Assembly (NCBI GenBank): GCA_027923505.1
Contig: BROI01000001.1
Location: forward strand, 1,922,001-1,986,000
Source of the DNA: Mayamaea pseudoterrestris
Lineage: Eukaryota
Direction of reading: 5' to 3'
Length of the DNA stretch: 64,000 nucleotides
Numbering within the stretch: position 1 is the first letter of the stretch; every line of letters begins with the position of its first letter. The translations under genes were made by a program, and so were the position numbers. The notes under the pieces are model-generated. The model searched no databases and had not been told where the DNA came from. It saw nothing but the letters and a program-made list of their open reading frames with translations. Positions 1-64,000 of the stretch are shown piece after piece.

Positions 1-69
1 GGCATTGCCGCTTGATTGAGCAGCAGCGGCCGGGTTGGACGACCAAGATGCATCTTGTGTTGTAGCCAT
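1..69 (-). CDS. 5' end of a gene running off the left edge of the window (MATTQDASWSSNPAAAAQSSGNA...)
   Basis: ATG at 69 in an ACCATGG context, open frame to position 1; product unknown. Confidence 0.5.
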   Translation of the reverse strand, partial: MATTQDASWSSNPAAAAQSSGNA

Positions 70-1121
70 GGTTGTTTTTGCTGCAGCCATTCAATTTGAT
101 TGTATCAATGAGCAATTCCTGTTAGTGCTCGTTCGTCGTTACACGGTGAAACAGCAGCAGTAATAGTCACACAGGATAAGTCTAGCGGATAAGAAACGAG
201 CGGAAGGGATCGGCTGCTGCGCGCTGCTCGTCGCGGAGTCGGCTGCGGAGCCGTAGGATTTTCACGTGAGCCGGCGTACGTGCGACACGAATCAGTCGTT
301 GCAAAAATGACTGTTGCTGCGGAAACACGTTGCTGCAAGCAGAAATCAAAGAGCGGAGCCTGTTTACAATCAAGACTACGCTTGTAGTGCTACTTTGTTG
401 CTGTAGTTGCTATTGTAAGCAAGACAATGGAGAAGAGTCAGACAAAACAAGTTCCTTGCTTGTCTCGGAGAGCAGCTGGGCGCCGAATTTGCCGTTGCGA
501 TCGCGCAGCGAGGGAGCGCCGGCGTGAATATCGTGCATAGTTAAAGTTAATGGGTAGCTATGATTTACTATCTCTATGCGGCCATTCTTTTCCGTCATAC
601 ACCCAGTCAATTGATCTGCCATCGTTTCGAGAAAGAAAGTAGATGTATATAACAAACTATCTAGTTATTTAGTGACCCAATTTTGCTTCTTGACTGGCAT
701 TGTCATTGGCGCACGTATTTGGTTCCTGCATCCATCGAGGAAGTGCAAGGATGTGTCTTTTTGTACCCATCCGACCAGCTACCTAATGAGCAATGTAATT
801 CTCCTTTTTCTTATACTCATTGCTGGCGGGAAAAGTCGAGTGATCAAAAGTAATTATTTGTCTGCAGATAGACAACTTAAAGTTGGAGGGGGTGTCATAT
901 TGTCATATTGCACGGAAGCGAGCTATACAAAGGTGGATAAACCACACTGTGCAGTTCGTGAAGAACGCACTTGTCAACTTGGTAGTTGTATAAAATTCTA
1001 CAATTTAAGCTATGGCGCACTACTCCTATCTTAGTACGTCGCAAAAGCAGAGGGCGAGCAGCAGGCAGGCAGCAGCAATTGAAATAAACTACGCCGCGCA
1101 AAGGTATATTGCCAAATCATA

Positions 1122-1430
1122 CTACTTTGATTCGGCGCTACCAAGCATTTCTTCCAAATCCATTGACGTTCGGGTCCACGCCGATCCTAGTCCAAGGCCA
1201 GCGCCTAAGCCTGCCACTCCTTTTCGGGCGGCCGACGACCCTCCTCCGCCTCGCATCAACACCAAGCCTGCCAAGCCTCCAATTACAAGACCAGCACTTG
1301 ACTGAATAATCATCCTTTCGAAACCTCTTTGGAGAGTCGCAGACACCAATTGATCGGATCTTGGAGCTGTTCTTCTAGCGTCGGAATCGAATTCCATGTT
1401 GCTGCTGTTGTTTGCGGAAGGCGACTGCAT
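1122..1430 (-). CDS. MIC10: MICOS complex subunit Mic10
   Basis: 102 aa with two Gly-rich hydrophobic segments (GLVIGGLAGLV; GLGAGLGLGSAW with GxGxGxG) separated by a basic loop. Confidence 0.85.
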   Translation of the reverse strand: MQSPSANNSSNMEFDSDARRTAPRSDQLVSATLQRGFERMIIQSSAGLVIGGLAGLVLMRGGGGSSAARKGVAGLGAGLGLGSAWTRTSMDLEEMLGSAESK

Positions 1431-1823
1431 GATTTCCTACCCCTTTTTTTCGGATGAATGTGGAAAGTAAGATTTTTTCAATCTGCAGCAGGCAATCACT
1501 TAGTTTTGACTTACTATAAGCTGCTCGTGACAAATAAACTTGTTACTTTGCGCGCAAGTCTGCGAAGAATAATCATGGTCGCGCCGACGCTCGTTGTGAT
1601 GAGTTAGTCCCGCTGCGATAAACGGCAACACCGGAACGACATTACGCACGCGCGAAACGATGGCCGTCCGCAAAACAGCAGCAAGCTGCTGCATGAGGCC
1701 GACCGACTTGCATGTCAGTTGCTATAGATTTGCGTTCGTCCTTGATATAATTGAAAGCAACTGTTGCTTGGCGTCTTCAATAGGGTTTGACGTTTATAAT
1801 TCAGCCTGCTAACGTTAACTAAA

Positions 1824-3767
1824 ATGTACAAGTCACCATCAAGTCGAGGAGGAGGAGGATCATCGACTCCCTACAAACATGGCATTCCCAGCAGTGGTCC
1901 AATTGCCGAGTTTAGCCGCGTCATTGAAGAAACTCCACCCGATCAGTGGCAGCCCCGCAGTGCCGCCTTGCGCAAAATAGTCGATTCTGTTCCGGAAGGT
2001 TCTGCCTACGCCATGGGCGACTATTGGTACAATTCACCGCCCATGCTGCGCCACTTGGCGCTTCCCATTGGCGAACTGCTCAAGGATCCGCGATCCACTG
2101 TAGTCAAGCGCACTTGCGAAGGCTTGACGCGACTCTTTCTCAAGTGCCAATCGGATGGTCGATACTTGTTCAAGGACATTATGCCGGTGATACTGTCGGT
2201 GCACGCGCAAACGGTTCAAATCATTCGAACGGCAGTCCAAGACATGGTCATGGAGATTATTCCAGAAGTGCCTTGCAAAATGGTAATGCCGCTATGGATG
2301 GAGCGACTCAAGGTAGACAAGAGTCGGACCGTTCGAGAAGCGTGCGCCTTGTACTTGGGCCGGGCCTTGCAGTGCTGGACGGAAGAAAACTACTTGACGG
2401 AGGAGATTTGGATGCAGGTTGGATCAACGCTGCTTCGGACACTGCGCGATCCGTCGCCGCAAGCTCGGACGCATGCCAAGACGGCGCTGGAACGATTTGG
2501 TGCCGAGCGACCCGACTTGTTTGATCGACTTGCCAACGATGCGGATGGGCCCGCCGGCAAGGATCCCAAGATGCAGCGCTGGTTGCTGACGCTCAAGCAA
2601 GGAAAGAGTCCAGACGAAGCCGAGGAATTGTCCGTGGCAAGCAAATTTAGTTACAATAGCGAGACGAAATTTCGAGTAACTAGTGGAAGCTTTGCTCGAA
2701 CGGGCAGTCCAGCCAACAGGCGCTACCTTCCAAATATTGACAAGAGTCCGCCTCCTGAAGCTGCAAGCCCGGTGCCAACGAGTATTAGATTCATGGCTGC
2801 TGCCAAATCCAAGGAGGCGGAGGATGACGCGAATGCCAAGCTGGATGACGTCTTGGGTCCTTCGACTACTGCTGCCGATAGAAAAATGGTTTCGTCAAGA
2901 CCAACTGTAGACACTGGAAATGGAAATTACGCCAAGCCCTTCCAGCGTGTCATGGAAACGCCGCCGCGACCATCAACAACTGGAACTCCTCCAAGGCATC
3001 CGTCTACTCCAAACTCAACGTCGGGGCACAAGTCGCCGGCATACTTGAATACAATTGAAGACAATACCGACAATAACAGTATAACCGGTAGCGAGACGGA
3101 TATAGTAGAGAGTAACAGCTTTCCATCTGATCTCAACGCGGCTTTCGACAAGGCACCCAGGGATGGTTCTATAACGGAAACACCAAAGGCAACTGCAAGC
3201 GCACAAGTTACTGCAACCATTGGCAAGCCGCCGAGAAAGCCTGTTGCAGTGGATACAGCGGTTGCCAAATTGGACGAGGAAGGACCGTTCATTGCCAGCA
3301 TGCAGGAGCTCAAGAAGCATGCATCGCAACGCCGAAGTCGCAATTCCATCTTAATGGCGGAACGTTTCAAAATATCGGGTAGTTTCAGTGAGCTCGATAA
3401 TGGGGATGAAGAGCCTGGAAAGCAGGGAGATCATGGAGCAGCATCAGACGTGTTTGCCGAGGAGGAGGAAGAAAAGTTGTCGCCAATCAAGCCGTTCACA
3501 ACCGCTCCGGAGCACATGGTGATTGCGATTCGGTTGCTGCGAGCTCACAAGGAGCACGTTGACAATATCATGGAGACGCTCAAGATTGAAATGGACACGT
3601 TGCGAGACTTTGACAAGCTGTTGGAGCAGCCAGGGCGACCAACCGAGGAGGAAGTGTTGGATTATTTTGAAAGCGTGGGTTTGTGTTTGGATCAAAGGAA
3701 TCAAGCGGGCTCGAGCTTGCAAAAGGAAATGGATCGTATCAGTCGAGGCGAGCCACCTCAAGAGTAG
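1824..3767 (+). CDS. CLASP-N/TOG HEAT-repeat microtubule-associated protein with a C-terminal helical domain resembling the kinesin-13 tail
   Basis: 647-aa single-exon ORF; HEAT signatures DQWQPR, LLKDPRSTVVKRTC, DKSRTVREAC, LRDPSPQAR; S/T/P-rich linker. Confidence 0.8.
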   Translation: MYKSPSSRGGGGSSTPYKHGIPSSGPIAEFSRVIEETPPDQWQPRSAALRKIVDSVPEGSAYAMGDYWYNSPPMLRHLALPIGELLKDPRSTVVKRTCEGLTRLFLKCQSDGRYLFKDIMPVILSVHAQTVQIIRTAVQDMVMEIIPEVPCKMVMPLWMERLKVDKSRTVREACALYLGRALQCWTEENYLTEEIWMQVGSTLLRTLRDPSPQARTHAKTALERFGAERPDLFDRLANDADGPAGKDPKMQRWLLTLKQGKSPDEAEELSVASKFSYNSETKFRVTSGSFARTGSPANRRYLPNIDKSPPPEAASPVPTSIRFMAAAKSKEAEDDANAKLDDVLGPSTTAADRKMVSSRPTVDTGNGNYAKPFQRVMETPPRPSTTGTPPRHPSTPNSTSGHKSPAYLNTIEDNTDNNSITGSETDIVESNSFPSDLNAAFDKAPRDGSITETPKATASAQVTATIGKPPRKPVAVDTAVAKLDEEGPFIASMQELKKHASQRRSRNSILMAERFKISGSFSELDNGDEEPGKQGDHGAASDVFAEEEEEKLSPIKPFTTAPEHMVIAIRLLRAHKEHVDNIMETLKIEMDTLRDFDKLLEQPGRPTEEEVLDYFESVGLCLDQRNQAGSSLQKEMDRISRGEPPQE

Positions 3768-3917
3768 CACTAAATGTAATAATGATGTCTTTGTTTTCTA
3801 TTTAATTTTTATTTCTTTACATAATTAAAGACTTACGTTAACTTGCTATTTACTGTGCAACACACATCCATGAATATGATTCCCATTCGCAAACGAAGAA
3901 CACAGTGCAAACATCAA

Positions 3918-5381
3918 CTAGAACCCAAACGACGATTGCTGCGCATATTGCGGCGCAGGCGGCGCACCAAAGGGTGTCTGCGGCGACGGAGGTTGCTGTC
4001 CATAGTACGACATTGCAGGATTTTGTGCCGGCTGCTGTGGAGGTTGATGCTGCTGTTGCTGCTGCGGAGGCTGCGCAAACGATGGCGCCGATCCATAACT
4101 CGCATAACTTTGGGCACTCGGCGACTGCAGTGCCTGTTGGAAATTGCCAGTCGAGTTGTACATTGGTCCTCCTCCTCCATACTGCTGCTGCTGAAGCGGC
4201 GGAGGTGGATTCATGGCGTACGCACTTGGAGCTGGCGCACCAGCAGTCGGCTGATAGGGAGTCAAGGCGCCAACGTTGCCCGTCGCATCTGGCTGACCGG
4301 TAAAGGAGCCATTTGGCGCCTGTCCAAACGCTTGTGTCGGTGGTTGCTGACCAAACGCCTGCTGCTGTCCGTAGGCATCGTAGCTCGCTGGAGGCGCCTG
4401 CTGCTGCTGTCCATACATGTTTCCATATCCTGCTTGCGCAGTTTGCTGGCCATAACTTGGTGAGGTCGCTGCTGGTTGTGCTTGACCATACATTCCTCCT
4501 CCAGCAGAATATGGTTGCTCGTACGACAATTGCTGCTGCTGTTGTGGCTGCTGCTGCTGCGGCTGTCCATAGGCATTGTGAAACGACCCCTGCGACTGAA
4601 GTCGCTGCGAGTCAAACGCCGAGTCTATGGAGAGACTGGATGTAAACTGCTGCTGTCCTCCAAACGCTGGAACCATTTGTTGCTGCAGCAATGGCGCTTG
4701 ATTCACAACCGGTTCGTCAAAGTTGAGCAAATTCTCCTCGCGCACCATGGGAGCCTGCTGCTGACTGCTCGAGCGATTACCAGAGTCATGACTACCAGTC
4801 TTTCGTATCTGCTGGTCTCGCAACTCCTTTAAACTCTCCACCTTGGCCGTGGCAATGGCCTTGCGCTCCTCGGGCGACATGGGTGAGTCGCGTCCGCCGC
4901 CATGTTGCCGCTGCCCACCACGAGGTTCCACGTCGCGCACCTGCATGCGCGGCGTACCGAGTTCAAAGATGCGATTGAACTGAAAGTAGCTCACTCCGTT
5001 GACTCTCAAGTCAAAGGGTTTCACGTCCGGAAACTCTGGTTGCTTTGGCTGCGTAATGAAATGCACTCGATACTTGTCGTTGCCTTCCTTCAAACTAAAC
5101 ACATGCTGCCAGGACCGATCCTGCGTCCATCCATTCATACCCGACTCGCTATAGTGAACCTCCTTGCCGTCCACAAAGAGGTTGCGCTTGCCCGACGCCA
5201 AGCTCCAGACAAAGGTGAGCTCGTGCTCCGAGCCGCGACACTGCGCACCCGTCGAGCCGTCGCGGCAGGCCTGCGGATTGGCAAAGCCGAATTTAAATAA
5301 AATCTTCTTTTTGGAAAAGCCAAGCGTCTTGGCGGCATTCTTGACGCTGTAGTCAACTTGGTAGGGAATGAAAGTTGACAT
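3918..5381 (-). CDS. FAIM-like beta-domain protein with UIM, clathrin box and Q/P/G/Y-rich tail
   Basis: Probable start MSTFIPY (ATG 5381); motifs SGKRNLFVDGKE, IATAKVESLKE, LLNFD; low-complexity C-terminal half. Confidence 0.7.
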   Translation of the reverse strand: MSTFIPYQVDYSVKNAAKTLGFSKKKILFKFGFANPQACRDGSTGAQCRGSEHELTFVWSLASGKRNLFVDGKEVHYSESGMNGWTQDRSWQHVFSLKEGNDKYRVHFITQPKQPEFPDVKPFDLRVNGVSYFQFNRIFELGTPRMQVRDVEPRGGQRQHGGGRDSPMSPEERKAIATAKVESLKELRDQQIRKTGSHDSGNRSSSQQQAPMVREENLLNFDEPVVNQAPLLQQQMVPAFGGQQQFTSSLSIDSAFDSQRLQSQGSFHNAYGQPQQQQPQQQQQLSYEQPYSAGGGMYGQAQPAATSPSYGQQTAQAGYGNMYGQQQQAPPASYDAYGQQQAFGQQPPTQAFGQAPNGSFTGQPDATGNVGALTPYQPTAGAPAPSAYAMNPPPPLQQQQYGGGGPMYNSTGNFQQALQSPSAQSYASYGSAPSFAQPPQQQQQHQPPQQPAQNPAMSYYGQQPPSPQTPFGAPPAPQYAQQSSFGF

Positions 5382-5985
5382 GGTTGTTATGTGCTGCAGT
5401 AGGTGCAAGCAAGCAAGCAGGGAGCAGTGACGTGGAACTCGAGTAGTTGGAGTTGTGAAAGCGGAGGCTGCAAGTGGAGTAAGCACGATGATTTAGACCT
5501 TTATCCAAAGCTTACTTCAACGGTGCTGCTCTCCAGTAGTAGCGACTATAGTAGAGTTGGTTTGATGCGACTAAACTGAACTGGCTGTATTGCAAGGTGT
5601 GATGGATGACCCGCGCAGTCGACGATCCTTGCGGTTCGTTTCGCACTACTTTTTGGCGTGCGTAATTGCGTTCGGCAATAGTCGTCAGGTAGAAAACGTG
5701 TGGGTTTGTAGACGCTAGCGAGTAGCTCGATCGCGGCCATGAACGTTAGCGCGTGCGCCGCACACGCACAGTTCAGCTACGGTACCGGTAGATGAAAGCA
5801 GATATAGCTCTACTGTACGAGTATGCATATGCAGCTGCTAATGATATGTTGTCAGCAAAAACTACGGATATCTACAATGCAGGTGTGCAAAGAATGATAG
5901 CCATGATGGCTTGCTTTGCGCATCCCATACATATCATCCACATGCATGCAAATGCAAAATAGAAACTATGTAATATACATACAAG

Positions 5986-8214
5986 CTAATCCAGATCATC
6001 TGAAGTATTCACTTGTATGAAGGCTTGATCTGGAAACTCACCAATATGAGCTGCCGCATGAAGCTGCGGGTCAAGTGTTTGTAATACTTGCCGCGAGGTA
6101 GCTCGGCTTTCATCAGCTAAGAGGGAACCGTCGCAACTGCCTTGCTCCGACCGATGATACAATTCCCTCAGTTGTATTACTTCCTCATCAAGGCTAACAT
6201 CTTCAGGGTTGCCATCCAGATATGATAAACATGACCCACCAATTGAGTACTCGCATTCATCGCAGTTAGTGGCATCATCATCTATCTCCTCGAGTGTTGT
6301 TGTGATGGTTTGCGAGCCGTCTGGATGTGTCAGGACTTTTATCGTCTTTTTCTCGTTTCCGCTATATTCGACTGTCACTGTGATCTTTTCAACATCTGCG
6401 TCCAGTGGCTGGATGTTAACAATCCTTTCAGATGGTACGTGACTGGCGCCACCACGATAAGAGTTGCTGATGGCGGCCTCATCCTGAAGCTGGGCTTCTC
6501 GTCCAGCTTGCTGACTTATATTCATGCCCTTAGGTTCCGGTAAATGGTCTTTGCTACGGAAGACTTTTGATGGAGCGTGATCGCTTACAGTGCTTGAATT
6601 GACTGGTAGAAATTTGCTTGCGTCGACAATGCTGATCAATGGCCCATCTGGCGGTGGCACGGAAATGACAATGACGCACAGAGAAACCATAAGCAGCACA
6701 TTCAGTATGACCCACACACTGTTATACAAACAAAGAGTGATTGGTGAGAAGGTGTTGAAGGATTGATCGCAAAATCTGATACAACGTTATCAGACGTACC
6801 CCAGCTTTCCAGGCACGCAGTCAACAAGATCGTTCATGCTGCACGTCTCCGTCTTGTACACAAAGAATGTCAAGAGCTGCGAAAATGTTGCGCACGGCAG
6901 CAGCAGGCGTATCATTAGCCAAATTTCCCTCCGCGCGCGATGCGCAAAGACTTGCCAAAGTTTGAGCAAGCATATAAAGGTCATTAAAAAGGCCGTGACG
7001 CCGCCAAAGATTCTGCCAGCCTGAAAGGGCGCGTCAAAATCCATTCGCGTCGCATGCGGATAGTCGACGCATCCAATCAACTTGCCGCGGTAGTATACGC
7101 CGCGCGAAAAGAGACCGACGCCCGAAAAGTTGTCCTGACTGCCATTGGACGGTCCCACCAGCATGAAGGTGCATCGCTGGACTCCAATTATGCTCAAGAG
7201 CCATGATACCAAAAATAGACAAAGGAGCGTAATGCGAAAGATTCGTTGACTACGCCAACCCATGATGGTATTTGCGTTCGAGTTTCTACCTGCCGCCTCT
7301 ATCGCAAATGACGGCGGCAGATTGTATGGATCAAGCTCTTCCATGGCAGCCTCGGGGCAAGCGTTGATTGTAGCTCTTGCTGCTTTGGCATGCGAACGAT
7401 CGTACGCATATTTATTTTGTAAATTCACCCGCTTATTTGATGCTTTCGGTGTAGTCGTTCGCTCAAGATGATGCGTCGGCGACTCCTGCCACCAGGCGAG
7501 CCAAGCAGTTGTTGGAACAGACTCGAGATAATACATGGCGGCCGCTGTTCCGAGAATAATGACGTTAAATGACGACAATATCCCTTGATGATTCGATGAT
7601 TGGAGTTAACATTTGTGAGACGGAAAAGAGACATGACGCCTTTGTGCAGCTCACGACGAAGAAAACGTACCAACTCCAGTCAACTTGCAGTCGCTCACTT
7701 GACACAAGTAGTCACTGCCGAGCGCAAAGAAAGTAAACATTTGCGACACTGTTGCCGTCATGAGCAAGTATTTCCCAAGCGACCAAAGAAGCTTGCCGCT
7801 GCGACGAGGCAGGCAGCACAGCACCGTCAGCAAGCACGCCAAGCTTGTGCAGGAAAAGAGCGCCGTGAACGTTCCAAACGCTCGTCCGGCCTTGAGCATG
7901 GAATCAAAATCGTCGTGGTCAGTGTACTGGACGCATCCAAGCTTGGCGCCAGTGTCATTGTCGTAAATGGATCGACTGTAGAGGCCGACTTGGATCTTGT
8001 CGACGAGTCCGGCGCTTGACGAAACGTTTTGCGTATTTTCAATCATGAAAGAGCATTGCGTCAAGGCCAAAATGGAAAAGAGCGTCGCCAAAGTATGTGT
8101 CGCAAGCAACAGGATTTTGCGAGATGGATAGTATAAACTCCATTGCGAATTGTTCAAGGATCGTTCCTCCATGCTAACGGTGCTGCTTTGGGTTGTCGAC
8201 GAGAAGAATGTCAT
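5986..8214 (-). CDS. Multi-pass membrane protein with two tandem 4-TM (claudin/LHFPL-like) units and an acidic cytosolic tail; 3 exons
   Basis: Exons 8214-7671, 7583-6800 and 6718-5986 join in frame (2061 nt) through GTACGT...AG introns; repeated motifs CxFM, VGL(Y/F)SR, GCVxY, FDxxxxAGRxFG, ATxSQ. Confidence 0.75.
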
Positions 8215-8546
8215 GTTCTGTTCGATTCAATTGTCTCGTTGCTGTTCTTGCTCTTGTCTCATGCACCCCCATTGGCAACTCCATGCCCTTGACGCCACTT
8301 CGAGTTTGCGGAAAGCGTTGCAGCATGGTACAATTTTTGGGTGCGCAACGCATGGTCCCGCTGGCTCGAGGTGCGCGATGAAACGATGGACGAGGAAAGC
8401 GTGACATAACCGGTGCGACATTTGTCATGGGATCCTCATTCATTCGTTCGTTCTGATTCACACAGCTTTGCCATGCCGATGACAAAATTCATTGATCGAC
8501 TTTCGACAATCAACCTATCAAGACGCGAGCTAAGCTACCATTGACA

Positions 8547-10599
8547 ATGCTAAAAACTTTAGCATCTCTCTCGCTTTCGCTACTAGTGACATTCCAAAAA
8601 TCCATTGCCTTTGCTCCAGCATCTTCGCATCACTCATTGCCACAACATCCAAAGCACCGACTACCAACATCTTTGCAAGCATCAAAGTCACACAATGACA
8701 TTACATCGGAAGCAGACATTGTCGTGATTGGCTCTGGACTCGCCGGCTTGTCGTGCGCCGCGTTACTGGCCCACTGCGGACGCAAGGTACTCGTGCTCGA
8801 GTCGCACGACACGCCAGGCGGATGTGCGCACAGCTGGGAGCGCAAGGGGTTTCACTTTGAGAGTGGACCGTCTTTGTATAGTGGCTTGAGTATGGATCGG
8901 TCGCCGAATCCTTTGAAGAATGTCATGCAAATTATAGAGGAGGACTGCGAATGGATCACGTATGATCGATGGGGAACGGTATTGCCGAGCAAGTAAGTTT
9001 TAAGGGTTCAAAGCAACGTTTATTGCGTTCGACAAGGATACTAAGACTCAGGACGTCTGTCTTTGTTTATATTTTTGAACTCTGCAGAGAAAAGTTTGCA
9101 GCCAAGCTCGGTCCAGAAGAGTTTGCCGACGTGCTCGAGAAATATGGTGGACCAGGTGCGCAGGAGGAGTTTGATAGGCTCATGGCTCGCATGAAGCCGC
9201 TCTCTAACGCGGCGCAAGGTGAGTGATTTGTGTTGGTAAATTGGAGTGATATTTGCATGTGGCTGTCGAATGTATTCTTGATGTTTAAAGTGTGCCGCTA
9301 AGTTGTCACTGCATCCATCTCGAGTCAGCTCTCACCTCGCTGGCGCTGCGAGAGGACCCTTGGGCGATTATTACTTTGTTAAAGTACCCAAAGGAGCTCC
9401 TTACTACGCTAAGCCAAGGCCAGCAGCTTAACGAGCCATTCGCCAAGGTCATGGAGGAGATTGGAATAAAAAATGAGTTTGTCAAGAATTGGCTCGACAT
9501 GCTTTGCTTTTTACTTCAAGGCATGCCAGCGGCGTCCACCATGAACGCAGTCATGGCGTACATGCTGGCAGACTGGTATCGACCTGGCGTGGTTTTGGAC
9601 TATCCAAAGGGAGGCAGTGGCGCAATTGCCGATGCGCTTGTGCGTGGTGTGACAAAGCATGGATCCAAAGTGATAATGAACGCGCATGTTGACGAGATTT
9701 TGGTGGAGGACGGGCGAGCGTCAGGTGTCAAACTTGCAGACGGCACGATTGTTCGCGCCAAGGAAGCAGTCGTCTCCAATGCAGATCTCTTTGTGACAAA
9801 CTCGCTACTATCTGCTGCTCGGCAAGCTGGTGAGCTACCAACTGAAATGGCGGAGGAGATGGACCGCTTGACAAGCACCCAAGTTGATGCTCCAGGTGCT
9901 GTGCGCAATTTGCCATCATTCATCCATTTGCATGCAGGCATTGATGCTACGGGTCTACCTGAAGTTCCGAGTGCAGACTTTCCAGCTCAATGGGCGGTAA
10001 TACGCGACTGGGAGCGTGGAGTAGAAGCGCCTCGAAATATAGTGTTGTGCAGCATGCCGTCATTGATTGATCCAACCATGGCTCCATCAGGCAAGCATGT
10101 GCTGCATGCATATACCCCCGCTACGGAACCGTATGAAGATTGGGCAAACATGGACCGGCAATCAAGCGAGTACAAGAAAAAGAAGGAAGATGCAGCCGAC
10201 TTTTTGTGGAGCGCCATTGAGGAGTACATTCCCGATGCTCGAAAACGTGCTGTTCCGGGAACTGTACAAATAGGAACACCTTTGACCCATGAACGATTCC
10301 TTCGACGAACCGCGTAAGTATTTTAGTGTTTGCACTTGATGGTTTATTCTCTTTACCCTAACTCATTGCACCATCGCTCCTTGCACAGCGGAAGTTACGG
10401 AGCCCGCATCGACGTTGGCAAGGGCGAGACACTGCCGGCACACAAGACCAAGCTTAAAGGCTTGTATCGAACTGGGGACTATTCATTCCCTGGCATTGGA
10501 GTGCCGGCAACGGCAGCGGCTGGTGCAATCGTTGCAAACAGCATTGTATCTGTCGGCGACCACTTGAAGATGCTGAACAAAATCAGGCTACCATCGTAA
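8547..10599 (+). CDS. Plastid-targeted carotenoid isomerase-like (CRTISO/CrtH family) FAD oxidoreductase; 4 exons
   Basis: Signal peptide plus SIA-FAP motif; GSGLAG Rossmann motif, GGCAHSW, FESGPS, GTPLTHERFL, FPGIGVPA; introns 8993-9087, 9219-9328, 10314-10388. Confidence 0.9.
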
Positions 10600-10639
10600 A
10601 TCAATTATGTTCAAATTTGGCTGGCAGATGTATGTAACG

Positions 10640-11850
10640 CTATTGCTTGCTATTAAGTACGAAGCTTACCACTATATTTGTCATTCGATGCCTTCCTTCC
10701 AGTAAATGCACGGCATGATCGCACTCCGTCAATATGCTCCACGTTCGGTCCGACGCACGCCCCAGTCGACAAAACAGCTCCTGCTGCACATGCAATGGAG
10801 CGTACGGATCTTGATCGCCAGCTAGCACTAGTGTAGGAATGTTGATGCGAGCAGGATCGCAATTGTTGAATTGATACAAATGCTTCCACCTGGCCTTGAT
10901 TGGATCTGAAATGAGAGCGGCTTCGGCAAATTTGCAGGCGGGCATTGGAGGTATTGTTCCCTCAATGGTAAAGTCTTCGACTGCCGCATCAAACGTGTTG
11001 TAAACAGTCGTTTGGTTTTGCTTGCTTGTGTATAAAGGCTCCCTTGGATAGCGCACCATTGGGTCGTAAATGGAGCCGTACAATATAACCTTTGAGATGG
11101 GCGTACTCTTCTTTTGCGCCGCCAGTTGAGCAATGAGCGCTCCCTGGCTCCAGCCAAGTAGGCTGGGCTTTTGTGATCGCTCCACATGTGTCATTCCGTG
11201 ACGCTCGGCAATCCATTCCAAGACGGAGGTAGTGTCTTCGACGCAACGGTTTGGTTCAACATGGTTTGACTCATCGTAAGGAGTGCCACCAAAGCCTCGA
11301 AAGTCCATCATGTAAGGTTGCAGGCCTAGAAACATGAATACAGCATGATGAGAAACGAGTTTTCGGGCAGCATGGTTGTTAGACATCTCTCCTTACGACG
11401 CACGCACGCACCTTTGGCCAATAACGCTTCCATGAACGATCGTGACTCTTCACTCGCCTGTCGATCACTCTGCGCGTCCAAGTGCAAATGAAAGACTGGC
11501 ACCGATGACCAAGTGCGCCCATGCAGTAGTAGTATTGGATGCAACGTGGAATCTTGCTGGAACTGACTTGGTTCTTGACTTTGAATGCCATAGACGGCCA
11601 ATGGATGGTCATCTCCAGAGGCTGGTACGCTGTATACATCCAGCCCAGTCAATAAATGCGTTCCATTCGTTCCAAGAGGAGTGGTTTCAAAGGTTTTTGC
11701 GGACATTGTGCTTGCTATTGCTGTAAAGGAACGTTTCGTTCTGGTGGCAATCGGCATCAAGGCTGAACAACCTCGGCTAGTCGATCGCATTAATACTGCA
11801 AGAACCATGATGAACGTGCAGCTATATAACTCGTGAAACAGTTTTATCAT
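10640..11850 (-). CDS. Alpha/beta hydrolase; 2 exons
   Basis: LLHGRTW, DFRGFGGT, GWSQG nucleophile elbow, GDQD and DHAVH; intron 11326-11411 restores the frame; start uncertain. Confidence 0.85.
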
Positions 11851-12223
11851 CTACCAGCAAGTAAAGGCAAAATGACAGTTTGATAATGCAGCTTTTGGTC
11901 AAGTTCTTCGCAAAAGGGGAGGTCATCGCCGATTGCCAACATCATCAAACGCGTTCACTTTCGTGGTTCCGCGACAAGATGAGTGCCGGTACGAGGGCCG
12001 CTACTTATTTCGACGAAGCAACTGAAATCGCCGCTAGGATGGATATGAATCCGTGTAATGGTAAAGTAAACTAAAGTATTTTACTGTATTGTATATGTAT
12101 GTTCTATATCTAGTGTGCGAGTGCACGCGACGGCGTGCTTCAAAGCTCTGACTGGCAGTGAATGGAGAGTGCTTTAATAAATCAATGACAAGTTGGACAG
12201 TGCAAGTAAACATGCCTTTCAGC

Positions 12224-13622
12224 TTATGGATCGCCAAGGGCAAGGTTCATGCCCTTGAGGTAGCTCCATCGGTTGAGGGAAGTTCCACCGGCACCGTTGC
12301 CGGCGCTGGTACGATTGGACGCAGCGACGGGAGCGGCGGAATCTGTAGTATTGCTGCGTTGATCTCCCGACGAGAGTGTTTCGTTACTCTTGCCTTTTGT
12401 AGTTGTTTCCCCGCCACCCGCATATGCCGCATTGTACTCTGTTACATTCATTGCATTGCTCAAGGGATAAGCCGACGCGGACCGATATTGCTCGTAGGCA
12501 GCCAGCATGCGCTCGATTTGCCCATCTGTGAACCGTCCCCGTTGACTCCAGCACGTTGGCGTTAAAAAGTTCATCATATTGTCAACAGGGTCGACGCCAC
12601 TGTCAACGCCGTCGGCATCCATGCACGTGTCAAGCACGTAGGCGGTCCAGCACGAGTCCGAGCCAATGTAGTCTTCCGTGGGCCCAAAGTGGGCAGGAGT
12701 ATCGGTAACTCCATCGCCGCTCATTGTGTAACCAAAGTTAGTCCAAGTACCCGGTTGACATCCGCCCTCTAAGCAATGGAGAGAAGCAGTCAGAGGGGTG
12801 TGATTAACATGATGGAGGTACTACCCATGAACGACTCTACAAAAGCTAGCACTCACCAAACGTGTGAAACAATCCAAGAAAATGACCCGTCTCATGCACC
12901 AGCGTCTGAAACGCCGAAATACCATCAACGACAGACGGATTAATCATGACAATGCCATCCTGATTCGTTCCCGCATTGTTTGGAAAGGACGACCATCCGT
13001 ACGATCCATACTCGCCAAAGTTTGACCACGGATCGCACAAGTAAACGTTCAGCACGTTGCGGCCCGGCACGCGGAGTGATTGCTTGAAGTTTTGTTCGTT
13101 TCCAGCGCTGCAGTCGTACCAGTCGGTGTTCTCCGTGTATGTGACTTGTGCGAGCGTAAAATTGAATGGCGTATTGGAAAAACCCTTTTGCAGAGCCGTC
13201 ATGTAGCCGCTTTGAATGTCACTTTGCGAAACGTATCCCTTGCTGGCGTCGTAAATGACGTGAACCGCCACCTTGATTGTATATTGAACGCTGGCGAGGT
13301 TTCGTCGGTTTGCTTCGTTCGCCTTTTTCCAGTCGCTGACGGCGACGCCCATGTTGATTTTAAGTTCGTCGGTCGGAGACTGGCTACCGCACAAGTATGA
13401 CGTAGATTTTGCTAAACTTCTTAATTGTTTTGTAACATGCAAATGAGAAGAGGCGGTATGGTTGCTATTGTTCGAGCCATAATCAAGCATGCGTCCATCG
13501 CCATGGCCGCCACTGTTTCCTCGCAACGCCGGTCGGTCATGGTGGCTGCTGCAACCCAATGCTGCGCTAGTCAGTAGTAACAGCAGAAAGCCCGGAGCTA
13601 CCGGTAGTATACATATTGTCAT
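12224..13622 (-). CDS. Secreted M43 (pappalysin/ulilysin-like) zinc metalloprotease; 2 exons
   Basis: Signal peptide, CG cysteine switch, HETGHFLGLFH zinc motif, DGVTDTP, NMMNF Met-turn, FTDGQIERM; intron 12769-12856. Confidence 0.9.
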
Positions 13623-13998
13623 GGTGAGAGCAATTTCTTTCCTCGTATAAACGAATGATTGTTGTAAATTTACACTCGTCAAAGCAATGAGGGAGAGGTC
13701 GGGAGGAGAATTGTTTGTGTGTGTGCGATTGTCGATGGTGGCAACAAGCGTGCCACAAGGGCGGTCGATGGAAGCGTTTCTCACGGTTACTTATGCACAC
13801 AATGACGTGTCGTCGAGGGTCACCAGCGAATGACGATTGTTCGACTGTCTGTTGACGGTTATGATTTGTTATGCCTTTTGCTTATTTAAGATAAACGAGC
13901 ACGTCAACACATGCAAATTGCGTAAGGGCTATTGTAAACGTGGACGCCATGACGGGCATGCGTTCCTACTCACTTACATCCTGAAAACGAACAATCAT

Positions 13999-14224
13999 TG
14001 AAGTACCTATCGTAGGATGATATGTAAATGGAAATTATGATGGTATTTTAAAAGACTGCAATTGAAGATTGCCTCCATGGCGAGCCATCGCTTTAAAAGA
14101 GCGAGGATCGCAGATGTCGCAACAGGATCGCCCATCTTCGCTAATACCCGACGGGCGTGTCCGTTGACTGTCCGGCTCGCCGTTGAGGACGGGCCGGTGC
14201 ATGTGAATCGTGTCAGATAGCACA
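13999..14224 (-). repeat. Gypsy 3' LTR (left copy), 226 bp
   Basis: Matches 17735-17960 by eye; TG...CA ends. Confidence 0.95.
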
Positions 14225-14370
14225 CTCTCCCACACTAAGAGCGACCATGAGGGTAGCTGGGGTAAAATGTCTTCCTTCTTGTTTGTAAAGTGGCAGCGGC
14301 CTTCCTGTCGCACAGGGTGCCGTAATTTAGCTCGATCTTGGTAGATTGAAGCAAGGGAGCTGCGCAAACC

Positions 14371-17300
14371 TTAGACGTCTTGCCGGTACGGCTTGATACG
14401 CCGAATATTAACTCGGTCAGTCACCATAGGCGAGAGGCGAATGGTAACCGTTCCATTAACGTGGACTTGTTCAATTGAATAAGGACCGATCCATCGTTCT
14501 TCGAGCTTGTTAGGGTCGTATACCTTTTTGAGGATCTGCTCGTCAACTTTAAAGTCATGAGTCAGTCTCGAACGATTCGCTTGGAGCAAACGTTCATTGA
14601 CAATCGCTTCTCGTTTAACAGAGATAGCTAGAATGTCGGCAACAAGCGGTATATCCAGAAACATGTCGCGTTGAAAGACGACGGCGCCGGGAGAAAGGTT
14701 ATCAAGAGCTCCACTTGATACAACTCGTGTTGCATGCATTGCTGTCGCGAGGCATTGATCGATTATATCGTCAGCTTCCATCAAATCCTCGGGCGGATGA
14801 GCGTGTACAAGTGTACGAAGCACGTTGCCAATAACGAGGTGACAGCGCTCGCAAATGCTGTTAGCAGTGGGCGTCTTGGCCGAAGCGGCATGCCATTCAA
14901 TCCCATTGTGTTCAAGGATGGTTCCAAATGCTCCTTTAAACTCACTGCCTTGGTCGGCAACGAGTCGCATTGGTCGAGGATAGCGAGAGAGCCAGTTGTC
15001 TTCAAAGAGACGGCCGATATGATACGCCGACTTGTCCTGATAGCGAACAATTTCGACAAGGTTAGTAACTGGGTCAATCATCGTTAACGCTCTGAAATAA
15101 CAGTCAATGCCGTTCACTGATACTTTCCATGGGCCGATGAGGTCAACGTGGACTTCATACCAAGGAGCGACGCGTACGTCTCTCGCTGGCAGCTCTCCAT
15201 ATTGGCGACTGCCTCCTTTGTTGCGTTGGCAAGTATCGCAGGCACCAACAAGATGCTCGACGCGCTGCTTGAGCTTAGGATGGTAAAAGTGCTGTTTGAT
15301 GCTCGTTGTGAGGCGAGTCATTCCAGCGTGGGCCATTGAAAGGTGGTACCAAAGAATCAAGCGATCGAGGATCGCACTGGGGATGCAGATTCGCCAGCGT
15401 TCGTCTGCTTGGAATACAACAATCTGAACGTCTCCAAGTTGTTTGTATTGTATGGTTGTCGCGTCTTGGTTTTGGACTGCGGCCATTAGCGTTGCATCTT
15501 CTTGTTGATACTCGGCAATGGTTGAATACGACAGGGGATATCGCCCTTGTTCGTCGAACTCCGGATGGAGGAGCAGGCACTCTGCAAGCTCTGGTTCGTC
15601 CCGTAGGAGACAGTAACCTTCATTAGCAATTGATAGCTCTTCAATTTGCCTTTCCCCATGGTCGTTTGTTGTTGATTCAATTGAATGTGCAAGAACGCCG
15701 CCATCGTGATGGCCATCGTTGACACCGTGTAAGTTGTCATCGTGATGGGTATGTCGCATGGGCACTGCAGCCTTTTGCGCTTCCGTTTGTCGGGCATCCT
15801 GTTGTTGCTTTAAAACATCAACAGGGCTCTCCCCCACTAGAGAGGTTTCCCTTGCCGTTGGAACCCTTGAAAGAGCATCTGCGACAGTATTAAGCTCCCC
15901 TTTGAGATAAAGGAACTCGGGACCGAATTCCTCCAAGTACAGACGCCATCGAAGGACGCGCTGCGTTTGAAAGGCGGTCAACTCGTGGGTGAGATTTTTA
16001 TGGTCCGTATGGATCTGCAAACGCGCTCCAAGCAGCATCGAACGAAACGTTTTGAGCGTTTCAACAATACTTAGCAATTCCTTCTCAATGGTGGTGTAAT
16101 TGACTTGGGCGCTGTTGAGTTTGCGCGAAAAGTAAGCGACCGGAATGCCGTCTTGAAGAATGACGGCCCCAAGTTGGTAATCCGAGGCATCCGTTTTAAT
16201 AACAAATGGCTTGTTGTGATCAGGGTAACGAAGAAGAACATCGCTTGCTGCAACCGCTTTCATTTCTTCGAACGCCTTTTGTTGAGGCGCGCCCCATTGA
16301 AAGGTCTTTTTGCCAACGAGATTCGTCAAAGGAGCAAGCATGTGCGACCGTCGCGACAAGACCAAGGAATGAGCGCAACTGTTTAATGTTGGTAGGAGGC
16401 TTCATATCCACAATTGCTTGGACCTTTTTGGGCCAGGGTTTGAGTCCTGTCGGCGTGAGCCAGTACCCAAGCCAGTCAGTCTCCTTGACGCCCCATTCGC
16501 ACTTGCTTGGATTGATTGTAAAGCCGCTATCCTCAAGTCGCTTTAAAACAGACTCCAATAGCTTTAAATGCTCTTGCCAAGTGTCGCTAAAGCAACCGAC
16601 GTCATCAAGGTACTTTTCAACGTCGCGCAATCCTTGTAAAACCTTCTCCATCACCTCTTGAGCAATATCGGGGGCTTGATTGACGCCCATTGGCAAACGC
16701 AAGTATCGAAACAAACCGAATGGCGTTGCAATTGTACAGAGCTCGCTGCTTTCCTTGTCCAACTGGAAGGTATAATACTGCATTGAAATATCAAGCTTTG
16801 TGAAGAACTTGTACCCGCTGCGCCTCGCCAGTAGCTCATGGATACGCGGCATCGGGAACGTGCGCCTTTTAATCACTTTATTCAACGCCCGAAAGTCAGA
16901 AACAAAGCGTACAGTCTTGTCCTTCTTTGGTATAATAAAGGTGGGCGCCGCCCATTCGCTGCGGCCGCAAGGCTCAAGTACACCGAGTTCGACGAGTCGA
17001 TCAAGCTCTTCCTTGAAGGTTTGCTCATGCACTCGAGGCACTGGATAATGTCTTTTATGGACTGGTTTAGCTTGTGGATCAATGTCAATGTGGACTAGCT
17101 TGTGTGGGTATTTGCCAAGCTTGCCTGAAAAGAGAGCGGGAAAGCGTCGTAAGAGACGTTTTAAATCGGTACGTTGCTCCTCATTTAAATGAGTTGATTG
17201 ATCGGCAACCTCATCTGTTGACACTTTGTTATACTTAGCTGATAAAATCTCCTCGCTTGTATGCAGGTCTGGTTCAGTATCAGAGAAAAGAACAAACCGC

Positions 17301-17734
17301 TCAATCAAAGAGTCTCTGATTTGCTTTGGCCGATTGCTCAAATCCTCCATCGTTACCATTGGAGTCGATTGATTACCCCAATTGATTTGCTTGTCTCCAA
17401 AGTCAATGGTCAATCCGAGCGCCGTTAAGACGTCTCGCCCCAGCAGCATGTCGTATCTGATATCCTGTTGGAAGACTCGCACGGGGAAGTTGCCGATCCT
17501 TTTTGAAGTGCTAAACTCGGGAAGGAACGACTCGGCAAAATCAATCTTGGTAGAGCTTTCCAGTTTGCCAACTGCAGTCTGTGATATTAAACGTGGTGCT
17601 TTGCACTGAGGCAATCCATGTGCCGCTCTTTGGCTAATCCAACTCGTCGAGGCTCCTGAATCGCAAAGGGCGGTAAGCGTGCGTTTACAGCGACTGCCAT
17701 TAGCTTTACCAACGACAATAAGTACAACAGGAAT
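14371..17734 (-). pseudogene. Duplicated Gypsy pol (PR, RT, RNase H, IN), 5'-truncated and frameshifted
   Basis: Copy of 18107-21470 with one visible SNP (16330 vs 20066); same frameshift after RSFLGLV. Confidence 0.9.
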
Positions 17735-17960
17735 TGAAGTACCTATCGTAGGATGATATGTAAATGGAAATTATGATGGTATTTTAAAAGACTGCAATTG
17801 AAGATTGCCTCCATGGCGAGCCATCGCTTTAAAAGAGCGAGGATCGCAGATGTCGCAACAGGATCGCCCATCTTCGCTAATACCCGACGGGCGTGTCCGT
17901 TGACTGTCCGGCTCGCCGTTGAGGACGGGCCGGTGCATGTGAATCGTGTCAGATAGCACA
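17735..17960 (-). repeat. Gypsy 3' LTR (middle copy), 226 bp
   Basis: Exactly 3736 bp from the left LTR; same sequence. Confidence 0.95.
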
Positions 17961-18106
17961 CTCTCCCACACTAAGAGCGACCATGAGGGTAGCTGGGGTA
18001 AAATGTCTTCCTTCTTGTTTGTAAAGTGGCAGCGGCCTTCCTGTCGCACAGGGTGCCGTAATTTAGCTCGATCTTGGTAGATTGAAGCAAGGGAGCTGCG
18101 CAAACC

Positions 18107-21100
18107 TTAGACGTCTTGCCGGTACGGCTTGATACGCCGAATATTAACTCGGTCAGTCACCATAGGCGAGAGGCGAATGGTAACCGTTCCATTAACGTGG
18201 ACTTGTTCAATTGAATAAGGACCGATCCATCGTTCTTCGAGCTTGTTAGGGTCGTATACCTTTTTGAGGATCTGCTCGTCAACTTTAAAGTCATGAGTCA
18301 GTCTCGAACGATTCGCTTGGAGCAAACGTTCATTGACAATCGCTTCTCGTTTAACAGAGATAGCTAGAATGTCGGCAACAAGCGGTATATCCAGAAACAT
18401 GTCGCGTTGAAAGACGACGGCGCCGGGAGAAAGGTTATCAAGAGCTCCACTTGATACAACTCGTGTTGCATGCATTGCTGTCGCGAGGCATTGATCGATT
18501 ATATCGTCAGCTTCCATCAAATCCTCGGGCGGATGAGCGTGTACAAGTGTACGAAGCACGTTGCCAATAACGAGGTGACAGCGCTCGCAAATGCTGTTAG
18601 CAGTGGGCGTCTTGGCCGAAGCGGCATGCCATTCAATCCCATTGTGTTCAAGGATGGTTCCAAATGCTCCTTTAAACTCACTGCCTTGGTCGGCAACGAG
18701 TCGCATTGGTCGAGGATAGCGAGAGAGCCAGTTGTCTTCAAAGAGACGGCCGATATGATACGCCGACTTGTCCTGATAGCGAACAATTTCGACAAGGTTA
18801 GTAACTGGGTCAATCATCGTTAACGCTCTGAAATAACAGTCAATGCCGTTCACTGATACTTTCCATGGGCCGATGAGGTCAACGTGGACTTCATACCAAG
18901 GAGCGACGCGTACGTCTCTCGCTGGCAGCTCTCCATATTGGCGACTGCCTCCTTTGTTGCGTTGGCAAGTATCGCAGGCACCAACAAGATGCTCGACGCG
19001 CTGCTTGAGCTTAGGATGGTAAAAGTGCTGTTTGATGCTCGTTGTGAGGCGAGTCATTCCAGCGTGGGCCATTGAAAGGTGGTACCAAAGAATCAAGCGA
19101 TCGAGGATCGCACTGGGGATGCAGATTCGCCAGCGTTCGTCTGCTTGGAATACAACAATCTGAACGTCTCCAAGTTGTTTGTATTGTATGGTTGTCGCGT
19201 CTTGGTTTTGGACTGCGGCCATTAGCGTTGCATCTTCTTGTTGATACTCGGCAATGGTTGAATACGACAGGGGATATCGCCCTTGTTCGTCGAACTCCGG
19301 ATGGAGGAGCAGGCACTCTGCAAGCTCTGGTTCGTCCCGTAGGAGACAGTAACCTTCATTAGCAATTGATAGCTCTTCAATTTGCCTTTCCCCATGGTCG
19401 TTTGTTGTTGATTCAATTGAATGTGCAAGAACGCCGCCATCGTGATGGCCATCGTTGACACCGTGTAAGTTGTCATCGTGATGGGTATGTCGCATGGGCA
19501 CTGCAGCCTTTTGCGCTTCCGTTTGTCGGGCATCCTGTTGTTGCTTTAAAACATCAACAGGGCTCTCCCCCACTAGAGAGGTTTCCCTTGCCGTTGGAAC
19601 CCTTGAAAGAGCATCTGCGACAGTATTAAGCTCCCCTTTGAGATAAAGGAACTCGGGACCGAATTCCTCCAAGTACAGACGCCATCGAAGGACGCGCTGC
19701 GTTTGAAAGGCGGTCAACTCGTGGGTGAGATTTTTATGGTCCGTATGGATCTGCAAACGCGCTCCAAGCAGCATCGAACGAAACGTTTTGAGCGTTTCAA
19801 CAATACTTAGCAATTCCTTCTCAATGGTGGTGTAATTGACTTGGGCGCTGTTGAGTTTGCGCGAAAAGTAAGCGACCGGAATGCCGTCTTGAAGAATGAC
19901 GGCCCCAAGTTGGTAATCCGAGGCATCCGTTTTAATAACAAATGGCTTGTTGTGATCAGGGTAACGAAGAAGAACATCGCTTGCTGCAACCGCTTTCATT
20001 TCTTCGAACGCCTTTTGTTGAGGCGCGCCCCATTGAAAGGTCTTTTTGCCAACGAGATTCGTCAACGGAGCAAGCATGTGCGACCGTCGCGACAAGACCA
20101 AGGAATGAGCGCAACTGTTTAATGTTGGTAGGAGGCTTCATATCCACAATTGCTTGGACCTTTTTGGGCCAGGGTTTGAGTCCTGTCGGCGTGAGCCAGT
20201 ACCCAAGCCAGTCAGTCTCCTTGACGCCCCATTCGCACTTGCTTGGATTGATTGTAAAGCCGCTATCCTCAAGTCGCTTTAAAACAGACTCCAATAGCTT
20301 TAAATGCTCTTGCCAAGTGTCGCTAAAGCAACCGACGTCATCAAGGTACTTTTCAACGTCGCGCAATCCTTGTAAAACCTTCTCCATCACCTCTTGAGCA
20401 ATATCGGGGGCTTGATTGACGCCCATTGGCAAACGCAAGTATCGAAACAAACCGAATGGCGTTGCAATTGTACAGAGCTCGCTGCTTTCCTTGTCCAACT
20501 GGAAGGTATAATACTGCATTGAAATATCAAGCTTTGTGAAGAACTTGTACCCGCTGCGCCTCGCCAGTAGCTCATGGATACGCGGCATCGGGAACGTGCG
20601 CCTTTTAATCACTTTATTCAACGCCCGAAAGTCAGAAACAAAGCGTACAGTCTTGTCCTTCTTTGGTATAATAAAGGTGGGCGCCGCCCATTCGCTGCGG
20701 CCGCAAGGCTCAAGTACACCGAGTTCGACGAGTCGATCAAGCTCTTCCTTGAAGGTTTGCTCATGCACTCGAGGCACTGGATAATGTCTTTTATGGACTG
20801 GTTTAGCTTGTGGATCAATGTCAATGTGGACTAGCTTGTGTGGGTATTTGCCAAGCTTGCCTGAAAAGAGAGCGGGAAAGCGTCGTAAGAGACGTTTTAA
20901 ATCGGTACGTTGCTCCTCATTTAAATGAGTTGATTGATCGGCAACCTCATCTGTTGACACTTTGTTATACTTAGCTGATAAAATCTCCTCGCTTGTATGC
21001 AGGTCTGGTTCAGTATCAGAGAAAAGAACAAACCGCTCAATCAAAGAGTCTCTGATTTGCTTTGGCCGATTGCTCAAATCCTCCATCGTTACCATTGGAG

Positions 21101-21569
21101 TCGATTGATTACCCCAATTGATTTGCTTGTCTCCAAAGTCAATGGTCAATCCGAGCGCCGTTAAGACGTCTCGCCCCAGCAGCATGTCGTATCTGATATC
21201 CTGTTGGAAGACTCGCACGGGGAAGTTGCCGATCCTTTTTGAAGTGCTAAACTCGGGAAGGAACGACTCGGCAAAATCAATCTTGGTAGAGCTTTCCAGT
21301 TTGCCAACTGCAGTCTGTGATATTAAACGTGGTGCTTTGCACTGAGGCAATCCATGTGCCGCTCTTTGGCTAATCCAACTCGTCGAGGCTCCTGAATCGC
21401 AAAGGGCGGTAAGCGTGCGTTTACAGCGACTGCCATTAGCTTTACCAACGACAATAAGTACAACAGGAATGTAATCCGTAACTTTGTCGCTAGTAGCTTG
21501 TTGATTAACTTCATCCGCTACAAGAGCGTCTTCAGTCGCACTGGCTGCCGCTGAGACCGCCGCCGTATC
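18107..21569 (-). pseudogene. Gypsy pol polyprotein with a frameshift between RT and RNase H
   Basis: PR LCDSGAS; RT YLDD; RNase H TDAS/EKELL/TDH; IN HxxxxH...CDTC, DLIGP, DQGSEF, CER, GPY; frame change near 20090. Confidence 0.9.
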
Positions 21570-22608
21570 TCATTCTTCAAAGACCGCTCCAATTGCTTGA
21601 TCCCAATCAACCTCCGACTTGCTCTCTTGCTCTGGCGCTGGTTCCTCTGTTGTAACATCCACTATCATGTGCTGGTCTTCATCAGCTTCTTGAGCAGCTC
21701 CGCCTCCATTGTTGCCGCCTCCATTGTTTTTCTTTTTCAATTTCGACTTGTCGAGTTTGAAACCCGGCTTGTAGCGCGGGCCCTTGGGGTTGCCGAAACA
21801 CTGCTCCCAAGTGTGGCCGTCGTGGTATTTGCACACGTTGGCATCGTTGTTTGCTTTATGCTTCTTTCTCGATCCATTCCCATGGTCGTTGTTGTTTTGG
21901 CCACCGCCGTTGCCACCGTTGCGACGCGAGCGTTTGCCGCTCCGACGGCTGCCGCCATTGTCGTTCGAGTCGACTGGAGTCCTGTTGCTTGCCTTTAAGT
22001 TGATCATATTATCCAACCATCTTGCAAACTGAATCAAAGAGAGGTCAGCCAAACGACTCGTTAAAGATTGTTCCTCGAACTTGCTTTGCAGCCAAGTAGG
22101 GACCATCGCGAGCAGGAGATTCGCGACGCTACCGCTGATCGGGCCCGCAGGGTAAACCGCCTCGCCTACGGATGACATAAGCCTCAACTGAACGCGATCA
22201 ATTGATTGGCGCAATGAGCCGTGCCGGACATCTCTTTTGTCGCAACTGACCACCGAAAGCTGGCGACGACAGCCGAGCGAAGGAGTCCAGCGCGATTGCG
22301 ATTCGTGTGGGCAGAACTGATTGATCCCAAGTATCACGAGGCGCTCCAAGGAGACAAAGGCGAAAGGATTCCTTGTGGACCCTCATGCGATGGGCTGCCT
22401 GTCCATCAAAGGCGAGCTGCTCCATTGCACCAATCACCTCCCCGATGACACGAAGGACTGTCACGACGTCTTCATCACTAGCAATCTGTATCTTGCGCTT
22501 GTGCTTGGATCCATCTTGCTTGGTGAACGTGAGATCTTGTTTCGGTAGCGACTCAAACTTGACGCGAGGCACCAAAGGGATCTTGACGTCGACTCCTCTA
22601 ATCAACAT
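21570..22608 (-). pseudogene. Gypsy gag, frameshifted around 22200-22350
   Basis: ATG 50 nt after the 5' LTR; C-terminal CKYHDGHTWEQC zinc-knuckle-like motif and basic/Gly-rich region; split over two ORFs. Confidence 0.8.
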
Positions 22609-22658
22609 GTTGTTTCGTTTCCGTTTTCGATAGACAGTTGTCTATTTTGAATTCAAAG

Positions 22659-22883
22659 TGAAGTACCTATCGTAGGATGATATGTAAATGGAAATTATGA
22701 TGGTATTTTAAAGACTGCAATTGAAGATTGCCTCCATGGCGAGCCATCGCTTTAAAAGAGCGAGGATCGCAGATGTCGCAACAGGATCGCCCATCTTCGC
22801 TAATACCCGACGGGCGTGTCCGTTGACTGTCCGGCTCGCCGTTGAGGCTGGGCCGGTGCATGTGAATCGTGTCAGATAGCACA
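22659..22883 (-). repeat. Gypsy 5' LTR, 225 bp
   Basis: Matches the other two LTRs apart from a 1-nt indel and a 2-nt substitution. Confidence 0.95.
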
Positions 22884-23413
22884 GACTTATCTACATAATA
22901 ATGCACTGCATTGCTATAGCAACCGATAGCAAATGCGCGCGTGGACTTTTAAAGCTGGCTCTACCTTATACTCGCTACTTCTGTAGCAAGTCGGTTGGCG
23001 AGCGGTTACAGTAGTTTTGGAACGCAAACTTTCGTACGTGAACCACGACTCAACGTGGCGCAAAAACTGCACGACTCTGCTCCACAATGTACTACAGAGC
23101 AACCATCTGCAAAATCGAGAAAAACAGAATGCGAACATTCTGTCTCGGTTCAAGTGTACCGAAAGCAGTAAGAACAGGAAATCTGTGCTCGATTCCAGAA
23201 ACGTCGATGGTGAAATGAGCAGGAAAAGCCGAGATGGGCTGGAGTGAAAGCGACCTTGTCGGTGTTAGCCTGGATGAGGCAATGCAAGCTGTGAACAATG
23301 TACATTGAATCATCCGAAGAGCATCGTCTGCATTGGCAGTTTCAAGAAGAACTATGCTAGCATCGGCAGCTGTAGCTATCCTGTGTCTGGATTGAACATT
23401 TGCACCTTCAGCC

Positions 23414-24844
23414 ATGAATCCCTCTGACGATTCCGGAAGCGGAACAAATAGAACAACTGCAAACGATGAAATTCCATCCTGGATGATGCACTGGATCCAA
23501 TCACAGAGACGGCCTTCACTAACCGCATTTCCTCAGCCTGCCATGGATGCAAACATTTACAATCAAATGCACCATCCTCCGGAGAGACGAAGCTCATTCA
23601 TCATGCCAAGCCCAATCGATCCATTGTCGCCAAGGAATCGAATGGCAGCACAAAACAACTTTTACCTCGCAGCACCCCCTCGATTGGGACCCAGTCACGG
23701 AGCGAGCACAAGGCAGCAGGCAGAACGCTTGGCGCAGCAACCCTCAACGAGCCAACTTGGAATCACTGAACCGCAACTGCCAAATCCAGCAAGCGCTGCT
23801 CCATTCACTGGCAACACTTATCATGATTCGCCGCAGATGTTTGCGGTGCAGCAGTCTCAGCAACTCCAACAGCGCCAAAACTTTCAGCAAGCGCAGACAC
23901 CGCGAATGACGACGGACCATCAGCCGTCGGCGCACAATTTTCTCAATAGCCATGTCATGCGTCGCGGGTCGGCCACGAACCTTGCGTATTCTGAATCTCC
24001 GAATCCAAATCATGGCATTTGCGCTTCTCAAGCTGAATTTTTGGATGCCTCCCAAATGGGTCTAACGAGGCAGCTCGTTTCCGGATCAAGCTTGGAGAGT
24101 CTCCCAGCATCCGAGCTAAATTCCCAGCAGCGCCTACCGCAGCAGCACGGTTCCTGGTCGAATGCAACAACGTTCGCTCCCGCCGTGCAAGATATGACCT
24201 TGCAGCAGCTCTTGTCCCAGTTTGAACAAAATTCGCAGCAGTACGCGATGCCCTCGGCCACAGATCACAGGTCGCTTGTTCTCTATCCAGAAATGTGTCC
24301 TCACAACGCGCAGCTCCCAGGCGCAATGCAGCCAACGCCCAATATGTTACTCATGAACATGAGAATACAGCAGCTGGCAGCTCCAGTCCTCTTTCCACAA
24401 GTTGAAAGTCCAGCCATTATTCCTTCGAGCGTGTTCTTGCCTGGAACAAAACCGCACCAGCGCAAAAAGTCTCCTCAACCGAAATTCCCCGTAAAGCTCC
24501 ATATGGCACTATCTGATGCAGCGCGAGACGGGAACGAGAACGTTGTTACTTGGACGGACGACGGCAAATACTTTCAGGTCCTCGACAGAGAACGTTTTGT
24601 CTCCGAAATTATCCCTTACTACTTTCGTATGACGAACATGGCATCCTTTCGAAGGCAGCTGGTCAATTACGGGTTTGAGCGCGTACCGAGAGGCCCAAAT
24701 GAAGGCGCATACCACCACGAAAGGTTCCATCGCGACAAGCCCGACTTGGCGCGACACATACTGGTAGTCCGTAAGCTCTCTCCCGAGGAAGCGGCTAATA
24801 AGGCACCTGGATGGGAACCAAGTCGGGACGATTTTGAACTCTAG
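23414..24844 (+). CDS. Heat shock transcription factor with C-terminal HSF DNA-binding domain
   Basis: FPVKLH...VVTWTDDGKYF...YFRMTNMASFRRQLVNYGF...YHHERF; Q-rich N-terminus. Confidence 0.92.
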   Translation: MNPSDDSGSGTNRTTANDEIPSWMMHWIQSQRRPSLTAFPQPAMDANIYNQMHHPPERRSSFIMPSPIDPLSPRNRMAAQNNFYLAAPPRLGPSHGASTRQQAERLAQQPSTSQLGITEPQLPNPASAAPFTGNTYHDSPQMFAVQQSQQLQQRQNFQQAQTPRMTTDHQPSAHNFLNSHVMRRGSATNLAYSESPNPNHGICASQAEFLDASQMGLTRQLVSGSSLESLPASELNSQQRLPQQHGSWSNATTFAPAVQDMTLQQLLSQFEQNSQQYAMPSATDHRSLVLYPEMCPHNAQLPGAMQPTPNMLLMNMRIQQLAAPVLFPQVESPAIIPSSVFLPGTKPHQRKKSPQPKFPVKLHMALSDAARDGNENVVTWTDDGKYFQVLDRERFVSEIIPYYFRMTNMASFRRQLVNYGFERVPRGPNEGAYHHERFHRDKPDLARHILVVRKLSPEEAANKAPGWEPSRDDFEL

Positions 24845-25442
24845 ATATATTCAATTCCAATTTTGATTCACAGCCTATAGTTACTGACTTTACTCGCTTG
24901 TGAAAGACGCAGCTGTATATTCGCCGTAAGCGATCTTTTTGGATGGTCCCCACCGCTAGCCAGGTTTTACTGCGGGTAGAGAAGGAGAAGTTGTTGAAAG
25001 GCGGCAAGAAAAGATTTGGAAATGGAGCTTCCATTCGTCTCTCGATGCGTCGAGACCACTCAGAAGCGTGTCCCGCTTCGAACTCACTTCTTAAGCCCCA
25101 TATTTAAAATGTCTTTGCAGAAGTATAGCCCTTCCTATTTTGAATGACTCTTGCACATGCACCACGTCGGTACGGCACTCGATACGACATGCGCGAAAAC
25201 TGGCAAGAACAAAACGAAGCTTCCACGAATCCTGCATTCTCTCACAGCCAAACCTCTCAGCAATCGACGCACGATCTCCTCGTACAATTTCTGATGCAGA
25301 TATCGTACTTTTCGAGCATAATTCATCGCCAACACTGATTCGGACGAAGCCACAAACGAGCTACGTAGACAGCAAGCGAGCAATTTCTGCGCTTCGCTTT
25401 TTCATCTCACATTCAACACTCAACCATCACCTTTTACAAACG

Positions 25443-26573
25443 ATGCGTTCTGCTTCCAACATTCCCAAGACAATGCGCGCCGTGCTAGCTCGCGACTATG
25501 GTGACATTGACTCGGTACTCAGCGTGGTAGACAATCAGATCGTTCCTCGCTTGACGGATTTGCCAGCCTCCAAGCGCAAGACGCACATGGTAGTCAAGGT
25601 TCTAGCAGTGGCCTTGGCGCCAGGTGATGTGCGAGTACTTTCCGGATTGACACGGGAACTACAAGGTCCGCCTAGTCTGCCTTATGTACCTGGTGGGGAT
25701 GTTTGTGGAATTGTGGCGGAACTGGACGAGACGGAAACGTACCTGCACATTGGCGACCGAGTGGCGGTTCGATTCACCGATGCTCCCCGAGGGGCTTTGG
25801 GAGAATACGCTCTAGTGAGCAAGGCCGTCGCAGACAAAATCGATAATGATCTAAATTCTACGTCGGAGGAAGGAGCTGCCTTGGCGAGTGCGTCACCGGC
25901 TACTGTGCTGGCTCAGCGGATTGAGCCAGGTGAGCGCGTCCTGGTCATGGGAGCTGGCGGCGGGGTCGGTGCACATCTCTGTCAGCTACTGAAGAAGGAA
26001 CGCAAGGCATCACTGGTAGTGGGTGTCTCGAGAAGTCCGGAACATTTGCTGGCAGAACCTATTTCGTGCGATCAGGTTCTTAATTACACGCAACAAGACA
26101 TTTTTGGGCTTGTTGAGTTTCAAAAGATTCCATTCGATGTTATAATTGACTTGTCTGGTCATAGCTATGCTCGTTTACAAGATTGTGTCGCACAGAATCA
26201 TCCGCTCATTGTCAAGCCAGGAAGTCAAGGCGGTCGATTCTTAACAATGGTCGCTCCGATTGGCGCCACCTTTGAAGCCCACAGCATCTGGCAAGTTCTA
26301 AACATTTTTCTGTTTCCAACACTATGGCTCTCGTTTTGGTCGCGCATTTGGACGAGACGCAAGCTTCCGATCTACACGTTCGCATTCAGTCTCCCAAGTA
26401 CGCGCGATTGCATGACTAAGACGCTGCAGCTCGTTGCTGAGAGGAAACTCAAGGCGGTCATTGACCCCCAAGGTCCCTTTCCATTTACGACAGAAGGTGT
26501 TCGCAAAGCTTTTCGCTGCCAAGAAAGCCGGCATGCTCAGGGAAAGGTTGTTATTCGAGTCGCTGATGAATAG
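25443..26573 (+). CDS. MDR-family NAD(P)H quinone oxidoreductase (zinc-independent)
   Basis: PYVPGGDVCGIV, GDRV, GAGGGVG, HAQGKVVI; probable start MRSASN. Confidence 0.88.
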   Translation: MRSASNIPKTMRAVLARDYGDIDSVLSVVDNQIVPRLTDLPASKRKTHMVVKVLAVALAPGDVRVLSGLTRELQGPPSLPYVPGGDVCGIVAELDETETYLHIGDRVAVRFTDAPRGALGEYALVSKAVADKIDNDLNSTSEEGAALASASPATVLAQRIEPGERVLVMGAGGGVGAHLCQLLKKERKASLVVGVSRSPEHLLAEPISCDQVLNYTQQDIFGLVEFQKIPFDVIIDLSGHSYARLQDCVAQNHPLIVKPGSQGGRFLTMVAPIGATFEAHSIWQVLNIFLFPTLWLSFWSRIWTRRKLPIYTFAFSLPSTRDCMTKTLQLVAERKLKAVIDPQGPFPFTTEGVRKAFRCQESRHAQGKVVIRVADE

Positions 26574-28658
26574 GGATGAATAATTCCTGATCAGCAAGTA
26601 GAGTAAACTACGACGATTCGAGGAATTAGTGGACGCGGCAAAGCTGCTTTAATTAACGGGCTCGTCGAAGCATAGGACATAATTTAGGATCTGAGTAAAT
26701 GAAGTAGACGATGAGTTTTCGCTGTGTACAACATGGTTCATTCACAAAATGTAGCAGTGAGCCACAGAATCTCAGTCGAGTGCTCGCGGAACGACGAATT
26801 GTACACAATCCACAAGCATCCTGTTGCAGCGCAAGCCGAGCACGCAGCTCTCAAGGACCGTCTATTCCGATATCAGCACTCAGTCAATTGCTGCTGCCTG
26901 AAACACTCATAACGAGTGTAACAAACCGCCAACAACCTCAAAGCTCTTTCAATCAGGCCAGCCTATCCTTTAATGGGGTCAAAAAGACCAACTCACAACC
27001 ACAACATTCTGACCTAAGTCAAGCTCGTGCATAGGATCATTCCTTTGCTTTCGTTGAAACCAAAGCCGCGCCAAGATGTGTCGTTCCAGGTTTCGGGACA
27101 GGAAATCCTGTCCCAGAAGCGAATATCCAAAGCAGTCGACATAAAACCCAAAAGAACAAGATAAAACATCCGGAATGGTTGTCCTATCCATGGTTCACGA
27201 GAAGCAGTTCACCTTTGGAAGCCAGGAGGGAATCTCTCGGCCTACATCAGGTCCCTGCCACTGAACACTGAACTCAAGTCGTTGCCGATTGTGCCTTCAT
27301 GCATCGTTCCATACCAAACTATCTCTTCCATCCTCTCCCAGTAGCAAAAGCCAAGTTAGGGTTAAAGCTGCCCTTCGACGAGCCAGGTTACGTCCAAGGA
27401 CCATACCCAAACCCATTGTCGTCGGACTCTCGAGGGCGCGACTCGTGTAGTTCCAACTCAACAAAGAATCACAAGTGTACGCGAGCAAACATATCCAGGT
27501 GCCAATGACACCATCATTGATTCTTCCTGCACTAAATCAACGAACCAACATCCGCGTGATTTACTTGCCTGTTCCATTTGTTGTCGTCGCCATTACTAGT
27601 CCTTTGCTTCATCGTTCATCTTCATCGTCGTCGGTCTTTCATCACTCCATTTAATGTCACTGTTTCTTGCTTTCATTCATAATTAACAACTTCATAAGCG
27701 CGTCCTATCTTGCTGATAAGATCTTTTTCTGTCGCTGGTTAGACAGCATCGCATCCATTTGATGGTGATGCCTTTTCTTTGCGTCCACGCCGCAGCGATG
27801 AAGCGATGGCTTTGCGGTGATTGCTTGCAGCTGTCGTAACGGTATTGAGTAAGGATCGCATCGCCACTGGCATTCAAGCAAAAGCCTGACCAATACCAAC
27901 TATGCAAACAGTTTTAAGCTATGTTGTTATCAAATAAGCGCATAGAATAGCAACGTTTGTAGCCTACCATGACGAGTAAGTTCCTTCGGCGCCAAAGATG
28001 CACAAAGGTATCTTGAGTAACGATACGACAGCAACATTTTTTTCTTGCGACGATCCATCATCAACGCAGATCTTGAGGTTGTCACAAGACCGAACGACGA
28101 CACAGACCCACAGAATTTGACCATCAATCAAGGTGAAAGAGTCTGATCTAGTAGTAAGCTGCGACAATATTATATAGCCAAGCTCGATCTAGACACAGTA
28201 TATGTAAAGCTGGCGTGAAGGCTCGGTGATCGATGCAAGAATCTTCGCGCACCCGATTTTCTTCTCAAGAGAACAGAACACAATACTCCGACTAGGATTT
28301 TTGTGGCTGCGATTTTGTGGACACTTCTTTTGCGACTTGCATTTGAAAGACGGCGCTATCTGCATTATAACTTACCTATCAAGACGTCGAGAGAGGTGAA
28401 TTAGGCTGTTTGAACTATACCTCAAATTCGGACTCTCATTTTTCCTTCTGGAGAGGTCCAGGGAAAGCACGCAAACGTCAATCGCCAACAGTGTCAACGA
28501 TTAAAGCTATCTTGTTCGAATACTACCTTTCAACGGTCTATAAAGTACTCTTATAACAGGTATGTAGGTGCAAAGCGGCTGGTTCTACGTGGTAAGCTGA
28601 TGTTTACAAGCATTGTTCTGACTGGCGTACCGTGCGTCACAGGATTTACGAAGGAATC

Positions 28659-29612
28659 ATGCTACCTCTCTCGCCTCGATCGCGCTCAAATGCATCAGCA
28701 TCTCCATCTCCAACTGGATCTTCTCCAGTCAATCGAGCTGGGGTCTCGCCGAGGACTCAGGCGAGGGTGCTGCCCGAAAGCGGGTTCGCTCTACCGAACT
28801 CGCCCTTGAACCGCCTTGGACACCAGTCGCTGCGTGTCACTAGTGTCAAGAAGCAAGCCTTCCAATTCTCGAGGCCTCGGCATCATTCTGGATCGCATGT
28901 ACCAGCTCTCCCGGATCTTGCGACTGCTTCGCCAATGCCTTCCACAAGTACTCTCTCGCCCGAGTTGAAGACTGCGTCATCTTCTGACACGACCTTGACA
29001 AGTAGCACTTCTGCAACAACTACTCCAAGCAGCCATCTCTCCTCCTTGAGCTCTCTATCCACAAGCCCATCATCAGCATTTGGTCGTCGCATTCTACTGA
29101 ACGACGCGGTAGCCAAGTCGGCGACGAGAGCGGCTCAGCGCGAAAACGATGCCATGGTTTACATTGAAGGCACGGGCCACGTGTTGTACAGCTGCGCTCA
29201 CTGTCGCACGCACTTGACCACGCACGAAGACATTTTGTCCAAAATGTTTCAGGGCCGCCATGGTCGGGCCTTTTTGTTCGACTCCTGCGTCAATGTCACG
29301 TTGGGGCCGGCGGAGGAGCGAATGCTTATTACTGGCAGGCATGTTGTGTGCGATTTGTTTTGCAAGCGCTGCAACCACTTGGTGGGATGGACGTATCAGC
29401 GTGCGTATGAAGCGAGTCAAAAGTATAAGGAGGGCAAGTTTATTATTGAAAAGATTCACTTGTACGTGGAACATGAGGATGACGATGTTGGAACATGTGG
29501 GGGTGGTGGCATTTCGATGCGCAACAAGAAGATGAGGAGCCACAGCTGGGGTAATGCGAAAGATAGTTTTGCGGAGGATTCCAGTAGTAGCATCGTCTAC
29601 GAATACCGGTAA
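28659..29612 (+). CDS. Yippee-family zinc-binding protein with a long S/T-rich N-terminal extension
   Basis: CAHCRTHL, SKMFQGRHGRAFLF, TGRHVVCDLFCKRC, QKYKEGKFIIE. Confidence 0.92.
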   Translation: MLPLSPRSRSNASASPSPTGSSPVNRAGVSPRTQARVLPESGFALPNSPLNRLGHQSLRVTSVKKQAFQFSRPRHHSGSHVPALPDLATASPMPSTSTLSPELKTASSSDTTLTSSTSATTTPSSHLSSLSSLSTSPSSAFGRRILLNDAVAKSATRAAQRENDAMVYIEGTGHVLYSCAHCRTHLTTHEDILSKMFQGRHGRAFLFDSCVNVTLGPAEERMLITGRHVVCDLFCKRCNHLVGWTYQRAYEASQKYKEGKFIIEKIHLYVEHEDDDVGTCGGGGISMRNKKMRSHSWGNAKDSFAEDSSSSIVYEYR

Positions 29613-29899
29613 GGGTAGGGAAAAAGATGGAAGCGGATACAGTCGACGTCGCCGTACACAACATGCGGGCAATGCTTCGTCTTTCGGGTGAGATTTATAC
29701 ATGATATGCATACTTTAAGAGATTTTATATAGCCACTACTACGGCAAGTCATTTAACCTTAAATGCACAGAGTGGCTACGGAATAGGCTCCTTCCCTGAC
29801 ATAAAGTTGCGTTACACACGAGCAAGGTGCTCGTGAAGCAACGTTCATGCAGACAATGGCAAGCGGTTCCATTTCAAGCAAACTTGGGCATGAGCTCAC

Positions 29900-30640
29900 T
29901 CAGGTAAACTCTTGTTCAAAACTTGTTCGACTCGTGCTCGATAGCGACTGATTCAGGGCGACATTGTCTCTGTTTGACATTCTCCTCCGTCGGTTGCTGC
30001 TCACTTCTCCAGGACTTGGTAGTTCGGCTCCCATGGATCGATGCAAACCATTACCTTCGCCATTGTAGTAGACTGCGTTTGGCATAGGTCGGACGCCTCC
30101 ACGCAGCGCCATTTCCTCCAGTGTATGTTGCGAAAGGCAGGATATGTTGTCATCCTCGAATGGATAGACGGCTTCCTCGCCCAAGAATTTTGGAATGTCC
30201 GTCGACCGCACCGACGGTCGCGTCGCGGATGCGGCAAGCTTTTGTAGTTCCTGCGCAATGGACAATGCCGGAGCTGGTGTTCGTGCATAGTGGTGTTGGT
30301 GAAGCACGTCGCCGCCGACTGGAGAATGAGTCATGTTGTATCCGTGATCGTTCGTTGCTGTCGGCGGTGGCCACCGACAGTCTTGGACAAAGTATGAAAT
30401 GGCGTCGACTGCTGTTCCGCAGCCGCCCAAGACTAGCCTTGCTAAATGTTGCAACTGCTCCTGAAAGTTGCGAGGCTCTCGCTCGTTACAATCATGTTCG
30501 GCTGCTTCAACATTGGCTGCTAAATGGGGACTGTCCTTGTTAGTCATGAGCTCGTGCTGCTGATCGTCGTCATCCACCTTCTTTTCCTCCACTCCGCTCT
30601 CGCGTCGCATATGATGCATGTCGCTGTGAACACTGTTCAT
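29900..30640 (-). CDS. Hypothetical protein
   Basis: 246-aa ATG-initiated ORF with coding-like composition (DDNISCLSQHTLEEM); no recognised domain. Confidence 0.65.
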   Translation of the reverse strand: MNSVHSDMHHMRRESGVEEKKVDDDDQQHELMTNKDSPHLAANVEAAEHDCNEREPRNFQEQLQHLARLVLGGCGTAVDAISYFVQDCRWPPPTATNDHGYNMTHSPVGGDVLHQHHYARTPAPALSIAQELQKLAASATRPSVRSTDIPKFLGEEAVYPFEDDNISCLSQHTLEEMALRGGVRPMPNAVYYNGEGNGLHRSMGAELPSPGEVSSNRRRRMSNRDNVALNQSLSSTSRTSFEQEFT

Positions 30641-31471
30641 ATTGTTTAGAATTGTCGGTTTATGTTGTATAGCAAGGTCCGTTCAGATGATTGTATTCCT
30701 TGCAAAAGGTCTGCCGACAATCCGACAGTCTGATCGATGCTTCCTTCTCTTGTCAAGTAAAAAATATTTCTCTCAAGCAGTAATTTGTGGACTAAGACGT
30801 GGAATTTTTTCCAACAATCAAAAACCAATCGGAAAGTATATGTAACAATGCGATTCGTTCCAGCAAATGGATCGGCGCTTGAACAAGGCGTTGAGTTTCA
30901 ATGAGCCGACGTAAGACTAAACTGAATTCAATGAACCAGCAGACATCACTTTACTCCACAATGCAAAACTGCTTCAAAATAACCAGCGCAAAAGCAATTG
31001 GTCGATAAACACGAGTAGTGTTGCAGCTGCTTGCAAATTAATGATGTGAGTCGCAATCGAGGTCGCAGCAGTTTCTCCATGGCCGAGCAGTTCTCGCGCT
31101 GGCCGACTCGTCAGCGATGCAGGGCTATAATGAATTCGACGCCAGTGTACTATTTCATGCATAGTAGATTCATGACTTGCTTAAGCCTTCATCCGTTGCG
31201 GATTTAAACATTGTCGCAGCGGGCTACGATCTACCTTTGTTTCCAAAATATCGCCGCGGGAACTTCCAAATAGTATAAGTATCGGTATCTGATGGAAGAG
31301 ATTCAAATTATGGATAATACGATAAGCTATTACATTAGCAACGTCGGCAGGTACGGTACTGTAAGCTTCGACGTTGGATCGACATCACCGACGCGGCAGT
31401 ATGTACGTGCAACAATAACGTAAAAGTATCAAGTTCCGTCTTGATGTGTAAACAATACTCACTTGGCTGCA

Positions 31472-32116
31472 TTATGGAGTCTCGACAGCCATTTCCAGCA
31501 TTATGTGTACATGCACTAGGAGAATAATTGCCATCCAATGCGCATCATACCACAACTGCAAGCCTGCAGAAAGAATCCACGGGAAGCGAAGAAACATGAT
31601 GAACTGGTCACGACTGAGCATCTTGTGTTTGAAATCGTAGAGAAGCCCTGCCGCGGATAGATGCAGCGTTATGAAAAACACTCCGCAAAGACGAAGAGTT
31701 ATCAATACTTGGTCAATCGGCTTGAATGCAGCAGCGTGCCCACCAATACGCAACAAACTCAATGACATCCCGACACTGGTCACAATTAATTGAGTAAAGT
31801 ACCATTTGGGGAGCGCCGTGTCGATGCTCCACGCAAGTTTGAAAAAGTAGTTTGTCTTTACTCGTTCGCCCAGCACTTCACTTGGGCCGACCGGGCGTAG
31901 CACGTAGAACTCCTTTACACTAGCATTGCAGCAGGGACAGCGGCACTCACCGACGCAAGCCTTGCGCCATGCTTGAAAACAGGTTGCATGAAACCCCGAG
32001 TGCTTGCATGGAGTCACGAAGCCTCGTTCAGACGTGGAAATGGCGTCGAGACAAATGCGACAGTCGTCCTCCTCTGCGTCATTGTCTTTGCGTGGACTCT
32101 GCTTGAAGAAAAACAT
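31472..32116 (-). CDS. RING-H2 finger membrane protein (putative E3 ligase)
   Basis: CRIC...PCKHSGFHATC...W...CPCC followed by hydrophobic helices; start uncertain. Confidence 0.8.
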   Translation of the reverse strand: MFFFKQSPRKDNDAEEDDCRICLDAISTSERGFVTPCKHSGFHATCFQAWRKACVGECRCPCCNASVKEFYVLRPVGPSEVLGERVKTNYFFKLAWSIDTALPKWYFTQLIVTSVGMSLSLLRIGGHAAAFKPIDQVLITLRLCGVFFITLHLSAAGLLYDFKHKMLSRDQFIMFLRFPWILSAGLQLWYDAHWMAIILLVHVHIMLEMAVETP

Positions 32117-32434
32117 AACTGTTATGGTGCTAGGAATAACACAATTATAATGCAAAGCAAGACAACTTTGCAAACTCTGCAAGATGCAACATCAACGACT
32201 CATTTGACGAGACGAGACGGACGCGAAGTCCGCGCGGGAAACGACCGTTTCTCCAGTACCGCTCCGACTTGTTCGCGCTCCTCGTCTCGACGACGCTTTG
32301 TCTTCACTTCACACCATGACCATGGCGAGACGGTTGTGTATCCGCATCAGACCTTGCAGTTGTTCGATACAAAGCTGGAACGGAACAATCCTGAAAAAAT
32401 TCACACGACACTTAAGATAAGAGAAACCGTTTTG

Positions 32435-33596
32435 ATGGACATGTTTGATGACGAGCTCAACCAATCGTCGCAGCAGGAAGATGCAACGAGCTGTTGCAAC
32501 GACAAGGAACAAGAATCATGGCACTACCGACAGCAATCTATCAGTTCTATCATGAACTGTTGCCTGCTCAGTCCTCATCAATGTCGGCTTTCCAATGGTC
32601 AAGAGGATTTGGAAAAGCAGGCTTTTTCCTTGCCATTTCGGTTCGTCTTGGCAGGCCCGGCGCAATCGGGCAAAAGCAGTCTCCTCTTTCAGCTTGCTTG
32701 CTCCATGGCTGCCAGCGATGCTTCAACGTCAGTGGTCTATATTCGAGCGCAAGACGACGAAGCTGAAAATGATTCTGGACGGATCGAAACGTCGCTACCT
32801 TTGGAAGGATGCTGCCTTGCGGAACTGCAAGATATGCATGCTGCTGGTACTACAAACCAAGTGCCAGCAGCAGCACATTCTTCATTGCCATTGACATCAT
32901 ATCTCGACGATCCCGAAGTATTGGCGCGCATTCACGTACATCATGTTGTTTGCATACGAGACGTGTATCAGTTGCTTCTGTCGGGAAAGGCGTTATCAAG
33001 TGAGACGGGTCCTACCACGTTGATCGTGCTTGACGACTTGGATCGCTTGTTTCCAACAGTCAATCAGCAGTACGAATTTCACAAGCAAGATCCGCATATG
33101 GCCATTTCACAATTATGTGAGTTTCAGAGAACGGCGAGCAGAACGTGTTTCTGCGAAACTACTCGTTTCTCATCAAACTTTCTGTCACAATATAGTATCT
33201 GTCCTCGTGGACACGGCCAATCATGGCTCGGACGGGCCAATTTCGGTGGCCATCTCCTTGACGGCAGTCACAACAAGTTGCAGTGCAAGCCATGGACGGA
33301 CCATGCCAATGCTCTTTTCGCCAACGCTTTCACTGAAAACCATAGAGTTATATACGCCAAGCACAAATGATATAACGCATAAGGAATTAATGGCCAAGGC
33401 GTCTGTCTTGTTGCAGCAGCACTATCCTGATATGGTCGTCGCCAGTTGTTGGTGCTTGGAGATGGCAAGCTGCGCGGCGACTACCGGCTTTCAGCGGTAT
33501 TACGCTATTGTAAGCAATGCCATAGATTCCGATAATGCAGGCAAAGAGGTCATGATGCATTTAGGCGATAGATCGCTCGCGAAAAACGATGCATAA
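32435..33596 (+). CDS. SWSAP1-like RecA/RAD51-paralog ATPase; 2 exons
   Basis: Walker A GPAQSGKS followed by LLFQLA, Walker B LIVLDDLD, then LSVLVDTA after intron 33117-33195. Confidence 0.7.
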
Positions 33597-33700
33597 CTTG
33601 GGTTACATTATTTTATTATACATCGCAACAATCTCCTGGAAGTTATATTACTGGGACTACTGGTAGAAATGTGAGTACCAAACCCGCTCACGATCCGAAT

Positions 33701-35706
33701 CTATTGCATGTTGAACGTTTCCATTCCGAGCATAGTCGCCGCGTCAACCTGCGCAACAGCCAGCGTACGCATGCTAACCAGCTCTTTTATTTCTTCCTTG
33801 GTGCGACAGTTTGCTAGCCCATTGTCGTAAAGCTTAATGACTTCCTTGGCCGCGTTCAAATCCGTCGCGGTCCCCAGCGCGAGCTGCCCCAGTTGCATGT
33901 ACGCCGCCGTAAATTGAGAATCCACTTCAATGGCGCGCTCTAAAAAGTCCATTATAGCCGCCGTGTCTGGCATCTGACCTTGTCCGGGAGGTGTATTCAA
34001 TATGGTCATGGCGCAATTCACGTATGGTGTTGGATTGCCCGGTTCGAGTTCAATCGCCATTTCAAATTGCTCTCTTGCTTCCTCCATCTTGTTCTGTGTA
34101 AATAAGAGCTCACCGCGATGCGACTTGACGTCGGATGACTTCGGATCTTCATTCTCCGCCATGTCGAGTTGACGCGTAGCACTTTCAATATCGTTCGTGC
34201 TGGCGAATAAAGACGCTAAGCGGAGGCGAGCCATGACGTGATTAGGCTTTAGCTCCAAACACTTGAGTAAATCAGTCTTGGCCTCCTCTGCCTTGCTTTG
34301 TAGCATTTTTAGATTAGAACGATGCAGTAGAGCATCAACATTATCGGGATCAATTCCAAGCGCCATGTCAAATAATTTATAAGCCTCATCGAGTTCAGCC
34401 TTATCCATTTGTACGCCAGCTTGCTTTACCAGCAGCAACGCATTAGTCGGCTCCACATCTGCGCATTTGCGATAAACTGCCATGCTCCCTTCCAAATTAT
34501 AGTGCCAATGTCGAACCATGCCAGTCCATTCCAGCAAACGAGCATATGCACCATCCGGCATGGCATCAATGGCGGCCTGTTGGTCCGGAGCATTTTCAAT
34601 GCAAGCGAAGCCTTGCTCGAAATCAGCCGATGCAAGGTCATACCGACCATCATAGACATAACGCTGACCCCGCTTCATTAACATTGTCGCTCGATTCGCA
34701 ATCGCTTCTGCATCGGACGCTTCGTCCGGTATCACCATGGAAGATGCACTTCCACTTCGAGCTGCATCGGCCATCCAAGCATTGTAGCCAGTATAACTTT
34801 TCAAAAGCTGGACAATCGTGTACGGACTCGGCAAGACAGCCTTACTACGTTTCTCCAGCTCCTGTTCATACGGCGCCACGGCTTCCGGCAAAATGAGCGT
34901 CAAGAGCTCATGCAGCTTACTTTCCGACACGGGAGGCGGCGGAATTGGCAAACCCATGCGGAGCGTGTTGCGGTGTTGACGCATGTGCAGCAACTGCGAG
35001 GCGCAGACCTCCACGAGCGCGTCAAACGGACGATGCAACACGTTCTCCAACATGCGCAGCTTGCGCGTCCGCGCCTTGACATGCATGGGATCTGTTTCAA
35101 GAATGGTGTTGCAATCCTCCAGTGATAATTCTGGTAGATTGGCCTTTTCGTACATGGCGGAGCGATTGTTTAATAGCGTAATGGCCTGTTTTTGCAGAGC
35201 AGTAGAGCCGCCTTCCGTACTGCTACCAATCAAGTCCAATGCGTCAGTAAAAGCCTGGGCAGCATCCAAAAACTGAGTATATGAATGAGATAGGAGTCAG
35301 GTCAGATCTGCATAATTAACAACGCAACTTTACGCAGCCCATTTTAAATTTCTTATACCTGCTTTGCTTTGAAAAAGGCCTTGCCCTTCTTGTCGAGTTC
35401 CTCAATCTCAGCGTGCAGAGCCTTCTCGTCCTCCTTGGAGCTCGTTTTAATCGCTTCCTTTTCATCCGGAGTCGGAGTCTTTCGTTCCTCTGGCTGTTTT
35501 CGCGAGGCTGGCTTGTCTTGGGTCGTCGTTGCGTCCTTTCCTTTAGAGGATGTTTGATCATTTAAAGATTGCGACGACGGACTGGCAGATTTCGACGCGC
35601 GTCGAAAGTAATACCATAAGAAACTTAACGAAAAGACTGTAGCGAGACTGAACAGAGCGATTTGCGTAGAACGCAGGTTGTGGCGAGCGAGGGCGTTGTT
35701 GGCCAT
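33701..35706 (-). CDS. TOM70: Mitochondrial import receptor TOM70 (N-terminal anchor plus TPR array); 2 exons
   Basis: N-terminal TM with basic flank, KKGKAFFKAKQ|FLDAAQAFTDAL clamp TPR, NNRSAMYEK, many TPRs; intron 35273-35358. Confidence 0.82.
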
Positions 35707-35938
35707 GGTATTATTAAACGGATCTTGTTTATAGCGACGAAACAGTCAGTTGCTGGAGCTGCGTTGTTTGCAAGTAGGTTAAAAAGTGCTGAAAAAACGT
35801 CAATAAAGGAGGGCAAGGAAGATTTCGCTGCTTGGTATCGATAGAGCAAGCGAATCTTATAGTTTGGGAGGCAAACTTGCTGGATTCTAATTTGTGAGGA
35901 CCGGATGGCCATGGTCGTTCGCAACTTTCGCGCGTTTC

Positions 35939-35950
35939 TGTGACGTCACA
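35939..35950. promoter_or_regulatory. Palindromic CRE/bZIP-type motif TGTGACGTCACA upstream of TOM70
   Basis: 12-bp perfect palindrome about 230 bp upstream of the ATG; function inferred. Confidence 0.35.
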
Positions 35951-36120
35951 GTTGTAACGCTACGACAGGCGTGGGACAGGAGCTATGTACCTTTACCCTA
36001 AACATAATTATATAATATAATTGACAAAGCCTTGTTTTTATAAATAGACGAGCATGTTCAGTTATTTCGATTCGCAATGCACCATACGTACAAATGGAAA
36101 CTTACGCGAATATACAGTAC

Positions 36121-37695
36121 CTATTTTGCAGCTGCACGCTTCTTTTCAAGCTTCTCCATTGTGCCCGTCTTGAGAAATTCGACAATGTGCTCCGCATTCT
36201 TCTTGCCAATGCCAGGTACCTTCGTCTTGCCTTTGCTCAGTCCCATGGCATTGTCCTCAGTAATTTCATAGTCTACGTCCCGGATTGCCTCGGCGGCTCG
36301 TGTATAGGCACCAGCCACTCGTTGACGATCGCCTTGCCGCGACGATAAATCAACAAGTTCATGAAAAGCGCCCACCAATGGGGCATTCGCTTTGCACTTT
36401 ACCGTTGACAATTCAGCTTCTCGTCTTTCGGCCTCCATTTTCGCCTTAGTTTCCTTATAGCCAAAATCCCTTGCAACTTGTGGAACTAGGTCAGTGAAAG
36501 ACATGGACCTGTTCGACGCAATAATGCCACCTACCAAACGTTTTGCTTCGTTCGGATCCTCCGGCAAATCAATCTCGCGGTCGCACTTTTGGAGCAGATC
36601 GCACATGACCTCCGTCGCTTTCTTAATGCCACTATCGTGGGACAAGTCACCCTTGAAATCTTTCGCCTTTTCAACAAGCTTATTGATGGCGGGATCGTTT
36701 TTGGGGATTGGTTTACTAACAAGCGTGGCTTCTTCAATGAGACGAGTCATCTCAACTTCTTCTTCGGGCGTGGGTTCGCGGTCATACCTTCAGTCAACAG
36801 AGCAAGTGCCAGTAAGGAAACATATCCAGTTGGCCTACATTTAACTCTCAGATAAATTTAAAACTTACCAAGGCTGCCAGCGCGGACATTCCGATGTCGT
36901 TCCGCGGTATGGACATGGGATGCGTCGGCGACGGAGCTCATCGAAGGCTCCTGCACAAGCAACAGTGAACATGTCATCATGAATGACAAGATGTCCTCCA
37001 GCACACAGCCGACAACGAGCTAAACGACCATGCACGTGGCCATCCAGCACTCTGAGCACCAATTTGTGTTTTGGCCCAGTTTGGGCTTCTTTGTTCCACT
37101 TCAAAACCTCCTTTAAATCCTTTACTTTCATACCCTTGTATTTTCCATATGCTTGAGCCATTGCCTTGTCTTCGTCCCTAACTTGCGCGTCAGAACTTTC
37201 CTGCTTTTTGCGTTTGGCTGGTTTTTCCTGCTGCGTTTCGTCGTCACCTTCTTTGAGCAATTGTTCGTAAAGTGAAACAATCTGCTCGTACTTTTCTTTT
37301 CCTGAAATTGCCTCGTCACTTGGACTAGCCGGGTGCCGGTTTTCCAATGCTTCAACGACCTCGTCAAAACGGCCAGGCAGCACGGAACCGTCAGGAGAGC
37401 TGTCAGTCAAATGTTCCCTCACAAAGTCTTCCTCCGTTACACCTTCTTGACTCAAATGGCGAGGAAAAGGGAAGCAGTTAAGATGATACCAGCGCGTCAC
37501 CATGTAATCTCCTTCTCCAGGAGTGGTGATACCAATGCGTAATGTACCCTTCGCAATGCGCCGCCTGCACTTTCCTCTGCAAGTCGAGCGAGAACTGGAT
37601 GCGGGCTGTTTGGCGGGAGAAACCTTATGAGAACGAGTCAGTGATGCAGTTATGCCGCACAAGCTGTTGCTCACCTCTATAGTATAGTCAGGCAT
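36121..37695 (-). CDS. PARP-type zinc finger + PADR1-like + PolX 8-kDa HhH domain protein; 3 exons
   Basis: YTIE|PASSSRSTCRGKC...WYHLNC; DGHVHGRLARCRLC...CAGAFDE...C; AYTRAAEAI...VPGIGKK; introns 37606-37674 and 36788-36867. Confidence 0.8.
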
Positions 37696-38292
37696 CGTGA
37701 CCACAGTCGATAAACAGGAGATTAGACGGCACTTGTTAATACTTGTTGATAATAGTACTTGATTGAAAGCAACGATTTCCAGAGTGTTCGGAACGCTTTG
37801 CTCCTCTGTGGCGTTCGATGTTGTTTTGTATTGCTTGTGTGCGCTGCCCATAATGTGTTTTGCGAACGCCCATGATTCCTGATGCGAGCTGCCTGCCTGG
37901 GTGCTGGCGAAACATTATGGTCGCCCTAGTTTGCCAAATGATAGAAATAATCTCTGAATGCATTGTAAATAAGATGAAAGCCTCGGGACACTAATCGTCA
38001 AAGCTGCATACGTTAGTGATGGGACTTGTTGACGCCGCTGCCACGCCTGTTGCAGGGCCAGGAAATGAATTGTTGGGCTCCAAGGATCATAATAGTCAGT
38101 ATCGTCCCAAGTCGGAACACACACCAAAAGACATCGTAAAGTGATGGCGATACAAACTTCCCGTATAAACTTGTACAAGGAAATAAGTTAGTTACGATAG
38201 CTATTTGTCGTACTGATAACCAGTGCGACGCATTGGCCTGCCGATGATTGCGACAGAAACGAGAGCATCAACGATCCTCATCATCTTTTACC

Positions 38293-39489
38293 ATGACAAT
38301 TTTCGATCATCGCTCGCCTCGCCCCTTGACATGTTTAGTCTTGGCACTTAACTTGTCTAGCTGCCTTGCATTTCACTTTTCATCGGCTCGAAGGACTCCA
38401 AGCTTTTTGTGCTTGCAGCAAAGCAGCAGTCATGAAGCTTTTGGACGGAGAAATCTTGAGAAACATGAGGCTAGCGGCAGCAACAATGGCCCCAACGAAG
38501 AGACATTTGGTGCAATGGACGAAGAACTTAGTTCGGCGTCGTCGTCTAGGCGATCTGTTTTGATTTCATCTACAACCTTGCTGACAGCAGCTGCTTCGAT
38601 CATTGCTGCGCCTGACGCTTATGCAGCTTCGACATTGGATCAAAGTGCACCATCAAGACAATCTGCAGCAACCTTGATTGCACCCAATCCTACCATTACA
38701 AACAAGGTTCAATTCAACATTCGCATCTCCCGCCCCGATGGATCCTTTTACATTCGCGACGATGACGCCAATGAAGCCGAAATTGATCGCGTTTTTTACT
38801 GCCGCCTCGTGGTTGGACTCTTTGGCCGAGACGTTCCCAATCACGTTCAGCGCTTTCTGTCGTATTGCATTTTGACGCAGCAGCAGCAAGCATCAGATGC
38901 CGACCAATCGCTCATTTCGTATTCAAACAGCATGGTCACTGGCATTGATCCTGCGACGGGTTTGCTGCAAGCTGGCGTCGTGCCGTCATTGCGAGTGACA
39001 TTGGCTGTTGCCGGTTCAACAACGGCAATCGAATATCGGGGGCGACTCTTGCCAGCGTCACTGTGGCTGGACAAGGTTCCAAATCAGAGCACAACGTCAA
39101 CGCAGCAGCAGCAACCGCGACGACTTTCGCACGTTGGCAAAGGTTTGCTCACACACGCCAAACTTGATGCCACGCCAGCCTTTGGCATTACCACACGCAC
39201 CGATACGCGCGAGCTGGATGTATCGCACCAAGTGTTTGGACGCATACTGTTTGACGAATCCGATGGAGCCACCGAGTTTTTGGAGCGCGCCCGCGACTTG
39301 CCAACCTACTCGCTCGAACGGCCAGCCAGTGACGACACACCAGTGGAAGCTGCGGCGGATGCCGTCTTTGCGGCGCAGCGAACCTTCTTTCGCAGTCTGG
39401 CGAAGAATGTTGGTGATACGCGACTGGACAAGGTATACGCAGGCAAATTTTTGAGGCGGATTGAAGTTACGCAAGTGTCAATATTATAA
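38293..39489 (+). CDS. Thylakoid-lumen cyclophilin-like protein (CYP28-like)
   Basis: Signal plus CLA-FHF motif, SRR twin-arginine and AYA lumen signal; RLVVGLFGRDVP...RF, FGITT, LD...QVFGRI. Confidence 0.75.
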   Translation: MTIFDHRSPRPLTCLVLALNLSSCLAFHFSSARRTPSFLCLQQSSSHEAFGRRNLEKHEASGSNNGPNEETFGAMDEELSSASSSRRSVLISSTTLLTAAASIIAAPDAYAASTLDQSAPSRQSAATLIAPNPTITNKVQFNIRISRPDGSFYIRDDDANEAEIDRVFYCRLVVGLFGRDVPNHVQRFLSYCILTQQQQASDADQSLISYSNSMVTGIDPATGLLQAGVVPSLRVTLAVAGSTTAIEYRGRLLPASLWLDKVPNQSTTSTQQQQPRRLSHVGKGLLTHAKLDATPAFGITTRTDTRELDVSHQVFGRILFDESDGATEFLERARDLPTYSLERPASDDTPVEAAADAVFAAQRTFFRSLAKNVGDTRLDKVYAGKFLRRIEVTQVSIL

Positions 39490-39960
39490 GTAAAAGTAAA
39501 GCTGTTGCTCTCTTCGACAATCAAGCTATAATCAAAAGAATTTTAAAATTTGCCTGGATTGTACAGTACATGAAGATTCTTGTGACTTGGCCGAGGTGTT
39601 GACGAGCATTGCGAGAAGAGTTTACCATAGCTAAAACACCCAACTTATACAATGCAGATGAAAAGAAACTTTCGGGCAGGAGAGGAAGCTATTTCAACAC
39701 TAGACTGATATGCAGCTGATGGAAAAGATGTTCGTTAAAACTAAATGGATTGTATATATTTTACTTTGAACTGATGCAGCCAAGTGCTGCTGATCTCCAA
39801 ACCGAAGTTACAAGTTCATGAACAAAATTACACTGATGATGCATCCAAAAGCAAGACTATATCTGACGTCATTCTACGTGGCAAAAGTTACGTGCTGTCA
39901 ATGCATGATTGCATTTATCGTGTCTGCTCAATGATTATTGAAAGATGAACCACATTCTCC

Positions 39961-40960
39961 TCAGTACAATTGCTCCAACAGCACCTCCCTGATGAAATCG
40001 ATTTGATCGATCTGTAACAGATTGCAAGTTAGTATCACATGGGCCAAGCATAAACCAATAGGCAAGCATAATATATGCACTTACATGAATCATTTGGTTG
40101 CAGGAGCATTGACAGACTTCGCATTGGCACTCGTTTGTTTCCGCGTCAATCAATGCCCCAGGCGTCTTGCTGCATTCCTTGCAGTTGCCTCCATCGGTTT
40201 GGCTCGTACACTTGACCCGGTAGCAGTAGCAGTTAATGGTAATTGGTAGCAACGTTGGCTTGGGTGGCATGCGAGTGATTCCCAACTTGGCGCGCGCAGC
40301 AGCCCGGTCGCGCTCAAATTCCTTGACGATAATGTCGTGCGTCTGGAGCTTTTCAACGCTTCTGTGATGATTCGCTATATTCTCAGCTCCTTGGCGCATG
40401 TTGGAGTGCTGACAAAGGTAGCAGAATGACCAAGGCGGGTAAAGTTCGCACTCAGACGGGTTGAATGGAAGCAATTGCTCCGACCGTTGCTCCGACTTTG
40501 ACGGATCATAAAAGGCAGACGTGAGCTTTTTCAGCTTTGCGTCTCGGGCGTCGTTCTCCACCAGCAAAGCAAGTTTGTAAAGGTCTCGCCAAGCGTCACT
40601 GTCGGCCTTTAATATACATTTTGCTTCGGAAGCCTTGACAATGAGCGCAATCTTACACAGCCGTGCCAAGTGCGGCGCCGACTGATCCTGCGTCATGCGC
40701 TTAATAGACATTTGAGGCAAGGCACTAACGAAATCTTGGCTCAATCCTGCCAAATCCGTCTTGCGGAAAATCATTAATTTCAAGTCATCTTGCTCGGAAA
40801 TGAGAGATTCCAGCAACTTTTGTCGCGCAGGCGCGTCGAAGCCAGCAAAGCGCACATCCTCGAGCCGCTTCGTCATTTCCTCGAGGGTCACCTTGACGTC
40901 TTTTGGCTCGCAGTGACGCTTCAAAAGCTGATTTAGCCGTGGGTCGGTTTTCGTCGCCAT
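39961..40960 (-). CDS. Hypothetical Cys-rich protein; 2 exons
   Basis: ATG 40960; CYLCQH, CYCYRVKC, GGNCKEC, CQCEVCQCSC; intron 40012-40084 gives the in-frame end IDQIDFIREVLLEQLY*. Confidence 0.6.
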
Positions 40961-41209
40961 GGTGACAAAAGTTGTGGCTGCTCGATCATGTCCATGCAAC
41001 GCAACCTTGCAAGTGTGGGTATATCGCGTTGCGTTGCAATTGTGTCGCATCATCAATGCACGAGTCCCCAAGCGACCTGGACTCGCGCTACGACATTTTT
41101 TAAATCGAAACGCGATGAAGTCGGCGATCACCATGTGGCAGAAACGTAGCAACGACACCAGTTCGCAGCAGAAACAACTTGGTATAATCTCCTCCAAGAT
41201 AGAGCCACA

Positions 41210-42388
41210 ATGTCAAAGCCATTTGCATCCGATTTCGTCATCATGCCGCCGCCATCGGCTCCTATGGAAGCAGAAAATGATGCAAATCCTGCCGAACATC
41301 AGAATGCACCCACGGAGCAGCTTCCGGACACGACAATGCTTTCAAATGAATCCTTCCTAGCACTGGAGCAGCAAGGATACACGCCAGGTCTCATTGATTC
41401 TCTCGTTGAAAACAACCGAGTCTTTTACAAGTCAATTTGGATCATTGACAACAGCGGCAGCATGTCCGCCATGGATGGCCATCGCTTGGTTGGAACATTG
41501 GATCGCAAGCAAGTGCGACTGGTCCAATGCACGCGCTGGAAGGAGCTGCAGGAGACGGTCGAGTACCATGCGCAACTCGCCGCCCTGCTGCAGCGACCGA
41601 CGCAGTTTCGGCTGTTGAACGATCCTGGTCGGAACGTGGGGCCGCAGCATTTCAGTGTGGCCGAGGTGGCGAACGAAACGTTTCTGCGGCAAGATTTGGA
41701 GGTGGTGCGGTCCGTCATGGAGCATGCGACTCCCTCGGGCGTCACGCCCTTGACGAAACATTTGGAGCAGGTGCTGGAGCATGTGCAGTCGTTGCAACAG
41801 ACGTTGACGCAAACTGGAACAAAGGTTGTGCTTGTGATTTGTTCCGATGGCATTCCAACGGACGATGAAGGCTACACTGGTCGAGACATTCAACAGCAGT
41901 TTATCAATATGCTTCGGCAGTTTCAAAGGCTTAACATTTGGATTGTTGTGCGACTATGCACGGACGAGGATCACGTGGTTCAGTTTTGGAACGACCTTGA
42001 CAGTCAACTTGAAATGAGTCTTGAAGTTTTGGACGACTTTTCCGGCGAAGCAGTGGAAGTGCATGAACACAACCCGTGGTTAAACTACGCGCTGCCCTTG
42101 CATCGTATGCGGGAATTCGGGTTTCATTCCAAGCTGTTTGACCTGTTGGACGAACGACAGTTGACAATCGATGAGGTCCACGACTTTTGTCGAATCGTTT
42201 TTGGTGACGCGAACATGCAGGGCTTGCCCGATCCGCATCTTGATTTTAAAGCGTTTGTTGCACAGCTGGATCTTGTTAACAGGAAGAGAGAGCAGTGGTG
42301 CCCTGTTACCAAGAGGTTGGAGCCTTGGATTAATGTGCGCGTTCTAAGAAAGTTGTACGGAGGAAGTTCGTGGTGGCCTTTTTGGTAA
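41210..42388 (+). CDS. von Willebrand factor A domain protein
   Basis: MIDAS DNSGSM, TPL, ICSDGIP, EVLDD. Confidence 0.85.
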   Translation: MSKPFASDFVIMPPPSAPMEAENDANPAEHQNAPTEQLPDTTMLSNESFLALEQQGYTPGLIDSLVENNRVFYKSIWIIDNSGSMSAMDGHRLVGTLDRKQVRLVQCTRWKELQETVEYHAQLAALLQRPTQFRLLNDPGRNVGPQHFSVAEVANETFLRQDLEVVRSVMEHATPSGVTPLTKHLEQVLEHVQSLQQTLTQTGTKVVLVICSDGIPTDDEGYTGRDIQQQFINMLRQFQRLNIWIVVRLCTDEDHVVQFWNDLDSQLEMSLEVLDDFSGEAVEVHEHNPWLNYALPLHRMREFGFHSKLFDLLDERQLTIDEVHDFCRIVFGDANMQGLPDPHLDFKAFVAQLDLVNRKREQWCPVTKRLEPWINVRVLRKLYGGSSWWPFW

Positions 42389-42675
42389 AAGACTCAGTAG
42401 CTATCATAACACTTTACTTACGTAAGTTCCTTCTTGTATCTTGTAGGTATGGCGGTAGTAGGTATGAGTCTCTTTCAATTCAAAACGAGCAGTAGTTGTT
42501 GGCGTTTGACAGCATTAGGCTTTCTGAGATTTCCGTTATACATGCATTTCATAATCTCGCTTCTCGCTACCGGTACAACAAATCGAAGCATTCGCGCGCA
42601 CGCAGTGTTCTTTTCTATAAAGCTATTTACGAATTGTAATGGCTTATTAGTTGACCATACGATATTAAATTACGC

Positions 42676-44099
42676 TCAACTTGAATCAGGCTTCGACATA
42701 TCCGCTTGCATGCCGCCGCTCGTCTTCTTCTCTTCAACCTCAGTATCCGCCTGACCGAGCATTTTAAAAAGCGAGGCTTGGATGACGCGTTGCCGTTCAG
42801 CAGTCATGCCCATTTCTTCGTGGTCATAGCCCATGGCACCGCTGCCATTGCCACTTCTGGGAGCCTCCTTTGGTCGTCGCTGACGTTGTGCTTGCTGCCG
42901 CTTTGCGTACATTTCAAAGTACCATGGCGGAAACATGAGATTCATTGAAGCTGGTACTGGGAGTGCCCAAGTGTCTGGAATTTGCAGGCAAGTCTGCAGA
43001 AAAATGCTGGCCGAATCAAATAGGAACTTGGGGCGTGGCGAATTGTGATCGCCTTCGACAATTATAATGTTCTTGTCGCCCGCATATTTGTAGTGCAGTT
43101 GCTCCGAATGATGCTTCTTGATAAAATCATCATGCTCCCCAGCGACAAAGAGTGCAGGAATAAAGCACTTGTCAGCATGTGAAATGGGCGAAATAGCCTT
43201 GATGTTGAACCCGCCTTGCTTCTTGACCGATCCCTTCAGAAAGTTAATGGCCACCGACACGACAAAGCCAGGAACGACAATACCTTGCTCCCTGCCTTTC
43301 TCGACCATCTCTTCGCAAAGCTGCGTCAAGTCGGCAAAGGGACTGTCCAAAATCATGCAGGCAATACTCGGATCCCGAGAACCAAACATCAATGCGGTAG
43401 CCGCGCCCATACTCCGACCCCACAAGGCAATCGTACTGACAACATTCGTTGCTCGCAAATGAGCAACAATGCAGCTCAAATCTTCTCTTTCATAATAACC
43501 AAGACTCACGTACTCGCCATCACTCTTGCCCGAACCAGCAAAGTCAAAGGCAAACACGGCAACCCCCAGTCCCAAAAGGTAACTCAATTGCGGAATCACC
43601 TCCACTCGCGCACTGCTATTACCATGCATGTAGATTACCACTGGAATTCGGTCAGCTTCACGCTCTACAGGCTCCCAATGTGAGCATTCCAAGCTAAAGC
43701 CCCGTTTCGTGCGCAACGTAAAGTCTGTCCGTGTGAATCTCTTGCCACAAAAAGTAAAGGCTGGTGGTCCCAAGGCTTCCATCTGCAGATTAAAGATCAG
43801 ATATTATAAAATGAGATCCATTCTACTAAATAGACTCTAACGCAATATAGAACGCAATTCGCTGGCAAACCGTATGCGATGGAGCACATAATAGTGGTCA
43901 TCGCAAAAACATTCGAACTCAGAATCATCAGCTTCCGTGCAGTTGCAGCGAGTATCAAATTGACAGATGCACTGCATATTTAATTCATACCTTATAATCA
44001 GCTCTTGGAGGTCGAATAATTGCATTCACAAGCTCCTGGTATCCCATCTTTGCCATTTGAACGTAGGACAATTTCTTGTTGCCATTGGCAGCTGCAGCC
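42676..44099 (-). CDS. Alpha/beta hydrolase (YqkD/ABHD-like); first exon abuts the Copia LTR
   Basis: IIRPPRADYK|MEALGP across intron 43783-43990; HGNSS, DFAGSGKSDG, GRSMG, GDHNS; frame open up to the LTR, in-frame ATG at 44056. Confidence 0.88.
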
Positions 44100-44310
44100 T
44101 GTTGAGCATGGATGAGAACCCAAACCGAAGCGGCAGCGGTGACGTCACGAAGACGGTCACATTTAAGTAAGCGCGGTAAGCGGCAACCGAAGGAGTGGAT
44201 CGAGGACGATCACTTCTTGGAGAAAATAAGTAAAGTGGTTTTATTGACTCTGTTCTGCTTAATCATTAGTGTCGCTTCAAGGGCGCGCAAGATATATTCT
44301 AGATCCAACA
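44100..44310 (+). repeat. Copia LTR 1, 211 bp
   Basis: Same sequence as 44356-44566 and 50543-50753. Confidence 0.95.
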
Positions 44311-44355
44311 TTTTCTCCAAGAAGCGAGTGAAAAGACATGTCTTCGACGAGCAAC

Positions 44356-44566
44356 TGTTGAGCATGGATGAGAACCCAAACCGAAGCGGCAGCGGTGACG
44401 TCACGAAGACGGTCACATTTAAGTAAGCGCGGTAAGCGGCAACCGAAGGAGTGGATCGAGGACGATCACTTCTTGGAGAAAATAAGTAAAGTGGTTTTAT
44501 TGACTCTGTTCTGCTTAATCATTAGTGTCGCTTCAAGGGCGCGCAAGATATATTCTAGATCCAACA
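44356..44566 (+). repeat. Copia LTR 2 (5' LTR of the full internal region), 211 bp
   Basis: 256-bp tandem repeat of LTR plus leader. Confidence 0.95.
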
Positions 44567-44580
44567 TTTTCTCCAAGAAG
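44566..44580 (+). promoter_or_regulatory. Non-tRNA primer-binding site complementary to the element's own LTR (44469-44483)
   Basis: ATTTTCTCCAAGAAG is the exact reverse complement of CTTCTTGGAGAAAAT. Confidence 0.75.
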
Positions 44581-44593
44581 CGAGTGAAAAGAC

Positions 44594-47500
44594 ATGTCTT
44601 CGACGAGCAATACTCCGACGACAGGAGCGGCGTCGAGCGGTGGAGGTGCACCTCCCGCTCCGCCAGCAAGCGAAGGAAACCGACGCAACCGTCATTATCG
44701 TCGTGGGAATCGTGCTGGGAATCGTTCCGGGAATCAAGGCAATGGTAACAGACTCAACGGACCGAGTCGTGCGCCGAGTGGAAATTTCCAAGGAAGCGAG
44801 CCGACGCTCGCTGGATTCATCTACGACTATAACGGTTCGCGCGATCCCGATGGATTCATCCGTACGACGAACGAGATCATCACTTTCGTCGGGCGCTCCT
44901 ACAAGAAATATACCAAGGAGCTGCTCAAGGGCATGCGCAACGTGGAACTGGAGATTCCTGACGAGCCTGCACGTCCAACGAAGGATGCCGACACGACGGA
45001 CTCGGACTGGTCCATAATGCTCGAGGAATACAAGGCCGACAAGAAAGAGCATGTCGAGCGCGTGCGTGTATACTCCGACTTCCTCGCTGGTCTCTACGCC
45101 GTGTTGCATGGACAATGCACGGAGCGTATGAAGGATCGTGTCAAGTCGCACGCCAAGTTCCGAGACGCCGAGGAGGACACGGACGGAATTAAGTTGCTGG
45201 CGATTATCAAGGAGATCTCGCATACGTACGAAGGGCGCTGCAAACTTGTGGATCAAGTCGTGGACATTCAAGCTGAGTTGTTCGGACGTACTCAAGGGAG
45301 CGCGCGAAAGCCTGCAGAAATATTACGAAAGCATGGTCACGCTGGCAGACGTGGCGAAGGCGGTTGGCGTCACGATGCACAACGAGATTGTGGCGTTGAA
45401 CATTGCCAAGGATGACAATCGTAACAAGGCGAACAAGGAGGATATCAAGGCCGCCGAAGAGCTCGAGCTTGCGATGCTTTTCGTGCGTGGCGCAACGGGC
45501 GAATACGCTGGGTATTGCAAGCACTTGCGCAACTGCTACCTCGACGGGCACGACAACTTCCCGTTGACGATCCACGATGCATACAACATCATGCAGCGTC
45601 GTGAGCATGCGGATGGAGAAGCCACGTTGCCAACGAACGAGGGCGTGGCGTTTCACACGACTGGTACAGCGCGTGACCCTCCCAGATGCTGGACCTGTCA
45701 ACAGGTTGGTCATGTGCAGCGAGACTGTCCTACGAGAACGGAGTCTACGGAGAGTGCGCCGGCTGCAGAGGCTAGTGGGGCGCAGCACTTCACGCTGGGT
45801 AGCGAGGAAGAAAGCGATGACGACGATGAGGTCGGATACATGTTCGCGCAGCCGCCGAAGGTGAACATCTCGAAGAAGGCTGTGCTCTGGACAATCAGTC
45901 GACAGTGGATCTGTTCTGCAACGCCAAGATGCTGACGAACATTCGCCCGGTGCCAACGTGGATGGTGATCATGGCCAACGCTGGTACAGTAAGGACGAAC
46001 ATGATGGGCGACCTGGAGGGCTATGGTCCGGTGTGGTGGTATCCGCAGGGACTGGCGAACATTTTGAGTTTGGCGCAAGTCCGCAAGAAGTTTACCGTGG
46101 AGTATCTCATGCACGGCGTGGATCGTCCAATGTTCGTTGTGGAGAAGCCGGATGGTAAGCAGCGAGAGTTTGTCGAGACTGACTCTGGGCTGTATGTTTG
46201 CGAGAGCTTTTCGAAGGGCAAGCGCAGCGATGTCAAGGATGGAGTGGCGATGTTGACTACGGTAGACGATAACCGTACTAACTACACCAATGATGACTAT
46301 TTACGCGCTGTTAGAGCTAGGGAACTGCAAATCAAAATTGGACGGCCAAGCCTCAAGGATTACCTGCGCATCGTTACTAGCAATCAGTTGCCGAACTGTC
46401 CTGTGACGAAGGCCGACATCCTGGCTGCTGAGCACATCTTTGGACCAGATGTTGGCTCGTTAAAAGGAAAGACGACGCGTCGCGCGTCGCATCTGGTGAA
46501 GCCTGCGATTGTTGAGACGCTTCCACCGGCTATCATGAGTCGCTATCGAGACGTTACTCTTTGTGCTGACATCATGTATATCAACAAAGTCCCTATGTTG
46601 GTGACGTTCTCCCGCAGCATTCGTTTTGCTACGGTTGAGGTGATTCAAAACCGTACGCTTCCGGTTATGTTGAAGGCAATCGAGTCTGTGTTGAAGATTT
46701 ACGCACGCGGTGGGTTCCGTGTCGTCGCGGCTCTGATGGATGGGGAGTTCGCTCCAATGCTTGGCGCGTTGGCTGATCTCGGAGTGGCGCTCAATGCGAC
46801 ATCTGAGGATGAACACGTTGGCGAAATTGAACGTTTTATCCGTGTCGTGAAAGAACGGGTGCGCGCGACATACAACACGTTGCCATTTAAGCACGTGCCG
46901 GCACGCTTGGTTATCGAAATGACGAAGTCTGCCGTGTTTTGGTTGAATGCGTTTCCGAACGAGCGTGGCATTTCGAAGGATCTCAGTCCACGCACTATTG
47001 TGACTGGTCAGACAGTTGACTTTAATCGGCATTGCAAGTATGAATTTGGTCAGTATGTGCAAACGCATGAGTCGCACAGCAATGACATGCAGGCGCGCAC
47101 GATCGGTGCGCTGGCTCTGCGCCCGACTGGTAATGTGCAGGGTGGGTTTTATTTCCTCAGTTTGTCTTCGGGCAAAGTTCTGAATCGTGGGCACGCTACG
47201 CCTTTGCCCATGCCTGATGATGTCATTGAGCGCGTGCATCGTCTCGCTCGTCAACAGAAGGCCAATCCGGGCATCGTGTTCATGGACCGCCACCGTGTTG
47301 CGGAGGCTGCTGAGCCAGTCAGTGGCACGAAGATGACGCCGAGGATGATGATGACTCTGATTATGATGACGACGCTTCTCGCGGTGACGACGACTCTGCC
47401 GGCGGAAGCGAAGGAGTGAATGCGACCGATGACGACGACGACGACGACGATGGTGCTGACGGCGCAATCGAAGGAGTGCCGAACGACGAGGATGGTGAGG

Positions 47501-50500
47501 CCATTGACGGCGAACTTGACGACGCGCCAGCCGTGGATGATGGCGAAATTGAAGGAGTGCCCGATGAAGGCGAAATTGAAGGAGTGCCAGCTGCCGCAGA
47601 CGAAGAGGATTTCGATGCGCGCTATGGCCCACGCACTGGTCGGTATGGCCTGCGTGCGCGCAAACCTCGCTCGTTCGCTCATTTGTTCACGCTCGACGCT
47701 GCAGAGGAAGTGTCGGAGCCACTCGTCACGGCACAGATGAATATGCGACAAGGTTTAAAGGCTTTTGGCGATGCTGGAGTGGAGGCAGTGCGCAAGGAAA
47801 TGCAGCAGCTACACGACAGGCACGTCATGAAGGCAGTCCCCCAATGCCTTCTGACTCCGCAGCAGCGCAAGGACGCTCTGGCGTATTTGATGTTTCTCAA
47901 GCGCAAGAGATGCGGGACTGTGAAGGGACGCGGATGCGCGGATGGACGCAAGCAACGAGCATACACTGCAAAGGAAGACGCAGCATCTCCAACGATAGCG
48001 ACAGAGGCCATCTTTCTGACAGCTATCATTGACGCTATGGAAGGGCGCGAGGTTGCTGTGGTTGATGTACCGGGTGCTTTCATGCAAGCGGAAATGGATG
48101 AGTTGGTGCACGTTCGTTTCACTGGGAAGATGGTGGAGCTACTGTTGGAAATTGATCGCGAGATGTACGAGCCTTGCGTCACAATGGAGAATGGCGAGAA
48201 AGTCATGTATGTTGAATTACTCATGGCGCTTTATGGTACGCTTCGAGCAGCGCGACTATTCTGGGAGAAGTTGTCCGCAAAATTGCTTGAGTGGGGCTTC
48301 GAGAAGAACCCGTACGATCCGTGTGTGTGCAACAAGATTGTCAATGGGAAGCAAATCACCGTGGGATGGCACGTGGACGATTTGAAGATTTCGCACGTCG
48401 ACGTGAGCGTAGTGGATGAGTTCATCGCGCAGATGGATGAGGAGTTTGGCAAGGAGACTCCAATGAATAAGTCACGCGGAAAAGTGCACGACTACCTCGG
48501 CATGGTATTGACTATACTAAGCCTGGAGAAGTAGCAATCAACATGGTTGACTATGTGAAGAACATCCTGCATCATGCGCCAGACGACATGGATGGAACGG
48601 CAGCTACTCCGGCAGCCAGTCACTTGTTTCAGATATCGGAAAATCCTGTCATGTTGAGCGAAGCGAAGAAGCAGATTTTTGTGACGATTGTGATGCAGTG
48701 TCTGTATCTGAGTCAGCGAGCGCGACCGGATATTCGCACAGCGATTTCTTTTCTTGAGCACGAGGCCGCAGCAGCCTGACGAAGACGACTATAAGAAGGC
48801 TGCAAGAGTGATTAAATATTTACGCGGAAGGTGGACATAGTGTTGACGCTGAAGGCGGACCAGTCCGGGATAGTCCAGTGGTGGGTGGATGCGTCGTGCG
48901 CGGTGCACCCAGACATGAAGGGTCACACTGGTGGAACAATGACACTGGCCAAGGATCAGTGTACAGTACGTCGGCTAAACAGAAAGTTGGTAACAAGAAG
49001 CTCGACGGAGAGCGAAGTTGTGGAGTTCATGATGTGCTACCGCAGTTGCTGTGGACAGGATATTTTCTGAAGGCGCAAGGTTTCGGGGTCAAAGACACGA
49101 AATTGTATCAAGACAATATGAGTTCAATGCTGTTGGAAAAAGAATGGCAGGACGCAAGCAACGAGCATACACACTGCAAAAGGAAACGCAGCATCACGAT
49201 ACACAGGTCATCTTTCTGACAGCTATCATTGACGCTTGGAAGCCGTTGCTGTGGTTGATGTACGTGCTTTCATGCAAGCGGAAATGGATGATTGGTGCAC
49301 GTTCGTTTCACTGGGAAGATGGTGGAACTACTGTTGGGAAATTGATCGCGAGATGTACAGGCCTTGTCTATGGAGAATGGCGAGAAATATTTGTTGAATT
49401 ACTCATGGCGCTTTGTGGTGCGCTTCGAGCAGCGCGACTATTCTGGGGAAGTTGTCCGCAAAATTCGTATGGGGCTTCGAGAAGAACCCGTACGATCTTG
49501 TGTCAACAAGATTGTCAATGGGACAAATCACCGTGGGATGGCACGTGGACGATTTGAAGATTTCTGCACGTCGACGTGAGCGTAGTGGATGAGTTCATCG
49601 CGCAGATGGATGAGGAGTTTGGCAAGGAGACTCCAATGAATAAGTCACGCGGAAAAGTGCACGACTACCTCGGCATGGTATTGGACTATACTAAGCCTGG
49701 AGAAGTAGCAATCAACATGGTTGACTATGTGAAGAACATCACCATCATGCGCCAGACGACATGGATGGAACGGCAGCTACTCCGGCAGCCAGTCACTTGT
49801 TTCAGATATCGGAAAATCCTGTCATGTTGAGCGAAGCGAAGAAGCCAGATTTTTGTGACGATTGTGATGCAGTGTCTGTATCTGAGTCAGCGAGCGCGAC
49901 CGGATATTCGCACAGCGATTTCTTTCTTGAGCACGAGGCTGCAGCAGCCTGACGAAGACGACTATAAGAAGGCTGCAAGAGTGATTAAATATTTACGCGG
50001 AAGCGTGTATATGGTGTTGACGCTGAAGGCGGACCAGTCCGGGATAGTCCAGTGGTGGGTGGATGCGTCGTACGCGGTGCACCCAGACATGAAGGGTCAC
50101 ACTGGTGGAACAATGACACTTGGCCAAGGATCAGTGTACAGTACGTCGGCTAAACAGAAGTTGGTAACAAGAAGCTCGACGGAGCGAAGTTGTGGGAGTT
50201 CATGATGTGCTCACCGCAGTTGCTGTGGACAGGATATTTTCTGAAGGCGCAAGGTTTCGGGGTCAAAGACACGAAATTGTATCAAAGACAATATGAGTTC
50301 AATGCTGTTGGAAAAGAATGGCAGAAGCTCAAGTACAAAGCGCACGCGACACATGAATGTTCGGTACTTCTTTGTGAAAGATCGCGTGGCAGCTGGTGAA
50401 GTCAACATTGAGCATTGTCCGACCGGAGACATGGTCGCGGATTTCTTCACGAAACCATTGCAGGGAGCCCAGTTTGGCAAGCTCCGCAACCTGGTTATGA

Positions 50501-50613
50501 ATCTGGCCTCGAGCAGTAAGTACTACTCGGCCCAAAGGAGTGTGTTGAGCATGGATGAGAACCCAAACCGAAGCGGCAGCGGTGACGTCACGAAGACGGT
50601 CACATTTAAGTAA
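44594..50613 (+). pseudogene. Copia gag-pol polyprotein, split by 1-nt indels and an internal duplication in this sequence
   Basis: CWTCQQVGHVQRDC knuckle; protease (L)DNQSTVDLF; IN CADIMY/MDGEF/EIER; RT DVPGAF, ALYG, WHVDD; RNase H WVDAS, QDN, ADFFTKPL. Confidence 0.9.
47945..50323 (+). repeat. About 1.2-kb tandem duplication of RT-RNase H with an error-rich junction
   Basis: GGACGCAAGCAACGAGC at about 47944 recurs at about 49150; second copy is full of small deletions over its first ~430 bp. Confidence 0.85.
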
Positions 50614-50753
50614 GCGCGGTAAGCGGCAACCGAAGGAGTGGATCGAGGACGATCACTTCTTGGAGAAAATAAGTAAAGTGGTTTTATTGACTCTGTTCTG
50701 CTTAATCATTAGTGTCGCTTCAAGGGCGCGCAAGATATATTCTAGATCCAACA
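50543..50753 (+). repeat. Copia 3' LTR, 211 bp
   Basis: Same sequence as the 5' LTRs; preceded by the polypurine tract. Confidence 0.95.
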
Positions 50754-50769
50754 CCCATGACATTGTCAC

Positions 50770-51723
50770 ATGCCCCGCCCTATTCAAAACATCATGGTAC
50801 CTCCAGCAGTACCTCCAGCTGCCGCCGCTCGCAGTCACCATGCAGCAGCAGGCTCTAGTTTCAAAATGTTTGACGGCGCGCCAGTGACAAAACTGCTCCT
50901 CGCCCAAGTCTTGCTGCTGTACCTGATGCGAAACGTTTGGCATTTACTTGAATATTACGAAAACAACGAACCAACGGCGAGCATAGTTGCCATAATATTT
51001 CGCCTGATGGTTTGTAAATTAACCTTTTCAGCGCCGGGTCCTCTCATACTTGGAGGTATACTGCTGGGGACGTTTGGGCGAAGATATGAGCGTGAGCTTG
51101 GAAGCTTGCGGTTCATATGGCTATGTCTCTTTTGCAATGCTCTCGTGATACTGTTGGAGCTACTGACGGTCAATGTCATGCCAGGCAAGCGTTACGACGG
51201 ACCGTATCCGCTGCTGGGAGCTTGCCTGTGGCTCTACTACTGCTACGCGCCGCGACTATATCCAAGCTTCTTCTCCATTCTTGGTTTGGAAGCATCGGAA
51301 AAGTCAATCTTTTACTCTCTCTTTGGCCTAGTATTGTTCCGTGAGGGACTGCAACCCGCTATATTGGGAATGATGGCTTGCTGCTTGTTTTGCAGGCTGC
51401 AACTGCAGTTTCCAAACGTCATGGGGCTTGCCAGCCACGCGACGCTGCTGCTGCAAAAGGTGCAAGCGCCACCGCGCGTCTTGATTTCCACAGCAGCCAA
51501 TGGAGTAAACGTCTTGAATCATCATGCTGCGGCTGCTAATGCTCGTCCAATGGTTCGCCCAGTAGTAGCTCCGCCACGACCAGTTGTCGTGGAAGCAGAC
51601 CCAGCCGCCATTGAGCAGCTCGTCATGATGGGCTTTGACCAAGATCAAGTAGTTCGCACGCTGCAGGCGACAAACAACAACGTGGAGCGAGCTGCGGATC
51701 AACTACTTTCGCAATTGTCATAG
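50770..51723 (+). CDS. UBAC2-like rhomboid pseudoprotease with C-terminal UBA domain
   Basis: APVTK, RRYERELGSLRF, GPY, SEKS, then UBA LVMMGF...NNNVERAADQLL. Confidence 0.85.
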   Translation: MPRPIQNIMVPPAVPPAAAARSHHAAAGSSFKMFDGAPVTKLLLAQVLLLYLMRNVWHLLEYYENNEPTASIVAIIFRLMVCKLTFSAPGPLILGGILLGTFGRRYERELGSLRFIWLCLFCNALVILLELLTVNVMPGKRYDGPYPLLGACLWLYYCYAPRLYPSFFSILGLEASEKSIFYSLFGLVLFREGLQPAILGMMACCLFCRLQLQFPNVMGLASHATLLLQKVQAPPRVLISTAANGVNVLNHHAAAANARPMVRPVVAPPRPVVVEADPAAIEQLVMMGFDQDQVVRTLQATNNNVERAADQLLSQLS

Positions 51724-51962
51724 AGGCTACCGGTAGTAATGCTGCTGGTGGTGGATGTGGTCTTGAGTATACTTTCTTTCGAGGAAACACATGTGAACCT
51801 CTATTTGCAACTGGAACTGTCAGTCTACTCGTAGTCTTGCTTAAGCACCGAACCATACACAATTAAATTTATTTATCTTATTGATTTCTACTGCTCACGC
51901 AAAATGTTGTTTCCAAGCATCCATGTAAACTTTCTTTTCCCTGCCACCCACTACGGCTGCGC

Positions 51963-53057
51963 TCAATCTCTGTTACCATTCACTTCCGACTGCGGCAGTT
52001 CCGTCGCAATCAATGGCGACGGCGTCGGCCAAAAGTCGGTAAACATGTGCACCGTTGGCTCCTGGGTGGGAACGGGTACGACGGACGGTGCAGCACTTGA
52101 CGGTGCCAATGTCAATGCGTTTGCCGTTGGTGCTGCCGTAACGCGCCGCTTGCGTCGCGTGGGAGCAATCGTTGGTGGACGCCGTCGCATGCGGCGCGTC
52201 GGTGCCACTGTTTTGGATCGTCGTCGCCGCATGCGAACGGTTGGTGCAATGGTTTTACGCATGCGCCTCTTGACGGGAGTAGTGGTTGGTACTCCTTCCA
52301 TGTTGTCGAACAAAAAGGATGGAGCAGCTGTCGATATACTTGGAGCAGATGATGGCTGCATATTGCGGGGAGTAAGTGTTGGAGGATGCGTGCCAATGAT
52401 GCCGATAGTTGGAGTTTCCGTTGCCAACTGAAAAGTTGGCGCTTCAGTCATGAACGAGATGGACTGCTCTTGATCTTTTATAACTTGATTTCTGTTTCTT
52501 TTGTCGTTGATATTCTCATTTCCAATTGTAACAGTCGGAGGTGCTGTCGTCAAGATTAGCGATGGCGTCAGCGAAGGCTCGCTCGTTGCATTCAGAGTGG
52601 GTGCCACGGTTTCAATTTCCGCCGTTGGCTCTGGCCCACGCATGTACGAATACACCCAAGTGGGGGCTTGCGTACCAAGTGACTGGGTCGGAACAATGGA
52701 GGATGAACTGTTATTTCTCTTCTTTCGCCGGTTTCGTTGGCGCTTTCGTTGTTTCCTGCTGAGTGGTGGGCGAGATGTTCGTGCAATGCTTGGCGCCATG
52801 GAAGGTTCGTCCGTCTTGTAACGCTTGACCATTACAAGGTCGTGCAATTCATTTACATCAAGGTCTATTCCAGCAAGCATGAGGTTTCGGCGTTCAGTTT
52901 CAAGATGCACCTTCTTTTGATTTGCATTATTTGAGCTTGGAGAAAAGAGTCGTCGAACATTCTGCTCATGGTAACAGCACAGCAATCCCACCGACGCCAC
53001 AGTTACAATCATCATGGCGGCACTTCGACCGTGACGAGTCTGATTGGTGTCCACCAT
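51963..53057 (-). CDS. Membrane-anchored or secreted Thr/Pro-rich protein with APT repeats and Arg clusters
   Basis: Hydrophobic segment near the N-terminus (probable start MVDTNQ); APT/APS/EPT repeats; RRMRRR-type clusters. Confidence 0.7.
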   Translation of the reverse strand: MVDTNQTRHGRSAAMMIVTVASVGLLCCYHEQNVRRLFSPSSNNANQKKVHLETERRNLMLAGIDLDVNELHDLVMVKRYKTDEPSMAPSIARTSRPPLSRKQRKRQRNRRKKRNNSSSSIVPTQSLGTQAPTWVYSYMRGPEPTAEIETVAPTLNATSEPSLTPSLILTTAPPTVTIGNENINDKRNRNQVIKDQEQSISFMTEAPTFQLATETPTIGIIGTHPPTLTPRNMQPSSAPSISTAAPSFLFDNMEGVPTTTPVKRRMRKTIAPTVRMRRRRSKTVAPTRRMRRRPPTIAPTRRKRRVTAAPTANALTLAPSSAAPSVVPVPTQEPTVHMFTDFWPTPSPLIATELPQSEVNGNRD

Positions 53058-53865
53058 TGTATTGTCTGAAATACTTGATCCGTGCGAAGGATGAGTTGCG
53101 CGATTGCCCAGCTCGTTCGATGCAGATTGTGTTGCAATGAGAGTAATTCTCGTTCCGTCCTGATTCAATACAAATGACTCGGAAGACGAAACGTTTCCTA
53201 TCCCGGAATGGTCGACAAAACTGCTATACGTGCATGTCGAGTTGGAAATGAGCGATGGGCTTTGTTCATGGCCAAAATTACACCATGACTCACACTCCTT
53301 CCGTTTTGGCCACAAATTTTCAGCGAGCACCTCGTCACACATGGCCAATCATGTGAGTACATGAATGCGTCTTAGTCATGGCGGACAAATAAGCTCTTTG
53401 CAAAACACATGTTCTGATAAAGTCTCTCAAAAGAGTATCGTGAGCTTAATCGAACAATGGCAAAATCAAGGCATCTACCACTGAGGTAGGTCAAAGCAGC
53501 CAGCAGCTTGCCGTTGAATCATGGATGCAGCCTAAGCCACACTGAAGTTTGAACTCAAATCTAAACACTTTTATTGGCATCTGTTGCGTCGCCATTTGAA
53601 TACTTTGTACATGCCATTAAACTGCCGCCCTACTGTAGTTATCATGGTGAAGCATCGTCAGCTCGATGGATGGTTGCAATGTTGATGATGATGTCGAAGC
53701 AAAAAAGTCAGAGCGGTACTAAAATCACGATTGATGTCGCACCGTTGATATGAATCGTGATCGCCAAATCCATCACGGAGCGGCCAACTTCGACCAAGGG
53801 TGGCGGCTTTTCTCCCCTCACTGTTTCGAAAACCAGGAGAGAAATGCGTGAATGCTTGTAGATAC

Positions 53866-55653
53866 ATGCAGCAGTCCGAAATGAGTGACGAAGAGAGTCA
53901 ATCTCCCAGTTTAAACGACGACGACGACGATGATATCGAAGCCGGTAGTGACATCCTCCAGGACGAGAAGGAAAAGGTCCTTGAAAAACTGTCTGCTCAA
54001 GCGTCAAAAGCTGAAACTGAGCCAGATACCAGTGATTTAGACAAGGAGAAACTGGAGCAAATGAGGAAAGTGGTCTACTGCGGCAAGCCGCCAGTATTGA
54101 AAGACATCAAGTCCAAACGTGCACTGCCACAACCAAAATCGTCGAATTCGATACCCCAGGCAAAGAAAGAAGCGGACAATCGCGCCGCTTTGATACGATC
54201 GGCCAAGAAAAAAGGTAAAAAGGTCACCAAAGCCTATCATCAGGTAAAATCTGTGTCCAATGACAATGCCGATGCATCCGTATCGCAGACTTGGTTGGAT
54301 GATCAGAAATCGCTTGAATGTCAACCTGCTTTTGACGATGACGATTTTGAGGAGTCTACGGAACCGTCTACACCGCGAGTATCCATCGCCAAGAGCCTTC
54401 GGATCAATTTCGTGCGAAAGATGCGCAGCAATCCCAAGCGATCTGCAATTGTTACAGCGGCAATCCTCGGACTGGCAGTACTGCTCGTTACTGTTGCCGT
54501 CGTCTTTTTGCAAAGACGATCAAACTCCGCCAGCATGTCGTCTATAGCTTCAATGGTATATGTTCCCGGCAAGCTCGTGGTATCAGAAAATCACCTTGTG
54601 TTGTCCCAAGGCTTGTCGTCCAAGATCATTGCAACCGCTGGCATGCCAGTCCAGTATCCATCGACTGGATCGGCTTCTCTAAATATGTTTCAGTCAGAAT
54701 CTAACTTGGGAGAAACGTTACATACTTCCAATGGCGGCTGGATTTACGTGAGCAACGCGGACGAGCAAGGCAATATAGGAGCGCTCACATTCGACAACGA
54801 TGGCACTGCGATAAAATACAAAATATTGTATACCGGTACGAACAACTCTAGAGGATGTGGCAAGACACCTTGGGATGCTTGGATCAGCTGTGAAGACTCT
54901 ACCAATGGGCGATGCTATCAAGTGGATCCAACCGGTCAACGGGATACCTCAATGATAACCGTTGGCGAGGAGACGGACGGTGGCCACTTTAACTCCTTTG
55001 CTTATTGGGCATTACTAACGTCTGGACCGCACTTTTTTGTTTCCGCTGATGGTGAATATGACAGTTTGCAAAGATTCATTCCCGATCAAGTCGATTGGTC
55101 GAATCCTTGGAACATGCTTCTTGGCCCAGGGACAACCATGTATTTACTGCTAAACCCCCATGACAGGACATTTGACTGGACATTCGATGCCGACGAAGCT
55201 CAAGTCAATGCTGAAGAATACTTTCCTGGACCAACAAGCGTTGATCAATATGAAAACTGCCTATATTTTGTTTCCAAGAGTCTCAAACGAATGTGTGTCT
55301 TGAACCTCTTGGAAGGAACCTACTCGGAGCAATCCACAGACGGCCAGTATGATCAGCTCGTGCGGATCAAGGAGGAAAATGCCAGTGACATTTTTTACTA
55401 CTCACAGAATGCGGACAATGCGTTTCAAATTACTGCGCGCAACGCGCAAGGCCCATATTCAATCGTTGGCGCGAGTGAGGGCGGGGATGAAGCAACAGGG
55501 CTGGCATTTTCACCAAACGGCAAGCACATGTACTTTGTTTTAAACAAAGCGGGCATTGTTTACGATATTACAAGAAACGATGGACTGGGCTTTCAAATTC
55601 AGCCGCCGCATATTGAGTATGGGAGTGCGGGAAGTAATCGACTGCTAATATAA
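53866..55653 (+). CDS. Type II membrane PhoX/DUF839-like beta-propeller, paralog 1 (degenerate active site)
   Basis: Acidic N-terminus, single TM, LSQGL, GGWIYVSN, KTPWDAWISCE, EATGLAFSPNG. Confidence 0.82.
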   Translation: MQQSEMSDEESQSPSLNDDDDDDIEAGSDILQDEKEKVLEKLSAQASKAETEPDTSDLDKEKLEQMRKVVYCGKPPVLKDIKSKRALPQPKSSNSIPQAKKEADNRAALIRSAKKKGKKVTKAYHQVKSVSNDNADASVSQTWLDDQKSLECQPAFDDDDFEESTEPSTPRVSIAKSLRINFVRKMRSNPKRSAIVTAAILGLAVLLVTVAVVFLQRRSNSASMSSIASMVYVPGKLVVSENHLVLSQGLSSKIIATAGMPVQYPSTGSASLNMFQSESNLGETLHTSNGGWIYVSNADEQGNIGALTFDNDGTAIKYKILYTGTNNSRGCGKTPWDAWISCEDSTNGRCYQVDPTGQRDTSMITVGEETDGGHFNSFAYWALLTSGPHFFVSADGEYDSLQRFIPDQVDWSNPWNMLLGPGTTMYLLLNPHDRTFDWTFDADEAQVNAEEYFPGPTSVDQYENCLYFVSKSLKRMCVLNLLEGTYSEQSTDGQYDQLVRIKEENASDIFYYSQNADNAFQITARNAQGPYSIVGASEGGDEATGLAFSPNGKHMYFVLNKAGIVYDITRNDGLGFQIQPPHIEYGSAGSNRLLI

Positions 55654-56193
55654 ATTGCATTTTCGTAGACATGAACAACAGCTAGCAGCTTGCTTAAAGA
55701 AATATACTGTAGGATGGTGCGTGTATGCCACGTTAGTTGCATGGTCTGCTGCCAATGCGTGGGTAAAAGCTTGGCACAAGACCAGATAGCTAATCATTCG
55801 GTGCGTCATTTTTAATCGTGATTTATGACTCAGTACCGTTCGTCAGTCGTTGATTATTGGTTTCTCTTCAGTGTCTGTCGAACGCTGTGAGGTCACTTTT
55901 CGCGGGCGCCGCGCTGAAAGTTCAGTCACGGGTGAGTGGGACGTCATCGCTCGACGCCGTTTCGATCGAGCGAGGTTCTCTCCACTTTCATCGGCCGTTT
56001 GCGGCATGTTCTGATCGCACGTTGAAGGTTGCGTCTACAATCTTCCCGATTGCTAGCTTGCTGTAGCGGGAGCTTGGGGAGCTGTTTCTATTGGTCTTGT
56101 TCTTCATTGGTTCGGTCCGAGTCTGTTCATCATATACAACGACTGCTTGCTTGGCTCGCATCGACCAAGACCAAGACCGAAGGCACCACTATA

Positions 56194-58003
56194 ATGCGAC
56201 CCAATGTCATTTATCCGAGTGATGGAAGCGGATCTGAAACGCCTCGTCGCGTTACAGCAAAACAGTTTGAAATCTTTTGCAAGCTTGACAATCAGAACCT
56301 CATCAATTGGGCGGCTGTTTTGAGACGAGCCAAATCGCATCCATCGGATATTTTGCTTCGCGAAGATGTTCATGGCGACACTCCTCTTCACGCAGCATTT
56401 CGCAGCGGAGATCCTCCAGTAGACGTCATTTTGGCACTACAAGCAGCGAGCCGGCTCAAGAATGATTCTGGAGCAACGCCCCTTCACATTGCGGCGAGCC
56501 ATCGCTGCTCGGTGGATGCAATGCGCGCCTTGCTCGAATGCGGAGCCAATTGGAAGGAAGCTTCTCCATGCGTCGACACGAACAACGTTGGACGGACTCC
56601 GGCTCATTCGGCTTGTATGTCGTTCCGAAACTTAGAGATGAGTGCGTTCATGCTACTTCTTGATCAGACGCTCAAGGAAGGATTTATATCCGTCGACAAG
56701 GGACGAGAGCATGAGCCGACGCTTGGTTTTGAAGATGAAGACGATTATTTGAATGATTCTTACAATGACTTTGATGTTGAAAAATGTGAGAAAGTGGTCC
56801 GAAATGTCATGACTGTCAGAGACTCTCGCGGCATGACGCCCTTGGCGCTCTTGTTTGGGCGCTATCGCCAGCGCGTCCGCCGAGTCATTACGGATATCGA
56901 TGCGTCTCGAGCAGGAAATAAGGATGCACCAGAACATGCAGCACTTGTCTCTGCAATGCGGGTCCATCGTGAACTCGGTGAACTGTGGGACAAGGCCCGC
57001 CGCATTGTGACTCGATTGACAGAGGCCCGATTGGAACATGAAGGAATTGATACGGAAAGGTACATGCCGCAATCTTCGTCTCCTGCAAGCGACGAGGAAC
57101 AAAAGAGAGCGGCGGCATGGGCGTATGAGCAGCACAGAGGACGCGAGCCTACGGAAGATGATGTGTTGCCTGTTTATGTGGATGTGGCAGACCGAGAATC
57201 GAGCTTGAGCCCAGTCCTCAACGAGACTGTTAGTGTTGCGCGCCAGTTTCGTATTGTTCATTCTTCAGTCGGCTTGATTGGATACGGATGTCCTCCAGAA
57301 ATGATCCGACTCGCAATTTCGATCCATCCTCATCAAGTTTCCGAGATGGACGAGGATGGCAACCTTCCGCTCCACATTGCTGCGAAGGCTTCTTCATTCC
57401 TTGGGCGATACAATGACGTTATGTCAGCAAACGCCGCTGCTGCAGTGATCGCCACCAATTTCTCGGATGACGCTAGTATCGTCTCAGAGACTGCCAGCTT
57501 CTTTTCATCCATTACAGTTTCTCAGACGACCAATCCTTTTGACAAGGTATGTCAGAGTGCATAATTAAAGCAGACAGGATCTTGTTCATTGTTTATAGAA
57601 TGCCAACTAACCATCCGAACTCGTTCAATATCACTAGGTCATCAAAATGCTCTTGCAGCACTATCCCAAAGCCGCCGAAACTCCTCAAGGCGAAACAGGC
57701 CAGCTTCCATTGATCATGGCAATGAAGGCTGGCCAGCGAAGTTGGACTGATGGTATTCGCACGCTACTTAACGCATACCCTGCTGCGCTTCACCGCTCGA
57801 AAGCAATTGCACCTGTTTTGTATCCACATGTTCTTGCATTGGTCACCAATTCGAATGAGATTGACGAAACAAAGCTCGAGCGTCATCCTTTTCTGCGCGA
57901 CAAACAAATTCGTCAAGATAATCATTCCCGCACAACTCTGTTCGAGTTTCTTCAGGCCAACCCAGAGTGGTTGACTGGCGAAGATGGAGATGAACAGTCA
58001 TAA
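56194..58003 (+). CDS. Ankyrin-repeat protein; 2 exons
   Basis: GDTPLHAA, GATPLHIAA, GRTPAH, GNLPLHIAA; intron 57547-57637. Confidence 0.88.
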
Positions 58004-58268
58004 AAATTGTACACATTTAAGTACTTTGTACTGTCGTAACCCACTCCAAGATAGCTATGGCAGTTGAGTGTTTTGTCGTGGAAACTTTGTCTGACCGGCA
58101 CAGGACTATAACGATGCGACAGACAATTTTCTGTCGACTTTGCCGATCGAATCAAATGCTCATCCATTGTCGAATTTTTGCTTGCAAAGGCAAAGAAAAA
58201 CTTTGCGGCTAGATTCATTGTTCTAAAGCGCTGTTACACAAAAAGACGACTCTGGAAGAGATGCTATC

Positions 58269-60167
58269 ATGTCAGTGGAGGTTGGGGACGACCATGACGG
58301 CGACGATGAGCAGTCAGCCAATGACGAAGGCGCACCTTGTCCATTGTCCAAAGAAACGGATGATGCAATCAAGCCAAACACGACAAAGAGCAACCACGTT
58401 AACGCAACAGACGATAGGATTGATCATTTAGCTGAACAGCTTCATGCAACGAAGCCGCTCTCTGTTGACACTGATCAACCCTTGGCTCCTCCTCCAGTAG
58501 CTTACGACGACGCAAGTGTATTCGACATGGAAGCGGCCGTCACTTTTGCTCGCAACAAGGGCAACCATGAAACGAAGAATCGACAAACTCTGATGCATGC
58601 TGCATCCAGCTGCTCCGAGACGGTCTTGTCGCAGTTCTCATTCGGAGACCTGACATTAGACTCTCCTCGATCAGTCGAAGAAGGTGATGTGATTGACAAG
58701 GCGATCGATCCTCCTAATACATTCCAGAAAGGATATACATGGCCAAAGGTTGTACAGAAGACAAAGGAGTCTCCGAGCCGCTGCTTCTTCCTTGCTTTTT
58801 TCATTATTTGCCTCGTTGTCTTGCTGCCAGCCATGCTTGCTGGCTTGTTGCGGGACGACGCAAAAAATGAAGGACCCGCCAAGACTGCGCCCTCCTTGGA
58901 TTCGTCGCATGTTTCATTTACAACTCCAATGCCTGCCTCTGAACCTACGATGTCGCCGACTGCTAGTCACGACTCTATTCAAGAATCTCCTCCTACGACT
59001 TTTCTGCCGACGCAGTTACCGTCATCGTCTCCCGTTGCCTCGTCGGCTGCTGAATATATTGCTGGCAAGCTCGACCATCGCGAAAATCAGCTTTTGCTCT
59101 CCCAGGGCCTTTCATCAAAGATTATTGCAAATGCCGGCAAGAGAGTTAAGTATCCAATCACTGGAAAGACGTCTACAGTTAGTTCCCATGCCATGTTTGA
59201 CTTTGGTGCGACCTTTGCAACTGGCGACGGTGGCTGGGTTTACTTAAGCAACTCTGAAGTCGATGACAATGAGGGTGGCGTCGGAGCTTTTGAGTTTGAC
59301 GCCCAAGGAAATGTTATCAACTACAAGATGTTACTCACTAACACGTCCAAGAACTGCGGAGGAGGCAAGACGCCGTGGAATGCCTATGTCACATGCGAGG
59401 AGGTTAACAGAGGTCGCTGCTATCAGGTGGACCCAACTGGTCGACGAGCATCCCGCATGCTAACAGTTGGTGAAGAGACCAATGGCGCCAAGTTTGAATC
59501 GTTTGCGCATTGGACGCGTAACCAATCAGCGCCAGAGTTTTTTGTAACAGAAGACGACGCCAATAGTACTTTGCGGCGGTTTATCCCGGATGATCCTGAC
59601 TGGTCGGATCCATGGAGCATGTTGATTGGAAGTGGGTCAACAACCTATCTCCTACTCAGGCCTTCCGACAACACTTTTCGCTGGACCTTTGACGTAGACG
59701 CCGCAAGGATCAATGGAGGCGAAAACTTTCCTGGCGCAGAAGGCATTGATCAGATTGGCAATCGACTATATTTCATCTCAAAGACGGCCAAGAAAATGTT
59801 CACACTCGATCTACTGGATGGAACGTACACGGAACAGCCAACAAAGATTGGGCGATTCGATGGGCAGCCTGATCAGATTGTCCGAACGGCCCAAGATAAT
59901 GCTGGCGACGTGTTTTTCTTCACACAAGACGCCGACAATGCATGCGGCATCTCGGCCAAAGATGACCAAGGAACGTACACTCTTGTCGACACGCTTCAAA
60001 CACGCATAGACGAAACGGCAGGCCTTGCCTTTTCTCCCGATGGAAGGCACATGTACTTTGCCATGCAAAAGGCCGGCATTCTCTATGACATTACTCGAGA
60101 TGATGGTGGTGGGTTTCACGAACAGCCAAGCCAGATTGTCTACGAGAAGAGGTCAAATTCTGATTGA
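58269..60167 (+). CDS. Type II membrane PhoX/DUF839-like alkaline phosphatase, paralog 2
   Basis: TM, S/P/T stalk, SNSE, NCGGGKTPW, TCEE, FES, TED, AEG, PDQ, ETAGLAFSPDG. Confidence 0.85.
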   Translation: MSVEVGDDHDGDDEQSANDEGAPCPLSKETDDAIKPNTTKSNHVNATDDRIDHLAEQLHATKPLSVDTDQPLAPPPVAYDDASVFDMEAAVTFARNKGNHETKNRQTLMHAASSCSETVLSQFSFGDLTLDSPRSVEEGDVIDKAIDPPNTFQKGYTWPKVVQKTKESPSRCFFLAFFIICLVVLLPAMLAGLLRDDAKNEGPAKTAPSLDSSHVSFTTPMPASEPTMSPTASHDSIQESPPTTFLPTQLPSSSPVASSAAEYIAGKLDHRENQLLLSQGLSSKIIANAGKRVKYPITGKTSTVSSHAMFDFGATFATGDGGWVYLSNSEVDDNEGGVGAFEFDAQGNVINYKMLLTNTSKNCGGGKTPWNAYVTCEEVNRGRCYQVDPTGRRASRMLTVGEETNGAKFESFAHWTRNQSAPEFFVTEDDANSTLRRFIPDDPDWSDPWSMLIGSGSTTYLLLRPSDNTFRWTFDVDAARINGGENFPGAEGIDQIGNRLYFISKTAKKMFTLDLLDGTYTEQPTKIGRFDGQPDQIVRTAQDNAGDVFFFTQDADNACGISAKDDQGTYTLVDTLQTRIDETAGLAFSPDGRHMYFAMQKAGILYDITRDDGGGFHEQPSQIVYEKRSNSD

Positions 60168-60272
60168 GAATGGCTCGTTCCTGCACACCTTTGCGGCGCG
60201 TACCAAGCAAGCACTGCTTCTTCGTATATATCAATATTATTAGCTATTAGCTGTATTCCTTACGAGTAGCAG

Positions 60273-61904
60273 TTATACTGTTACCGAAAATTGCAACGGG
60301 TGAGGCAACGGCGGCACATTCGCGTCATCAGCTGCAGTGTGCCGCACAGCAGATGATCTGGATGAAACTGACCAGTCTCCCATAGGCGTCACATGCCGCT
60401 CACTATTGTTTTCACTATCCTCATTCAGCGTCAACAGTGCGGATGCATGCTTGATGATCCAGTCCTGGTTGGTGAGAAAGGTTTCCTCCCCTTCGTCTGC
60501 TTCGTCATCGTCGTCTTCATCATCATCCTCGTATGTTCCAGTGAGAAGAGTGCTCGCGACGTGCAGAAACTGGCTAGCATCGTCATCGTCCCTCGAACTG
60601 TCAGAGCAGTCACTGTCGGAATTACAGTCGACAAACTCCTCCTTCCTCTCCTCCACAACTTCAATTGCCCCGCCGTTCGGAATGACAGTCGTTTTGGCTG
60701 CCAGCAAGTACATCTTGCGAGCCTCCACAATTGATTCCAGTAACGTCCTTGTTTCCTGAATAGCAAGTCGCTCCGACACATTGGCCGTCCAACAGGCCCT
60801 CAGTAACTCGCAGACACTTGCCGGCCAGGCGTCATGATCCAGTTCGGGTCGCTCGCCATTAACGCAAACGGCCTTGCGATGATCCTCCACCGAATGCAAC
60901 GCAAATGGCCGCTCCAACGCAAGCATTTCCCACAACACCAAGCTCCAACTGTAAACGTCCGCCTTGGCGTTATACTTGCTCGAGTTGACAATTTCGGGAG
61001 CCAAGTAACGTCTCGTTCCAACGAAGGAAAGTAAATGAACATCTTCAACGCGGGCGCTGGCTGGATATTCGCGCACCAAGCCAAAGTCAAACAAACGAAT
61101 TTTGCCATCCTTCAAGCCAATGTTGTGTGGCTTCAAATCGCGAAACAGAATCCGGTTCTCGTGTAAATATTCTAGTGCCTCCGACAGTTGCAATGCATAC
61201 TCGAGCTTGGTGTCCATGCTGCTACTTCTCGTGCTGCTAGTAGATAGTGTCGCCGCTGAAATGGACGACATTGTTGTTGCACAATCACTCTGCAGTTTCC
61301 ACCGCTGCAGCGACTGGTCCAGCGTCCCATCAAGCTTGTCCAGCAGCAAAAAGTACGAGTCGTGCTTGCCCTGCAGTAACGCGTCAATCCCCTCGTACGG
61401 AAGCGCCCGTAAATTCAAAACATGCTCATGGTCCATGCGCGACAAAAAAGCCCCTTCGACCACCAAGTCGGCCGATGCAACGGCAAAATTCTTGATTGCC
61501 TTTCTATCAGTCCCATATAGTTGCGGCTGCAAATGTTTAATGGCGTATCGGGCGACGCCGCATTTCGAAACGCACGTTTCGGATAGTTGCCTTCGCGCCA
61601 GCTGCTGCGGCAACGTGAGCTTGGCGTCAATGGCGGCATCAACCTTGATGGATCGCACTTCAAACACATTGGCGAATCCTCCTCGACCCAACTGTGCACC
61701 CGTCATGATTTCGTGTCGTGACAGTAGTGCATGCTCCCTGGCGCAAGGTTGCTGGAGAAAGACGGACTGCTGCGCGACAGTGTCAAGGTCATTTCTCACA
61801 AAATTGGTGATTCGCCGATTCAAGCTGCTCTGATGCCATGCTCGACTCCTAGCAGTTGATGGCGTTGCTGATTGCTTTAATTGCTCTGCTTTGTTCATCG
61901 CCAT
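60273..61904 (-). CDS. Ser/Thr protein kinase (diatom-expanded type)
   Basis: LGRGGFANV, AIK, FRDLKPHN, DFG, APE, DVYSW; acidic tail. Confidence 0.93.
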   Translation of the reverse strand: MAMNKAEQLKQSATPSTARSRAWHQSSLNRRITNFVRNDLDTVAQQSVFLQQPCAREHALLSRHEIMTGAQLGRGGFANVFEVRSIKVDAAIDAKLTLPQQLARRQLSETCVSKCGVARYAIKHLQPQLYGTDRKAIKNFAVASADLVVEGAFLSRMDHEHVLNLRALPYEGIDALLQGKHDSYFLLLDKLDGTLDQSLQRWKLQSDCATTMSSISAATLSTSSTRSSSMDTKLEYALQLSEALEYLHENRILFRDLKPHNIGLKDGKIRLFDFGLVREYPASARVEDVHLLSFVGTRRYLAPEIVNSSKYNAKADVYSWSLVLWEMLALERPFALHSVEDHRKAVCVNGERPELDHDAWPASVCELLRACWTANVSERLAIQETRTLLESIVEARKMYLLAAKTTVIPNGGAIEVVEERKEEFVDCNSDSDCSDSSRDDDDASQFLHVASTLLTGTYEDDDEDDDDEADEGEETFLTNQDWIIKHASALLTLNEDSENNSERHVTPMGDWSVSSRSSAVRHTAADDANVPPLPHPLQFSVTV

Positions 61905-62325
61905 GGTTAAACAGGTTGTTCAGTCTGGGATTGTAAACGACCCAGTGAGTTGGTGGGTTTCGGAGGTTCGAAGCGTCGACGCGAGTAGGAAAGAAGCCGA
62001 GCGAAAATGACCAGCGAAACTCGAGAAATGCCAGCATAACCACGTGGCATTACGCGGAATGCCTAAGAGGTTAACTAATCGGTCGTGTGTACAAACGTCA
62101 TAGTCATAGCAGACCGAAGTGTTTCATGTCATCAGTCATTGCGATGGTTTCGTGGTCGACGCATCGTCGCTTGTTCTATTATAGAGCCTGTCCGGTAGCA
62201 TACCGGTAGTTAAATATAATGTGTGTGATGCTCAATGTAGCGGAGTGGTGTATAATGCTCAAGCAAAGAGATTTCTACTTTGCTTCTAAGTCTTTTACAG
62301 TCCACCGTCAATCATCTCGAGCACC

Positions 62326-64000
62326 CTACCTTCTCCGCCACATTGGCATGGTTTGCAAGCTTGTGGGCTCCACTCTTCGCCAAACTGCAAAGTAGTCCTT
62401 GTCGTCGTCAGTTTGGCGTACTCGTCGCGATGGGACGCCACGAGTAACAAGCAGGACCGAGTCGACCGACATGACTTGCTGGGGCGCTCGAATCGCACCG
62501 AAACAACCAGCAGTCTTTCCACCAAAGAGCCCGGTAAACACACCCCCACTCGTCACGCGCACGCCAGAGCGCCAAAGTATTCGTCGTTTCCTGTTGAACT
62601 CGATTCTACCGCTCTGTTCAAACCTGGTGAATCCTTGTGGTCCAGAGGAACTAAACCTGCGATTGTCCACGTCAACAGACTGCCAAGATTCCGTCTTGTT
62701 GAAAAATTTGACGCCTTCGCCTCGCTTATCAGCAAGAAGTTGGAGCCTCCAGTAGCCATCCAAATTTTCAAGCATTGCATCCGCGTCGCCGAGTATGAAA
62801 TCGTCCGCTCGAAACGAAGATACACTTTCTTCCATAGTCTGTTGTTTGGCTGCAAGTATTGGTCGTCCGTTTATGACAGCTACAGCCTCTGGCTGAGGAG
62901 TATTCAAAGTAATCTCCTTTTGAAGAGCGTCATCGAATCGACGAGCGATAGATCGAAGCGCCTGGACAATTTTGAGGCGGCTTTGCTCACCTCCATCCGT
63001 CGCCCGCAGTAGCACTTGTCGGGCTTCTCGGTGCGATCGGACAACATTTTCCGATAGTTTCTTGTAGAAACCTCCTTCAAGGTCTATATATGCCGTATTG
63101 TAGACATCATCAAAGTTCTTGGCAAAGTTAGCAAGTCCAGTGGTATCAATGAATGTATTTTTGGCCTGCTTTCGAGAGAATTCTGATGCCTTGACGTCAT
63201 CGCGCATAAAGGTGAATGCTTCAATGCCATAGAGGAGCTTCTTGGCGTTGACCTTGATTCGTTCTATCCGCGATTCGGTCAAAGCTTTGTAGACCGCAAT
63301 TGCTTCTTGCGTTCGTCCGGCCGCTTCATATGCCATGGCCAGCTCTAGATATACCGATCCTCCCACCTGACTATTCGTGGAACAATATTTGGTCACCTTT
63401 TCAAGCGCCGACACTGCATTGCTGTAGAGGCCCCGTTGCATTGATCGGCTTCCAATCTCCAATGCTTCATTTATTTCTGATGCAAACTCTCGTTCCGACT
63501 TGACATCAATGCCCGCTTTTTCGCGATACCGCTGCAGAATCGCTCTCGTTTCAGCGTCAGCGTCGACGGTTTCCTGCTCCTGACTGTAACCTGGACCAAT
63601 ACGCCTGCCACCGCCATATGCCTTTGATATATCCCGTGGACGAGGAAACGCTCCCCAGGTACCAACTTTGGGCTGATACATGTCTGATTGCGCAGTCTCA
63701 TTTTGCGAAAAAGATCCGCCAATGCCGGTTGTCAGCTGCGCCGACGACGATTGCTGTGCTCGTGCAGCCGCTACTTGCGCCTCGTCCGCCTTGAGTTGTG
63801 CAAGACGTTCCTTCAGCTTCTCGGATGACTGACGTTCCTTTTCAGCTTGCTCGCGTTTCTTCTTTTCGGCAAAGCGCGCTGCAACCAAGGCGACAAGCTC
63901 GTCCTCGGAGCGCTCCTCCTCGACGTCAGCCTTGTTAAACAAGTCTGGGTTAATCAGCGGCTTTCTCAGTTCGGAAGAAGAAGCAACTACTTGAGAAGTT
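62326..64000 (-). CDS. TPR-containing protein similar to a conserved plastid family; 5' end lies outside the window
   Basis: YQPKVGTWGAFPRPRDISKAYGGGR motif, TPR LAMAYEAAG; frame open to the window edge. Confidence 0.75.
   Translation of the reverse strand, partial: TSQVVASSSELRKPLINPDLFNKADVEEERSEDELVALVAARFAEKKKREQAEKERQSSEKLKERLAQLKADEAQVAAARAQQSSSAQLTTGIGGSFSQNETAQSDMYQPKVGTWGAFPRPRDISKAYGGGRRIGPGYSQEQETVDADAETRAILQRYREKAGIDVKSEREFASEINEALEIGSRSMQRGLYSNAVSALEKVTKYCSTNSQVGGSVYLELAMAYEAAGRTQEAIAVYKALTESRIERIKVNAKKLLYGIEAFTFMRDDVKASEFSRKQAKNTFIDTTGLANFAKNFDDVYNTAYIDLEGGFYKKLSENVVRSHREARQVLLRATDGGEQSRLKIVQALRSIARRFDDALQKEITLNTPQPEAVAVINGRPILAAKQQTMEESVSSFRADDFILGDADAMLENLDGYWRLQLLADKRGEGVKFFNKTESWQSVDVDNRRFSSSGPQGFTRFEQSGRIEFNRKRRILWRSGVRVTSGGVFTGLFGGKTAGCFGAIRAPQQVMSVDSVLLVTRGVPSRRVRQTDDDKDYFAVWRRVEPTSLQTMPMWRRR

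Follow-up and report, generated by a model that had tools for sequence, protein, structure and literature searches.

Tf1, for which self-priming is proven, and Tj1, for which it is deduced, are retrotransposons whose PBS can base-pair with the 5′-terminal part of their own mRNA, from which a cut releases the primer (PMC4600332). Among Ty1/Copia elements, self-priming has been predicted from sequence for the plant TAR lineage (Houba, Osr-1), and the same source puts the predicted share among plant elements at 12% (PMC6317226). In diatoms the main transposons are Copia elements, which are activated by stress, and the CoDi elements are abundant both in diatoms and in marine samples (PMC2806351). 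The main text of that paper contains the word 'tRNA' 0 times and 'PBS' only as the name of a buffer, and holds nothing on priming. In the main texts of the freely accessible full-text literature, we found no description of self-priming in diatom Copia elements.

Here we analyze a Ty1/Copia retrotransposon in a 64,000-nt stretch of DNA, the whole of which we call the window. The original prediction for this locus held that the element reverse-transcribes without a tRNA, by pairing the 5′ end of its transcript with its own PBS, and suggested an independent origin of this mode of priming.

A Ty1/Copia element with an LTR complement at the PBS position

The element was recognized by a zinc knuckle and a Copia-type RT (Pfam RVT_2, E = 8.3e-16, in 47416–48534), with the zinc knuckle upstream, RVT_2 in the 3′ half, and a 529-aa ORF between them. 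The genes around it are eukaryotic (CLASP, HSF, kinase, TPR, and ankyrin); a search with the HSF gene gave no hits beyond itself and one metagenome protein. Three LTRs of 211 nt (TGTTGAG...CCAACA) are 100% identical to one another, and the parts of the element are arranged as follows.

44100–44310, plus strand: extra upstream LTR copy, 211 nt, within a 256-nt tandem duplication and 100% identical to the other two LTRs
44311–44355, plus strand: duplicated 45-nt leader piece between the two upstream LTRs, holding a PBS copy (44310–44324) and the first gag bases
44356–44566, plus strand: 5′ LTR of the full element, TGTTGAG...CCAACA
44466–44468, plus strand: initiator-like TCA directly 5′ of the arm, with A44468 as the inferred +1
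44469–44483, plus strand: 5′ arm, putative self-primer and start of R, with a primer of 14 nt (44469–44482) or 15 nt
44484–44494, plus strand: putative remainder of a short R, containing TGGTTT, which is related to the YTRGTTT of relatives
44566–44580, plus strand: 3′ arm, putative PBS, beginning at the last LTR base, with the invariably paired part at 44567–44580
44594–50540, plus strand: gag-pol coding region with zinc knuckle and RVT_2, in several frames in this copy
47944–50324, plus strand: internal tandem duplication of ~1.17 kb in the RT/RNase H region, whose two units are 94% alike
50534–50542, plus strand: polypurine tract AAAGGAGTG, directly before the 3′ LTR
50543–50753, plus strand: 3′ LTR, with the third arm copy at 50656–50670

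The 5′ arm CTTCTTGGAGAAAAT, which lies within the LTR, is the exact reverse complement of the 3′ arm ATTTTCTCCAAGAAG, and the perfect 15-nt match claimed by the original prediction is thus present, with 15 of 15 core positions paired. A repeat search reports the same pair as 18 nt at 94% complementarity (44466–44483 with 44566–44583), the arms being 82 nt apart. Since the 5′ LTR spans 44356–44566, A44566 is its final base and the 3′ arm starts where a PBS belongs, which had also been claimed. The reported absence of a TGG-type (tRNA-type) PBS directly after the 5′ LTR is borne out by the window sequence.

The 15-mer occurs five times in the window (plus strand at 44213, 44469, and 50656; minus strand at 44310 and 44566), compared with 0.02 matches expected by chance, and none of 100 shuffles reached five matches. 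The second arm pair (44213–44227 with 44310–44324), which the prediction had listed correctly, exists because the 256-nt unit of LTR and leader is tandemly duplicated, and the remaining copy of the LTR arm is the one in the 3′ LTR. Predicted folds of 44468–44600, MFE as well as centroid, contain the LTR-PBS stem. This 133-nt leader has a fold z-score of only −1.64, and 8 of 200 shuffles fold equally well.

Peculiarities of the window copy

Positions 44099–44354 and 44355–44610 agree at 100%, forming a 256-nt unit of the LTR and 45 nt of leader and producing the order LTR-PBS-LTR-PBS. A target-site duplication (TSD) is absent from the element, which has CAGCC upstream and CCCAT downstream. An LTR-PBS duplication without a TSD is reminiscent of Tf1 insertion guided by the PBS and independent of integrase, which gives tandem products lacking a TSD (PMC11042837); alternatively, the 256-nt unit may simply have been duplicated, or the assembly may be in error here.

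We compared the window copy with contigs from four public runs, which represent two coded organisms and two studies and have no library type on record. Differences of 1 nt at 45296, 45887, and 47321 join the reading frames in these contigs, and the window copy differs from them by 1–2-nt indels at its frame breaks, including further ones at 48509 and 50181–50284. A contig from run X1 joins 48671 to 49846 and is therefore without the ~1.17-kb duplication. Because run contigs join the frames and omit the duplication, intact versions of the element exist elsewhere. This suggests that the frame breaks are private to this decayed copy, whose LTRs are nevertheless still identical, or are (long-read) assembly errors.

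The summed word depth over the element (43900–51000, runs X2–X4) exceeds that of the 3′ flank by a factor of 100 to more than 1000 and varies strongly from place to place; many copies, extrachromosomal DNA, or RNA-derived libraries could account for this. No integrase was recognized by Pfam or PDB sequence search in the window element or in the full-length relative P0003. Inspected by eye, the protease-integrase region (45830–47416, and its counterpart in P0003) shows a D..D-35-E-like spacing.

Covariation of the arms in related elements

An exhaustive search with the RT returned 12,306 relatives at E <= 1e-3, and no relatives were found in viral contigs. For comparison we used 79 of the 408 loci on metagenome contigs that encode relatives (RT 39–68% identical to that of the window). 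A position-blind scan of all 356,098 nt of these 79 loci for stems (at least 13 bp, at most one G:U, loop of 30–300 nt) yielded 40 distinct stems. Twenty-nine share one syntax, with CA directly before the first arm and CAAC(A) adjoining the second, and the other 11 are unrelated stems with neither feature. In two block-shuffled controls we obtained 10 and 2 stems, and the syntax was absent from all of them.

The signature is carried by 30 of the 79 loci (RT 39–63% identical), making 31 carriers with the window, which together hold 29 distinct arm pairs. In these elements, the partner of the PBS site lies ~50–150 nt upstream of it, within the LTR. The complete relative L035 has the same layout in a different sequence, and each of the differences preserves pairing.

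That the match in the window arose by chance or as an assembly artefact merits practically no credence. The locus does have assembly-like oddities, namely two tandem duplications and frame breaks absent from other runs, but the low chance expectation given above, the presence of the LTR and leader in contigs of independent runs as well, and the recurrence of the same architecture in 30 independent loci led us to reject such an origin.

We numbered the pairs of the 29 arm pairs from the LTR-final A. At pairs 2–15, all 406 cells are paired (403 Watson-Crick and 3 G:U), with two to five pair types at each position; of the three G:U pairs, L035, an old copy with LTRs that are 93% alike, has two and L023 has one. 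Pair 1 is T:A in 22 arm pairs, and in the other 7 of the 29 elements the base opposite the LTR-final A is unpaired, so the exact end of the primer is ambiguous (14 or 15 nt). Pair 16 is paired in only 5 of 29, being A:C or A:A in the other 24, and pairing further out stays at similar chance-like levels. Conservation of the complementarity in relatives, a check proposed with the original prediction, was thus observed, as 14 positions are 100% paired across the 29 distinct arm pairs with heavy covariation.

Covariation was counted on a MAFFT alignment of the 29 rows, five of which are misregistered at the 5′ arm and were kept in, making the paired-cell count conservative. In this alignment 91.8% of cells are paired, compared with 57.1 ± 1.8% after shuffling; the covariation score is 0.811 (shuffled, 0.191), and 138 cells are changed on both sides (shuffled, 37.5). 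For each of the three measures, 0 of 500 shuffles reached the observed value. As a further control, sliding the partner by 1–3 columns left 40–55% of cells paired. The arms also differ among close relatives: one tight RT clade (branch lengths ~0.1) contains at least three different arm pairs (L008, L013, and L009), each perfectly matched.

The 29 PBS sequences each match their own LTR and do not match one another, and these differences between elements exclude one shared cellular tRNA or tRNA half as the primer. It is very improbable that the site serves as an ordinary PBS to which a host tRNA, a tRNA half, or some different cellular RNA anneals, with the LTR match being secondary. PBSs that lack TGG and pair with half-tRNAs are known in the Copia lineages Osser, Bryco, and Bianca (PMC6317226), but a primer of cellular origin is hard to reconcile with 29 different sites that each follow their own LTR, and we found no tRNA gene in the window and no Rfam match in 43900–44800.

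Conserved syntax around the arms

The dinucleotide CA directly precedes the 5′ arm in all 29 stems with LTR-end context, and the 3′ arm abuts the LTR end ...CAAC(A) in 29 of 29 pairs. From the CA to the end of the arm there are 15 nt in 25 elements; the remaining 4 have 16 nt. Of the 24 distinct 5′ arms, 20 are preceded by T at −3 and 16 by C at −4, giving (G)CTCA. The initiator-like TCA pointed out before the LTR arm, part of GATCA in the window, is therefore a feature kept directly 5′ of the arm in relatives. By analogy, the (C)TCA resembles the initiator of oomycetes, a stramenopile group, which is TCATTCC with the A as +1 (PMC4368664). The original prediction also placed an ATTTAAG ~50 nt upstream of the arm; this word is indeed present at 44417–44423, 46–52 nt upstream, but as a promoter-like feature it is not conserved, with a TATA-like word within 80 nt upstream in only 3 of the 29 elements.

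A conserved YTRGTTT directly follows the 5′ arm in 24 relatives and is found in the window at 44484–44500, after an extra AAGTAAAG. It may be a cut site, a poly(A) region, or homology for strand transfer. At the other end of the element, the junction of polypurine tract (PPT) and LTR, GGAGTG/TGTTG, also recurs in relatives.

Loci without the signature

On a quick RT tree, loci with the signature occur on both halves and are not clustered (18 label changes, compared with a shuffled mean of 18.7), and presence therefore mostly reflects whether a contig holds the LTR-leader junction. In 18 of the 30 carrier loci this junction lies downstream of the RT, with the contig running from the 3′ LTR into PBS and gag in a circularly permuted or tandem arrangement, which is probably an assembly effect of a repeated element.

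Among the other 49 loci, 23 are too short on both sides. We looked for a 3′ LTR in 23 loci that extend 1,900 nt or more past the RT, and 21 have a PPT/LTR start; no PBS complement was found in the sequence past the 3′ LTR of the screened loci, so the signature test is not applicable to them. The contigs of L036 and L027 are cut inside the LTR. The stem is absent despite room for the junction in L032, L033, L064, and the 5′ side of L047.

At L010:3895–3920, a 3′ LTR is followed by the first 7–8 nt of the element's own PBS and then by unrelated sequence, and a loose contig end at window position 44574 in runs X3 and X4 likewise consists of the LTR and the start of its own PBS. Ends of the L010 type could derive from PBS-microhomology insertion, as in Tf1 lacking integrase. 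A partial PBS after a 3′ LTR was found only in L010 (7 nt), which is not significant against a null of 0.6 per replicate.

The window also contains a Ty3/Gypsy element (13997–22883, minus strand) with RVT_1, RT_RNaseH, and Integrase_H2C2. It carries a 3,737-nt tandem duplication at 99.97% identity (13997–17734 and 17733–21470) that includes an LTR, and a further LTR copy lies at 22656–22883. No complement longer than 9 bp was found between its LTR and post-LTR sequence, and the post-LTR sequence CTTTGAATTCAAAATAG is also not a TGG-type PBS.

Probable self-priming and competing explanations

We estimate a probability of roughly 70% that the element primes minus-strand DNA synthesis with the 5′ end of its own transcript, in the manner of Tf1, and not with a tRNA. 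The central claim of the original prediction gains support from the covariation over 29 arm pairs whose sequences differ between elements. What defines Tf1-type self-priming is a PBS that matches its own element and can take any sequence provided that both sides match (PMC4600332).

From the observed complementarity, its position, conservation, and covariation, and the surrounding syntax, we infer the start site, cut, priming, and PBS rewriting of the following scheme. Transcription would start at the conserved initiator-like TCA in the LTR (A44468 or C44469). The first 14–15 nt of the RNA (44469–44483) would fold back over ~82 nt, made up of the remaining R and U5, and pair with 44566/7–44580. 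A cut past the paired stretch, made in Tf1 by the element's RNase H, would free a 3′-OH, which RT would extend through U5 and the short remaining R. Plus-strand strong-stop synthesis would then copy the primer into DNA, and the PBS would thereby be rewritten from the primer in each cycle, a step that we derive from the general plus-strand strong-stop scheme. Such rewriting would explain the perfect complementarity, the sharp ends, and the fast joint change of the arms.

Several observations run counter to the self-priming reading, among them the modest fold z-score, the unpaired base opposite the LTR-final A in 7 elements, and the four loci with room for the junction but no stem. If the A of TCA is +1, the first RNA base falls outside the pairing (pair 16), and R would be so short that ~11 nt or slightly more remain for the first strand transfer after the primer is cut. 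On the supporting side, contigs of run X1, whose type is not on record, have dead ends at 44479 and at 3′-LTR base 50681 (equivalent to 44494); the two contigs concerned overlap by 16 nt, and other neighboring X1 contigs overlap by 30 nt. This pattern is as would come from a transcript with a short R, a weak hint given that contig ends are unreliable.

Covariation proves pairing, not priming, and the arms could instead be conserved as a long-range stem in the RNA that serves, for example, in packaging, dimerisation, cyclisation, or the regulation of gag translation, in an element that uses another primer. Fungal GalEa Copia elements, which have no tRNA PBS, have a conserved but unexplained hairpin site in the corresponding position (PMC5445492), and the gag ATG is close by, 14 nt past the stem in the window and 16–73 nt past the start of the 3′ arm in most relatives examined. 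We nonetheless consider a purely structural stem unlikely, as no alternative PBS is visible beside the LTR and priming accounts better for three features. The 3′ arm lies against the LTR exactly where a primer would anneal, adjoining the LTR-final A in 29 of 29; the pairing has its 5′ limit at (G)CTCA; and G:U pairs, which a structural stem would tolerate along with ragged ends, account for only 3 of 406 cells, with both ends sharp and with a joint turnover of the arms within one RT clade that is very fast and fits copying better than slow compensation.

It is quite unlikely that the primer derives from the element by a route other than the 5′ fold-back, either as the arm copy in the 3′ R (in cis or on a co-packaged RNA) or as a small LTR RNA. 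The arm is also present in the 3′ LTR, and the motif after the arm and the X1 contig end 11 nt past it are compatible with RNA 3′ ends nearby. However, a poly(A) tail would leave no paired 3′-OH unless a further cut were made, a primer from the 5′ end predicts that pairing stops sharply at the initiator-like TCA, as it does, and the only proven precedent, Tf1, uses the 5′ end (PMC4600332).

Implications of the proposed self-priming in diatom-type Copia elements

Self-priming in diatom-type Copia elements would be a further instance of a known mechanism, one for which we found no earlier description in the literature searched and which is well supported by covariation. If true, these elements would form a third, phylogenetically distant self-priming group beside the Tf1/sushi Gypsy elements and plant TAR Copia. 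With 29 covarying families, the comparative signal is unusually clean.

For annotation, tools that seek a tRNA PBS would score such elements as lacking a PBS, and the syntax of TCA plus 15 nt followed by CAAC(A) plus the complement offers a diagnostic. In diatoms, where nitrate limitation activates Copia elements, work with marked elements or on mobilisation has to preserve the match between the two arms. That each cycle rewrites the PBS from the primer is a concretely testable idea.

A broader proposal, which we regard as speculative and unlikely as a whole, is that a widespread diatom-type (stramenopile) clade of Copia gave up tRNA priming, with the cap-proximal 14–15 nt of a very short R as primer, with the PBS rewritten each cycle so that the turnover of primer and PBS far outpaces that of the RT, and possibly as the ancestral mode. 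Pseudoviridae have been proposed as the oldest group of LTR retrotransposons, and a hairpin-primed ancestor has been proposed as well (PMC3601003); on these proposals, self-priming could be a surviving ancestral mode and not a derived one.

Comparison with known systems

Self-priming has been proven for Tf1 and is deduced for Tj1 and the Tf1/sushi group. Tf1 is a Gypsy chromovirus with a primer of 11 nt and a mechanism established by experiment, whereas the window element belongs to Copia (RVT_2), would use a primer of 14–16 nt, and has a mechanism deduced from comparison. The likeness to Tf1 and Tf2 of S. pombe and Tj1 of S. japonicus is that the PBS directly past the 5′ LTR pairs with a site in the LTR and that no tRNA primer is used (PMC4600332). 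By way of its PBS, Tf1 can also insert in tandem and without a TSD (PMC11042837), and the window copy likewise has no TSD and an extra LTR-PBS unit.

The plant TAR elements belong to the same superfamily, Ty1/Copia, and are likewise predicted to self-prime (PMC6317226); they differ in that they belong to land plants and branch within a set of Copia lineages primed by tRNA-Met. The fungal GalEa elements resemble the window element as Copia elements without a tRNA PBS whose 'Conserved Hairpin Site' starts at the final A of the 5′ LTR. That site is a local 9-bp palindrome for which the authors found no LTR complement, whereas the site described here is non-palindromic and has a partner in the LTR (PMC5445492).

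The nearest Atlas clusters to the gag N-terminus are from Bacillariophyta, which serves as a lead only, and published P. tricornutum element primers had no match in the window. The element probably has its home among the CoDi lineages of diatom Copia (Maumus et al., 2009), with which it would share the Copia gene order and in which young, TSD-less recombinant copies have also been reported (PMC2806351).
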